A DNA stretch of 64,000 nt from Antedon mediterranea (taxonomy: Eukaryota; Animalia; Echinodermata): positions 6,788,201 to 6,852,200 of the forward strand of contig NC_092679.1 in the NCBI RefSeq assembly GCF_964355755.1. Reading direction: 5' to 3'. Both the position numbers and the translations under genes were made by a program. The notes under the pieces were generated by a model. The model was given only the letters and a program-made list of their open reading frames with translations, ran no database searches and was not told where the DNA came from. Below, one piece after another: positions 1 through 64,000 of this stretch. Numbering within the stretch: the first letter of the stretch is position 1; each line of letters opens with the position of its first letter.

Positions 1-249
1 TAGATAGCCTGTGGTTTCTAAAGAAATTGGGGTCTAGCTAAAATACTGAAGCTATCACAACAGCTATTGATTTGTAAGCATGTGTAGATAATTGAATAAC
101 AAAGATCAAAATTATTCTACTGTAGTTTAATAATTAAAAAAACCTTGTTAAATAATTACCTAAACAGATTAAAGAGTAAACAAAACGTAGCTACTGCAGT
201 AACTGCAGTAGAATAATTTCCCACAAAACTTGTACAAAAATAAACTTAC

Positions 250-3200
250 TAAAACCATGTTGACTTGTCTGTTTCAACAATGTAATTTGAATGCCTGGTA
301 CCCTATCACAGAAGTGCTGAAAATTCAGCTTAACATCAATGTGACCTACAACACTAGGTTTTGACAGAACAAGTTCAAACAGGTGTTCGTTAGCACTGAA
401 AAAGAATATGTTTACAATTTTAGTAACGTTGTCATTAGTAGTGTTGAGCATACTACTGAAAAATCTTCTTGAGAATTAGCAAAATTAATGTTACAATGTG
501 TTTGACGCATACAGAAAAAAGTAAACAAAACAGGACAATCAATACAAATAGTGGAGCTGTAGCTTGATGGTTTGTCTTCTAATTCCAAGGTCCGGGTTCA
601 ACTCTGACCTAGTGCCAGGACTGTAACTCTACTCCACTCTCTAAACCTACAAATGAGACTACACTATCAAACTTTACAGTATTTGACACAAATATGTGAT
701 GTGCACATATATGGACATGATGATCACTACCATATTAGAGCATATCACTACCATATTTGAGCACATCACACTTTTTTTGGTCAAACTAGATTGATAGTGT
801 AGACAGAGCTTTAGTTTATAAGTACAGTAGTTATAAGGTATTACCCAGTAGTGGATAATTTCCATGTGCGTGTATGTTGCGTGGCATCACCATGATGTCT
901 TTGATGGAGATGTTGTGGATGGCGCCGTTGCTGCTGCTCTTGTTGTATCTCGGTCCAGCACGGCGGCACAGTCGCAGAGAAACGTGGAATCAAAGTTTCA
1001 AACTTGGTTAATTCCGTCAATTGCTTTAGGTTCTCTGCTGTGATTGGTTGGTTGACAAGGCATTCAGGAGCTAAAGCACATGTTGATATTTGACAAATAG
1101 TAAAAAAAATATTAATACTTGGTTTGTTCGTCTTGGACCAATAAAGATTTTGTATTATTTTTGTAAAATAGAAGGAATCTGATGTTTCAATAAAAGAGTA
1201 ATCACAATTCGATTCAATTTAAGAAGTGTAATTGTAAAAATTATTTCAAAAGATAAAACTTACATTGCATAAATACAGCGTCTTGATCAGCTAACATCAT
1301 GTTAGACAAGTTCACATCACAATCAAGATCATCGGTAGGTGATTGGTCCGATGCTGACCCTTCAACTAATTGTAAAAATCGCAATTCTCCCGATTCTGTA
1401 CAGACGCTAACCCTCTCCATTCCCATACAGTAAGCGAGCGCAGCAAATTTATCTATGTTTTTCTTATCCGCGCTTCCTGCGTCTATTGGTAAAGGCGGAA
1501 GGTACGCCAGAGTGTCACAGGTTCCAATGTCCATAAAGATAACACCACCTTCTTTAGTTAAAGCTGCAAATTGGCCAAGGTTTTCAGCTGCTACACTGCC
1601 ATCTATCTCATCCTCTCCAATTGATTTTGTTGCAGTTTTCTTCATTACATCCGGGTTGTATAAATTTGATGCATCAACAGTATCATCAGTTTTATCCCCA
1701 TTAGACTCCCCTGGAAGCAGAACAATATTGCTTAAACTACGGCTTGGATCTTCTATCCGGAAACACTTTTGTAGAAGTAAATTTTCAATCATTCCCAACT
1801 TATCAAAACAGATTGTATAAACTAAAATATATCCACCGTACAGATTTTCATTCTTTGTGGATTGTCCTAAATTGACTTCATCCGCCGTAACATATGTAAC
1901 ATTCTCAAATGTATCGTCGGAGCTTATTTTTTCGCAAAGTTCTCCATTGACGTCGACGTTGTCGAAGTTACTTGGAGGATCTTTATCAGTATGGTTTTTA
2001 GCAAGACCATTCACTTTTGAAACGTCCTGGTCAATTTTAACCCTTATATTGCACTTTGTAGTTTCATCAATCTTCTTACTAACAGGTAAACAGTTGACAG
2101 GGGAGAGGACAACTACAATAGAATTCGGATCTAAACTAGAAAACATTGAAGACACAAACAAATTTTCGTCTTCTATATGAGGAGGCAACTTGATGGAAAA
2201 ATTGCATTTAGTTTGCGTTATGCACTGAAAGTCATCTTTCATTGCACTGTCCTGGCTTGGCTCATCAACTGGTTCAACGGCCTCCACAGGAGGGATCGAT
2301 AAAGGACTTTCGACATACTTTAGCTGTTTATCATCAAAAGATATAACTTGTGGTATGAGTATTTCTGATAAAGTTGATACGCCCCCAGTTTTTCCAGCGC
2401 CAGATTCTAAAGGTGATGTTTTGGATTTTGTCGCTTTTACTGCTTTTTTTTCCTCTATGCGCTTTTCTGATGTCGTATACACTGATAATATAGTTCTATT
2501 AGATAAAGAGTTTTCCTCGCTTATCAACTCCTTTGATATTTCTGGTAAACTAGCATGAATTCCAACAAATATATGACAAAAGTTTTTATCTTTCTGGCAA
2601 CCTTTTACGGAATTGGATTCTTCTCCATTCGTTGCAGTTTCTTCAATATTTAGTTCATTTTCAGAATCGATAATATGCATGGCTGTAACTTGTAATGTTT
2701 CGCCTGAAAACAAGTCATATAAAAAATGTTTAAATCTAAAAATAAGAATTACCTCAAATAAAATGATATTTATTATCAATACAACCATGATTGAAATACA
2801 TGGTTAAACTTGGTAATATTTTTAAAACCATATATCACCTTAAATGTAAAATTCATTGTAAGAATTATCATTACCAGTATATTTATTAACATCATAAGTA
2901 TTTATCATTACATAATTAATTTTCATTTTACTTAAATGAACTTATTAGCCCAGTAATAATTAAAGCCTCTATGGGCCATCCTTGCTTGGGTCATTAAAAA
3001 TGGTCTATAGTATTTAGGCTTGTAAAAGCAAGCAACATCTTTTTTCTTCTTATTTTAGTACGATAGGATAGACAGATACCTTTTTCCTGTGAATACTGTT
3101 CCGGCGAGCTCTCATATGGGAGCTTTAAAGTGCTGGAGAATGGACCGGTGTAAATGGTTCCTCAGCTTTTCTTCCTTTTTTGGTTATTTAAGGATATTTT

Positions 3201-6200
3201 ATGGATCATTTTTTAGTGTAAAGCACCTAGAAACATTGTATTAGGCGCTATGCCTACTATTATTATTATTATTATAAGATAGGGTATGTCCATTGCAATG
3301 GCCTAATTTTTAAAAAGGGTTGTGTTACAGCATAAAATTTATTATTAAATTTTCCTTTGCTTTATTGTCAAGAACTAGGAGTTATCTCAATGTTTAATAA
3401 TACTTATTATATAACTCCTAAATAAATTCCTATCATTTGATTGTTTTTAAACTTATTTGTGTACGAAAAAAAAAAATGTTTCGCGGATGCAAACAAATCT
3501 GGTGTACAAATTATTACTGTGAAATACAACAGCGCCACCTGTTGTCCTGCTTCTGATTGTAAACACCACCACAAGATATGAAACAGCAGCAGATTTTTGT
3601 GTACGATTTGGAGATATATATGTACTAATTTCATTCAAAAAAGCATTTAAATTAGCTTTAGAACGTTTTTAGGATTTTGATTAATTAATGGGGACATTCC
3701 TACAAGACGTGGAATTAGCCTAGATAAATTCCAAATGTCTGTCAAAGTTTTGCCTTTCAGCCAAGCTAGTACTACTACTAGGTCTAGCCTAGCTAGGCCT
3801 GTTAGTATTAGGCTAGGCCTATCCTAGGCGTTTTAGCCTTGCTAGACCTAGGATTGAGTAGGTGTGTTTATAAAATCCATATAAATATAACATTTAATAT
3901 GATATTATAAACCAAATGTTACTGTTTTAATCAATGTGAATGAAATGTAGGCCTCTTGGCTAGGGCTACCTTTTATTTGATTCAAATGACAGGAATCTAT
4001 TTAGATGTTACATAAAACAAATAATGAATGTTTTATATTTGTGTAATGGTACAAATAATGGCATTTGGTGAATCGTTGATATAACCTTTCATTATTCAAC
4101 TCATGTCATTATTTGTACCATTACACTCATAAACATTCATTATTTGTATACTATAATTAATATATATAATAATACGTTACTTACATATATCGTCAGCAGA
4201 AGGTGGTGTGTTTGACCAGGTCAAGGAAAGGTCATTAATAGTTCCATATCCCTCATCTAAAACATAAAGTATGATTAGAAAGCAACGAATATTCTTCAAG
4301 CAATGTTATACACTACTATAATCATCTTAAAGCTCTGTCTACACTATCAAACTTCATGTGACAAAAACATGTTATGTGTCCATATATGGGCATGATGATG
4401 TCATATCACTACCGTATATCACTACCATATTTGGGCACATCACAATTTTTTGTCAATTAGTTTGATAGTGTAGACAGAGCATTACATGTATATATTTATG
4501 GTACTTAGTTGAAACTAAAAATTTTCAAGATAGATCTTCTGTGGTCACATGACACAGCACTGTCTATCTTTATAAATAAGACCATGATTTTGTATGCGCA
4601 ATATACATTATACAATACAATATATATATACAAGGCCAATTGAATATCCTACCTTTTTCCACACTATCTTTCTTCTGATCACTTGCTTCTTCTAATTGCT
4701 TTTCTTTAACACTGTAATGATGGATGATTAAGGGATCATTTCAAAATGGTTTAACTAGTTACTGCAGTAACTACATAATAAGCAAGCTTTTTTACACATT
4801 ATTTACTGCAGTTACTGCCTCATAAACTTCTAAATTAATCTAAACTAAATCATACATCATTGCACAAACAATGTAATTACTGCAGTAACTGCAATAGAAT
4901 AATTTTGACATAATTCCTAAAGATAAATTTTTTTAAAAAGAGGGCTGACCTCATACATTTCAAGTAGACAAGAGATGAATATGATTTTTAACCTTGATAT
5001 TTTTTTTGTTCGGTCTATATAAATCATCACAGATGTGAAAAACATCAAGTTTATTTCAAGTGGCAGGAAACATGTACAATCTGTATTTATGTATCTTGCA
5101 TATTGCATAGGCTAACAACAACAGAGTAGAGACAATTGGCCAACCCAAAACAATGTTTATATTTGGTTTGTTGTGGAAATATTTTTAAAGCTCTTTCCTT
5201 GTGGACTTGTGTGCTTGCAAATTTGGTTATTTTTTAACTTTTAACCACAAAAATAGTGGAATAGATTTCACTTTATTTTGTTCTCAATTAAATAGGAAAA
5301 TATGTTGAGTGTATTCATGGTAGATTATAATATTAGAGTAGTCAATTGACCCAAGGCTATCTAAAAACAGGACGCAGAGCTCGACAGCAAATGTATGCTA
5401 TCGTAACAGATTTTGATCTGCGGTAGGCTTCGACAAATTCTACAAAGTCGTCAATTTCTAGGCTATGTACATCATATATTGCATTGTTTTTATTGCTATT
5501 TAATTGTATTTTGGTACTTTAAATAGTCCTATGTGTCTGATTTTTTTAACTTGATCTGGCCGAGCTCAACATCCTATTGTTTGACTGCCTTGTTTGACCC
5601 AAGTTTAAATAAATTACCTTGATTGAGTGCAATCTTGTGTGAAAGCTTCCTTAGCTTTAGCCATTGACTTTCTTGAATTAGCTTTGCATTTCCCATTTGA
5701 TAATGTTACTGTGAACTGACTACACATTTTTAGTTGCCTAGTAACATTCCATAAACAAATATTCCCATTGGTAGTCGCGGTGGCTATATGATGTTTGCTA
5801 GTGCTTGAACTTATGCAACATATCTGTAAAAATGATAACATTAGAATATTTTCTGAAACTAATACCGTAGAACCCCTCTTTGGGGCACTAGTTTAAGGGG
5901 GCACTACTTTAAGGGGGAACTACTTTAAGGGGGCACTACTTTAAGGGGGCACTACTTACTTTAAGGGGTCACTACTTACTTTAAGGGGGCACTACTTTAA
6001 GGGGGAACTACTTTAAGGGGGACCTACTTTAAGGGGACACTACTTTAAGGGGGACCTACTTTAAGGGGACACTACTTTAAGGGGGACCTACTTTAAGGGG
6101 GGGGGGGCACACTACTTTAAGGGGGAAACTACTACTTTAAAGGGGGAGGCACTACTTTAAGGGGGGAGGCACTACTTTAAGGGGGGGGGGCACTACTTTA

Positions 6201-9200
6201 AGGGGGGGGGCACTACTTTAAAGGGAGGGCACTACTTTAAGGGGTAACTTCTTACTTTAAGGGGTCACTTCTTACTTTAAGGGGTCACTTCTTACTTTAA
6301 GGGGTCACTACTTACTTTAAGGGGTCACTACTTACTTTAAGGGGTCACTACTTACTTTAAGGGGTCACTACTTACTTTAAGGGGTCACTACTTACTTTAA
6401 GGGGTCACTACTTACTTTAAGGGGTCACTACTTACTTTAAGGGATCACTACTTACTTTAAGGGATCACTACTTACTTTAAGGGATCACTACTTACTTTAA
6501 GGGGTCACTACTTACTTTAAGGGGGTCACTACTTACTTTAAGGGGGGCACTACTTTCTTTAAGGGGGCACTACTTTCTTTAAGGGGGCACTACTTTAAGG
6601 GGACACTACTTTAAGGGGACACTACTTTAAGGGGGCACTACTTTAAGGGGGCACTACTTTAAGGGGACACTCCATGAATTGGAGGAGAGGCAACACATTG
6701 TTTAACATTAGGCCAGCCCCTATCAAAGGAACATTTTCCAACGAAAAGGCAATACATGACAAACATTTATATGTATTCAAAAATTAAATGTTTTAAAAAT
6801 ACAGCCAATCAAAAGGCAATAAATATGGCTCATCATATTCAGGGGAAACTTTGCTGGGTCTTGGTCCAATTAAAAGAGTTTTGACTGTATATATTATAAC
6901 ACTACAGCCAACCATTATTTAGAGGACACACTATTTTGTTACCCCTTAAATGGGATCAAGTAGTATAATATTTTACAAATTATTCATTGAAACTTCATTA
7001 ATCATTTATTACTAAAGTACAGAGCTATAGAATAATATAATTTATAATACTATGATAAAAGTAAACAAAATGATTACTTACATGGTTTGTTTTACTGCCG
7101 TGAATTTGGGCAGGGCCAGAAGCTAGGGTTGCAGCTAGGGGTACATTTTGGGTGTGTTCCCCTCGGACATGAGGACAATTAGGGGAGTGCCTCTCGTGCT
7201 CAGACCTGAAATTATATGAAAGTAATTATTTCAGTACACAAACAAAAAATACAAAACTGTGAAAATGATATTTATATGTAATCGCTAGTATAATATTTTT
7301 TATTTTGTTATGTTATATTTAATATTTTTTAATATTTTATTTCTTTTGCCAATAACAGAATTGTTCTATAATATATACAATTTCTAAGCACTTAAAAACC
7401 ATGTCAAAATGATTCTACTGCAGTAAACTACATTTTTGTATGATATAAGTTTGTAGGAAATTTATGACTTTAATTCCTTCATGGGGAAAAACAGGTTAAA
7501 GAGAATACAATTATTGCCAACAAATGCAATGTACATACCAAGGTTCATCAGTAGGCTCCCAGCATACCAAGCATACACTACAGGTAAAGCACAAGGCTCT
7601 ATCATCACCAGGTGCCGTCGGCTACAGTAATACAACAATAATGAATATATTATATAACAAAATAATTAAAGTATTTAATGTTTTGTAATCTTCCTAATAT
7701 GGAGATTTAGTATCCGTGGATATCTGATAACTATTATAACATCAATACTGTGTTTTTATCTTGATGAGCATGTAACTAATATTGAAATATGAATTGTTTC
7801 ATAAGCTTCTGATAAAGTATCTCTGGATATCATTACTAAAGCTCTGGTTACACTATCAAACTTTATGTGACAACAAAATTTGATGTGCCCATATATGACC
7901 ATGATGATGTCATATCACTACCATATTTAAGCATATCATATTTGGCCACATCACACTTTTTTTGTCAAACTAGTTTGATAGTGTAGACAAAGAGTTTTAT
8001 ACAGTAACCTAATATCAAAATATTAAATGTTTTGCAAGCCTCCTTTATGGAAATGTACAGTGTATCAATGAAAATCATTATTAATACTATAAGAAATGTT
8101 ATGATGATGTATCAATATATTGAATGAATACTTACTCCATGGTAAAATCCAGCCTGGGCCATAGCATCAGGCAGTGCCCATCTAGAAGAGAAATGTAATT
8201 GCACACAACACATTAATTTAGTCTATAACCTCATGACACTTGATTAATCAAATAACCAAATATATATATTATAAGATATGTTTGTATATTTGTTCATTAT
8301 AGAAATTTGACCTACTCCATGCATGAGGTATCAAAATGACGCTATTTTTGGGACAATAGCAATGATTTTTGGAATGGCGCTTTAAAAATGGAGTGACTGA
8401 TTTTTTTTTTAATTTGAACATTATTCGCCTTTTGGATCCAATATAGACACCAAAATGGGGTCTAAATGCCCAACTTGATCGTTAAACCAATTGCTAGTGA
8501 TACAATAAAAATAAAGTTACAAAAAAAAAGAATTTACTTGTAATCCATATGGGGCCAAGCTGTGAACGTTTTCCTACGAGCAGCCTCAGTGTACATCAAG
8601 GCGCGGTCAACAGTCCGCGTTGAGCTTACAGGAGTGAAGTCAGGTATATGATTTGTTGGGTACAAGGAGTCGAGTCGATCAAGTATAGCTGATGCTATAG
8701 ATAAACCAGGTTTATTGGTGTTTTGCGGGACAGCGATTAGGCTACTGCATACAGAACTAATTGCTGTGTGGGGTAGGTTGATTTTGACTGTAGCCCACTG
8801 GAAAAATAGATAATTAACAAATATTAGGGAGTTTTCGCAACCTTACGAATACGATAACGAAAACAGATACGTCACACATTTGTGAAACTTTTGAGCTAAT
8901 CCTCATTTCATATTCGTAAAGCGTATTCGTGTTGACGAATATCACCAGTCATATTCGTGATTACAAAACGAGTATAGTTTTTGATCTATTTTGCACATTT
9001 TGCATTTGAATCAGGAATGATTCATGATTATAATATAATTATACTTTTATTTAGTAATTTACTAAAGTATTTTACTAAAATGCCAGGTCAATTTTGATAA
9101 ATAGCAGTTTTTAAAGTCCTCACTCGCTTTGATGTTACGTTAGGCCTAGGCAGCCAAGCACCAAACAACACATACCAGCGCTTCGCTCAAATTTACCGCA

Positions 9201-12200
9201 GCCATATTTTGGACGGCGCCCTCAATATTTCGTTTGCCATGCGAAACAGATTTTTACTGGCTTACGAAAAACGAATACGTGTGCGTGACGTATCCGTTTT
9301 CGTTATCGTATTCGTAAGATTGCGAAAACTCCCTATTATCTTCGATAAAACTTGTTTTTATATTTAATCAAAGTTGATTATAGCTTTCTAGTACAAGCAA
9401 AATGTTACCAACAATTTTACAGCCTTTTTGAAAGCTGAAAGTGACTTTTTGTAGCTATTCAATGAGTTATGTAATTTCACCACTATGTTTTTTATTGTTT
9501 AAAAAGTAATAAAAATTAAGGAAACAAAATACTGTAAAACAAGGAAATAACTAGATATATACTTTCTGAACTGTGTTATGTACTTTACAAGGTCGAAGTG
9601 GTAAAATTGCATTTAACCAAAATAAACGCTATTATCTATACATTAAATATTATTTTGAAAAATGATAACGAACAATAACAGTAATGTTTACCTTGGCAAC
9701 CTTATGGTTACTATGGTCAACTGCTCCCTTGCAGGTCATTATTCCCATCTGTAAGCCATCTCTGACCTCTTCTAAGTACTCCTGACCAGGTAAAGCAACC
9801 TTCTTCAAGCAGGCTAGTAACTGGATTGCCTAGTATACAGAAAGCATTTTTTATTGTGTACAATATCTGCATATAGTCCTGGGTAAACTTGGGGAGAGTA
9901 TAAAAAGGTCCTCCACTTTTCAGTAGAACCCCTTATAAGGGGACAACTTCGGGACCCACAAATTGTGTTTCTTGAATAATGGTTGGCCAAACTGTTAAAG
10001 CATATAATACCTCTCAATCAGAAAATCATTTCACATGAAAATGTTCTTTTAATGTGGTGTCACTTGAAATGGGGTTGACCATTGTGTTCAAATATATACA
10101 GTATTACCCTCATTTACTGTATATCACAGGTGTGTCCTTTGAAATAAGTGTGTCCCTTGAATAGGAGTGTCTCTAGATAGGTGTGTCCCTTGAATAGGAG
10201 TGTCTCTAGATAGGTGTGTCCCTTGAAATAGGAGTGTCTCTAGATAGGTGTGTCCCTTGAATAGGAGTGTCTCTAGATAGGTGTGTCCCTTGAATAGGAG
10301 TGTCTCTAGATAGGTGTGTCCCTTGAATAGGAGTGTCTCTAGATAGGTGTGTCCCTTGAATAGGAGTGTCTCTAGATAGGTGTGTCCCTTGAATAGGAGT
10401 GTCTCTAGATAGGTGTGTCCCTTGAAATAGGAGTGTCTCTAGATAGGTGTGTCCCTTGAATAGGTCTGTCTCTTAAATAGGTGTGTCCCTGAATAGGTAT
10501 ATTCCTTGAATATGTGTGTCCTATGAATAGGTGTGTCCCATGAAAAGATGTGTCTCTTGAATAGGTGTGTCTCTTGAATAGGTATGTCTCTTGAATAGGT
10601 ATGTCTCTTGAATAGGTATGTCCCTTGAATAGGTGTTTCCCTTGAATAGGTGTGTCTCTTAAATAGGTGTGTCCCTGAATAGGTATATCCCTTGAATAGG
10701 TGAGTCCCATGAATAGGTGTCTGTCCCTGAATAGGTATATCCCTTAAACAAGTGTGTCCCTTGAATAGGTGTGTTCCTTGAATAGGTGTATACCTTGAAT
10801 AGGTGTGTCCCATGAATAGGTGCGTCTCTTAAATAGGTGCGTCTCTTAAATAGGTGCGTCTCTTAAATAGGTGTATCCCTGAATAGGTGTATCCCTGAAT
10901 AGGTGTGTCCCATGAATAGGTGTGTCCCATGAATAGGTGTGTCTCTTAAATAGGTGTGTCCCTGAATAGGTGTATCCCTGAATAAGTGTATCCCTGAATA
11001 GGTGTGTCCCATGAATAGGTATGTCCCATGAATAGGTGTGTCCCATGAATAGGTGTGTCCCATGAATAGGTGTGTCCCATGAATAGGTGTATCCCTTGAA
11101 TAGGTGTGTCCCATGAATAGTTGTGTCTCTTAAATAGGTGTATCCCTGAATAGGTGTGTCTCATGAATAGGTGTATCCCTGAATAGGTGTATCCCTTGAA
11201 TAGGTGTATCCCTTGAATAAGCATGTTCATTGAATAGGTGTATCCCTTGAATAGGCGTGTACCATGATTAGGTGTATCCATTGAATAGATGTATCCCTTG
11301 TATAGGGGTGTGTCACTTGAATAGGGGTGTGTCCCTTGAATATGGATGTGTCCCTTAAATAGGGATGTGTCCCTTAAATAGGTGTGTCCTTTGAAATAAG
11401 GGTGTGTCCCTTGAATAGGTGTGTCCATTGAATAGGGCTGTCCTACTGTAAGCAGGGCTTAAGAGTCCTCACCTCGGAATGAGTAAGCTCAACAACAACA
11501 AAGTCATCAGTCTTGCTGACTGGCGCTTGCAAAGCCGAATCAAGTAGAAGAACTCCGCTGATGTCTTTACGCAGGCCAACAACGCAGTCTGACTTGAAGA
11601 GCACTTGCTCTACCTCATTTAAGTACTTGCACTCTACAGATGATCCTGGATCAGCTGTAACACAAAATTTAATGTTGTCAACATTTTCTTTTACTACAGT
11701 TACTGCAGTACCTATATTTTGTTTACTGTTTATTCAATTATTTAGTGTTTTTTGAGATAATCATATATTTCTGAGACTGCCTCATGTCTTATAAAACTAA
11801 AATTGCAAAAAAAAGAAATAGAGTTGCTGCAGTAAAATAATTTTGGATTGACATAATCCCTTATAACAGTATCACTGCTAAAATATATAGTATACTACAC
11901 GCACATACTGGAAACTTTCCCTACAACTGTTTGCATACAATAAAATAGGTACAAATACTATGTTGGTCAGTTGTTTGTTACTCTTTGTTGTCCAGTGTAA
12001 ATCAACATTAAAAATAGTAATCTTTGACAAATGGAACTCTTTGACTAATTTATGTGAGCTGTTAATGAATGTTATAGCACAATCAAGTGTACATCCTTGT
12101 CATTTGATTGGTTGATTGTGTATTTAGTGTATATACAATATTTTCTACCATTTCAACAATGTAGTTCTGCCACTGCCAGTCGAGTAGGTCTTTGTATGAT

Positions 12201-14105
12201 GTGTCTCATACCTTATGAATACCATGACGCACCTGTGCACCAAAAATGTGACTTATTTTTAGGTAACCATTACGCACCCATTTTTACGGACTGTGACCAT
12301 GTTGTTGGTGGGGGGGGGGGGGGGTGGTAAAGTGACGGACATTGACACACCATTGTTCATTGATGTGACGCAGTTATTATTTGTAAATGACTTACAATTG
12401 ACAAAAGCATTTATCCATTACTAGTTTTAAACAAAGCTTATTAATTACGCCGTGGCTAAAGATACGGTACTGTATTCTAACTTCTGCTTACTAAAGGTAC
12501 GGTAAAATTGCATTCAGGAAAAAATTTCATTTAAAAATTTTGTTTAGCAATTATTGCTAATCAAACTGATTTTTTAGTCGAGAAACATAGTTTTGTATTG
12601 TATTTTTTGCTACACAATTTTAGAAATGTGTAGCAATAAGGTTGTTTTGTATAGCTTTTTGCTATGCTACACTGGCGAAATTATTCCCTGGTATTACATC
12701 ATAACCAGCCAATGGGGTGCTGGTACGTGTGTGACGTCATCGGACTTTGTGGATTTTTTTCATATCGCGAAAACAGTGATCAACCCATTTTATTTATGCT
12801 TCATTTATCGATATTATCGCCATCGTGTGTGACAAAAACTAAATGTAGCCTACGTCTGTTTAATATTAATATTGAAAAGCCAAAACATGTTGATTTTAAT
12901 TCTAGATAGAATACAGAAAACCGTTTCAAAAGAGGCCTAGGCCTACTTACTACGTACTATAACCTCATTATACGAGTTTGTTTGTGTAGAAATCATAGTA
13001 TTTGAGGGCACCTTTATTGTCCGCATTTGCTTGTTGTTTATGGTCACCATTGTAAACAAAGTTTAATAAAAAATATAGGCCTAAATAGGCCATTTGGAAT
13101 AAAAATAAAACCCTTATCTGCAGCGCACACACATCCACGCAGCCTGGCGCCGCCGATAGGAATTCTCTACATATCAACAGACGCGATATGAAAAAAAGTC
13201 CTTATACGATGACGTCACACGCGTACCAGCACTCCATTGGCTGATTATGACGTAATGCAATTTTACCGTACCTTTAGTAAACAGAAGTTAGAATACGGTA
13301 CCGTATCTTTAGCCACGGCGTATTAATTATACAGGGCTCTCCCTCAGAATTCTTAACGTAAACCATTAACTTTAAACTGGTTTACATGGACTTTCAAACA
13401 AAATTATTTTATCCAATGTATTACAGATCATGTTATACAAAATAAATTATATGCACATTTTTTAGTCTTTTGACTATATTTTGTTCATAATTATTCGACT
13501 CTGCGCATGTTTATTATGCTATAGGCCTAGTAACCATTCATTTTTAATATTATTTATTATCTAGAATGTAATACAAAACATCTCACATAATGTTGTGCAA
13601 TGAACTAGGCCTATATTCAATAAAACAAATCAAGAATTATTAAAATTTAAAAAACAAATTTACATACAGACTTATTCATTTTTAAATATTAATTTTTAAC
13701 ATATTAATACAGTAGTTTTAGGTTAATATTTACGCAAACCAATATATTAACAACGATCAAAAACTTCCCAATAGCCCAATTTTAACCAGTTTATATCTTG
13801 CTAGTGACCAAGCATAAAATACAGGCGTGGTGAGTCCCGGTAGAGAGTAGGCTATCATCCATCAATACGCTCATCACACACAGCTCACACAACAGAGATA
13901 GGAAGATAGGCCAGGCCTAAACATATTTACCACATAGCGTTGACTTTTGAAGGATGACACCGGTATTAACGTCCAATACTTGAAGACTGGAATCTTCAGT
14001 TACTACCAAAAGAGTATTCAGTTTTGGATGATATGAAATTCCTCTAGTTTTCTCTCCAATCGACAAACTGCCGTCTTCAATTATACGCCAATCCATGGCA
14101 GCCAT
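250..14105 (-). CDS. BIRC6: BIRC6/BRUCE/Apollon, 5' part (N-terminal beta-propeller region with BIR domain); gene continues beyond the left edge. Exons: 13931-14105, 11473-11654, 9692-9829, 8538-8797, 8136-8181, 7539-7621, 7082-7205, 5618-5823, 4653-4711, 4185-4256, 1264-2703, 845-1070, 250-395
   Basis: All junctions are GT-AG with consistent phase. The spliced translation has BIRC6 hallmarks: LLLDSALQ, NHKVAKWATV, BIR domain RRKTFTAWPHMDYKWALPDAMAQAGFYH..DDRALCFTCSVCLVCWEPTDEPWSEHERHSPNCP, and FETLIPRFSATVPPCWTEIQQEQQQRRHPQHLHQRHHGDATQHTRTWKL. The two small exons 4653-4711 and 4185-4256 are supported by phase only. Confidence 0.95.
549..620 (+). mobile_element. Degenerate tRNA-derived SINE head
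   Basis: A-box-like segment followed by a B-box-like GGGTTCAACTC; no complete cloverleaf. Confidence 0.45.
3060..3275 (+). mobile_element. 3' tail of an L2/CR1-type LINE or partner SINE
   Basis: gtaaagcacctagaaaca..ggcgctat followed by an (ATT)n tail, a typical L2-type 3' end. Confidence 0.45.
4330..4481. mobile_element. MITE family A (PIF/Harbinger-like). Other copies ~657-812, 7839-7992, 41546-41727, 41872-41926 (TIRs only), 43702-44140 (split by an insertion), 45045-45204, 48241-48400
   Basis: TIR AGCTCTGTCTACACTATCAAACT / AGTTTGATAGTGTAGACAGAGCT, usually flanked by TAA/TTA; shared internal catatcactaccatatttg motif. Confidence 0.85.
5882..6670. repeat. Minisatellite (GGGGCACTACTTTAA 15-mer and GGGGTCACTACTTACTTTAA 20-mer variants) in a BIRC6 intron
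   Basis: Tandem array directly visible; no unique spacers. Confidence 0.95.
8826..9334. mobile_element. Non-autonomous DNA transposon, ~55-bp TIRs
   Basis: AGGGAGTTTTCGCAACCTTACGAATACGATAACGAAAAC is the inverse of GTTTTCGTTATCGTATTCGTAAGATTGCGAAAACTCCCT; ATT on both sides. Confidence 0.85.
10128..11436. repeat. Minisatellite (GAATAGGTGTGTCCCTT-type 16-18-mers, with a ~33-bp dimer block at ~10160-10455)
   Basis: Tandem array; accounts for the repetitive ORFs at 10405-11428. Confidence 0.95.
12446..13322. mobile_element. Non-autonomous DNA transposon with ~140-bp TIRs; left TIR interrupted by a nested element
   Basis: TACGCCGTGGCTAAAGATACGGTAC.. is the inverse of ..GTACCGTATCTTTAGCCACGGCGTA; the TIR match resumes after the 12515-12690 insert. 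Confidence 0.85.
12515..12690. mobile_element. ~175-bp CAGGG...CCCTG MITE with 5-bp TSD; further copies 14795-14967 and 23992-24166
   Basis: Three highly similar copies; TSDs gcatt/gtatt, atcct/atcct and aaaac/aaaac. Confidence 0.9.
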
Positions 14106-14165
14106 CTTTCATGATGACGTCATATTAAATAGGGGTTTTCCAAATTAAAACAGCGCCCCCATACA
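14101..14165 (-). promoter_or_regulatory. BIRC6 proximal promoter/5'UTR motifs: CRE palindrome ATGACGTCAT (14114-14123) and YY1-like AAGATGGC over the start codon
   Basis: Motif matches immediately upstream of the ATG; function untested. Confidence 0.4.
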
Positions 14166-16099
14166 GATAAGTAAGTCCGTAAGAAAAAAGATTTTTTGGT
14201 TATATCAGGGAAGAGTTAAATTACAATTGTATCTCTTCCCTGGTTATATTATGTACCTCTCTATGGTTATTTGATAATATTATATAATATCTATCATCAA
14301 TACATCAATACGCTTCATCGTAAATAAAATAATTGTCTAAATACTAAATACGACAGGCTACCTATCGGTGGGCAGAGCACTAAGCCTATGATTAATTCGA
14401 CATTTTTATTCAAGATTTCGTTATATAGGCCTATATATTATTCACAATATATTATGTATTGTCTGTACGATGAAATAAAATTAAAGTAAAATCAGTAAAT
14501 GTGCCCTCATATTTTATTTGCTGAAATCATCAAACAAAAGTTTTTTTCTTTAGCGTCTGGCAAATTAAAATGAATCAACAGCGCGCTCTATAATGGTGTT
14601 AGGTGACTTCCTAGTTCAAAGTCTTGCCAAAATAGGAACTCGTAACGGTCCTTTGATATTACGTTAGGCTGCGACAAATGCCACAGGGTACTGCACTCCT
14701 AATCCTCCGTGGCACGCGGTATCTTTTAAGGGGCGTGGAACGCATCGTGTCTGTCGCAGCCATAAACCATTTGATCTCCGGTGCTTAGCATCCTCAGGGA
14801 AAAATTTCATTTTAAAATCTCGTTTAGCAATACTGTATTGCTAATCAAACTGATTTTTGAGTCGAGAAACAGTTTTCTATCGTATTTTTTGCTACACAAT
14901 TGTAGAAATGTGTAGCAAGAAGGTTCTTTTGTATAGCTTTTTGCTATGCTGGCGAAATTATTCCCTGATCCTCTTGTTAGATTGCCTTGGTGGTCAAAGG
15001 AGATCGGCTATGTGTGATAGAGAATGGTAATCTGACATGTGGATGGCTACAAACGTCATGACAAAGCATACTTTTTTATATTATTTATTTACTTTATACT
15101 TATTGCACCGTCTCAATAGACTGATATAAAAGGAGATTCAATAACGTTCACAATTCATTACCATCTTTTTAACTCATTAGATGAATTTAAATTTTGATTT
15201 TTTAATCGGGATACCATTTATGATAGTACTAATTAATAAATGATTGTTTCGACAGTTGTATAAGTTACCGTGCGAGAAGTTATGCACATAACGTAAATAT
15301 AATATTACTGTATTTATATTTAATTTAATATTTTAAAGATTTATAAAAAAATATAAGCCTATAACATAATCCGAAATTGATGCCTCATTAGTCTATTAGA
15401 GTAGTTTTAATTCAAAACTCAATTTCAAATTGTTGAAGTTTTAAATCGCGCATAACATACCAAAGAAAAGAAGCAACAGCACAAAGTAGTTCTTCTCACG
15501 AACAACAGGTGTTATGACGTAATAGTTAATACGTACATTTATTGATCAGCATTGATTAAGTGTAAATATCCGTCACAGTAAACAAAACCGCGAATTGCGC
15601 CTCGTATGATAATCGTTACGCCTCAATGAATTCATCCAGGAATTGAAAAACAACAAACCGCTCTCACTGCTTATTCGACACTGAGCAAGTGTAGATGTGC
15701 TTATTTTTAACAGCTTACTTTGCACACTTAACGCCTATTTTTAGCTCAGGTAAGTTCAGGTTTTAGCAATATATCTTAAGTAAATCCCGTTTACACTTTT
15801 GTATTTGTTATGAGTATTAAAACCAATGAAAACATCGGCTGGTTGCCATGCAATCAAACGTCTCCCATGGAGGGAAAGCAACTGGTAAAGTTTTGTTTAG
15901 GGTCCCATGGAGGGGGGTCCCAATGTAAGCTCAGTATTAAAGCAACCACTGTCCTGTGTGTGATGAGTTATGCAAGACAAAGGCTAAGATTCAGGTAGCC
16001 ATATTTTTTAGAAATTATTAAATGTACTGTACATGTTTTGTTTTCTTTTAAATTTTTTTTTTAGATTTTAAGAATCATGGGATTTATATATTATAACAC

Positions 16100-16430
16100 T
16101 TTTACTCGGGGTACCCGAGTCTAGGACTTACTCATTTTTTCCTCTTCTTCTTCTTCCATCTGGACACTATTGAGTAAAAAGTGCGATTTTTAAAGTACTA
16201 CTCCTCCCTTATTAGTTGTAGTATTGAGCTGGGATTTGGCATGAATATACTACAGGGATATGTCCTAAAATCTATAGAGCCGGATTTTTAAATTTCAAAC
16301 CGGATGCAGCCATATGACGTCTCGAAGATGGTACCAATAGCGGTATTTGGTAGGTGACGTTACATCCGGTCTTATGACGTCATTACAGCTTCTTTCGCTG
16401 TACCCCGAGTATTGCACATTCGCGCTTGTT
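16100..16430 (+). mobile_element. Helentron/HINE (DINE-1-like) non-autonomous element
   Basis: Begins in a T-run; subterminal inverted repeat TACTCGGGGTAC / GTACCCCGAGTA; 5' palindrome ACTCGGG..CCCGAGT; (CTT)n microsatellite; ends CTTGTT. Confidence 0.6.
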
Positions 16431-16773
16431 TGGGTTGTAATTATCTATAATTAAAGATATTCCAATCCAATGTCAAGGGATATATGTCCTTTAGTTACTT
16501 TTGGCTTACACACAGGTTAAGATTTTTTATACCTTCCAATAAAAAATAAACTTATCACAATTATCTTACTTATCAAGTACAATTTTCTTGACAATTAAAT
16601 TTATAACAAATTTATTAAAGTGTTTTTGACTGAACAGATTTAATATTTGAAATAACTGAAGTAGTAATGTCAACATACGAAATGAAATAACAATTTGGCG
16701 TGTTTGTTTTGTACTCCTGAGTGGATTCTTATTATTATTCTGCTGATATGCTTGTTGATATTTGATAGTATCC

Positions 16774-17687
16774 TGGGCGCTAGTTCCGTTTCGCACCTGT
16801 TTTTATTTCGACTTCCTTTTGACTCCAAATTGTTTTAAAGCAACTTATTGTGAATACTACACCTTAAAATTGGGCCTCATAAGTACTTTTATGGAGAAGA
16901 ATCACATAAAAAGTAACAAATAAATCCTTAAATTGATGATTTTACAGACATGTTTCTCGCATACCGTTCGCGAATTTAGCATACTCGAAGTTCAATATTT
17001 TTGTTTCTATGGAGCGCCAAAAGAGCAACAACAATAGATGGTTACAAACTCAGTGGAATGCGTCTTCTTATTATTTATTATTGAAATACACGTTTAATTT
17101 TAATATATTTTGTCAATAAAAATGCTTTAACATTTTACTGCTAATAATTTGCTGTTTTCAAATAGCAACCTACCCTAGGCCTTACTAAGAGTAAGACTAT
17201 CAGACTATTTAAGAGGAATATTATTTAGGCCTAGATCAGGTATACCCCTACAGCATGCAGTAATATGATGATGAATTTGTCGATTTTCATTCCTAAAAGT
17301 TCCTGCAAAAACCATGTACAGTATAAACAGTAATATTTTTGTTGCATTGACATTGACAAAATATGATAAAATTGAACGTAATTTTCACCAATAAATGCAT
17401 TAAATATACGCAATTTAATGAGTTTTTAGCCCTCTGTTATTATTGCTCTTTTGGCGCTCCATAGAAACAACAACATTGAACATGGAGTATGCGAAATTCA
17501 CAAACCGATGTGCGAGAAACACGTCTGTAAATTCATCAATTTAAAGGATTTATTTTTTACTTTTTGTGTGATCTCCTTCGTAAAAGTATTTTTGATGCCT
17601 AATTCTAAGGTGTGGTACTCACGATAAAGTTACTTAACCAATTTTGAGTCGAAATAAACGACAGGTGCGAAACGGAACTAGTGCCAA
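16774..17687. mobile_element. Foldback-like element with long (~260 bp) diverged inverted repeats
   Basis: GCGCTAGTTCCGTTTCGCACCTGT..TATGGAGCGCCAAAAGAGCAA is mirrored by TTGCTCTTTTGGCGCTCCATAG..ACAGGTGCGAAACGGAACTAGTGC. Confidence 0.8.
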
Positions 17688-18754
17688 AAGATCTTCAAGG
17701 TTCTTGCAATTGTGAAAAATACTAGTACAGTAGAACCAAGGAGATCCCACTTTGTATCTATCTATAGACAGACTATTAATATTACATCTTAGCATGACTC
17801 TCCTGTTAAAAAGAATCTTGGATGGATCCCATGCAGACCCTGACGTTATAGTGGTTAATGTTACCTTATTATTACCTTACATTAGTCGATTGTTACGTTA
17901 GTGGGTGATACAGACCCTACTTTAAGGTGGACACTTTTGGATCCAACTAAAAGTTTAGTATCCCCTTAAAGGGGTGTCCGCAGGATATGGATTAGTCAAA
18001 GTAAAATGTTTCTTAAGACCAATTTACACAGATGAGTGGTATGGTAAGCTGAAAAAAAATTATTTCTAATTATAACCTTTTACACAAAACGCGGAGCATA
18101 CCTGCTAACCTGCTCAGGATTATAGATTTTACATGGGACAAGCACATGATTTTTCGCTTACCGTTACCACTCGTCTATGTAAACTGGCCTTTATAGTTAG
18201 TAAAATAGGCGTGTCCTAAAGGAGACTGTTATATCCTCCTCTCCCCTCCCTTGCAAAATACAACAACAACATTGCACTGTCAGTGATATCATGCATCATC
18301 TCGTTAACTGATTGTGAGAGGTACGGTAATACTTATGTGTTCTTTGCAAGAAGTTGTGCAAACAGTGGTTTTACCATGACACCTTCCGGTACATTATGAT
18401 GATTATCTGTCAGCACTTACGTACAATGTCATTGTAATTGATGTTTACCGTTAATGTGAAGTTGCTTCGTAATTCAATCACACTTCAACTAACACCATTT
18501 TATAATTATATTGATATATTATTAACAGTACAGGTGTCCTGTTACCTAAACAATGATGTAGCCACAAGAAATAAAGTGGTGAGGTTAAAACATTATCAAC
18601 CGTACTGGTGGCTACGGCCATGCTCAACAACACCAATTGTGTTTTACAATGTTCCTGTTCAGCTTGATATTGTTTTGCTTGTCAGCTCTGCAGTTTTACT
18701 TCAATATTTGTAAAGCAGTAGTGCAGATCCCTCCTTTGGGACACCTCTATAAAT

Positions 18755-19338
18755 GGGACACTCTGCTGTAAAATGAATGTGGGACAATATCTTGTTACAC
18801 TATGTCTAACCTTTTAAGGGGATACTCTGCTGTAAAATGAATGTGGGACAATACCTTGTTACACTATGTCTAACCTTTTAAGGGGACACTCTGCTGTAAA
18901 ATGAATGTAGGACAATACCTTGTTACACTATGTCTAACCTTTTAAGGGGACACTCTGCTGTAAAATGAATGTGGGACAATACCTTGTTACACTATGTTTA
19001 ACCTTTTAAGGGGACACTGTAAAATGAATGTGGGACAATACCTTGTTACACTATGTCTAACCTTTTAAGGGGACACTCTGCTGTAAAATGAATGTGGGTC
19101 AATACCTTGTTACACTATGTCTAACATTTTAAGGGGACACTCTGCTGTCAAATGAATGTGGGACAATACCTTGTTACACTATGTCTAACCTTTTAAGGAG
19201 ACACTCTGCTGTAGTGTAAAATGAATGTGGGACAATACCTTGTTACACTATGTCTAACCTTTTAAGGGGACACTCTGCTGTAAAATGAATGTGGGACAAT
19301 ACATTGTTACACTATGTCTAACCTTTTAAGGGGACACT
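18755..19338. repeat. Tandem repeat, 64-bp unit, ~9 copies
   Basis: Unit GGGACACTCTGCTGTAAAATGAATGTGGGACAATACCTTGTTACACTATGTCTAACCTTTTAAG. Confidence 0.95.
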
Positions 19339-19968
19339 TTGTTAGGCCCCAAAGGCATCCTCTTAACAAGAGTTTTAGTAAGTACTAGAATTGATGAAAA
19401 TGTATGTTACTAAAAGTACTAAATTCATGCAAAAGTAATCAAGAAAAAAAAGATCTGTCAATTATAAGTTTAGTTGTATTTTAAATTGTCTGTAATTTGC
19501 CTTCCTGGCAATAATGTATTCTGTTCCCCCAAGACGTGAATGTTTTATAAATGATAATGATTTGCAGTACATCAATTATACTAAGTTTATAAATGACAGG
19601 TTTATAGTTGTTGAATAATTTTGTAATTGTGAGTTGTGAGAGTAAAATAAAACTACATTCAATCTACAGTAGAAAATATGTATTTGTATAATTATATACT
19701 GTATATATACTCATTAGGCAAAGAACATTAATTCTAAACAGCCCGGTGATATACTGAAATTTAAATAATTAATTTGAAACGATACAGATGAGGAAAATCT
19801 GTGAAAATGAGAAAAATTCATAGAAAGAGGGAACGTTATTTGTTACAAACATCATGCTTGCGCTATTATAACTAGACAATTTTACGTTACGTAACATTAT
19901 TAAAGCAAAATGTAAATGAGTTCACAGCACCTTCATTGAATTTACTCAATAGAGTCATACAGTATACA

Positions 19969-20246
19969 TTAAAGATGTATTGTCCCACAAAAACATGAAA
20001 AATGAAGATTAATTAATTTTGTAGTTTTAATAAAGTTAATTACTTCCGTAGAAAAAAAATAATGTTTTCACTTATAAAATGACAAAATAACAAAATAAAT
20101 GGTTAAATTTCACCAAAAACCATTGGCTGCCAGCCAATTTGACAATTTTTTGCTTTGAATTACAGTTTTTTCAGGTAAATACATTTTTTTTAATGGTATA
20201 TTAAAAAAAAAAGCATTTTTTTTTTTTTTAGGGGGACAATCTTTAA
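19969..20246. mobile_element. TTAA-flanked MITE family (Kolobok-like). Other copies ~21175-21471, ~31081-31332 and ~60951-61251 (the last interrupted by the Gypsy LTR)
   Basis: TTAAAGATGTATTGTCCC..GGGACAAT(ATA)TCTTTAA termini with a shared interior. Confidence 0.7.
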
Positions 20247-22273
20247 CGCAATGTCGTGTTATTAAGCAATATAAGCTTAGAAACTGTTATTAAAAGAATA
20301 CATTTGATATACTTCAAGTATAATTTAAAAGTGGGACAGTCGTGTATATACATGACTTGAATGAATATTAATAACAAAATCATATTTTACTGAATATTTC
20401 GTCAAATATAAAATGTCGCTTGGTTTTCTCTTCAGCTTTTGCATAGAATCTCATTTCAATTAGAAATTCTACCACTCTCCCAATTCATCTGGTATTTCCA
20501 AATGGAAACCTATTATTATATGCATTAGCTTAATTGGCTGCGGTTCTTTGAAGTTTTTTTTTATGTTTAATTTAAAAGTGCATGTTTCTACAGACTTGAA
20601 ATAAAAAATATTAAGGAATAAATTCATTTTTAATCATTAAAATATTATTTTATTTTTTAATATTTTTATTTATTAAATTATACAAATTGGAATGCACCGA
20701 AGTTGATTAAAATTCAGTTATATGCTCATATAATTCTTGCATAATTTGTTAACAATAAACTTTTAAAAATTATAAACAACAATTTTTATTGCTCAATTTG
20801 CATTTTAGAAATTAAAATTCTGAATTTTAAATGAAATGCATCCCATTAACATTTACAAAAACAGCATGACAATAACTGCATTATATTTTTTTAAATATTT
20901 AGTCATTATTTTAGATGGTGTTTTGTAATGCAGTAAATTATTCTAACCATGGATCAGGAATTCAGACAGACCCCATTGTGATGGTTGTAAAAGACCAAGA
21001 TAATCAATTGTTACACATTGTGACTGGGTTATACATGATTGTTGTAAAGGAACCATTTAAAAATTATTCTACTGCAGTTACTGCAGTAACTATATCAATT
21101 TATCCACTTTATGACATTAAGCCTGTAATGTTTTTGGTGTTTTACATACCTCTCTATGACAAGCAAAATGCATTTTAAAGATTGTCTGGTTGTCTCCCCA
21201 AAAAACATGAAAAATAATCACTTCCCTAGAAAAAAAACCCAGAAAAATGTAATGTTTTAATTTTTCACTTAACTCATAAAATGAAATGGTTAAATTCAAC
21301 CAAAACCCCATTGGCTTGCAGCCAATTTGACTATTTTTTTGCTTTAAATTACAGTTTTTTAGGTATACTGTATATTTTTTTCCTGATCCAATTTGGTCAA
21401 AGTGGATATCTATTAGTTGACACTAAAATGGCGTATTGAAAAAAAAAATTAAGGGGGCAATATATCTTTAAGCCATCTTTATAGGTTTGAAATTAAAAAA
21501 ATTGAATTAATATAGAATTGACCTCAACTACTTTACCATCAATGGTACTTCATTTTAAGCAAAAAACACATACAGAATAGTGGTACAGTACAGAATTGAA
21601 TATATAATACCATTGATAAAAGTGTAAAATCTCATTTGTAATACTTTTCACATTTTGAGTCCTTGAAATAATAATTGATGAATACTTTTAGTGTATCAGC
21701 AGCAGCAATTGAAATTGGACAAATAATTTGTTCCATTCCTGTCGATGATGATGATGACGTTTGGTGCAGGTGGGAGGTTTTCTGCCATTTATTTGCCATA
21801 GACCCAGTTTTTAATGACTTACATTTATATTGCTAGGCCATTGGGATGTTGTTGTTATTATGATACTGTTTAGTTACTATTTTCTTTGTGTCTTTTATAA
21901 GGATTTTGAGATTTTTAGTTTTTTATAGGAAAAAGAAAAAAAAATTGAGAAGCATAGATGATGACCTACTGTGTTGTATTTACCTTTTGACACTTTTATT
22001 AATTAACAAAAATATTAAGATACGTTAAATATTACTAGCAGCCAATTTACTAAAAGTATTAATCAACCAAAACTGAATTTCTTTTTTAATCTGTTTTGTT
22101 TTTTTAAATTTAAGTGAAAGATTATTTGAAGTGTTTTACTGTTATTCAATGCCAAAGGAAATCATAATTCCGGTTGTAACAACTCAGACGAAATACAAAC
22201 ATCTTATTTTGTATCCATTTACTGTACTATACTCTTACTGTACTATATTTTTTTGTGTTTTTTAAATTATAAA

Positions 22274-22450
22274 TTCACTTGCACTGATGAAGGGCTAGTA
22301 TTGCCCGAAAGCTCTGCTAATTTTTCTGGCTGTTTTACTTTATCGTTTTGATTTTAGCTTTTCGCTTTTTTTTTGTATCTCCATTGAGATCCAGCCACTG
22401 ATACCCACAGCATTGTCATTTTTTCAGTAATTTGCCTTTTGATTTATATA
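22274..22450 (+). mobile_element. Penelope-like element pseudo-LTR remnant with a minimal hammerhead ribozyme (22281-22317). Inverted copy 23890-24228; partial copy 27436-27670
   Basis: GCA CTGATGA A GGGC tagtatt GCCC GAAA GC TC TGC; the dispersed copies share about 170 bp. Confidence 0.7.
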
Positions 22451-23653
22451 TACAAATCAGGCACAATCTTCTTTAAACAGAAAAAGCTTATCGGAGATAA
22501 TATCATTTATTTATTTAATTAATTATGATAGTAGATAAATAAGAAATTATGTTCCTATTGCTACTGTACACTACCAAAAAAATTCCCTGTAACTAAATTG
22601 ATTCATTTTCATTCATTCATATTCGTATTTATGTAGATTGTACATTTATTAATATTAAAATGTGACTTTAGTTGATCGTCTCACAACATTTATGCTATTA
22701 GAGTTTCTAAAAAAATATTTTAAATTATATCAAGTGTATTCATTATAATACAATCTAATATTTACCAGCGTTCAATTATTGTGATAATGTTTGCATTAAT
22801 GCCACACACCATTAACTTGCAAATTATTTTTTATATTGAAATTGACAATTATTTTCCTGCACATAATTGTCAGTGCAATAAATATATGCATAATCTGTAA
22901 TATAATATAGAATCTCTATTAAGGGGACCAAACAAAGTATCCGTTTGTGGATGTCTCCTGATTAGAAGGGTCCAGTGATTTTTGTTTATGGGAATAGTTT
23001 TTACTTAGGGAAAAATGGCTCTGTATTGACAAATTCTTTTATTTTAATTAATAATTAAGGCTTGTTTATTATAATTATAAATAAACAATGATAAATTAAA
23101 AAATAATGACAGAAACAAACTACAGAAAACAAAAGAAATGTTCATTCTAAAACAATATGGTAACCATTTTATACTATCTTTAAAAAAAAAGGGGGGGGGG
23201 GGGGGTTTGGATAAAATGTTTATTTATAATCATTTGTTGTCGTCCTAGTATAAATAGGTCTTTTACGTGGGCAGCGAAAAAAGTGTTCACTCATTCCTGG
23301 TATGGGCTAGATCTCTCTTACACAGAATTGGGTATGTCCAAAACAAAGTAATACCTTTCGGAATCTAGGTTCAGATATTCAACTAGAGTAGACCACAAAT
23401 AATCAATTCCAATTGCAATCAGGATAATATAGAAAATTTCAATTACCATAATCAATGTTGACTTAGAAGAAAAATCTCAATCGAATATAATATAAAGACT
23501 AAATGCACTCATATGAATTACAAATTAATATTGAGAATCGATCTGTGATTGCAATCGTGACCCTATTGCGTCATTGACTGATAATCTATAAATTGTCATG
23601 TAAATACTGCAATATATTGAATTAAAATAGGGACACCTACGGGACCAAACAAA

Positions 23654-23822
23654 GTGTCCCCTTAATGGGAGTGTCCCTTAATATGGGAGTGTCCCTTAAT
23701 ATGGGAGTGCCCCTTAATATGGGAGTGCCCCTTAATATGGGAGTGTTTCCTTAATGGGAGTGTCCCTTAATATGGGATTGTCCCCTTAATGGGAGTGCCC
23801 CTTAATATGGGAGTCCCCTGAA
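23654..23822. repeat. Minisatellite (CCCTTAATATGGGAGTG-type, 17-19 bp)
   Basis: Tandem array directly visible. Confidence 0.9.
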
Positions 23823-25523
23823 TAGTGGAATCACAAAGGAGGGATGTCTACAAATGATGTGTATACTCAAAATTGTACATAAATCCATAGGAAAATTACT
23901 GAAAAAATGACAATGCTGTGGGTATCAGTGTCTGGATCTCAAAGATACAAAAAAAAAAGCGAAAAGCTAAATCAAAATGATAAAGTAAAACCAGTGAAAA
24001 ATTTCATTAAAAAATTTTGTTTAGCAAAATTGCTAATCAAACTGATTGTTGAGTCGAGAAACATAGTTTTGTATTGCATTTTTTGCTACACAATTTGCGA
24101 AATGTGTAGCAATAAGGTTGTTTTGTATAGCTTTTTGCTATTCTACACTGGCGAAATTATTCCCTGAAAACAGCCAGGAAAATTAGCAGAGCTTTTGGGC
24201 AACACTAGCCCTTCATCAGTGCAAGTGAAGGAATTTGTAACGTCAAAATTGTACATATAGTTAAATACAGATGCCAATTGTCCGATTAAGATTTGTAATA
24301 AGACTTTGTTTGTGTAGAGCATCTTGTGTATATATTTGTATTTGTGATTATTTAGGGGAAGGCCGCTTTATTAGCTACTAGCCTAAATGGCTAGCTGACC
24401 TCTCTCTTCAAACTTTCATAAAAAAATTGTTTAAATGTTGTTTAAACATGCATGCTCTCCTTAATACATTAATCCCTTAGATGATAGAATAGATGATATT
24501 AGAGGATATATAAACTTAAATCCCAAAATATATTATAAGTTTACACAGAAAAACTGTAAGCTACAGAGTGTTAGTACATCTGTAGGAACTAGTAAAGAAA
24601 ATAAGAAACAATAATAATATGATATGTAATAAAAAATGACTCTTGGGTATCAGATATTCATTTTCATACCAGCATAATAATAACATTTTTATTTTATGAA
24701 CCAAAAATCAAAGATAAATAATAATGGATGATACTGGATATGAAAGTTAATAACTTTTGAATATTGGATTGTGTTTGATTATGGTGGTAGGGGCTTAAAG
24801 TTATCATTATTATTGCATAGTGGGTTTATAAATGAATCAGCTTGATAATTTATACAGACTTCGCTCTCGTTTGTTCATACTAATTATTATCCAGGGAGTT
24901 GTAATCTCTTCCAAAGACAACTATTTACAACGCTCAATCAATCAAAGTTAATAATGAACAATAAATCACAATTAATAATTCAATCATTAGTCTAATGATG
25001 TGATTTATATTATGGATGGACCTCACGTCATACAGACGTCAGTCTTTCAATTCAATTACTGTGTTGATGCTAAATATTTGTTTGTTGTTTGAATACAATT
25101 ACTTGTTGGAAACATAAATATGCTTTATGCTGGCCTAGTTCTAGATAATTTGGTGTTATCATAGAGGGTCTATTTACCTTCATGGTGTAATGTTTGTGAA
25201 AAGAAAAACACATTGTTTCATATGTGTAAGATATGAGAATCTTAACAAACAAAATCGAAATATTGACTGGTAGACAACAACATAAAAAAAGTCTAGGTTC
25301 TAGATGGATTCAGTTTAATTTTAAAATATCATGAACCTCTGCTTGGGAACTAAGGTCTTTTGGGATGTGAAGGCTACATTCAGCATAATCTCTAAAGATA
25401 AGTCACTCAGTGCTGGAAAATTAATGACCAAACTTTAGTTGTTGGTTGCACTGTACTTGGTAATTTTTATGATATTTGAAAATTTCTTTTTTTTTATCAT
25501 AGAATTCTGAATAAGGAATTGAA

Positions 25524-25652
25524 ATGGGAAATGCAAATTCCACTGGATCGAGTTCCTCAGGAGGCAAGAAGGTTCGGACAAACATGATGTTTGGCGGTAA
25601 AAAAAGTGGAGGCGGAAATACCAAGTCTAAACCTAAGAAGCCAGGCATCTGA
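25524..25652 (+). CDS. Candidate 42-aa microprotein MGNANSTGSSSSGGKKVRTNMMFGGKKSGGGNTKSKPKKPGI
   Basis: Polypyrimidine acceptor ending at 25502, 21 nt upstream of the ATG; good Kozak context aaaATGG; MGxxxS N-myristoylation motif; GC-richer than the flanks. Confidence 0.55.
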   Translation: MGNANSTGSSSSGGKKVRTNMMFGGKKSGGGNTKSKPKKPGI

Positions 25653-27936
25653 ACATTTTTGGATTTTTATACCTCTTCTTAAATGCACAGTTTCTTCCTG
25701 CATGATACACCTATATATTAGTAACTTTTATTGTTCTTTAAATGTGAAGCCAGGAATACATGCATATCCAGTCCTAAAATACCAAGTGTGCTCTGTGATG
25801 GAGATTTCGGAAATACAGTAAAAACATAGAAGTTTATAAGGGTATAGAATACTAGACTATGACAACAAGCATCAATTAACTACCACTAGCAATGGTTCAC
25901 ACAGAAGCTGAAAATAGCTAAATATTTTGTACATTGAAAGTTGTTCATGATTGGTTCACATCAAAGTTCCAGGGTTTACTTTGTACACATCATACATTAG
26001 ATTTGAAAACTTCCATTATGTGTGACCAAAGTAGTACCGGTAGTTTAAAATAGAGGTTGGGATTTTTTGTGTGATCAAGGTAGAAAATCATGAACAGACA
26101 CAGTATTAATAGTTTAAAAAAAGTTTCATTTTAGCTGTTAAATTGTCCTGGAGCTGTATGTAAATTAATAACACTATGTTTCCCCAATCAAAAACCAATA
26201 GTTAATCAATAAACAATTAACCGATATATTTAACCAATAACAATTAACTGATATTTAACTGATAACAATCGAGACAACCGATAAAACTGCCTGTGGAAAC
26301 GGCGTTCTAACCGATTCCACTTGAGAAAAATTAACCGATAAAATGATTTCATATAAATCAGATAATTATTCAATAAATGCGATCATTTTTAACCTTTAAC
26401 CTGAAGGACAAATTGTTGCGATAGGATTGGGTATCTAGTTGTTTGATAATGACTGATCATGCACACTTTATTGGTTAAAAATTAAATTTTTGTTTTGGCT
26501 GCGGAAACATGGCATATAACAAGGCCAATATTCAAGAAGAAGTTTTTGAGCTTTTTCTATACTTAAAAATATAAACAAACACAACAAATAAAAAGAAAAC
26601 TGGTACAGTATATGCAATATATTCATGTGAATTTCTTTATTAAAAATATCCAAATTACATTTAACCAAATCTGAGAGCAGATGATAATTTATTGTATTTA
26701 TCAAACTGAAGCAAATTCAGAAATGGAATTATTATTCAAGTTAATGTCTGCCTGACGCACAACCTTCACAAAAGTTGTTAAGCTTGACAATCAAGTGGAA
26801 AGTCATCGCATTTGTCAAACTGACGCTGAAATTGAATCCGTAATTTTGGACTTATCTACCTGTGGCGATTTCAGGTTTATTTTTTACTTGCTGAAGAGAT
26901 TGATATTGTTGAGTACCAGTATTAAGCAAACAACCAGAGGTGTATTATTTATCTACAGAGTAGGACATTAAGTTGTTGAAATAGGTATTTTCAACTGTAA
27001 TACATAACATACATTTTGTGTGATAGAGAGACTAGTATATGAAGCCAAATTTGACATTCTTCTCAACATATAGAGGGTCTACTATTACGTTTGATATAAT
27101 ATGATAATTAGAAAACTAACTCTGAAAAAAAAGTGAAGACAACCAATTATGTTTTATATTATGAATATATCATTTTGTAAAATTATAAATATTAAACAGA
27201 CAGAGAAACTAATATTTCTAACTGTATAAATGGTAAAATAATGTGCAAATTATAAAATAAAACAATTGAGAACTCCTTCATAATAAAACAAGTTTTTGGG
27301 AAAGAGATGAAATTCCTAATTCATCAAAATGAATATTATATTATAGAATTGAACATAATTGTTATATATAAAACAAGACAAAATCATCATTATAAAAATT
27401 ACAATAGTTACTTTTATATATTATAGAAATATTATTGCTAATTTTTCTGCTGTTTTACATTATTGTTTTGATTTAGGGTTTTACCAGGGAAGAGTTAAAT
27501 TAAAATTGTAATTTAACTCTTCCCTGGTTTTATTTATTATATTTTGTATCTCCATTGAGATCCAGCCACTGATGATACCCACAGTATCGTCATTTTGTAT
27601 CTCCATTGAGATCCAGCCACTGATGATACCCACAGCATCGTCATTTTTCAATAATTTGCATTTGGATTTACATGTAGATTTTTTTATATTTTGAAATCAC
27701 GAGTTTAGCGACTTCATGTTATTATTAGTTGAGGTGTATTTTATAATTTTACTAGTAGACACAGGTATAAAATCTTAATTTTTACAGAGTATTCTCTTAC
27801 TAATGGAGACAAGATGACGTCTAGAAATAAAGGAGACATTGTTCAGAAAACAATTCGTTGAAATGTTATCTATAATTATTTATAATTTACTATAAAAAAA
27901 TAAAATCGTGGTTACACGTCTTCCTTTCGTGCCTAG

Positions 27937-28150
27937 CTTACCTGGATAAACCGACAATAGCCCTTTCTCCTCGAAGAGGGAGATATAACTCGAAAAGTAG
28001 AAATGATGATGGTGGTTTGTAGAGAGGCTCACATAGCATAGTTCATGGACTATACCATTTGTGGAGAGGGGTGTTCAATGAGAATTTCTACTTTTGAGTT
28101 ATATCTCGCTCTTCGATTAGAAAGGGCTATTGTCGGTTTATCCGGGTAAG
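27937..28150. mobile_element. MITE with ~66-bp TIRs
   Basis: CTTACCTGGATAAACCGACAATAGCCCTTTCT.. is the inverse of ..AGAAAGGGCTATTGTCGGTTTATCCGGGTAAG. Confidence 0.8.
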
Positions 28151-29104
28151 GTTCACACTCATAGATTTCCAACGGCACTGTTGGTTTGTGTAATTGTATT
28201 TAGAATATTAATCGTTTGTCTCTATTACATTTAATTAATCAGAATGATATTAAATATGCCTGGAATTTTAAGATCACAAACATTTGGTCTCAATTTAGTA
28301 TTAAAAATAAAGTGCATATTCACTTTGGTATTATAAGTGCTGTGCCCTTCTTGATTTTGGTTGTCGTTCTCATAGGCCTACCTGACTTCCACACCTTCCC
28401 AACCAAAAGCAATCGTGTACTTTAATATTGTTAAAATTGTTCAATCAGTACCTGAATCAATATTTCTTTTCCAGAATAATTTCCTCGATGGATTTTCTAG
28501 ATTTGCACATCAGATCACTTAATACAGAAAGTACTATACTGATAAATTCACAATAATTTTAGCTCGTATAAAAAAAATTGTGCATGAGTGTAGGCCTAAT
28601 ACATGTACTATACTATCGTAAGACTCTTTTAGAATTGGGTTTCTTTAGTAAGTATACACAAAACTAAACTTGTTTTCCACTCTATATGTAAATCTATTTG
28701 CACGATTTAAACATTCTTGAGCTCAGATTGTGTGCGCATTTGTTTCTTGCAAAAAGTCAAGTGAATGGATACGCATAATAAATTTGCTCAATGAAAAACA
28801 GGCGAAAGTTTCTCCATAAATTTATATTGAAAGTTATAAATAAAATAAAGTATGATCAATTCGAATTCTCAGTTTATTGGCTCGTTACTACAACTAATGA
28901 GCGACAGTAAATCTTAAACATTTCTCAATGTTGTAACAGTATTACATATAAAAGAACAAACTAAATCATGACTGTGTATGTGTCTTCTGATAACATTGTA
29001 ATATTTATAAACATGTTAGTATTCATCGAATGTTATTATTACTAAATTATATTACATTATTCACTCTATTCTATACATATGTTATGATATTATGATAATG
29101 TATT

Positions 29105-29272
29105 CTGTGATAGGGAGTCATGTACAAGATGTTCTTCCCAACTTACACTGTGATAGGGAGTCATGTACAAGATGTTCTTCCCAACTTACACTGGGATAAG
29201 GAGTCATGTACAAGATGTTCTTCCCAACTTACACTGGGATAGGGAGTCATGTACAAGATGTTCTTCCCAACT
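29105..29272. repeat. Tandem repeat, 43-bp unit, 4 copies, with an inverted partial copy at ~29352-29372
   Basis: Unit CTGTGATAGGGAGTCATGTACAAGATGTTCTTCCCAACTTACA. Confidence 0.9.
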
Positions 29273-29897
29273 CTAATGTAAACTCTCAAATACATTAAGA
29301 ATATAGTAGGATTTTCAATTGAGATTCTCAATGTATTTGGTACACGTCACAGTTGGGAAAAACATCTTCCTACGTAGTATTCTGTATATATAAATGTAGA
29401 TGTTATTCTTGCATTTCAATGTATGAAATTTAATAATAGGATTAGTTTAAATGTTTTAGAATTACAACGTCATTTTATCTCGGATCAAATTTAATATTTA
29501 ATCCGTACAGAACTTATATATCTTTTAATTTTGTATTTGTAACAATCGAGTGTTAGACAGTTTGTTTTGCAGTACTACCTAAAATAAAGTAATTCTCTAC
29601 ATTATACTTATATTATATTTATGTATATATAAATAGCAATAGGTTTCCACATCAGATCGGTTACAGTTATTGGACTCGTTCGGCAGTGATCGGGTGGTAA
29701 TTTACCCGCTCGACAGGATACGAACGACCATGGACGTTGAATTTGGATAACAAAATTGACCCATGTCGTAAATGTGTAATACTGAATTGTCTCATGATTC
29801 TTCATTTTGGGTCGTTGTATGTCCACACTGACCCTGGATGTCAGCCTGGTGACCGAATAACAAGTGTGTAAAGGCCCCTTTACACTAGGGCGACAAC

Positions 29898-30211
29898 GAT
29901 CGACGATAAATAGATAAACATATATTTTTCTTGCATAAAACAAAAGAAATTAGAACAGTTTCCGTTTTAGAACTATAAGATAATCATTTATGCTGTATTT
30001 GATAAAAATAATATTTTTTTAAATCCAATCAAATGTATTGTCACGATAGTATTGCTCTTACCAATCATGACGTCATTTGATTGGACGTGTGGAAACATTA
30101 TTTTCATCAAAGGCAGCATAGATGATAATCCTATAGTTCTAGAATGAAAACTTTTCAAAATTCTTTGTTTTAGGTATGAAAAAAACCATATTTATCTTTT
30201 TATCGTCGATC
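29898..30211. mobile_element. Palindromic MITE (~310 bp)
   Basis: GATCGACGATAAA..TAGAACTATAAGATAATCAT mirrored by ATGATAATCCTATAGTTCTA..TTTATCGTCGATC. Confidence 0.75.
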
Positions 30212-33200
30212 AACGTTTAAGAATCTCACCGTTCACACACGCATCGGATTCCGAACGCAAACGTCAGAAAACCGTACTGGTAACGCACACCGGAGTTTCA
30301 TTACTTTGCATTGTCATCCAGGGTTTGATTTATTCACATACAGTGCCGTACTACTACACCTGTTAACCAGATAATTATGTTTCTATTTTATTTGTTTCAC
30401 TATTTAAAAATGTAAAACACAATAATGGTCATTTTGTCTATTATATGGGTATTGCACTCTTTAAAACACATTATAATTACATGGATCCCGTAATCTTGTT
30501 TTTTTTTTCTTTATGATAGTGTTTTCTTATACTTTAAAACGTGCTAAATACAAGTGTACAATGTACCATGTTTGCGCAATGTTAGAATCTTTCTGTTTTT
30601 ATTATCCTCGTAAACTTGCAAGCAATCAACTATTCCTGTATTACTACACGACTCGAGACGTCCTGACAGAAAACAAATTACTACTCTATATTCTTGAGTC
30701 AAAGGTGAACATAATTAGTATGCACAATTTTAAGTCACTTGCTATGAATTCTTGATGAAAAATATATTAGTTTTGAAACAGAGTGATTTCAAATTCGAAT
30801 ACTATGAGTCGGCTATATCTTAATTCTATGTTATGGGAACGGTTGTAATTTGATGTAGCTTGATGGACCATGTATTGTCCTTATTGTTTCTATGTTTTGT
30901 TGGTTAAATTATGCGTGCACTGTATCAACAACAGAGAAAAAAAAAATTAAGAAAGCTTGGTTAACTGTAAATATCTGAAATTAGAAACGTTTGTGCATGA
31001 ATATAGTATGAGTTTCTAACGCTTCCACACGACTTCAACAAACTAATGTCAGTAATTGTACAGACGCGCGCAAACATTGTTTAAAGATAATTATATTGTA
31101 CTCCTGAAAAATATGTTGTTAATAATGTTGTTGTTGAATATGTCATTTTAATGTCATATAATTCTTAAATTGTCTATCAGACAATGAATTTTGGTTAAAA
31201 TTTACCGTTTATTTTGTCTTTTAATAAGTGAAATAATACTTTTTTGGTTTTTTCTTCCACAGAAGAAAAAAAAATTCCAAATGGCCTATCTTAATTTTCC
31301 ATGTACTGTATTTGGTGGACATACATCTTTAAAATGTTGAGGCCTTAGCAGTTTTGTTTTTATAATAAAAAAAACAGGTAGCATAGGAAAGAGATTCAGT
31401 TCATTAGATTCCTCAAAATAATCTGATATAATTATAAGTACGTTGACATCGATCGTGTCCATTTTTCATCTAGTTTATTGTCTGGATGATATTTATAATG
31501 TTTATATTATTTATGTTATATGTTTTGTTGAAATCAGACATAAACACCAATCAATGCCGTCAATAATGATATCGCCGCAAGCGCAAGCTCTTATTTATAG
31601 ACAATGCACTCGACTCCTAAAATAATCTCGTAACCAGGTATTACGAGGTGAAATGTGTTGTTTTATAATTCAAATGAAATCTTACAAACAAAACCAATGC
31701 AAGTATTTGAAGAAGAATGAATGCTTCGAACAAATGACGCAAATCTAAATAAGACTTTTAATCTAGGCTAAATAATATTAATGCTAGTGTTATTACTTTC
31801 GAATGTTAAGAACTGGTAAATGTAAGTACAAGGAAATAGAACTCCACTTAAAAGCTGAATAATTCGCAATCTTAAACCTTTTAGCCAACAGACGCTCTCG
31901 TAAAATTACATAGCTTGGTAAGGAGATCATTTCTTAAACTTAATTGACATGTCATCTTACAATGACGCTTGATACATTACGCGTCATGCCGGGTAGGCAT
32001 TTTATTATTACTGTCAGTTATACAATTATTAAAAGGTCCTTCACCTAATCTATTTAGCTCTCCTAAAACCTGCGCACTACGTGAACGCGCATTATTCTCT
32101 CTTCCCAATAGAGCAATCACGTGACGCAAGTGTGCCCAATATTTTTTTAGTAGCATACTAACCAACGTTTAATAGGTTAACATCATCAAATGTTGCCTCG
32201 CATGCGACACTCGTACTCGTAAAATACAGATATATGTATTGATGAAACAACAAGCAGTGAAAGTCTACTCGAAAATTATAACAATACACGCGATTGCTTT
32301 CATAAACGCTATATGCCTTGATCGAAATGTGCACCACCCTCTCTAATAGTTTCCGTCATAGGCCGTTTTTCCGCACCCATAACAAAATTATCCGATAATT
32401 ATTTAAAAACAAGGTCATATACATGGCTGCAGTCGCGTGCGCAAATTTGAGTTAGTGTTTACCGACCGACCGACCAACCAACCGGCATAGTGTGCATGAT
32501 CAGACATTACCGCACAACCAAGAGCCCAATCACAATGCAACGATTTGTCCTTCAGGTCAAAGGTTCCAGATTATCTCATTTATCCGTTAATTTGAATTAA
32601 GTGGAATCGGTTAACGTTAAACACCGTTTCCACAGGCAGTTTATCGGTTATTTTTTTGCTGCGGAAACATGGCCATAGAGAAGTAGGCTTATTTAACCGG
32701 ACTATGATATGGTAGTCCGCTCGACTAAAACGTTTCTAGTTTTTACCTGGGAACAAAGGCTGATTTAACTGGATATGTTCTATGCTAACTTTTTGTATTA
32801 GTACACTTGTTATTGATATTGGAATTATAATTTGATAATTAACAAAGTTTTATGAGATTGTATCAAATATAAAATGTTGTCCTATAGGAATAGACTAATT
32901 GAACGTTGATATCATCTCCTATTAAAATATTTATAACCTGACTATCATATTTTAATTGATAACAAGAGGTGATACAGTCCGATGTTCTAGCATTTACATC
33001 TTCATGTCGTACAACTACTCGTAACATTTTTTCTCAACTTTCTATCATCTAAAGTCGTAGTTAGTCATGCCTCGGGTCACATTCTATGGTCTCCGTACAG
33101 GTAGGCTACTACATCAGTACTTCTATGAATGGATGACTAGCCGGTGACAATAACGCTAGTTGGTCATACACAGTACCGTTTTTGATTTTACGATCATTCG

Positions 33201-34573
33201 GGAAACCACCTCACGACGTTAGGATACAAGGACATTGCAAATACATGGTATGCTGCCTGATATACAGTGGGTTATAATAGTATTTCCTGCGCAGATGTCA
33301 CCCAGTTATACAGATAACTTATTTTTCAAGTCTTACATCGTAGACGTGTAAACAAAATCAACTGGATATAGCGACGATTATGTTTCATAGAATATTATGT
33401 TAGGGACTTTCCCATTCGCCGCGAGAACGATGTTATTTGCTTGGTTCCCTCTAGAGAGGACGTAACGCAACGTAATTGATTTGACAAATCACAAGAGGCA
33501 ATTGCGCAGTTCACTGCGATACTTATTTTGCTTCGTACACTCATTGATGTCAGCTTAATCTTAGGTAATCGAAAAGTTCCCGCTAATGCACAGAAGTATT
33601 GTACAGAAACCGTTAATGCGATAAGTATAAACATCTAGATCATATAACACACAGTTGAAAGAAGCTACTAAAGTGCCATAACATGTTATTTCAAAGTAAA
33701 TTAGTACTACAGCCTATCAATCATAGTTCATACGAATGAGAGTAGTCTGGGTTTTATATTATTTTATATTTTGGCACATATGGCCTTTCATACGTATACT
33801 ACTTGAGTTTAAAAATCGAAAAACAAATAAATAAAAAAAGACATGGGGCAAGTCTAGATTGAGGGTAGCCTATAACTTTTTGGATACACTCATATCCTAG
33901 CCAAAGACATGAGCCCAACGCCAGTGATTTGACCAATCACAAGCGATAGATTATTCAAACTATCGCGTGTCATTGGTCACATAAAGTTTGACAGTGCAGA
34001 CAGAGCTTTAGATTTCATTTTAAAATAAAATATTTTCAGTCAGACTGTCCTTGATGGTATTCACAGTTTATGTCACTTTTACTTACTGTCATGCTTTAGT
34101 ATTATTGGCGACAAAGATAGATGAAAACCATTTTTATATTCCATCAATAATCCTGTTATTAATGGTAATGGAAAGGGATTAATACCAGCTTATAAATCCA
34201 CTAGATCAATTAATATGATAGTACTAACGGCAATTTTAATGAAGATGTACTTACGGAGATGATGAATAAATTATGCCGCGAACAATTTAAATTGTAATCT
34301 TCTTATGCGATTACAAAAAAAAAATCATCTAAGCGTTTATGCAAATGTTCACAATTTTGATCAGTAACCCAGAGGATGTTTACTTTGAGACATTTATTTT
34401 GACTTCACTATACAGCCGAAAGTAGTCAATATTTGTTTAAGTTCGATATACATGTAAAGTTGTAAAGGCAAACCATGGTCGTGTCCTATCATTGCTGTCA
34501 TGTATTGTCTTGTCAGCGGAATCATGGGGCTCGTTCACACTTAGTAATTTACCCGGGTAAGGAAAGCTTGGTT

Positions 34574-34852
34574 AGCTTGGTTCCCACTAGAACGTAACGC
34601 AAGGACGTAAACGCAACGCAAGCGTTTTAACCAATGACAAGCGAAGTTATAGACAGTTAGAAATCACAAGCGAATAAGCCATCGCTTGTGATTGGTCAAT
34701 TAAGTTGCGTTGCGTTGCGTTGCGTTACGTCCTTGTGTTTAGTCGCTAGTGGGAACCACGCTTTAGTGACCGTCAAACTGTCGCTTGTCATAGGTCAACA
34801 AGCTTGTGTTGCGTTTACGTCCTTGCGTTGCGTCCTAGTGGGAACCAACCTT
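34574..34852. mobile_element. MITE family B (Harbinger-like). Other copies ~51004-51330, 59911-60064, ~60575-60725
   Basis: AGCTTGGTTCCCACTAG..CTAGTGGGAACCAA termini with internal ACGCAACGCAA / TTGCGTTGCGT and CCAATGACAAGCG motifs. Confidence 0.75.
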
Positions 34853-35029
34853 GAGTCTCAACTTGTAACTAATTTTTTTAAATATGCATCGCTAATATAC
34901 TATTACAACTAGCTATTGTCATTTCTTCTTATGAAGATCATCGTCAAAGATAATTTTGTCATTAAATCTATTTAAAACACCATTTATGCTTTATAACCAA
35001 TTTTTTTTTATTATTGCAAGCCATTGTTT

Positions 35030-36516
35030 TCATTTATCTATACTCTTTGAACTACGTTTCTTTCTGGAACATTTTCTATGGTTGCGTTTGCTGCCGTAAG
35101 GCCTACACGAGCCGACAGAATGCGGTTCAGACCACGCCCTTGACGCGCGTCGCATGCCGTGCGATTGGTGGTGTTGCGATTGCATTTCTTGAGTTGGCTC
35201 AACATCTTTTGGCTTGATTTCTTTTTGATATAATATTTTTCCAATTTCAGGGAAACGAATAACAGTCACGTGTGTATCTGCTTGTTTTTCTTTAAGTTTC
35301 TCTTGTGCGTGCTTCAACATCTTCATTTTACGACTAGAACCTTTTTCATGTGTCAAACGGTGTTTTTCTTTTAACTCAATCCCGGTCACATTGAGTGGAG
35401 TTGTCCCAGGAGATAGAGATCTTTTATTCTTCTTGTTCGACCTGGTTACACTTTCAGTAGTTACTGAACCATCGCTATATTTTTGGAATTCTTTTTTATG
35501 ATCTTCAATCGCAATAAGGGAATTCTCTACTTTTTTTTTCTGACGGTTTAATATCGTCTGCGTGACCACGCGCTGACCATCAATTCGTTTGACCAACAAA
35601 TCCAGGCGCGCCTTTTCAACGTCATTCAACACGGATGTCCTATTGTTTGTTCGTCTTCTCTGTTTGATAATTGCGTCGAACTTAGCATTGGTAGCAGGTT
35701 CAGAGATTCCGACGTCAACTTGACTCTCACCAGACAGAGAACAAGCTCTAAGCGGATCCAAGTAATTTCCTGAAGAACAAACAACATATACATTATACCA
35801 TTAAAATGATTAGAAATACTTACTAACATTAACAATTTGTTCGACGTTTCACACACTAGGTAGTGTAACGTGAACTGGCGTGCTACGCGCGAGGCGAGTG
35901 ACTGTGCGAAAGGGAAATTTAACAACAGAATTCTGAGCTTCGGAGATCAAAATGTTTATCTGTGGCTGCGACACGATCAGTTCCACATGCCCTTTACCAG
36001 ACACCGCGCGTCGCGGAGAGTAGGCCTATGATGTACAGTCTGTTGATATTTGTCGCAACCAGGCATCAGATCTAAGGACTGTTACTATTTCATATCTTGC
36101 CATGCGAACGAAGTTTTTAATTTCAATGCCGTATTCTACAAATTACAAGAGCAATTATCACCATAGACGTTGAATAGTGCTCAGACCGCCGAATAATTTG
36201 CAACTGCCTCCAGTGTATGTGTAAATCAATACAACATTAGTTGAAGAGCACTTCAATTATCCGCCAATAACTGGAATCGATAATAACAATTTTCTTCACA
36301 CATTATCAAATGTGGATCTAATAATCGATGTTATTTTTTAGTTATGATAAATGTTCCCAGACGCAAGGGAGCAGGTGTCACTGGAATAATAAGTTCATCG
36401 CAAATATAAGTTGATCTCGCGAGGAACGTCATTACAATGCATGATCGAGTACTCTGTTTTAAACTATACAGTCGTATAAGATGGTAGTACAACATACCTG
36501 TATCACCTCCATACAT
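35030..36516 (-). CDS. Uncharacterised basic, coiled-coil-containing protein (~252 aa); exons 36498-36516 and 35030-35769
   Basis: 740-nt open exon in AT-rich DNA preceded by acceptor tgttcttcag; upstream mini-exon ATGTATGGAGGTGATACAG|gtatgt matches its phase 1, giving MYGGDTGNYLDPLRAC... Confidence 0.65.
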
Positions 36517-38406
36517 TTTCCAAACAATGGTCAGTGTCCAAACATTTTATTTATCTATAAAAAAAAAATATATATATAGAAAACTAGGCCCATCATTCGA
36601 CGGTGGAATAATTTTGGGTGGCGAACGAGGTACAACAAATTAAAACCTTAGCCGAGTCCATGTCCTCCTGTAAACTGGGTTGTAAAGAAAATACATGTTA
36701 ATTCATGTACAGTTCCGTACAATATATAGGCCTAGGCCATTTGCGTTAAATGTAGGTGTTCGCAGACAGTTTTACACCGTAATAAAACCCCGAAACATTG
36801 ATGTGTTTAATAATTGAAGTAATGAGACAATCTCAACCTTTTTGGAATCACATGGTGTAGGCCTATCGCAAACCTAACTTTATTAGGGTACAATAAACCC
36901 CATTACGGTGTATATTAAGTAGTACCGTACTCAATTCAATCAGTTTTTTTGATCGTGTCCAAATTAAGAATTAAACTCACGAGGATGTATAGGCCGGTCT
37001 TGTTGAATAGACAAACGTTCCACGAGGTTTTTGAAACTAAAAAGTAAGACTAATGACTTACTAGTAAGATGATGTAGAATGTATAGACCTACATTGATAG
37101 ACAAACATTACCGGAGATATAATCCGTATACTTAATGTACTGTTAGTCATAATGTGGTATGTTGTATCCGTGTAGACACGGTACCATTGAGATGTTGTAA
37201 AATCGTTCACATGGTAACGTTTCAAATAAATACTTAGCCAGGGGTAAAGTGCGGATCATGGGTCGTAAAACACGCTCCAGAAATTGCTAAGTACCGGTAC
37301 GAACAAAGAGTGAATACAGAATCGGAACAGCATAGTACCCCCGCTGAGATATTGTTTGACGTAATAAAAAGTTAAGGCAACTATATTAAACAAACATAAT
37401 AATTATATTGATAAGAGCTGCCAATCACAGATTATTCCAACCTCCGCCAGAAGTGGGAGAAAATTAAAGATCAAAAATTGTGATGAAGATCCCCTTTTAT
37501 AGTTTTGACTATGACCATTGACATAAAGTTAGTAAAATTAAAAAAAAGTGGTCCAGAATTGGCCCGATCCTGGTTTAGATTTCTTCCAAAATATTATGAA
37601 GTCATCCGTGACCACACATCTATCTATGGTTTAAATTTGATAAAGATCCGTCTTTTAGTTTTGACATATTATCCTGCTAACAGGCAAACAATAATTAAAA
37701 TGGAGGTGGTCAACCACACAATAATTATGTCCTCTGAAACAGTGCGATAGATTTATAGTTTATTATTCATGAAGAAACATAACATTATTTATTTCTTCAT
37801 GGTATTAAAGACTGTTACTTTGATCACGGAAGTACAGAATAATATAATATTTTATATCTCTGCTTTGATTGGCCATAAAATAATAAGTATGTAAATTTAT
37901 TCCTCCATGATTTGACCAATCATAAGCGACTTCTTAATAATCCAAGACTATACTTGTGTTATGTATTCCTGCGACAGCTCTTGATTTTTCCTGTTTCATC
38001 ACCATTTTAATTTGATTGCAATTTCAATTATAAGCAGTTCTTTTGCTTGCTTCAAACTGATTTTATCTTCTTCTTAATTGCCTACAACACATTTGTTGCC
38101 AAAACAATTAGGCTAACTTCATTTGTTTTACTCAACGTTACGTCATCAATGTCTTTAAAGAGGTAATTGCTTGCTTATAATTACCAAACACTATTGTTCA
38201 CATTGCATAATCACTGAAACCTCAAATTAACTTCGTTATTCTAACTCGTTACTATAGTTTCTCCAGTCTTATAAATTAAACAACTTGAGGAACGGTGCAA
38301 CATTTCTCTATTTACTAAGTCATGTGCCATAGGGTTAACTGTGAACGGCAGTTGATCGGTTGACTTGAAAACAGAAATATATACAGTCCAATCGTACAAC
38401 ATTGAA

Positions 38407-39717
38407 ATGAATTCTGAAGAAATGTTTAACGAAACTGAGACGAGTACGCCAAAGGACACGCATGTTGTACTTATAATCAGTCTGTGGATGATGGCATTAA
38501 TAACGATTTGTGGAAATATTCTTGTGATTGTTGCATGGTGTTTCGACAAGAAAATTAACTACAAACCAGCAAATGTGTTCATTTTGAATCTGTCGATTGC
38601 CGATTTGTTGATTGGACTAATAGTTATGCCTCTAAACATCCTCTTCCTTCAGTATGGCTATTGGGCAACTGGAAGATTCGCTTGCAAGGTTTGGTTGATG
38701 GCAGATTATATATCCAGTCACCAAGGGTTCTTACTTATTGTATTCATTAGTTTGGATCGGTATTGGCTCATCAAAAAAGGTCAAAAGTATAACAGTTTTC
38801 AAACCCATCGCAGAACACAGGTAATGTGTATACTTGGTTGGCTATCAATAATTGCGTTTTATTCCTTGACGGTCTTTGTGTTGTCAGAGGTTAGTACGAA
38901 TACTCTCGCAATTATTCACACATATAAATGCGATTGGAAAACGTCACAGAACGCCTCGATTACGGTAGTGATTGCTATCATATTGTACACACCGTTGGTG
39001 TTTTTGATTTACTTTAACAGTGTTGTATACATTTACATTAAGAAACGTAAATCACGTGGCGTACACGTACGGAATTCAATGATACAAAAAGATTGCAAAG
39101 TCAAAGGCAACCAGTCTAAAGGATTAAAAGGAAGCATGTTGTTAAGCAGCAACAGCAAAAAGAATACACCTACAAGAAAAACCTCCAGAATGGTCGACAG
39201 TCACCGCCCCCAAGAACCTATCACCAATCCACGAAAAAATGACACCATTCAGCAACACGATTTGAAAGTAGAATCGTGTAATGGAACCCATGTAAATACA
39301 TCTACAACCAACACTTGTAGTCAGAATATCAATCCGTTACAACAAAATGGTGACGAACGCAAGTCAATCAAATCAGAGACTTGTAATAGAAATAACGCAT
39401 CTACATCCACATCCAGAATGCAAGGCACTCATCAGCAAGTCCGTTCGAGTCCGAATGCGTTTGTAATGTTAACGAGTTTGGTGTTCGTATTCTGCGTTTG
39501 CTGGTTGCCATTCACGGCTGTGATCACTCTACAGAGCATCTATGGTTGGGGCTGGGTTAGTGATCTAATATGGCAGATAGTTAACATTCTGCTCTGGTCA
39601 AACTCCTTCCTAAATCCATTCCTATACGCATCTAGAAATCCACATTTCAAAAAACATTTTACAAAGTTGTTTTGCCGTCTGAACAGATTTAATAGACTAA
39701 ATGTAGCGGCACAGTAA
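38407..39717 (+). CDS. Intronless class A GPCR of the aminergic type (histamine H3/muscarinic-like)
   Basis: GNILVI (TM1), NLSIAD (TM2), CKVWLMADY with Asp3.32, SLDRY, long third intracellular loop, CWLPF (TM6), NSFLNPFLY (TM7); first ATG at 38407. Confidence 0.92.
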   Translation: MNSEEMFNETETSTPKDTHVVLIISLWMMALITICGNILVIVAWCFDKKINYKPANVFILNLSIADLLIGLIVMPLNILFLQYGYWATGRFACKVWLMADYISSHQGFLLIVFISLDRYWLIKKGQKYNSFQTHRRTQVMCILGWLSIIAFYSLTVFVLSEVSTNTLAIIHTYKCDWKTSQNASITVVIAIILYTPLVFLIYFNSVVYIYIKKRKSRGVHVRNSMIQKDCKVKGNQSKGLKGSMLLSSNSKKNTPTRKTSRMVDSHRPQEPITNPRKNDTIQQHDLKVESCNGTHVNTSTTNTCSQNINPLQQNGDERKSIKSETCNRNNASTSTSRMQGTHQQVRSSPNAFVMLTSLVFVFCVCWLPFTAVITLQSIYGWGWVSDLIWQIVNILLWSNSFLNPFLYASRNPHFKKHFTKLFCRLNRFNRLNVAAQ

Positions 39718-41049
39718 CCAATGAAAAATGTTGGTATTCGTGTACGTCCCCGCTCTTAATTTAAGATACAAGAATCTCCTCTGTGTTCCCTTTAGTAGAT
39801 TCAATGTACTTATCCTATAATAGTTTAGTCCAGGGCCATCCCTGTATCGACATATTAATTCCAGTCGTCTTTTTCGTCGTACGTATTAAGTTTGTGAAAG
39901 TGTTCGTGTTTCTGTTAACCATACGCAACGATGAGTTACAATGTACGGTATGTCTGGTAATAAACCAGATAATATAAGCATATATGCCTACATATAATGC
40001 GAACAATAAAACTATATTGAATTGTATAAAATATTTGTATATATTTTGTGTCTCATAAAATGGAATGTAGGCCTACGAAGTGATTAAATTGATTAAAACT
40101 GCGAAATGTGCTATTCTTCAATTTTCATGTTTTGGAGGACACTACATCTTTAATGAAATAACAAAAACGAAAATTGAATTATATTCCCATTGTGACACGA
40201 AATTTGCGTATTCGCATGTTTGTACATCAGTTTGCGCTGTGACAACTGCTAGAATCAACCTGAATTTGCGTGTAATGCTTGTGACGCCAGTCTTTAGTGA
40301 TCAATAATAACATTTTTAAACTAACACCAACATTGTAGCTGTTGCTGTATAAAAATCAAGTAATGATTAAGTTCTAGTAAACTGGCGGTAAGTTAATATC
40401 TAAATTAAATGTTTAAAACCTTTCCAGTATTATTGCAGTTGTTTAAAATCTCATGTGTATGTATGAATGCATGCAATATAAACGATGTATAACAAACTCA
40501 CTCTCTCCTCCGTTACCGTAGACTAATTACATTCCTAATTTACTTACCACGATCAAGATTATCACATCATTTTGCGAGACAGCAGGCCTACCATCTAAAG
40601 AGGATACAGAAAAATAACAATTGTATTCGAGGAGAAATTATACAATATATTCAAATTATTCAATACATCGTATCGTACGTTACTATATTATGAAAAATAC
40701 ACGGTTGCTTAGAGCAAGAAAAGCAAATATATAAGTAGATAGGTATATCAATTACATACCTTAAGGCTAGTGTATCAATTGCTGTGTAAATGCCAGAGTT
40801 GCAAAAAGGTTTCTCAGTCCTTTTGTCTTTCGATCAAATACCGTGACAGAAGCTTCTATATCCTTAACATGCGTGCCGTTGTATTTTGTTGATTTAGGAC
40901 TTTGCGAGTATAAAAGAATGGCATGGAAGTTGGATACAATTACATTAGTACTTAATACTTTCTTCACTCAAATAAGTTCTAGTTTTGACCTAACTTTACA
41001 ATCTATTACTATTATTAGCGAGTCATTGAATATCAACTGGCATTAATTT

Positions 41050-41090
41050 GGCCAACTGGAAGGGTTACCCTCTATAAATAAAGTTAAATT
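41050..41090 (+). mobile_element. Short 3' tail of the same old L2/CR1-type LINE family as 58190-58270
   Basis: GGAAGGGTTACCCTCTATAAATAAAGTT matches GGAAGGATTACCCTCTATAAATAAAGTT at ~58216-58242. Confidence 0.6.
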
Positions 41091-42578
41091 TAAAAAGTAT
41101 TATAAATTATAAATAAGATTGTTCTTGTTTTGTTTATTAACCGTAAATGAAAAAAAAATGCGAACAAGGAAAATATAAACATTTTACACAAATAATTTAT
41201 AACCGTTTATTGCCATTAAAAAAATTTACAATATAATTATTCTAAAAATATGTGGTCACTTCACCAATAAAAATACAAATATACAATACTCCGTCGTACA
41301 AACTTCATCTAATGTATACAAAATTCACAATCAACCAACCACTCACTAAAATTGCTACACAAATGGATCACATACGTTGGGATACCACTAAGTTCATGAT
41401 GTTCGCTGCGGCTGTCGGTAAAGTCCAACTAGAAGCTCTTGATTCAAATTTAATTTGAAACGTTTTTATCACGTTATCATCAGCAAAATATTCCCAATAT
41501 AATATAATAAAAATTAATTAAAATTCAGACTAGAATATATGATAAAGCTCTGTCTACACTATCAAACTAGTTTGACAAAAAAAGTGTGATGTGCCCAAAT
41601 ATAGTTGTGGTATGCCCAGATATGGTAGTGTTATGCTCAAATATGGTAGTGATAGGACATCAGCATGTCCATATATGGGCACATCACATTTTTTTGTCAT
41701 AAAGTTTGATAGTTTAGACAGAGCTTCAAGGTTTATTTGCTGTCTGGTGTGACAGTTTCCGTTGTTTAAAATAGACTCATCGCAGACGTGATTTAATAAT
41801 GTTAATAGCATAGTGAGAATCATACTTGGCAAGCAATACCTGGAAAAAACCTATAAAACTACTGAAAGATTAAGCACTGTCTACACTATCAAACTTTAAC
41901 TAGTTTGATAGTGTAGACAGAGCTTTAGAAGCCCTTATCCTACAATATAACTTTATTAATAGTCAAATTTATTTCAACTCGTATACATTCAAACAAAATT
42001 ACCGAACTGTGTCAAACATGTCTATTCTATACATCGCCTCCCGAAACATCGTTCGTTCATTCATTCGCTACTACTGCGTAAACGCGTAAAAGAAGCTCTT
42101 TTTGGTCTAAACATTGATTCCAATAAATGAGCTCATTCAACAAAACAGTAGAAGAATGTGCATTGTTGATTATTCAGATATTGAAAATTAGTATATATAA
42201 TGCATTTCTTGTCATTTTTGTCATGCCCTCAGTTTAGTAGTCTATGGAATCTCAATGTAAACAAAACATTTGTGAATAAATGAGAAATTGTAGCATTTCA
42301 TGTTATATTTCAGTCAAAATAAAATGTTTATTACTTAATCTGTAACTTGTAACTGTAGATTTTAGTGATTTGTTTTAAATATATAGTTGTAAATCTCTCA
42401 CACTGTTTAAACTTTTTAGCATACAAAATGTACAAATTGCATATATTCACATATAACTCACTTTGACTAGAGTACTATTGAACTTTGAACATACAGTACT
42501 TGTGTTAAACAATCGGACTGACCTCTATCTTTAAGTTGAATTTGAAGGATGATAGATAGTATAGTTTGTTGAGGTTTA

Positions 42579-45500
42579 TTACTTGTATTGTGGTAACAGT
42601 GTCTTTGCTTCTGTTCTTGCCGTAATCTCCTGAAATATAAATAAATAGAAACAAAAACGTATTGTTATCTTCCTAAAATGTACATTATGCAGTAGAGCCC
42701 GTATCAAATGGACACCTTAGGACACTGTGTTTGTTTCACACGGGAAAATTTCCACTTTATATTTTTTCTGTAACAGGGGGTTTCTACTTTTATAAGCTTT
42801 GCTTTTGAGATTCCCCCTTTCCATTCTTTTCTATCTTTGTACTTGTATCATTATTGTAACATTATACTTTTGGCACTTTTGGCCTTTCATACGTCACACG
42901 TGCAGTTGACACAAATGGAGCTTACCAAATAAATATTCATCTCGTTTGCCAGTAGTTACATGTCATTTTGTCTTATTTTTTACTTAATTACACAAGAAAG
43001 AAAAAAAAAATTTATAACAGTGTCCAAAACGCAGGGTTTTCTTCTGTAACAGATTTTGTTTTTAATATAGGGAGAACATTAAAATAATGTTCAGATTTCT
43101 GGGCTTTTAAGAAAATAACAGAGTAAAATCAAAAGTGTTTTTTTAATAATTACATGACTACTCACATCAGCTGTTTCTCCACCAATTGACACAGCTTTTT
43201 CCAACCAACCAGCCACCTTGGTGTATTCTCTCTTCTGAATATAACACTAAAAAAGGGGATTATAAATATATATTACTTTACTATATAAAATAAATGATGA
43301 GATAAATGTCGTTTTGAAAAAGGAAGAGTTGGAGTGGTGGCCAACATAGATCAGTCAATTCATTAAATTATCTTTTAGGTGATTTCCAATTAAATCATTC
43401 TCTAATTAAAACCATATTTTTCAGTTTAAATAAAGACATCACAGCTATCTAATTTAATTAGTTGTAACATGGAGAATCTCTCCACGGTTGTAACGAGGAT
43501 TACATCATGAAATTTTAATTGTTTCCGAACCTTTGCAATCATCAGAGAATTTGCATTATAGAAATCAGGTTCAATTTCCTCTGCTTTTAGAAAGTTTGAC
43601 AGTGCCTCATCAATGGTGGATTCTGGTAGTGAACCGTAAATAGCCTGAGCCGCTCTCTTCTCCCACCAGCTAAGCATTGAAACCTGTCAAAATAAACACA
43701 AACTAGTTTGACAAAAAAGGTGTGATGTGCTCATATATAATAGTGAATATTAGTCTATAATTTATTGGCTTTATATATATTTTGCAAAGCACGCTCGTTG
43801 AGCTTGTGCACTCTTTGTATTCATAATCAGTGTACCATGTCCTGCATACCTGGCTCAGCCTATATGTTGTGCCAGTTCTGCGGTACATTTCATTTCGAAA
43901 CCTGAGCTGCACTGACGAGATCTAATAAGATCGAAACAGTACTGTCTGCAGATTGGATATATATATATATATCTATGAAATGTATTATTTGAAATTTGTA
44001 CTTTTTTTTTTAATACCTTATTCATTTGTTTTATTGTTATTGATTGAAAGAAAGAAAATAAATGTTTACGTTGAATTGAAATATGACATCATGTCCACAT
44101 ATTTTTTTTCACATAAAGTTTGATAGTGTAGACAGAGCTTTATACAGTTTGTTAGTATATTCCATCACTCATCGGATAAGGAAATAAAACTGGAGGTCCA
44201 AATGTACACATCTGGCTTGTGTGGAAAAGTAGGGGATACTGGTACATGCAGCCTCTGTCGTTGTGTACAGACGTGTTGACATTATGGTAAATGAAAAATT
44301 ACCTCAAAGCACCATCTTCCATAAAAATTATACAAGTAAGCTTCGGCGGGTCTTAATTCAATGGCTTTTAATATATGTTCCTGAAAAAAAGAGTTAAACA
44401 AAAGAAAATATATATTTGTTACTCACAACTATCTATTTGTAAATGGTGTTGGCAATATATCTTCACCTAGCTGGTTGTAAAAAAACATAATTTATCGATG
44501 TCAATTAAAACAATCCTACATCAGTAAATTCTGATTAGATAGAATGTGAGCTGAATTGGTCTCTCAGTATGTTCATTCAATAAGGAAATGTTTGCAAAAA
44601 AACAAAAGATTGTTTTGATCATTTACATATTCCAACAAACCAACAAATACCTCTCTATCATCACAATTATTATTTAATTGTTACTTATTGTACATAGGCA
44701 GATCCAAGAGGAGGGACATTCAATCAATAGACATGACACTAACAGTAGGTTCGGCATTTTACAGTTGCTAGGCCCTGAGCTTCCTATCTCAAAATCCAGG
44801 ATTCGCCACTGACTCACCTTAAACAAGAAACCATTTGATATTTTCTGAGCTGTCGGCTCATATTCTGCTAAACTCCCTATCAACAAAGCAAACCACTTGT
44901 GGGCATCAGCACTCTCATTGTCAAAAGTCAATGCCTTTTTAGCAATTTCTGAACCTGAAAAAAAATGTTTCATGTGTTACTGTATGATGTATATATTTCT
45001 CAAAATACATAATGATTTTCTGAACATTTACTAGTACTACCCAAAGCTATGTCTACACTATCAAACTAGTTTGACAAAATAAGTGTTATGTGTTCAAATA
45101 CGGTAGTGATATGGTCAAATATGGTAGTGATATGACATCATCATGTCCACATATGGGCGAATCACATTTTTTTGTCACATAAAATTTGATAGTGTAGACA
45201 AGGTTTTACACATTTAATGGAAAATGCCTCCAATTCATATCTTGACTGAGGGGTACTTGTTCAGTACATTGTGCATGTATAATTTTGAAATGAATTGAAG
45301 GCATTTTTCCCTTCCATCAGGTGTGGGCATGGTATTATTTTCTCTATAGTTATTAGAAACAAATACTGTACTAAAATAATAAAAATAGTTAAATAAAATG
45401 AAAAATGTCTACATTGCAATAATTATGTTTGGTAACATTATCAAGTATTTTATTTAAACTTACACAAAATATACATTTAAATAAAAGAATATCCAATAAT

Positions 45501-47035
45501 TAATGTTTTGTTTATTTTATCCCCCTAATTTGTTAATTTTTTTTTAGAATAAAAAAAAAACATTTAAAATTAAATAATTACTGTACCTTCATACAGTAAT
45601 CGTTTTTGTTCTATAGATTCCCCATGCTTTGACTTAATACCGCTATATAACATATGAGATTTTGCTAGTCGCCATAGAACCTGAGCATTTCTTGAATACT
45701 GAAAACAGAAAGCAGAACAAGTTAAAAAATATAAACGGGCTGAATCGTCGTGGGCCAAATTGTCTCAGAGCTGAATCGTCCTGGGCCAAATTGTCTCAGG
45801 GCAGAATCATCCTGGGCCAAATTGTCTCATGGCTGAATCGTTCTGGGCCGAATTGTCTCAGGGCTGAATTGTCCTGGGCCGAATATTCCTGGGCCAAATT
45901 GTACTGAGCCGAATTGTCCTGGGCCGAATTGTCTCAGGGCTGAATTGTCCTGGGCCGAATTGTCTTGAGCTGAATCGTCCCTCTACCTAGCTTCAGTTAC
46001 CGTACCTTTTCTCTACTTTCTATTAATAGATCATATGCACTGATGACATCATCCTCGGAGCCTTTGAAGAGTTTATCCACTTCTTTAAGATGTTCACTTA
46101 ATTCTTCATCATCCACTTGGTATTCTGGTGCATCTTTGTACAACAAGGATTCTGGCGCTGTTGTAAATCTTTTTGGGAACAAAACGATCATTTTTTTAAG
46201 TATAAAAATTATAACCAAAACAATCATATCAGTACTTTAAGTAATTCCATTTGCAATTAAATTATTTATTACTTCCAATTTTAGTATAAAAAATGAGTTT
46301 ATTAAAAAAAAAATCTAAATATTTATTGTTCTCTAATTAATCATTTTTTCTTCATTTACGCAATGATGGTGAGTAAATGCTATATCGCATCAGGATCTGA
46401 TCAGGATTATTTTAGTTTAAAATAATATAATACTTTTTGGTATTATGAAAAAATTCAAATGATCTATTGTGCGTTGTTTAGAGATGCAGTGCATGGGGTT
46501 TATTATTGAAACTTACTTATTCCTCACCACTCATTGATAGGCATAAGATAGTTGTAGGCCTAGCTAGTATAAATACAAACACGTGATGATGAATTGCATG
46601 GTCCCTAGAATAGGCCTAAAATAGTATATTTTATTTATTTATTATTATTATGTTAGTACTAGTAGGCCTATTTAATAATATATTATTATTAAAAATTAAA
46701 CAAAATATGCCCATTTAATGATTAAATACTAACACTTCATAGGCTTCTTCAAATTCGTCATCTTCATCACCACTACTCGGATGAATGCTGTAATATGAAC
46801 CGGCCTTTCTTACGCCTCTGGATCGAATCGACGCGGAATCAGTGGACTCTGATAAAACGCTTTTCAGCTTGTCAAGTTCATCGCGAATTTCTCCTACCAA
46901 GTCAGAAAGCTTGCCTAGCTCTCGAGATGTTCTATTAAAAATACGCTCTAAAATAATTGCACCACCTGCGCCGATGACTATACCGATACCTAATGAAGCT
47001 AATAATTCGTGTATACGATTATTAATATTAGCCAT
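42579..47035 (-). CDS. RMDN3: Regulator of microtubule dynamics family protein (RMDN2/RMDN3=PTPIP51-like), 358 aa. Exons 46734-47035, 46006-46168, 45587-45698, 44818-44954, 44303-44380, 43531-43683, 43166-43246, 42579-42629
   Basis: Phase-consistent GT-AG exons. N-terminal TM helix plus coiled coil, acidic FFAT-like segment, TPR region with VLWRLAK, SADAHKWFA, GRWCFEVSMLSWWEKRAAQAIYGSLP. The symbol RMDN3 rather than RMDN2 rests on adjacency to GCHFR. Confidence 0.92.
43901..43956 (+). ncRNA. Type I hammerhead ribozyme in a ~200-bp retrozyme-like monomer (~43760-43972)
   Basis: Stem I CTGCA/TGCAG, core CTGACGA, stem II GATCT-AATA-AGATC, GAAA, palindromic stem III ACAGTACTGT, cleavage triplet GTC (43944-43946). 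Confidence 0.85.
45737..45980. repeat. Minisatellite (GGGCCGAATTGTCCT/GGGCTGAATCGTCCT, 15-16-bp units) in an RMDN intron
   Basis: Tandem array directly visible. Confidence 0.9.
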
Positions 47036-47508
47036 TTTATTATAAACTGTAACTGTAAGTTTTTAACCAGAGGCCTAAATGTGGTGCTGCTTACTGATTA
47101 AAAACATAATGGTCAAAGGTTAACTTAACTTTTGTATAACGCAGTTAATATAAAAAGTGGAACTAGCGGTTTGTATAAAAGTCGAATATTAATACATAAA
47201 ATGTTCGATTTACTGCAATAAAATCACAATGATATTCAAATAGGTAATAGAAAAGTACCATAATATTTATTATATATTGAGGAGGAACGATCCCGACGAC
47301 AAGCGTGTTACGCTAAAAAATAAAAGTTCTATAGGGTGTACTTGTTGTAGAGAAAAAGAAAGAGCTGAGGAGACAAGATCGGGACAGTTCGCCAATCCCG
47401 GAAACTATGATATGTTGACGAATCGAAAAATAAGATGATGCGTGTGTGTGTCGATCGTGTGTGTACAATCTCGGTCTCAATTAGATTAAACTCGATTTAA
47501 ATAGAAAT

Positions 47509-49799
47509 ATGCCTTATGTGTTAATAAGTACGCAGATACGATTGGTAAGTAAACATATTTTGTTTTAATATTAATAATAACAGTTGCTGTTGTTAACACT
47601 AGGCAAGCCGCATGTAGGTGTGTATGCTAGGCCTGTCGTCGTAGGAAACATTGACGATGTCACTGACATCGATGGGTGATGTTGTTAATGTTAGAGTTTT
47701 GTATGCTCTACAGTCGTTTCGTCCCAGTTTTTGTATAAACCTATAGAGCAGTACAGGGATTTTTTCCCAAAAATGGCCAAGTAGGCCCAACTGTACTTTC
47801 CTGGAATAATATTTAGAATTTTTAATGTGCAAAAATGCTGTAATGTGTAATAGATACGTGAATAAATTTGAAAACATAAATTAAATAAACAAACAAATAC
47901 AATCAATAATAAGTAATACGGCGTAATTAATATTATATTATAATGAAAATATAAATTTTGACAACAATACAAATCACTATTGAATATTATACTATTGTTG
48001 ATAAACAAACAATGAAATAAATGAATGTGTTTTTTTATTTATCATTTATAAATAAAAAAAGACAAACAATAAATTAATGTTAAAAAATAGGAATGTGGTC
48101 CAACGATCTGTGGCGATGAGTCATCGGATCCTGAATTAATGGCTGAACTAGGAGCTGTTCTCACTAAACAAGTTGGAAACAACTTGTAAGTACTATCTCT
48201 ATTTTCTTACCATCGTTATACACATTTTGATTGGCTAAATCTCTGTCTACTACACTATCACACTAGTTTGACAAAAAAAGTGTGATGTGCCCAAATAAAA
48301 TATGGTAGTGATATGACATCATGTCCATACAGTACTGTATAGAATAGGCACATAACATTTTTTTGCCATAAAGTTTGATATAAATAAGTGTAGGCAGCGC
48401 TCAACTGTACATTCTCACGAAGGGCACCACATTTCACTATTCCCTTTTTATATCGCTGTTTACTGTATTGGGCTCACCTCCATGTGAACACGTATGAAGA
48501 CCAAAATCTAACTGGTTACTGGCTTAGTACACACTGTACCAAACATGGATTCATTTATTCATTAGTGAACATGCCATATCCATTTATTTATAACATATGC
48601 ATAATAGTACAATTATACATAGAAAAAAAATGAAAATAATGCCTCAAATTTTGTGTGGTTTAGTATAGCAGCCATTTTTAGACAAGTGAATAGAGTTGTT
48701 TCAATGCAATGCATGCAGTTTTAATCAAATGGTTTCTGTCATTAGTTGAACCAAATTAAGACCTTCAGTTTCTTTCATTGTAATTTTAGTTTCTCAAAGA
48801 AATCTGATCAAAAAGTGTACTTAGTTGTATGTATAAACAAGTATACTATAGTTATTACATAATAAATATGTGAATGCTGAAAAGTATAATTATACATTAT
48901 GTTTTGGATAAAATTGAAAAAATTCATCTACTTCCCAAAATATTTTTGAAATAAAATTTTTGTTACTATGCCATGATCAGTGTCGGCAAATCAAGCCGAC
49001 ACCACTACTTTGAAAAAGTGCGATGCTAACGCACGAAACGTTGGTAAGTTCAACGTTTATCTTCACCTTCACTAAAAACGAAAATTTTATTTCAAAAATT
49101 TCATTATGTTTTGGTTTATTTGTAATTTTTAATTTAACTGCTCAAAAGATGTCACTTGTAACCTGGTACAGTAATTTATTTCTGTTGATCGTGAACATTT
49201 TATTTATTTAATATTTATTTTATAAGCGTTTGCTTACAGTATCTTAGTATTTCACTACTAAATGATGAAACACTACAGCATGCAGCATTAAAATACTGGT
49301 ACCATCATGTTTCATTACAATTTATGATGTACGATAATTGACATTTATGTACAGTTTCGTTTAGAATTGCTCGAAGTCTGTATTTATTGTCTTATTTATG
49401 TTTTTCCAAATGTTAATTGATTTTTAACATTGTTATATTAAACTATATACCAATATTATATTTTTTGCTTTGAAATTTGAATTGTTGTGGAAGATATAGA
49501 AAGGGAAATGATGATTTAAGGTTTACAAAATAATAGCAACAAAATGATGGCAACAAGATATGGTCAGCAAGATGATGGGGAAGATTGAAGATTTTCAATT
49601 CTCTCGTTGATGAAGAATAATAATCCTTTTCTCATATTCCCACAGCCACGAATTTCGTTCACCAGAAACGCCACGTGAGGTTCTTGACCGCTTGGAAAAG
49701 CGCGGCTACAAAGTTGTGGGAATGACTGGTATAGGTCAAACATGTATATGGACGCTTCATTGCCCACTAATGCAGAACTGTATTGATAATAATAACTAA
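47509..49799 (+). CDS. GCHFR: GTP cyclohydrolase I feedback regulatory protein (GFRP), isoform a, 94 aa; exons 47509-47544, 48091-48185, 49646-49799
   Basis: Spliced product MPYVLISTQIRL|ECGPTICGDESSDPELMAELGAVLTKQVGNNF|HEFRSPETPREVLDRLEKRGYKVVGMTGIGQTCIWTLH.. matches the GFRP family; canonical splice sites; AATAAA at 49829 and 49849. Confidence 0.95.
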
Positions 49800-52279
49800 T
49801 AGTAATATTTGTATACAGGCCTACTGTAAATAAAAAATTCACATGTACAATAAAGTAACAAAAGTATCCCCCCCCCCCCCCGCCCCATTTCTGCTAAGAT
49901 ATTAACAATGTCAAGCAGTGGCATAATGGCAATGAGCACTCACTGGCTAAATTCAGGGGGCCCTGAGCTTTGCCCAAAGGAAAAGACAAGCCTCCAGAAT
50001 TGGAACTTGGAGGGCCACTTACTGTAGGTTTTTTAAACCAGGCGCATCAAACACAACTCATAAAGCTGTTCAGTGCAATATCAAATATACAGTACTTGTC
50101 TCATTGAGTCTGGTAGAAATTACCAATTACCAAATGTTGAAAATGAACAAGCTTTTGCATGAGAGGCCAATTTAAACAGACGAGCAGCAACGGTAAGTGG
50201 AAAACCGCGTACCTTGTCCCAAGTAGAATTTGTATCTATCCTGAGCTGAAACCGCCAGTCTGCTCTGCGTTGTGTGTGAATGGTCATAAGGAATAACATA
50301 GATTCTATATTTTTATTACCGTTACTGGTCGTATGTGTAAATTGGCCCTTAGTTTGTACACTACCAGTACCTTTAGTTACATTTATTTACATGTGAATCA
50401 AGGTTAATAGTTTCCAGTATTTATTGTGTGGGTTCTGTATGTCTGAAAATTTACATATTATATATACTATTTATATTTAGTGAGTTTAAATGCAGTATAA
50501 TAAATAAATAAATAAATAATTATTTGTATCAAATTGACAACAATTAGGTTTTTATTTTTTTTAATAGGCCTACATGGAAATAAACCAACGCATTTTGAAT
50601 GAAAATACATCAGAAAATTAGCCATGTAGTATTTAATATTGAATTATAAGATAATTGTATTGAATGATTGTGTGGGAAAGTACTGTATAGCCACATAGTA
50701 CAGTACAGTTTTTTAAACCTTCATAAAAAAAACTGAATGTGAACAAATTAAAAATTATTATTGTATGAAAGAAGTTGAAAAGTAGACACAATCATGATTA
50801 TTGGCATTAATATCACTAATTTGAATCATTTTTTCTATGTTTGTTTTAATTGTTACATAAATATAATTGTGCTATTGTTAAAAGGTTGTATTAAAACCAA
50901 ATTTAAGATATTTTGAGAGCTATTTATTCAAAATATTGGTGTGATTGTGAAAAATATTTAACTGATAATTTAAGTTTCCTTAAAATTTAACTATTGAGCA
51001 GTAAAGCTAGGTTCCCAATTGGATGCAACGCAACGGCACACATACGCACAACGTAAAGCTTGGTTCTAACTAGAGACGGAACGCAATGACGTAGACGCAA
51101 CGCAAGCAAGTTGACCAATGACCAGAAAACCATGGAAAACTTTGGTCCCGCCGAAAATCAGTTCAGAGTGAAGCATGGAAAGTCCGATCCCGTGATTGGA
51201 CATTTGTATGCACTTCATGTTCATACATGCGCTCGTACCCACAAACAAAAGGATGTATGCTACGTAGACGCATTGAGTTGACCAATCATAGACGATACAT
51301 TGCGTCGTGATTGGTAGAGTAGCTATAGATAGCTAGATTGTATACCGTGGATACAATTTCTTTTGTCCATGCTTATAATATGTTTGTGAAATTAAATGGA
51401 AAGTTATCAATTTACGTTACAATTCTCATTTATTTAATACAGTTTAAATGCACTTTGCATATTATATCTAGCTCACAACAGAACTGATATAAAATACAAT
51501 GCATGGGGGATATTTATGTTGGTAAGTTTTACTATGGAAAATACCACGAAGATAATTGGACCAGTATGTTTGACATGGTGTCGGCCTTTTATTATTTAAC
51601 GATGGTGGTGGTGTATATATTTTGTTAAGGGTTGTTTGTTTCACGAGCACTTTTCATTTAAACCTATTCACTGATCGTATTGTTTATTTGTTGACATCAA
51701 TTATAATTGTATTATATATTGTGTGTAATTTTGTTTTTATTTTGTGTATAAAATAATGTATTATTGTGGGAAACTGACTTTTACTAATACAAAAGGGCAT
51801 AGGAATCGGGCTCGGTTGGGAACTGTAGGACTTGTCTGTAATTATGTCAGATTGCTGCTTATATAATCTATCGTATGTTGTTATTGTGGTATTTTATATA
51901 AGTACAGTAGTATTCAATCTGTACTTACCGGTAGGCTACTCCGTAATTCATGGTATATCGGGATATTAATCCGCACAGAGTTATAGTTACCGTATATGAT
52001 TGTTTTCCTCCACACGTCGCATGTACCTCATTTTGTCATCACAGTCCCTGTCTGTTCATTTGTTTATACCAAGATACCCTGTCTTCTTTCCAAATATACA
52101 ACAAGTCCAGTGCTTATATAGCTCCTAATTTAATTCGTGAACATTTAGAATATCGCATTGGTTGATGCTTGGTTACTTTCCTATAGATAAATACATCGAA
52201 AGAATAAAAAAAAACAAAAAAAAACGCAAGAATATTTGCATTCATTTTTTTAATTATATAAATAATTTTTTTTTTGCAG

Positions 52280-52439
52280 TAAAGAGTATCGATCACAAGA
52301 AACAGCAAGGAACATTTTGAACCGTCTGGAATTGTTAGGCTATACAATGGTGTCGTCTGCTGGAATTGGCCAAACAATGATATGGACTTTCTTCAGGAAG
52401 CACCGAGAACCAAAACAGAACATGGATTGGTTTGCCTAA
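52280..52439 (+). CDS. GCHFR: GFRP alternative last exon 3b (isoform b, 96 aa)
   Basis: Strong acceptor (T)nGCAG, same phase 2 as exon 3a; encodes KEYRSQETARNILNRLELLGYTMVSSAGIGQTMIWTFFRKHREPKQNMDWFA*; AATAAA at ~52677. Confidence 0.85.
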
Positions 52440-52869
52440 CTTATGTTGTTACAGCGATAAACATTAGTATGGATTTTCTAATGTTACTTCAATATAGAGG
52501 ACTTAATACGCACGCATCGCTACAAGTACTACTACAGTACTACTTTAAACAGTGATAGAAAATGTTATAAACTTAATTATACGCCTATATCACACATCTG
52601 TTTTTTATGCGCATGCTTTATGATATGATCAATATCGTTAATTTGTCATTTAAATAATGTATAGTGTAAAAATGTTAATAAAACATGAGGATTAAATGCT
52701 CATTCAAAATAATTACATTGTCCCAAACAGTTTGTAATTGCGTAACACGTACACAAATAGCGTTTCTCACGCTGACACATTTAAATTTCCAGCCACAAGT
52801 AAAGAAATGTATTTTGTAAGATATAAGAATATCCGCTCCGCCTCGCACCAGCACTCACATTCTTCTAAC

Positions 52870-53141
52870 ATCTCTACACATCATGAATGTGTCACAGAGG
52901 GTGCAGTACCAGGTAGGCTGCCTAGCTTTTAAAGCTATGAACAATATTGCCCCTCGATACATCACCCAACGATTTTCCACTGTTCCGATACGCTCTATGA
53001 TGAGGACTAGGGCTGCTTCTAGGGGCGACTTACTGGTACTCAAAGTCAAATTGGAATGTTTCCGGCGCTCTTTTATTTATTCTGCTAGTATTTTATATAA
53101 TTTATTACCTTCTGTTTTAAAAGAATGTACCAATATTAACT
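52870..53141 (+). pseudogene. Old L2/CR1-type LINE ORF2 C-terminal fragment, left half; right half and 3' tail at 58045-58270
   Basis: ..FKAMNNIAPRYI..RRSFIYSASILYNLLPSVLKECTNIN continues after the younger LINE as SFKFNLKKHILS*, then a 3'UTR and an (AAAT)n tail. Confidence 0.85.
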
Positions 53142-53684
53142 TAACTTAATGATATGCTGTGATTCAACGAGAGTAGACGTGTTTGAAGGAGCTCTCGCTA
53201 GCCATACTAGCCAAACCGGCGTTTCAACTAACTGTAACACACCAAGCTGAACATACTTCATATTTCCCGCTGCAGATCAAATCACAGCGGCACACCTTAA
53301 GCCTAGACTCTGACTTTTTTTTTTTTCTTGGATCAATTTCGTACGGATTACCTATCAATAATCATCATTACTTTACACAGTTGAATTTATTTGTGCGTTT
53401 ACATGGACTATATACCAACACTTTGCCGAGGAAAGTAAGCTATCGCTAGCCAAGCTAAACCAGCGATTAAAACACGCCAAGCTGAACAACTCATATTTCC
53501 CGCTGAGGGTAAGCTCATAACGGCACAACTTAAACATACCTCTGTCTATTTAGTATAATCTAGAACGGATTACCCATTAATAATCATCATTGATTTACAC
53601 AGTTGAATTTGTGTGTAGTTATTATGGACAATACCCCCATTTTACTGAGGAATGTTTCATAAAATAGTGAATGGTCTATAGCAG

Positions 53685-54527
53685 ATGGCTATTAACAATT
53701 GGAATACCCAAGACTACTATAAAATGATTGTCAGTATAATTATAAATACCATTGTTCTCGTACCAATTGCATTCAAGCTACTTATTATAGCCGGCGATAT
53801 AGAAACAAATCCGGGTCCTATAGAAACCAGACAAACAACAATTAAAGAATCAATGGGAATGGAACCTTCATTGAAAGATGTTTTGAAACAACTTAACGAT
53901 ATGAATACAGTTTTAAACGATAAAATGGATAGGATAGCTTCTGATTTCGCTTCAATTAAAGGAGATATGTCGAAAGGATTTGACAGGCTAACTAAAAAAA
54001 TAACTGATTTGGAAGAAGAAAATATAAGACTAAAAAACACAAACAAAGTTATAACTACACAACTAGATAAACTAGAAGCTGAAAGTCGTCGTAATAACAT
54101 CATTATTTATGATATCCCTGAAGATGATAGAAATGAAACGTGGCTTGACTGCGAACGAAAGGTAAAGGATTATATAACAACAAATTTAGAAATCGAAGAG
54201 GTCGCTTTCGAGAGAGCGCATAGATTGCACAGCAAAAGTAACCCACGACCAATCATAGCAAAACTTACTAGCTACAAACAAAAAGATGAAATAATGTCCA
54301 AAAATAGAGCACTCAAAAGAAAAATGACTGGAAATAAATCAAAAATTAACATGGGTGAAGATTATACTTTCAGAGTTCGTAAAATTAGAAAAGGCCTACA
54401 ACCAAGGATACAACAAGCAATCAAAAACAACGATCGTTTTCGGCTCAGATATGATAAGCTGTTTATAGGCGACGAAGTATATACATTCAACGTAGAAGAC
54501 AACAAAATCATAAACCTCACAAAATAG
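53685..54527 (+). CDS. LINE ORF1p: hydrophobic leader, 2A-like peptide, coiled coil and L1-type RRM/CTD
   Basis: GDIETNPGP at 53793-53819; heptad region; SRRNNIIIYDIPE, FERAHRL, PRPIIAKL motifs. Confidence 0.9.
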   Translation: MAINNWNTQDYYKMIVSIIINTIVLVPIAFKLLIIAGDIETNPGPIETRQTTIKESMGMEPSLKDVLKQLNDMNTVLNDKMDRIASDFASIKGDMSKGFDRLTKKITDLEEENIRLKNTNKVITTQLDKLEAESRRNNIIIYDIPEDDRNETWLDCERKVKDYITTNLEIEEVAFERAHRLHSKSNPRPIIAKLTSYKQKDEIMSKNRALKRKMTGNKSKINMGEDYTFRVRKIRKGLQPRIQQAIKNNDRFRLRYDKLFIGDEVYTFNVEDNKIINLTK

Positions 54528-57500
54528 GGTTTTGGCCGTGGTCCTAATGAAGAACAATCTGAACCATCTTTGAAAGTCACTAAACACATTGATTGTATTT
54601 CTTGGAATATTAATGGTATTAATAACAAATTCGCTGATTCTGACTTTATTGAGTATGTTAACAAATTTGACATAATTTGTTTTAGTGAAACATGGGATAA
54701 ATATCGGAACGATTACAATATTAAAGGTTTTACTTGCATATCAAAATTACCAGATAAAACAAGTCGACATTGAAGAAATAGTGGAGGCGTAATGGTATAT
54801 TATAAATTAAATCTCGTCGTTGAAGAACTGCCAAGTGCATCGAATAACATTATTTGGTTAAGGATTACTCTATCCCCAACCGACACTGTTGTAATCGGTT
54901 TTTTGTATAGACCACCAAGTACATCCAGTTACGCGACAACTGACTTTTTTGACATTTTATCTAACGAATATTTGCATTACAGCTCCCAAATATCAGACAT
55001 AGTATATGTAGTTGGCGACTTTAATGGTAGAACTGGTTCGGAGGACGATTACATATCTGCTGACGAAAATGACACATGGAACAATAATCTTTTTCTGGAA
55101 GACAACATCCGGATTGAAAGTAGAACGAATTCTGATTGTATACTAAATTGCTACGGTAAAGATATATTAGAATTTTGCAAAGAAACTGGTATGCGAATCA
55201 CAAATGGTAGAATTGATAAAGAATCATCCAGTGGTTTTACATTTATCAGTTCACATGGTAAAAGTGTATGTGATTACCTTCTTACTAACTCAAACAACTT
55301 TAAACTAATATCTTATTTAAGAATTGATGACCGTGTTGAATCGGATCATATGCCAATTGCCTTTAGTATTCAATTCAAAGACAAAGAACACACCAAAATG
55401 ATTGTCAATGAAGATGACACGTTTACCCAGAGTACGTTCAAATGGTCCAACAGTTACATTAATGCATCCAAAGTCAGATGGGAACATGATATCATTGAAA
55501 CTATTGATAATGATTTTATGAATGCTATCTCTCAAAATAAAATTGATGAGGCAGTTTCACATTTATGTAAAATTTTTGAATACGTATGTAAAGGAATTAA
55601 GTATACACAAACAAGTAAATCTTCAACTTCTACAAAACGAAACGAATGGTTTGATAAAGATTGTAAGAACCTTAAAATGCAGGTTAAACAATCATTAAAG
55701 AGATTTAGAATTATGCGCACTCAACCTTTTTTAAATAATTATATTCAGATAAAAAAGCAATATAAATCGCTATTAAAATGCAAAAAAAATAACTTTCATA
55801 AAAGAATACGCAAACAAATTATCGATTCACTCAATACAAAGGATAGCAAAACGTTTTGGATGAAGTTGAAGACAAAACAGAAATTATCTTGCGAACTTTC
55901 TATTAATCAATGTTATATTCATTTTAAGAACCTATTTAAAAACGATGAGTCTATTGGTAGCGCTGAGTTGCCAAAAATCACAGAATGCCAACAGAATGAA
56001 GACGATGATTATTTAGACCACGACATAACGTTGGATGAAATAAAAAAAGCATTTAATTCTCAAAATAGTGGAAAAGCTCCCGGCATTGATGGAATGAATT
56101 TTGAATTTTTGCTAAACGCCCCCAACATTATTTTTGATATTTTAAAAATTCTTTTTAACGCCATATTTTTAGTTGAAAAATTTCCCAAACAATGGGCAAC
56201 AAGCTTAATCGTTCCAATTTTTAAAAATGGAGATAAAAACAAACCTGAAAATTATAGAGGTATTTCTTTAATTCCAATCCTAGGAAAAATATTTTTAAAT
56301 ATTCTTAATTCTAGGTTAACACAATTTACAAATAGTAAAAAGTTAATTCATGAGGAACAAGCAGGCTTTCGTAAGGGATATAGAACGACAGATAATATAT
56401 TCATTTTAGATACCCTCATCTCTAAATACTTAGATAAAAAGCGGGGTAGGATTTTTGTTTGTTTTGTTGATCTTAAACGTGCCTTTGACTCTATAAATCA
56501 TACACTTTTACTACATAAGTTGAAATGTATCGGTGTTTCAGGCAGAATGTTACACATAATAAATTCCTTATACCAAAACTTATCTGCTCATGTTAAAATT
56601 GGCAACAAACTTAGTCCATCTTTTAATTGTTCGATTGGAGTACAACAAGGTTCTCCGTTGTCGTCTTTACTCTTTAATATTTACATTAATGATTTGAGTG
56701 GTATACTTAATCAGGTAAACGATTTCATTCAAATTGGAGATTGTCATATGAATCATCTTCTTTATGCAGATGACTTAGTGCTTGTTAGTGATACGGTGAA
56801 AGGTCTCCAAAAATTAATAAATAAACTTGAACTTTATTGTGATACTTGGAAACTTACTGTAAACACTACAAAATCCAAAATTATGGTTTTTAAAAATGGC
56901 CGCAATTTAAGGAACATTGAAAAATGGAAGTATAAAAATATTCAATTAAAAATTGTTAATTCGTATAATTATCTTGGTGTTATTTTTAGTTCAAATGGTG
57001 CATGGAACAACTCAATGCAACATAATCAACAAAAAGCAAATCAAAGTTTATTCTGCTTAAAATCATTCATTTATCGTAACTTATCTTTTCTTCCAATTAA
57101 TACATGGAACCATATCTTTGATGTGAAAATACTTCCTATTTTAACGTATGGAAGCGAAATCTGGGGAATGTCAGATAGCACAAACATTATAGAAAAAACA
57201 CATACTAAATTTTGTAGATATTTATTGCAAGTTGGAAAAAATGCACCAAATGCCGCGGTTACTTCTGAGTTAGGTAGATTACCACTTTCTGTGGATTGTT
57301 TAGTTACAGTTATAAGATTTTGGTTACACATTATTACTTTAGATCATGACAGATTCATTTTTAAGTGTTATGAGTTTCAACTTAGAAAAGTTAACCGTAA
57401 TGAGAATTGTTGGGCACAACAGGTTAAACACTTACTCTTTTCTACTGGTTTTGGTTATATATGGTTACAACAATATGTTAATAGTAAAGGTTTATTTTTG

Positions 57501-57959
57501 AGAGAATTTAAGTTGCGCTTATGTGATATTGAAAAACAAAAATGCATTCAAAAATTTAGTTTACATAATAAGTTAAGGCTCTTTTCTCTTTATAAAAAAG
57601 AAATATGTTTAAGTTATCACTTGACCAACATCATTAATTTTAAACAAAGAAGATTATTAACTAAGTTACGTTTAGGGATATTAGAGCTAGAAATTGAAAA
57701 GGGCAGATGGGAGGGTGTAGAAAGATATAAGAGAACGTGTAAATTATGTAAAAAGAACATTGTTGAGGATGAATATCATTTTATTTTGCAATGCACATTT
57801 TACAATGATTTAAGAAAAAGTTTTATTCCAAGATTTATTCGTGTTTTTCCTTCTATTAATAAGCTTTGTTTATTACTTTCCAACACAAATTTTACTTATA
57901 ATTTAGGAAAATACGTCTACTTTGCTTTTGAAAGAAGAAACCATTATCTTAAGTTATAG
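54528..57959 (+). CDS. LINE ORF2p (APE endonuclease, reverse transcriptase, C-terminal CCHC) with one internal TGA at 54771-54773
   Basis: SWNING, FSETW, GDFNGR, SDHMP (EN); KAPGIDG, QAGFRKG, GVQQGSPLS, YADD (RT); CKLC..EDEYHFILQC. Confidence 0.93.
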
Positions 57960-59209
57960 TTTTTTTTTTTTTTATTTGTTTGTATTAGGGCCAAAGGCCA
58001 ATATACTTTGAACCAATAAATTCCCTGAAAAGGGAAAGAAGAAGAACTCGTTTAAATTTAATTTAAAAAAACACATTTTATCGTAATTGTCTAATTGAAT
58101 TTGTTTTAGATAATTGTTTTAAATTTAAAAGTATATAGTAGATTCGTATTAGTTAAGTATAGTTTTATATATTTTGTCATTTTTAAGAGGGCCCCTGGAT
58201 ATCAGATGACGGAAGGAAGGATTACCCTCTATAAATAAAGTTGAAATAAAATAAAATAAATAAATAAATAGAAATCGTAGCTCCGTCAACAAATTTACCA
58301 AATACTTGATGTACGCATGCGTTCGGTAATCGAACGCGCAAACGGTTAACGCGCGCTGAAAATTATATTAACGTTTTGACAAATTGAGTGTATGGCGTGC
58401 TTCTGACGACGACCGTACGAATTTACTTTCCGAAAATTGTTTAAAATTGTAAAACAACCGTAAAACAACGCATTTACAGAGATTGAGATGGAGACGTCTA
58501 GCATCCATACTTTATTAACGTACGGTAAAGTTTGATAAAATGTTTCAATAAAATAATATAGGCTAATAAGAATCACTTGATGGACATGACATGAGTTTAG
58601 AGTATAATATAACGGAGAGAGGCAGCACGGTCTGTCTGTGTGAAGAAGACCGATCTGCCGATCCGTCGTGGTCGTCTCCCGGGTTGTTGTGTTGTTGCTT
58701 CTCCGGCTGTGCGCGCGGCGAATGGTACGTGGTGCGTACACGTAGCCTACGTGTGTTCCACACTGAAATACCGGTATCCCACATTCAATTGTCCAAAACT
58801 AGGCAACTTCTATCTCTCCATACAATATCATTTTAACAGCATTACTTTCTTTCTCCTCCCCATCCATCCTGAATAATTTTCACTCGCGGGTTTGAATGAT
58901 TATACGTAGCCTAGTGTTGCTTCTAAACCTATCCAATTAATAATAAAAATCTACCAACTAGAATTTATAAGCCTAGGCTATCCTATACTGTTTACTGTAT
59001 AAATATTATATAATTAAATCCTACTTCTTCATAATGTATAATGCTTCATTCAGCGTTTTAGTTTAAAGTAGCTTATTTTCGTCTTCATGATGACGGACTT
59101 TAAGCAGATATTAAAATGTTTGCCATGAGCAATCATTGCTTCTGATACCAACGTCTTGTTGTAATTGTATACTTTATAAGCACAGTTATACCAATCCATC
59201 GTATTTCAG

Positions 59210-60466
59210 TAGGCCTAGTTGTGAGGATACGACAGCCAACACCAGCTACAAAATAATAGGCCTAACTGCAGATGAGCCAATAACACCTCCCAAGAGGAAA
59301 TCCCGTCGATTTGATCCGGGTTTGGACATTGCTCTGCTTCAACTGGTTTTCGATAATTGGCCCATTATAAATGTCAAAATATGGGAAGCGATTGCAATGA
59401 AGCTTGGACCTGTTACCCCTCGTGGATGCAAAGACAGATTTCGCAAACTCCTGGCTGCGTTCAAAGCCAATGACATTGGGTCATTAAGAGGGTACGTATA
59501 GAAAATTACTTTTTGTTCACACGTACCGTACCAACATGATCATGATCAGGAAATAGTAAAATTGTACTCTTCCCTGATCATGACCAACATCATTCACCAT
59601 GCTATTCTATTATCACCGCAACAACCAATTCTCACTCTCTAAATTCTCCAAAATTATATTACCGTATATCACATATTTAGTGCAGGGACTATCGAAGAGT
59701 ATAAAGAAAGAGAAAGGCTATTAGTAGAGGTTGGAAGACTTGAGATTGACCAGGCAAGGGAAGGATTTGTATTGCCTGACAAAGTTGCGCCTAGACCTAA
59801 TGTTAAAGAGAAGTCAGTAATAAAAGAACCTCAAAAAGACTCGAATTCAGACAAGCAAGGTAAGAATAATGTCATGGTTAATCGATCGGGGGGGGGGGGC
59901 ATCCATATTTAAGCTTGGTTCCTACTAGAACGCAATTAAGGACGTAAACCGCAACGCAAGAGAATTGACAAATTAAAAGCGATTGCTTATTCGAACTGTT
60001 GCTTTGGTCAACTCGCTTGCGTTGCGGCTTACGTACTTACGTTGCATCCTAGTGGAACGAGCTTAAATAGGGGCCTTGTGCGAAAGGAACAAGTGCACCA
60101 ACAAACCCTAATTCAGGCTGCGTTGTGGAGTCCCAAAGGAGTCTCCTTATACAGGTTGAGTTTCAACAATGTCTTACGATATCATCACGTACGATTCGTT
60201 ATATTTTATATACCGGTACACCATTACATTTTATTTTATTAGATGACAACACTGAACAGTGTGTACTTACTACAGCAGCAGAGAAAAGAAATCGTGTTCT
60301 TGTTGAGTATGTGGAATACTTAAAGATAAAGGCTGAGAGAGAATTTGCACTCAATATAGAAAAAACGGCCATTGAAAGAGAAAGATTCGAACTTGAAAGA
60401 AAAGAGAGAGAGGCGATGATCGCACATGATGCTAATATAATGAAACTCTTACTTCAAACGTTGTAA
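59210..60466 (+). CDS. Myb/SANT-like DNA-binding protein with C-terminal coiled coil (PIF/Harbinger ORF type). Exons 59210-59491, 59681-59859, 60243-60466; possible first exon 58591-58724
   Basis: RFDPGLDIALLQLV..WEAIAMKL..RGCKDRFRKLL..SLRGAGTIEEYKERERLL; phases consistent; C-terminal ERERFELERKERE coil. Confidence 0.8.
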
Positions 60467-61251
60467 CCATGAGGTCATGATGATGATGTTAGAATGTTAA
60501 ACCTACTAGGTGGAAGTAGCATAGGCCTATATTACAATACTATATGTTACTTAGTTGAGTTTTTTGGAAATGCTATTGCTTTCCACACTACGCTGAGACA
60601 CAACGCAAAGAAGCGCGCGTAAGCGTAACGCAAGCTGACCAATGACAAGCGAGAGTTAGAATAATCCATCACTTGTTATTGGTCACATTAAGTCCTTGCG
60701 ATGCGCCTTCGCCATAGTGAGAACTAGTTTGTCGACGTTAACATGCTTTTGTATTTTATTTTCAATGTTACTTTTACTTACTACAGTAATCAATAAAGTC
60801 TCTCTCTCGGTTGTTAAGTGAATTTATTTACTTTCACGGTAGTGCAGTCAAACTGAAACTAAACAGAAATGTATGTCTTCAGATGTATTAAATATATAAA
60901 CCTATGGAACTAAATCATTGAACCAGACACGCAATAAAATAATGAACCCTAAAGATTTGTCCCACAAAAACATAAAAATGAAGATTAATCAGGCATTTTG
61001 CAGTTTTAATAAAGTTATTCACTTCAGTAGGAAAAAACGAACAAAAGTAATAAACGGTTCAATTCAACTAGTTTTTACTTTGATATAGTTTTTTCAGGAA
61101 AGTAGAAAGTGTTTTTTTTCGATCCACTGAATTTTTGGTCAAAGCATGGAGATACCTCCATGGTCAAAGTAAATAAATATTATGTGACATTAAAATTGCA
61201 TATGCAAAAAAAAAGACATTTTCAAAACAAAAACAAATTTCAGGGGGACAA

Positions 61252-61572
61252 TGTTATTATACAAAAGCAACTGTTGTGATTTTAGGTTGGTGCTGGAATG
61301 GCCTGATAATTAAGGCTACTAGGCTTACCTTAACAGTCCCGCTTGTCCTAAATCACACAAGTATCCGAAAGCAGCAAATCCAAATATATTGGTCAAGTTC
61401 GTTATGTCCGTCTCTCTTCAGTTCCTGCTTCGAATAGACCGGTCGGTTCGGGCGGCGTCGAGGTCCCACGTTAACATTTGCATACCCCCTGTATGCAAAT
61501 CAAGCTACCGGGGCGACGCCCTCGTTCGGTCGGAGGGGTGGTCTGTTTACCCAGCGGGCGCCGTTCACAACA
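61252..61572 (-). repeat. 3' LTR (321 bp) of a Gypsy element; polypurine tract at 61573-61582
   Basis: TGTT..AACA termini; ACGGGAGGAG purine tract directly precedes it on the minus strand; abrupt GC shift; interrupts a MITE at GGGACAA. Confidence 0.85.
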
Positions 61573-61858
61573 CTCCTCCCGTGTTTGAAAAGCGGGCACC
61601 CCGTCCTGGATCCACCTCGGAGGTGAACCGGGTGATTTTCGTACGTGAAAAATACCCGATACCCGTAGCTATGTAGACCGCTTCTAACGATCCCTTCAGG
61701 TAGTCACTGGCCGTGGGACATGCCTGTAGCACCGTCCTCCGCTTCCCTGGATACCTGAAAGATATAAATGAAAATAAATGTAAAACAGAACCATGTTCTT
61801 TTGAAACGGACAATTTCTGGAAAAACTGAAAACTTCTGGTTGTGGGTGAGCCAGGGGC

Positions 61859-63394
61859 TCAAAGGAGATCTCGACCATTCTTCCATGTCCGATCAATGAC
61901 CTGCATGGGGCTCCGGTCGAGCACCTGTCCCACGGCGACGGCGGTCGCCGCCCACAACAGATGAGGTGCTCCGACTGGGTATCCGGCAGGAGGATAGTCC
62001 GGTCCGTTGGACCCCATCAGCAATCGCCGATCTTCATTGGTAGCGATGAAACGCAGGCCCTTGCGTTGATCGGCCGTAAAGCCAGTCACTCGGCTGGTCA
62101 CGCTAAAGTATGTCCTGGGGAAATGTCGGAGGTAGGCGATTGCTACGGCTTCCGTGGAAGCGTAGTCTGCCAGAAGCAGCCGCTGTTCCTTCAACACACA
62201 ACTCAGACGTAGGATGTCCAAGACGCGATAGTAGCACTCCTCCCCAGTGACATCGCCTTGAACTCCAGAGACTTCAAGACACAGGATGCGGTGGTGGCGG
62301 CCGTCCAAGCAACGACCCAACACCTTCTTTAGCAGCTGATCTTGTCTCGGCCAATCCGTAGGCGGGGCCGAATGGTCCAACCCCACTCTCCCGATTACTC
62401 GAACATCTCGAGTTCGGGCTAAGGCCAGAAGCCTATCGAATTGGACCGTTGTCGGCGAGTAGCCAGGAGCCACTCCCAAGCCCACCGCACAGCCGTTCCT
62501 CGCCAGTCCGCCAATCTCCCGCTCGGTGGGTAAGTGGTTGGATTGACAAACAGGGCAATCCCGCCTACCACTTCCACAGGTTGTGTTCCACTTCTCACCC
62601 GCACCGCTCGCTCCACGTCCCAGAGGTCCCCTCGTCGGGAGAGTTGCAGGTCCCTCTGCAACCGGTCCAGATGGAAACAGGCGTCAAACACTTTGGGCGC
62701 CGAACCAAGCGAGGCCGATGTACCCTGCACAATCGGTGGCGCCGCCACTGATCTACCATCCTTCGGTGCCGGGGCATCGCGCTTGGTCGGTCGCTCTCCA
62801 TGTTCGCCACCTGCCGCTTTCCTCTTCGTCGACTTTTTGGCGGTCTGGTCCACTGCCGGCTCCTCCTCCTCAGCCCGACGACCACACTCCTTCACCAGCT
62901 CTTCACCAAAAGAAGCGATGAGAGCAATCGCACAGCGCCAGTGTATGAGAGCCGACGGGTGTCCTGCCTTTACCAAGGCCCTCCGCTGCCAAGCTGGTGA
63001 GTGCCCGCCACTGCACTCGTGCCCTCCGCCAAGAACTTTGTTCCCGTGGTCGAAAACATGCCGGGGCATGCATCTTCGTGACGTGGACCCGCATGTTGCT
63101 CACTGGACCACATCCCAGATGGCATTTTGGTTTCTGCTTGGCTGGGGTGCTCGCCACCGGGCAAGCCCCTCTCGTATCCCCAGCCACTGCTTGCTCTTTC
63201 GGGGTCATCAGATGGAAGATTGGTTTCCCCTTGGCCGGGGTGGTCGCCGCCGGGCAAGCCCCTCCCGTATCCCCAGCCACCGCTTCCCCTTTCGGGGTCG
63301 GTTCCTCCTGTGCACCCGGACTAGCCAGGAGCACATCTTCCTCCATCTCGGAAATGTCCGTCTCACTTCCGTCAGCGAACGGTAACTGATCCAT
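61859..63394 (-). pseudogene. Extra Gypsy ORF: acidic N-terminus, C2H2-like finger and TatD-like TIM barrel; two frameshifts (~62975, ~62530)
   Basis: CHLGC..HVTKMH; KVFDACFHLD, GLGVAP, VIGRVGLDH, YFSVT, RLLMGSNGPDY and TWKNGRDL align in order with TatD motifs DxHxHL, GxHP, IGExGLD, YISF, RLLxETDxPY and TxxNAxxL. Confidence 0.78.
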
Positions 63395-63427
63395 ATCTGA
63401 GGGAGAAGAGAAGGTAAACGTGAGTAC

Positions 63428-64000
63428 TTAATTGTTAACTGAGGACTTGCAGTCCGCACATCGATATAAGTCGATGTCCAAGGCCTCAGCTGGTGCAATA
63501 TTCACACATGCACCGTGGTACCACACCTCGCAATAGTCACATTGTATCATAAATGAGCCGTCCCAGGGCTGGCGACATAGACAATACAACGGTCCCGCAT
63601 CCGGATCTGTAGGTGAAGAAAGAGAAGGTAAGTTAAAATCAGCCAGCCATTTAGGAAGCTGTCGATCCCGACAGGGCTTCAACTTGTCATGATTTAAAAC
63701 CACCGTCTTGTTTCTCAGCTGCACCTGAAATAAACAAGAACTAATAACCTTAGTAATAATACCGGGCCTCTTCCAGGGGGGACACAATTTCTTGCACTTC
63801 CCCCGAGGGGTAGCGTTGTCAAGAACGTAGACTTTGTCCCCACATTGGTATGGACGTTCCAGCACTCGAAGATCATAGTCCCGTTTCATTCTCTTCTGAG
63901 TCTGCTTCAGCGTTTCCCTAGCGATGCCATGGGCATCACGGATCGCTTTTACCAAATCTGCAACGTAGGTGGCGGCTTCCTGCTCATCGGTGGACCGGCA
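63428..64000 (-). CDS. Gypsy pol C-terminus: integrase SH3-like/GPF-Y region plus PHD finger
   Basis: [31 protein letters not shown] followed by C4HC3 [34 protein letters not shown]. Confidence 0.9.

What the first reader, a model, noticed from the sequence alone, without database searches (positions are those of the whole stretch)
47509..52439. GFRP gene with a duplicated, diverged alternative last exon, predicting two regulators of BH4 synthesis
Seen: one exon 1 and one exon 2 but two homologous terminal exons, 3a (49646-49799) and 3b (52280-52439). Both are phase 2, open, and have strong acceptors and their own AATAAA. They align without gaps (HEFRSPETPREVLDRLEKRGYKVVGMTGIGQTCIWTLH vs KEYRSQETARNILNRLELLGYTMVSSAGIGQTMIWTFF) despite heavy nucleotide divergence. 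I found no second exon 1/2 between them. Established: GFRP forms pentamers that mediate BH4 inhibition and phenylalanine stimulation of GTP cyclohydrolase I, with the GQT loop contacting Phe. Inference: alternative terminal-exon choice swaps half the protein and could give homo- or hetero-pentamers with different regulation. The whole gene is invisible in the ORF track.
Basis: partly seen in the sequence, partly recalled or inferred. Interest (0 to 1): 0.82.

Follow-up and report, generated by a model that had tools for sequence, protein, structure and literature searches.

The report
Feather-star GFRP with two alternative endings
A feather star's gene for GFRP, the small regulator of tetrahydrobiopterin synthesis, carries two diverged copies of its last exon, and the second copy is seen spliced to the shared exons, so the gene likely makes two versions of the regulator that may be tuned differently; database gene models of another feather star and two acorn worms also pair one shared front half with two different ends.

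Summary
Confirmed. One GFRP gene has exon 1, exon 2 and two homologous phase-2 terminal exons, 3a and 3b (21 of 39 residues identical, no similarity left in the flanking introns). A contig from a second sample joins the end of exon 2 directly to 3b, while two DNA runs read on through the intron. Both splice products are letter-identical to RefSeq models X1 and X2 of the crinoid Antedon mediterranea, so they are already annotated automatically; I found no paper on them. Orthologues of both exons exist in Anneissia japonica, and two acorn worms also have two exon-3 forms. 3b keeps all 9 near-invariant family residues, but changes faster than 3a (25 versus 36 of 39 identical between crinoids). 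It is a tandem-duplicated terminal-exon substitution, a known class (77 C-terminal cases in human genes), here new for GFRP. Different regulation and mixed pentamers are untested; a single ancient origin versus repeated duplication is unresolved. I did not test the exon 2-3a junction in reads.

The parts
47509..47544 (+). GFRP exon 1, coding part (residues 1-12), shared
   Evidence: 12 of 12 residues identical to both RefSeq models
48091..48185 (+). GFRP exon 2 (residues 13-43 plus two bases of codon 44), shared, phase-2 donor; its acceptor is A-rich and lacks a pyrimidine tract
   Evidence: (Pfam GFRP 42.5 bits); its last 30 nt form the loose end joined to 3b
49646..49799 (+). terminal exon 3a, coding part with stop; gives the 94-aa isoform (RefSeq X2), the slowly changing form
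   Evidence: junction to exon 2 rests on RefSeq models, not on reads seen here
49829..49854 (+). two AATAAA hexamers (49829, 49849), candidate poly(A) signals of 3a
   Evidence: use not shown
52280..52439 (+). terminal exon 3b, coding part with stop; gives the 96-aa isoform (RefSeq X1), the faster changing form
   Evidence: spliced to exon 2 in run X1
52440..52613 (+). 3' untranslated part of exon 3b covered by the spliced contig (true end not shown)
   Evidence: record 1 of run X1
52677..52682 (+). AATAAA, candidate poly(A) signal of 3b
   Evidence: use not shown

Best explanation
This is a single crinoid GFRP gene whose last exon exists in two diverged tandem copies; exon 2 is spliced to the far copy 3b and, by database gene models, to the near copy 3a, which likely gives two folded GFRP subunits with the same front half and probably slightly different tuning of GTP cyclohydrolase I. 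Shown: exon layout, the exon 2-3b junction, conservation of both exons in a second crinoid family, retention of the invariant residues. Inferred: the choice is made by competition between splicing to 3a with cleavage at its poly(A) site and skipping on to 3b; the swap replaces helix 53-62 and the hairpin 66-82, which build most of the subunit interface; the forms can co-assemble; the swap adjusts phenylalanine or BH4 sensitivity, or expression through different 3' UTRs, rather than switching function. My odds: two real isoforms 0.95; both act as GCH1 regulators 0.8; measurably different regulation 0.55.
For: Junction: one 514-nt contig (depth 246) of run X1, from a sample and study other than the DNA runs, lies on 52280-52613 with a 180-nt loose end exactly at the 3b acceptor; the 30 letters shown equal 48156-48185, which occur once in the window; 2 of 2 other runs laid (X2, X3) read on through the acceptor. 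RefSeq XP_071961849.1 and XP_071961850.1 equal the two splice products. Anneissia japonica has both forms; 3a groups with 3a (98/99) and 3b with 3b (97/88) in the 29-row tree (97/88 and 92/84 in the 24-row tree). Constraint: pS 0.62 versus pN 0.35 between the exons; all 9 positions conserved in at least 75 of 77 other GFRPs are kept in 3b; 2 of 200,000 random copies with the same 48 changes kept them. Fold: AlphaFold2 model of b, pLDDT 89, matches solved GFRP with TM 0.95, rmsd 1.1 A. Mixed 3a+2b ring scored 0.81 against best control 0.00 (mark reached by 51 of 78 solved and 2 of 108 mismatched pairs; runs agree in at least 97% of contacts, partner pLDDT at least 89), but a like pentamer is solved, so this shows likeness only.
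Against: The junction rests on one contig in one run whose RNA status the tool only guesses; only 30 of the 180 loose letters are shown. The exon 2-3a junction was not tested in reads. The Antedon RefSeq models are automated and probably built on this same assembly, so they are not independent of the window. 3b is much less constrained than 3a (25 versus 36 of 39 residues identical between the two crinoids; exons 1-2 43 of 43), Antedon 3b has two residues seen in 0 of 77 other GFRPs (N55, F81) and Anneissia 3b has D at G64. The 18 differences are not enriched in the predicted interface (11 of 18 versus 25 of 39 positions). Most 3b residues also occur in other GFRPs (e.g. S69-S70 in Nematostella and Corticium), so they need not change function. 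No assay, tissue data or protein evidence.
Confidence: 0.7

Rival explanations
1. The two proteins are functionally equivalent; what selection keeps is two different 3' ends (UTRs, poly(A) sites) that set level, tissue or stage of expression, and the coding differences are tolerated drift.
For: All invariant residues are shared and most differences fall at positions variable across the family; no enrichment at the interface; the exon-2 loop with the GCH1-contacting residue 40 is shared (for the human contact); the UTRs share no similarity.
Against: 3a is nearly frozen between crinoid families while 3b is not, which fits unequal roles; both 3b orthologues lose the common M70 and C77 (56 and 59 of 77 others) and P53 (64 of 77).
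Confidence: 0.2
2. Isoform b is a weakened or dominant-negative subunit that enters the ring and damps regulation, or a copy slowly decaying under relaxed selection.
For: Long 3b branches (0.42 for Antedon 3b versus about 0 for 3a); lower Pfam score (123 versus 136 bits); family-unique N55 and F81; predicted ability to co-assemble.
Against: Open frame, acceptor and 9 of 9 conserved residues kept after flanking introns lost all similarity; spliced contig at depth 246; no difference from the window in the domain-coding part of 3b in 3 of 3 runs laid, the one coding variant lies in the tail at residue 92 (small numbers).
Confidence: 0.08
3. 3b is a pseudo-exon, an assembly artefact, or the end of a separate gene, and the joined contig comes from a retrocopy elsewhere.
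For: The genome outside the window could not be searched; the joined contig is from a run of uncertain type.
Against: No second exon 1/2 in the window; 3a and 3b differ at 48 of 117 nt, far beyond alleles; DNA contigs match the window across 3b with 0 differences in X2; the joined contig matches this locus over 334 nt with 2 differences, both in the UTR; the same pair is modelled in a second species.
Confidence: 0.02

Closest known systems
[quoted passage not shown]
   Same: Both isoforms are full-length family members (123 and 136 bits), colinear with vertebrate GFRP, with the same fold in the model (TM 0.95) and all family-invariant residues.
   Different: The solved rat and human proteins are homopentamers from one sequence (PMC7750480 passages); here nearly half the domain comes in two versions from one gene. 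No second exon-3 form appeared among vertebrate or protostome proteins retrieved (not exhaustive).
Tandem duplicated exon substitutions at the C-terminus (alternative poly(A) class; Gomez et al. PMC8373072, PMC9741552)
   Same: Consecutive homologous exons, used in different transcripts, swapping a homologous C-terminal region while keeping core and ligand residues; 77 of 236 human events are C-terminal, and convergent origins are common (passages).
   Different: The word GCHFR does not occur in the main text of either paper (supplements not read). Here the swap covers a structured half-domain of a ring-forming sensor, not a tail.
RefSeq models XP_071961849.1 / XP_071961850.1 (Antedon mediterranea), XP_033127763-66 (Anneissia japonica), XP_070576966-68 (Ptychodera flava), XP_077999724 / XP_077999731 (Glandiceps talaboti)
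   Same: The Antedon pair is letter-identical to the two splice products; the other three species each have isoforms sharing residues 1-44 with two homologous C-terminal halves.
   Different: They are automated isoform labels with no comment on exon duplication; I saw proteins only, not the genomic layout of the other three species.

Membership tests
GFRP (PF06399) | Score above the Pfam gathering cut-off over the whole domain | tested here: met
   isoform b 123 bits, a 135.7 bits, cut-off 25, model positions 1-82 and 1-81 of 83
GFRP (PF06399) | Family-invariant residues (R54, G72, G74, T76, W79; near-invariant L57, L60, G64, Y65, Q75 in exon 3) | tested here: met
   all present in Antedon 3a and 3b
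GFRP (PF06399) | GFRP fold | tested here: met
   predicted model of b, built with an 81-row family alignment, matches 7ALA/1JG5 at TM 0.95; a prediction, isoform a not folded alone
GFRP (PF06399) | Pentameric ring | tested here: inconclusive
   mixed 3+2 assembly 0.81 versus best control 0.00, but may come from likeness to solved pentamers
GFRP (PF06399) | Binds GCH1 and mediates Phe stimulation and BH4 inhibition | not testable with these tools
   needs an enzyme assay; no crinoid GCH1 was retrieved
Tandem duplicated terminal-exon substitution | Consecutive homologous exons of at least 7 residues in one gene, same phase | tested here: met
   39 aligned residues, both phase 2, no exon 1/2 copy between
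Tandem duplicated terminal-exon substitution | Each exon used in a distinct transcript | tested here: inconclusive
   met for 3b by a spliced contig; for 3a only by RefSeq models in two crinoids
Tandem duplicated terminal-exon substitution | Choice through alternative poly(A) use | tested here: inconclusive
   AATAAA behind each exon, but the hexamer is common here and contigs cannot show ends
Tandem duplicated terminal-exon substitution | Tissue-specific use (typical, not required) | not testable with these tools
   one informative run, contigs only

The most novel reading that the evidence does not exclude
Echinoderms and hemichordates share an ancient (or repeatedly re-evolved) two-ending GFRP in which the exon-3 choice retunes the amino-acid sensor, so that a, b and mixed rings give GTP cyclohydrolase I graded or different responses to phenylalanine and BH4: a natural combinatorial metabolic sensor made from one gene.
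Probability: 0.25. Interest if true: 0.75.

Novelty: new variant of a known kind. Interest (0 to 1): 0.5.

Why it matters
GFRP is studied as a single-sequence homopentamer in mammals. Two natural versions that share the front half and differ in the interface and pocket-flanking half are a ready-made experiment on which residues set Phe and BH4 sensitivity, and on whether mixed rings work. Finding two exon-3 forms in four species of two phyla suggests the duplication is useful, not a one-off. Against that, the splicing class is well known, both isoforms are already in RefSeq, and the functional difference may be small.

Tried and rejected
No whole genome was held, so other GFRP copies elsewhere in the genome were not searched. 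Word-based protein searches with single exons found 0 and 1 hits; only the profile search worked (best 120 of 158 shown). No holder was listed as RNA on record. Metagenome loci: 0 of 18 showed two exon-3 copies, but only 4 of 18 hold more downstream DNA than the 2.6 kb that separates 3a and 3b, so this says little. Dating: trees of 39-40 columns leave deep forks open; a crinoid-only duplication (p-AU 0.18 and 0.14), hemichordate groupings (0.26-0.39) and shared ancient clades (0.29) are all unrejected; the species-specific grouping Antedon 3a+3b was rejected in the 24-row tree (0.012) but not in the 29-row tree (0.17). In the 24-row tree crinoid 3b fell with starfish and sea-urchin sequences (86/88), but this fork vanished with more rows. 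Starfish: Asterias X1 and Patiria X2 differ in exon 3 as much as paralogous exons do (22 of 39), but I retrieved only one isoform per species, so two exons there are untested. Two-stretch proteins P0125 and P0130 are tandem whole-domain fusions, not exon-3 swaps. Enrichment of differences at the interface: not found. The rat complex paper of 2002 that defines the Phe pocket was not held, so the role of Q75, T76 and residue 77 in binding Phe is recalled, not read. Literature searches for a description of this duplication found none (listings only).

Full report
Observation. Exon 2 ends in phase 2, and either exon 3 completes codon 44 as Phe, giving products of 94 and 96 residues. The exons align without gaps over 39 codons (21 residues, 69 of 118 nt identical). 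A six-frame scan of the whole window finds no other copy of exon 1 or 2 and nothing else like exon 3. The introns and UTRs around 3a and 3b share no significant DNA similarity (best E 0.077), so the duplication is old. AATAAA follows each exon, but is listed 17 times in 8 kb and proves little.

Identity. Each exon passes the Pfam GFRP cut-off alone and hits only GFRP chains in the PDB (4 of 177,635 sequences each). A profile search (best 120 of 158 listed) returned two RefSeq proteins named for the feather star Antedon mediterranea, XP_071961849.1 (X1) and XP_071961850.1 (X2), that are letter-identical to exon 1+2+3b and exon 1+2+3a. The window is therefore very likely from this species, and both isoforms are already annotated by an automated pipeline. 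These models probably rest on the same assembly and are not independent proof.

Splicing. Five runs hold the stretch, none on record as RNA. I laid three of the five on 52266-53050. Run X1 (RNA by the tool's guess; another sample and study than X2 and X3) has one 514-nt contig, depth 246, that lies on 52280-52613 and has a 180-nt loose end exactly at the 3b acceptor. The 30 letters shown equal the last 30 nt of exon 2, which occur once in the window; 180 nt would fit exon 2, exon 1 and 49 nt of leader, which is inference. X2 and X3 run on through the acceptor as genomic DNA. So the exon 2-3b junction exists and skips 3a. This is one contig in one run. The exon 2-3a junction was not tested in reads.

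Relatives. Anneissia japonica, of another feather-star family, has both forms: XP_033127763/4 match 3a at 36 of 39 residues, XP_033127765/6 match 3b at 25 of 39, with residues 1-43 identical. Trees of the exon-3 peptides group 3a with 3a and 3b with 3b, so the duplication predates the split of these families. Among 257 proteins held, 14 groups share an identical exon-2 stretch; 3 of the 14 pair it with two divergent but homologous exon-3 peptides inside a named species: the two crinoids, and the acorn worms Ptychodera flava (X1 versus X2, 22 of 39 identical) and Glandiceps talaboti (X1 versus X2, 25 of 39), from two hemichordate families. For these three other species I saw proteins only; that they come from duplicated exons is inferred from the break at residue 44/45. 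Whether crinoid and hemichordate pairs share one origin is unresolved: 39 columns reject no deep grouping. Starfish entries carry isoform labels, but I retrieved one form per species. None of 18 distant metagenome loci shows two copies, though only 4 hold enough downstream DNA.

Selection. Between 3a and 3b, pS is 0.62 and pN 0.35 (dS about 1.3, dN about 0.47; rough, 39 codons). All 9 exon-3 positions conserved in at least 75 of 77 other GFRPs are kept in Antedon 3b; 2 of 200,000 random copies of 3a with the same 48 changes kept them. So 3b is constrained. It is also clearly faster than 3a, has N55 and F81 seen in 0 of 77 others, and in both crinoids departs from the common P53, M70 and C77. 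Most of its residues occur in other GFRPs.

Structure. The AlphaFold2 model of isoform b (pLDDT 89) matches solved GFRP at TM 0.95. Exon 3 supplies strand 46-49, helix 53-62 and the hairpin 66-82. A ring of three a and two b subunits scored 0.81 against best control 0.00 (mark reached by 51 of 78 solved and 2 of 108 mismatched pairs; runs agree in at least 97% of contacts, partner pLDDT at least 89). Because the pentamer is solved, this shows likeness, not binding. 11 of the 18 differences lie in the predicted interface, no more than expected from its size (25 of 39). In the human complex phenylalanine binds a pocket on GFRP near the GCH1 interface, the carbonyl of GFRP L40 bonds GCH1 R235, and GFRP acts mainly as a scaffold that sensitises GCH1 (PMC7750480, passages). 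Position 40 lies in shared exon 2. That Q75, T76 and residue 77 line the Phe pocket is recalled; the source paper was not held.

Mechanism. Most likely the gene chooses between ending at 3a and skipping to 3b, the alternative poly(A) route described for duplicated 3' exons (PMC8373072, passages). Both products likely remain GCH1 regulators, and the swap likely tunes sensitivity, assembly or expression. The main rival is that the proteins are equivalent and only the 3' UTRs matter; a weakened or decaying b form is less likely; a pseudo-exon or separate gene is nearly excluded.

Comparison and novelty. The class is known: 77 of 236 human tandem duplicated exon substitutions are C-terminal, key residues are usually kept, and convergent origins are common (PMC9741552, passages). 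GCHFR is not named in the main text of either catalogue paper (supplements not read). Searches for GFRP with splicing, duplication, crinoid or echinoderm terms listed no paper on this (listings only, open-access library only). PMC4423366 (passages) notes one GFRP orthologue in C. elegans and none in Drosophila; PMC4543619 and PMC7618933 (passages) gave background only. Verdict: real, a new variant of a known kind, interest 0.5.

Noticed in passing
window 44674-47062, minus strand (ATG near 47035): An RMDN-family gene (Pfam RMD1-3 on 44674-44976; that the ORF at 46715-47062 is its first exon is inferred) lies head to head with GFRP, 473 nt between start codons. Goat gene lists give the order DNAJC17, C10H15orf62, GCHFR, RMDN3 (PMC10763158 passages), so this neighbourhood looks very old.
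   Followed up: partly
L001:889-1770, minus strand: In an unnamed ENA contig an intronless GFRP ORF lies tail to tail with a DnaJ+RRM gene, like DNAJC17 beside vertebrate GCHFR; no match to it lies in this window.
   Followed up: partly
window 48066-48090: The acceptor of exon 2 is A-rich with no pyrimidine tract, unlike the strong acceptors of 3a and 3b.
   Followed up: no
window 53682-57959, plus strand: A LINE-like element with an ORF1-like frame and an open 1061-aa endonuclease/reverse transcriptase frame starts 1.2 kb behind exon 3b; a high-copy repeat begins at about 52835.
   Followed up: no
window 38356-39717, plus strand: Intronless rhodopsin-family GPCR frame of 453 aa (Pfam 7tm_1).
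   Followed up: no
window 61859-62683, minus strand: TatD-like frame (28.9 bits, cut-off 27) in a region of long overlapping frames at the window's end, possibly part of a mobile element.
   Followed up: no
P0125, P0130: Gene models of an annelid (Dimorphilus) and a centipede (Strigamia) hold two GFRP domains in tandem; may be fused models of neighbouring paralogues.
   Followed up: no
window 10124-11458: Long tandem repeat that reads as repetitive open frames on the minus strand.
   Followed up: no

Follow-up and report, generated by a model that had tools for sequence, protein, structure and literature searches.

What is the protein encoded behind pol in a Gypsy-type element of Antedon mediterranea, and what would such an element do with a nuclease barrel that has lost nearly all of its metal ligands? 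The window analyzed here is a stretch of 64,000 nucleotides, the last 2.7 kb of which is a G+C-rich insertion on the minus strand (54-59% G+C, against ~33% for most of the window). This insertion is a Ty3/Gypsy LTR retrotransposon in which, up to the LTR, pol with a PHD finger, a third open reading frame (ORF3) and a polypurine tract follow one another. Only the last 190 codons of pol are inside the window; the order protease, reverse transcriptase (RT), RNase H, integrase is present in relatives at 41-66% identity. The parts of the element, apart from ORF3 itself, are as follows.

63428..64000, minus strand: 3' end of pol, with the integrase C-terminal region and an in-frame PHD finger (Pfam PHD, 3e-9)
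63430-63428, minus strand: pol stop codon, TAA
61573..61580, minus strand: polypurine tract GGGAGGAG, directly abutting the LTR; an identical or near-identical tract precedes the LTR in related elements
61272..61572, minus strand: 3' LTR of 301 nt, TG...CA, with 8-nt inverted ends; sister contigs place LTR sequence upstream of internal TatD pieces, one match starting from 61571

The spacing from the ORF3 stop to the purine tract and LTR is 280 nt, and in relatives a PBS-like TGG stands right after the LTR end. The LTR holds two ATGs only, at 61483 and 61477. Inside it (61500-61476, minus strand), the octamers ATTTGCAT and ATGCAAAT lie inverted relative to each other; we take them to be POU-factor sites. 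The initial annotation had placed ORF3 third among the genes of a Gypsy element, where env would be, and the LTR, the purine tract and the PHD-bearing pol, together with the same arrangement at 12 of 16 related loci, bear this out. The combination of an integrase with a PHD finger presumably recalls Ginger-type DNA transposons, a reading that we rejected given the LTR, the purine tract and the RT-bearing relatives. The element is present in multiple copies: all 30 bins are spanned by contigs from organisms A and B, with the depth of the internal part several-fold over that of the unique flank. Over 61290-63700, contig records 9 (X3) and 16 (X8) represent diverged, internally deleted derivatives, with LTR sequence 250-600 letters ahead of the TatD pieces.

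Other parts of the window are rich in repeats as well. Adjoining the LTR is a very high-copy short repeat (60994-61214) with a depth hundreds of times that of the flank. A non-LTR retrotransposon with an open endonuclease-RT frame of 1061 codons occupies 54774-57959 on the plus strand (Pfam RVT_1, 9e-37), and short ORFs at 59115-60466 (plus strand), for which there was no Pfam match, seem to us to resemble fragments of a transposon accessory gene of the Myb/SANT type. Minisatellite arrays lie at 5.8-6.7 kb (16-20-nt units), 10.1-11.4 kb (17 nt), 18.6-19.4 kb (64 nt) and 45.7-46.0 kb (15-16 nt), and short elements with inverted repeats, belonging to one family, are dispersed across the window.

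ORF3 can be read from end to end only across two breaks, which divide it into three pieces.

63394-61862, minus strand, stop at 61861-61859: ORF3, 511 codons end to end, three pieces, two frame changes (near 62960 and 62527)
62961..63394, minus strand: piece 1, an acidic Pro/Ala-rich start, a 93-nt duplication, a C2H2-like finger and the first part of a helical domain
62958..62961, minus strand: break 1, ~45-50 helical-domain codons missing plus a frame change (from N-domain profile coverage and loose ends in sister contigs)
62528..62958, minus strand: piece 2, the end of the helical domain (LIHW motif), a basic NLS-like linker and the first TatD strands
61859..62527, minus strand: piece 3, starting at break 2, the remaining TatD barrel with its ligands replaced

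The acidic start, the duplicated motif (75 of 93 nt identical between copies), the C2H2-like finger (C-x3-C-x8-H-x4-H-x-P) and the TatD motifs in their order were all recovered as first annotated, and the profile search proposed for TatD places piece 3 above the cut-off of Pfam TatD_DNase (E 9.3e-7; 28.9 bits, cut-off 27). This is the sole Pfam family above cut-off in the window ORF3, and against the family profile E is 1.9e-57. Env families gave no Pfam match in the window ORF3 or in its long relatives, and no segment resembling a membrane anchor was found in the window pieces, where the highest 19-residue Kyte-Doolittle mean is 1.39 (0.97-1.6 in seven relatives). The linker between the N-terminal domain and the barrel holds a basic stretch, KKSTKRK, which we regard as NLS-like.

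The two breaks differ in kind. At the first, the window pieces match positions 7-59 and ~103-129 of the 137-position N-domain profile, leaving a gap of ~45-50, and sister contigs show loose ends of ~90 letters on either side of 62958-62961; break 1 is accordingly a deletion in the window copy rather than a plain frameshift. The second, near 62527, appears as a length difference relative to contigs of X1, X3, X9 and X11, and is read through by P0004, a partial gene model of Antedon mediterranea that is 92-95% identical to the window ORF3 and the closest named record. Break 2 thus reads as a frameshift private to the window copy, from which the sister copies are free. Of the two frameshifts and ~510 codons originally proposed, only the second is upheld as a simple frameshift, and, with ~45-50 codons deleted at the first, 510 codons underestimates the length of the gene. 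The window copy is broken and would yield no full protein; the same ORF is present elsewhere, in the sister P0004 and behind pol at 12 of the 16 related loci.

With the frame restored, the barrel retains one of its eight active-site residues, the second His of HxH (62673). The other seven, listed below, were all noted initially, and each replacement is real.

62679, minus strand: first His of HxH replaced by Cys
62470, minus strand: His of GxHP replaced by Ala
62389, minus strand: Glu of IGE (the bridging Glu) replaced by Arg
62275, minus strand: later His replaced by Glu
62170, minus strand: later His replaced by Ala
62014, minus strand: Glu of ETD replaced by Gly
62008, minus strand: Asp of ETD replaced by Asn

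The replaced residues are, in other words, the bridging Glu, both ETD acids and four of the five His, and five of the seven replacements require at least two base changes. P0004, the model of which lacks the first motif, has all six replacements that fall within its span. The nearest other relative, the crinoid protein P0001 (56% identical), retains all eight ligands; the family has an HxH-type first motif, and the ligands are intact in all 12 related loci with ORF3. The window and 117 of 153 proteins supplied 118 near-complete domains; of these, 84 are without replacement at the aligned positions, and at least four replacements occur in 12, the window and P0004 among them. The dead active site is a trait of the window lineage, not the norm of the clade. 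The designation of ORF3 as an accessory pseudo-nuclease accordingly holds for this lineage, given that P0004 shares the replacements, and fails for the class, in which the ligands persist in P0001, at 12 of 12 loci and in 84 of 118 domains; with most of the family ligand-intact, catalysis evidently matters in the clade. Another family member from Antedon, P0005, has most of its ligands intact.

Mutants of human TatD proteins indicate what such replacements would do. According to PMC10085689, TATDN1/3 depend on the bridging Glu and on the Asp of ETD, replacing the bridging Glu with Ala lowers both activities, and the ETD Asp mutant of TATDN3 loses activity 30-fold, with single His mutants being mild; PMC10711561 reports that two Mg-binding Glu are required in TATDN2. 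Given the joint loss of all these ligands and an Arg in place of the bridging Glu, metal-dependent cleavage is unlikely, and the TatD domain of the window lineage is, by analogy with these mutants, likely to be catalytically dead.

The placement of such a protein behind a PHD-bearing pol is not peculiar to this copy. A search with the barrel gave 229 representatives at 50% clustering, from 150 of which the family members were drawn; the records of 26 were looked up, and those with a named source trace to crinoids, a sea star, a scallop, a brachiopod and symbiont genome bins. When 40 long members were scanned against Pfam, TatD was found in all 40 and a further Pfam family in two. Integrase core and PHD occur together in 24 of 26 matches to the pol end of the window and, as the PHD finger is fused in frame to pol in relatives, we rejected a separately spliced PHD exon as a trait of the clade. 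Scanning genome bins with the pol-PHD alignment yielded 16 loci, 12 of them with the N-terminal domain and TatD behind pol on the same strand. Among the remaining four loci, L115 corresponds to a host-type CXXC-PHD gene, neither PHD nor ORF3 is present in L116, the record of L106 stops 143 nt past pol, and that of L109 stops within a 323-codon ORF. L102 and L103 encode gag, protease, RT, RNase H, integrase and PHD in Gypsy order. The layout of pol-PHD, ORF3, purine tract and LTR is a trait of this clade. The gag of L102, L103, L104, L105, L106, L111 and L116 opens with a helix-hairpin-helix, above the cut-off of Pfam HHH_3 in four of the seven.

The Gypsy loci L101-L114 sit in records filed as bacterial bins, and the ORF3 products P0127 and P0186 are named bacterial TatD hydrolases. 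Judging from their gene content, the 16 loci in bacterial bins are probably contaminating DNA of the host animals. Searches of viral and metagenome contigs with P0006, A2, P0164 and A4 returned nothing, or barrel-only TatD matches at 23-36% identity; we rejected the latter as family members because they resemble ordinary microbial TatD, and ten of them served as an outgroup.

How ORF3 is expressed is suggested by the sequences flanking it, for which errantiviruses offer a precedent: env of these elements is expressed from a spliced subgenomic RNA. The candidate splice signals of the window are the following.

63397..63426, minus strand: ORF3 branch point TACTCAC (from 63426), pyrimidine tract and acceptor AG (ending at 63397), 2 nt ahead of the ATG at 63394
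61323..61331, minus strand: LTR splice donor AAG/GTAAGC, donor position 61328, 57 nt ahead of the LTR end
63607..63636, minus strand: second acceptor-like site, in the integrase-PHD linker, sharing the 12-mer TTACCTTCTCTT with the ORF3 acceptor
61755..61784, minus strand: third acceptor-like site, past the ORF3 stop; P0004 ends in peptide after it

The signals after the pol stop that had been pointed out previously, from branch point to ATG, were found again at the same positions. By the criterion of a pyrimidine tract plus YAG, 12 of 13 elements, counting the window together with 12 loci and excluding L106, L114, L115 and L116, have an acceptor 0-16 nt upstream of the ATG that opens a long ORF, compared with 61 of 1147 other ATGs (5.3%); the single miss is L101, in which the site is present and the frame is broken. 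The offsets from acceptor to ATG vary and the spacers between pol and ORF3 cannot be aligned among elements, which fits a non-coding leader or first exon. A donor lies no more than 110 nt from the LTR end in nine of nine elements (L101, L107, L108 and L114, without a defined LTR end, being excluded), against 121 of 959 random windows (12.6%); with the strict GTRAG motif it is found in seven of the nine. The distance from donor to LTR end is 55-57 nt in three elements, the window included. Since both splice criteria were defined with the sequences already in view, the LTR ends were placed by eye and the elements are kin to one another, binomial P values overstate these enrichments. Together, the conserved acceptor and the LTR donor support a spliced subgenomic message as the likely source of ORF3 protein. 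The partner of the ORF3 acceptor would be the copy of the donor at 61323..61331 in the 5' LTR, which lies outside the window. The contigs X8 and X9 show no joint at the acceptors, a result that, for contigs that need not derive from RNA, counts neither for nor against splicing.

The competing explanation is that ORF3 is expressed without splicing: ribosomes might read through the pol stop or re-initiate past it, or an internal promoter might be used. Piece 1 of the window is in the frame of pol, one stop away, and the spacers are short in most relatives, as this explanation would have it, but frame and spacer vary among relatives and the acceptor is kept; we consider it improbable. The second acceptor-like site is absent from 11 of 12 related loci and is possibly a crinoid-specific duplicate of the acceptor; a comparable integrase-PHD linker, rich in Ser, Phe and Pro, occurs in P0160, a crinoid relative. 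A weak donor near 61924 is where the P0004 model abandons the TatD frame, before it reaches the peptide beyond the third site.

Structure predictions were run on a relative, P0006. The N-terminal domain of P0006 was predicted by AlphaFold as a confident 150-residue unit (pLDDT 92, pTM 0.87), in which two short strands and a helix bearing the Cys and His residues are followed by helices, and it is joined to the barrel by a disordered stretch. The two Cys and two His of the finger are nearly invariant in the family; their spacing is shorter than in the classical C2H2 finger (C-x2-4-C-x12-H-x3-5-H), and no Pfam zinc-finger family was matched. In searches for structural relatives of the N-terminal domain, Foldseek gave none below E 1.3, the best VIA Z was 3.4 and the best Atlas score 0.75, values that do not imply a novel fold. 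The barrel model of P0006 matched YcfH/TatD structures (Foldseek E 2e-16, TM 0.85 by target).

If the barrel does not cut, its replacements could reflect decay, selection or drift under a constraint on the fold. Random decay of a pseudogene, confined to a single dead copy, would agree with the deletion and the frameshift of the window copy. Yet a sister that is 92-95% identical carries the same replacements without break 2, and the conserved non-ligand columns were spared: of 22 such columns, conserved at 85% or more, the window keeps 19, compared with one of the eight ligands (Fisher P 4e-4; P 0.003 and 0.006 at looser conservation cut-offs). Nor is any ligand codon among the best-supported differences between sister copies (the best 40 of 392 and the best 40 of 182). 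Decay of this sort is thus very improbable. Among the best-supported differences listed, the excess at third positions is borderline (11 of 21, P 0.056).

The comparison with P0001 points the same way, with identity at 21 of 22 (95%) conserved columns, 35 of 54 moderately conserved ones and 51 of 128 (40%) of the most variable. Seven changes among eight ligands would be unexpected at the average rate (P 0.02) and more so at the rate of the columns shared by crinoids (P 0.002), but would be unremarkable if the ligands changed as fast as the most variable columns (P 0.11). Given that the ligands changed at the rate of unconstrained columns and that the conserved columns were spared, the ligands would have been saturated by drift while the frame of the barrel stayed constrained. 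This pattern in the alignments fits purifying selection on the fold that would have continued after catalysis was lost; positive selection, or selection for inactivity, is not needed. The initial proposal of selection rather than decay is therefore retained in part, as the replacements are shared and the conserved columns spared, and dropped as far as selection for inactivity is concerned, P = 0.11 being compatible with relaxed constraint.

The window lineage is nested, with support of 100, in a crinoid clade of ligand-bearing proteins, so that the loss of ligands is derived. It is also not the only loss: on a tree of 39 proteins, a quick tree with the ligand columns left in, nine proteins with at least five losses require six changes, at least four of them imposed by starred branches. 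One supported ligand-less clade comprises P0027, P0057 and P0127, three members at less than 50% identity. On this tree, the losses appear to recur in the family, at least four times.

A constrained fold need not be a functional one. The barrel could be a structural passenger, folded for the sake of stability only and binding nothing, with the zinc-finger/helical domain doing the work. The rate of ligand loss at unconstrained columns (P 0.11), the drift at surface positions seen in the moderately conserved columns and the conservation of an N-terminal domain predicted to fold alone would all be accommodated in this way. Against it, a stop codon would be a cheaper way to remove the barrel, and ligand-less proteins, including those of the three-member clade, retain near-full barrels; we consider the passenger explanation unlikely.

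We moderately favor, instead, a mechanism in which this Gypsy clade expresses ORF3 from a spliced subgenomic RNA and the dead TatD of the window lineage is a non-cutting module that binds nucleic acids or serves as a scaffold. Splicing would join the 5' LTR donor to the acceptor at 63397 and remove the PBS, gag and pol, so that the ORF3 message could be neither packaged as a genome nor primed, and the first ATG past the joint would start ORF3. With the ligands replaced and the structural positions kept, the protein would not perform metal-dependent cleavage, as extrapolated from TatD mutagenesis. The weakest step concerns the ancestral active protein, which may have trimmed or repaired replication intermediates, such as the ends of single-stranded DNA, abasic sites or hybrids of RNA and DNA; the dead form might retain the same substrates, or act as a scaffold together with the zinc-finger/helical domain. 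Activities described for TatD enzymes include 3'-5' exonuclease on single-stranded DNA and abasic-site cleavage (PMC10085689) and removal of RNA from R-loops (PMC10711561), and these known substrates are plausible on retrotransposon intermediates.

A third possibility is that the dead barrel acts as a decoy or dominant-negative: it would compete with a TatD of the host, or with active TatD proteins encoded by other element families in that genome, and shield the element's own intermediates. That P0005, with its ligands mostly intact, is encoded by the same species would suit such competition, and repeated losses fit a conflict; against it, the replacements do not call for positive selection, the host partner is hypothetical, and TatD enzymes are not known to be obligate oligomers. 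We regard the decoy as somewhat less likely still than the passenger, and it is again with moderate confidence that we rank the non-cutting binder or scaffold ahead of both. A broader scenario, which we offer tentatively, is that of an old and widespread Gypsy clade of marine invertebrates with a zinc-binding-helical/TatD protein spliced from the LTR donor, in which the barrel was repeatedly turned into a pseudo-enzyme since its main job would be binding, as a shield or decoy, in conflict with the host.

Among known systems, errantiviruses such as Drosophila gypsy resemble the window element in the position of env after pol and, by our reconstruction, in the use of a spliced subgenomic RNA; in contrast to env, ORF3 of the window has no strongly hydrophobic segment and matches no env family. 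In the passages of PMC13524379 that were consulted, no Gypsy element with env is reported from echinoderms. The closest parallels are the Juno and Vesta LTR retrotransposons of bdelloid rotifers, with enzymatic ORF3s (a DEDDy exonuclease and a GDSL esterase); ORF3s, according to the same article, are typically expressed from spliced messages (PMC5408684). The window element has in common with these a non-env ORF3 that follows pol of a Gypsy type, a nuclease fold and the absence of a transmembrane segment. Unlike them, the window ORF3 has a TatD barrel rather than a DEDDy fold, along with a C2H2-like finger and a helical domain, and belongs with a clade of pol-PHD elements that spans echinoderms and molluscs; furthermore, the Juno/Vesta ORF3s keep their catalytic residues, whereas the window lineage does not. 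TatD is not mentioned in the portion of PMC5408684 that was consulted. With the group II (HxH) TatD nucleases (YcfH, YjjV, TATDN2 and TATDN3; PMC10085689), the family shares the Pfam TatD_DNase match, the HxH-type motif and the fold of the P0006 model; it differs in being encoded by mobile elements and, in the window lineage, in its seven replaced ligands (the bridging Glu, both acids of ETD and four His). Neither TatD nor PHD occurs in PMC6338049 and PMC6238403 (word searches) or in PMC13524379, and a literature search on TatD with retrotransposon, or Gypsy with PHD, the scope of which was titles and the starts of abstracts, with Repbase Reports, subscription journals and supplements outside it, returned no paper on the element. 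Thus, non-env enzymatic ORF3s are known, and a TatD-bearing ORF3 with a dead active site is apparently undescribed.

The functions of the extra genes of retrotransposons are, in general, mostly unknown. The family described here provides natural pairs of active and dead forms of the same nuclease, one pair being found within a single species and the pairs having several origins, which would make the role of ORF3 testable by comparison. It also bears on gene annotation: many "uncharacterized TatD" genes of echinoderms and molluscs, along with some that symbiont bins file as bacterial, are probably transposon cargo.
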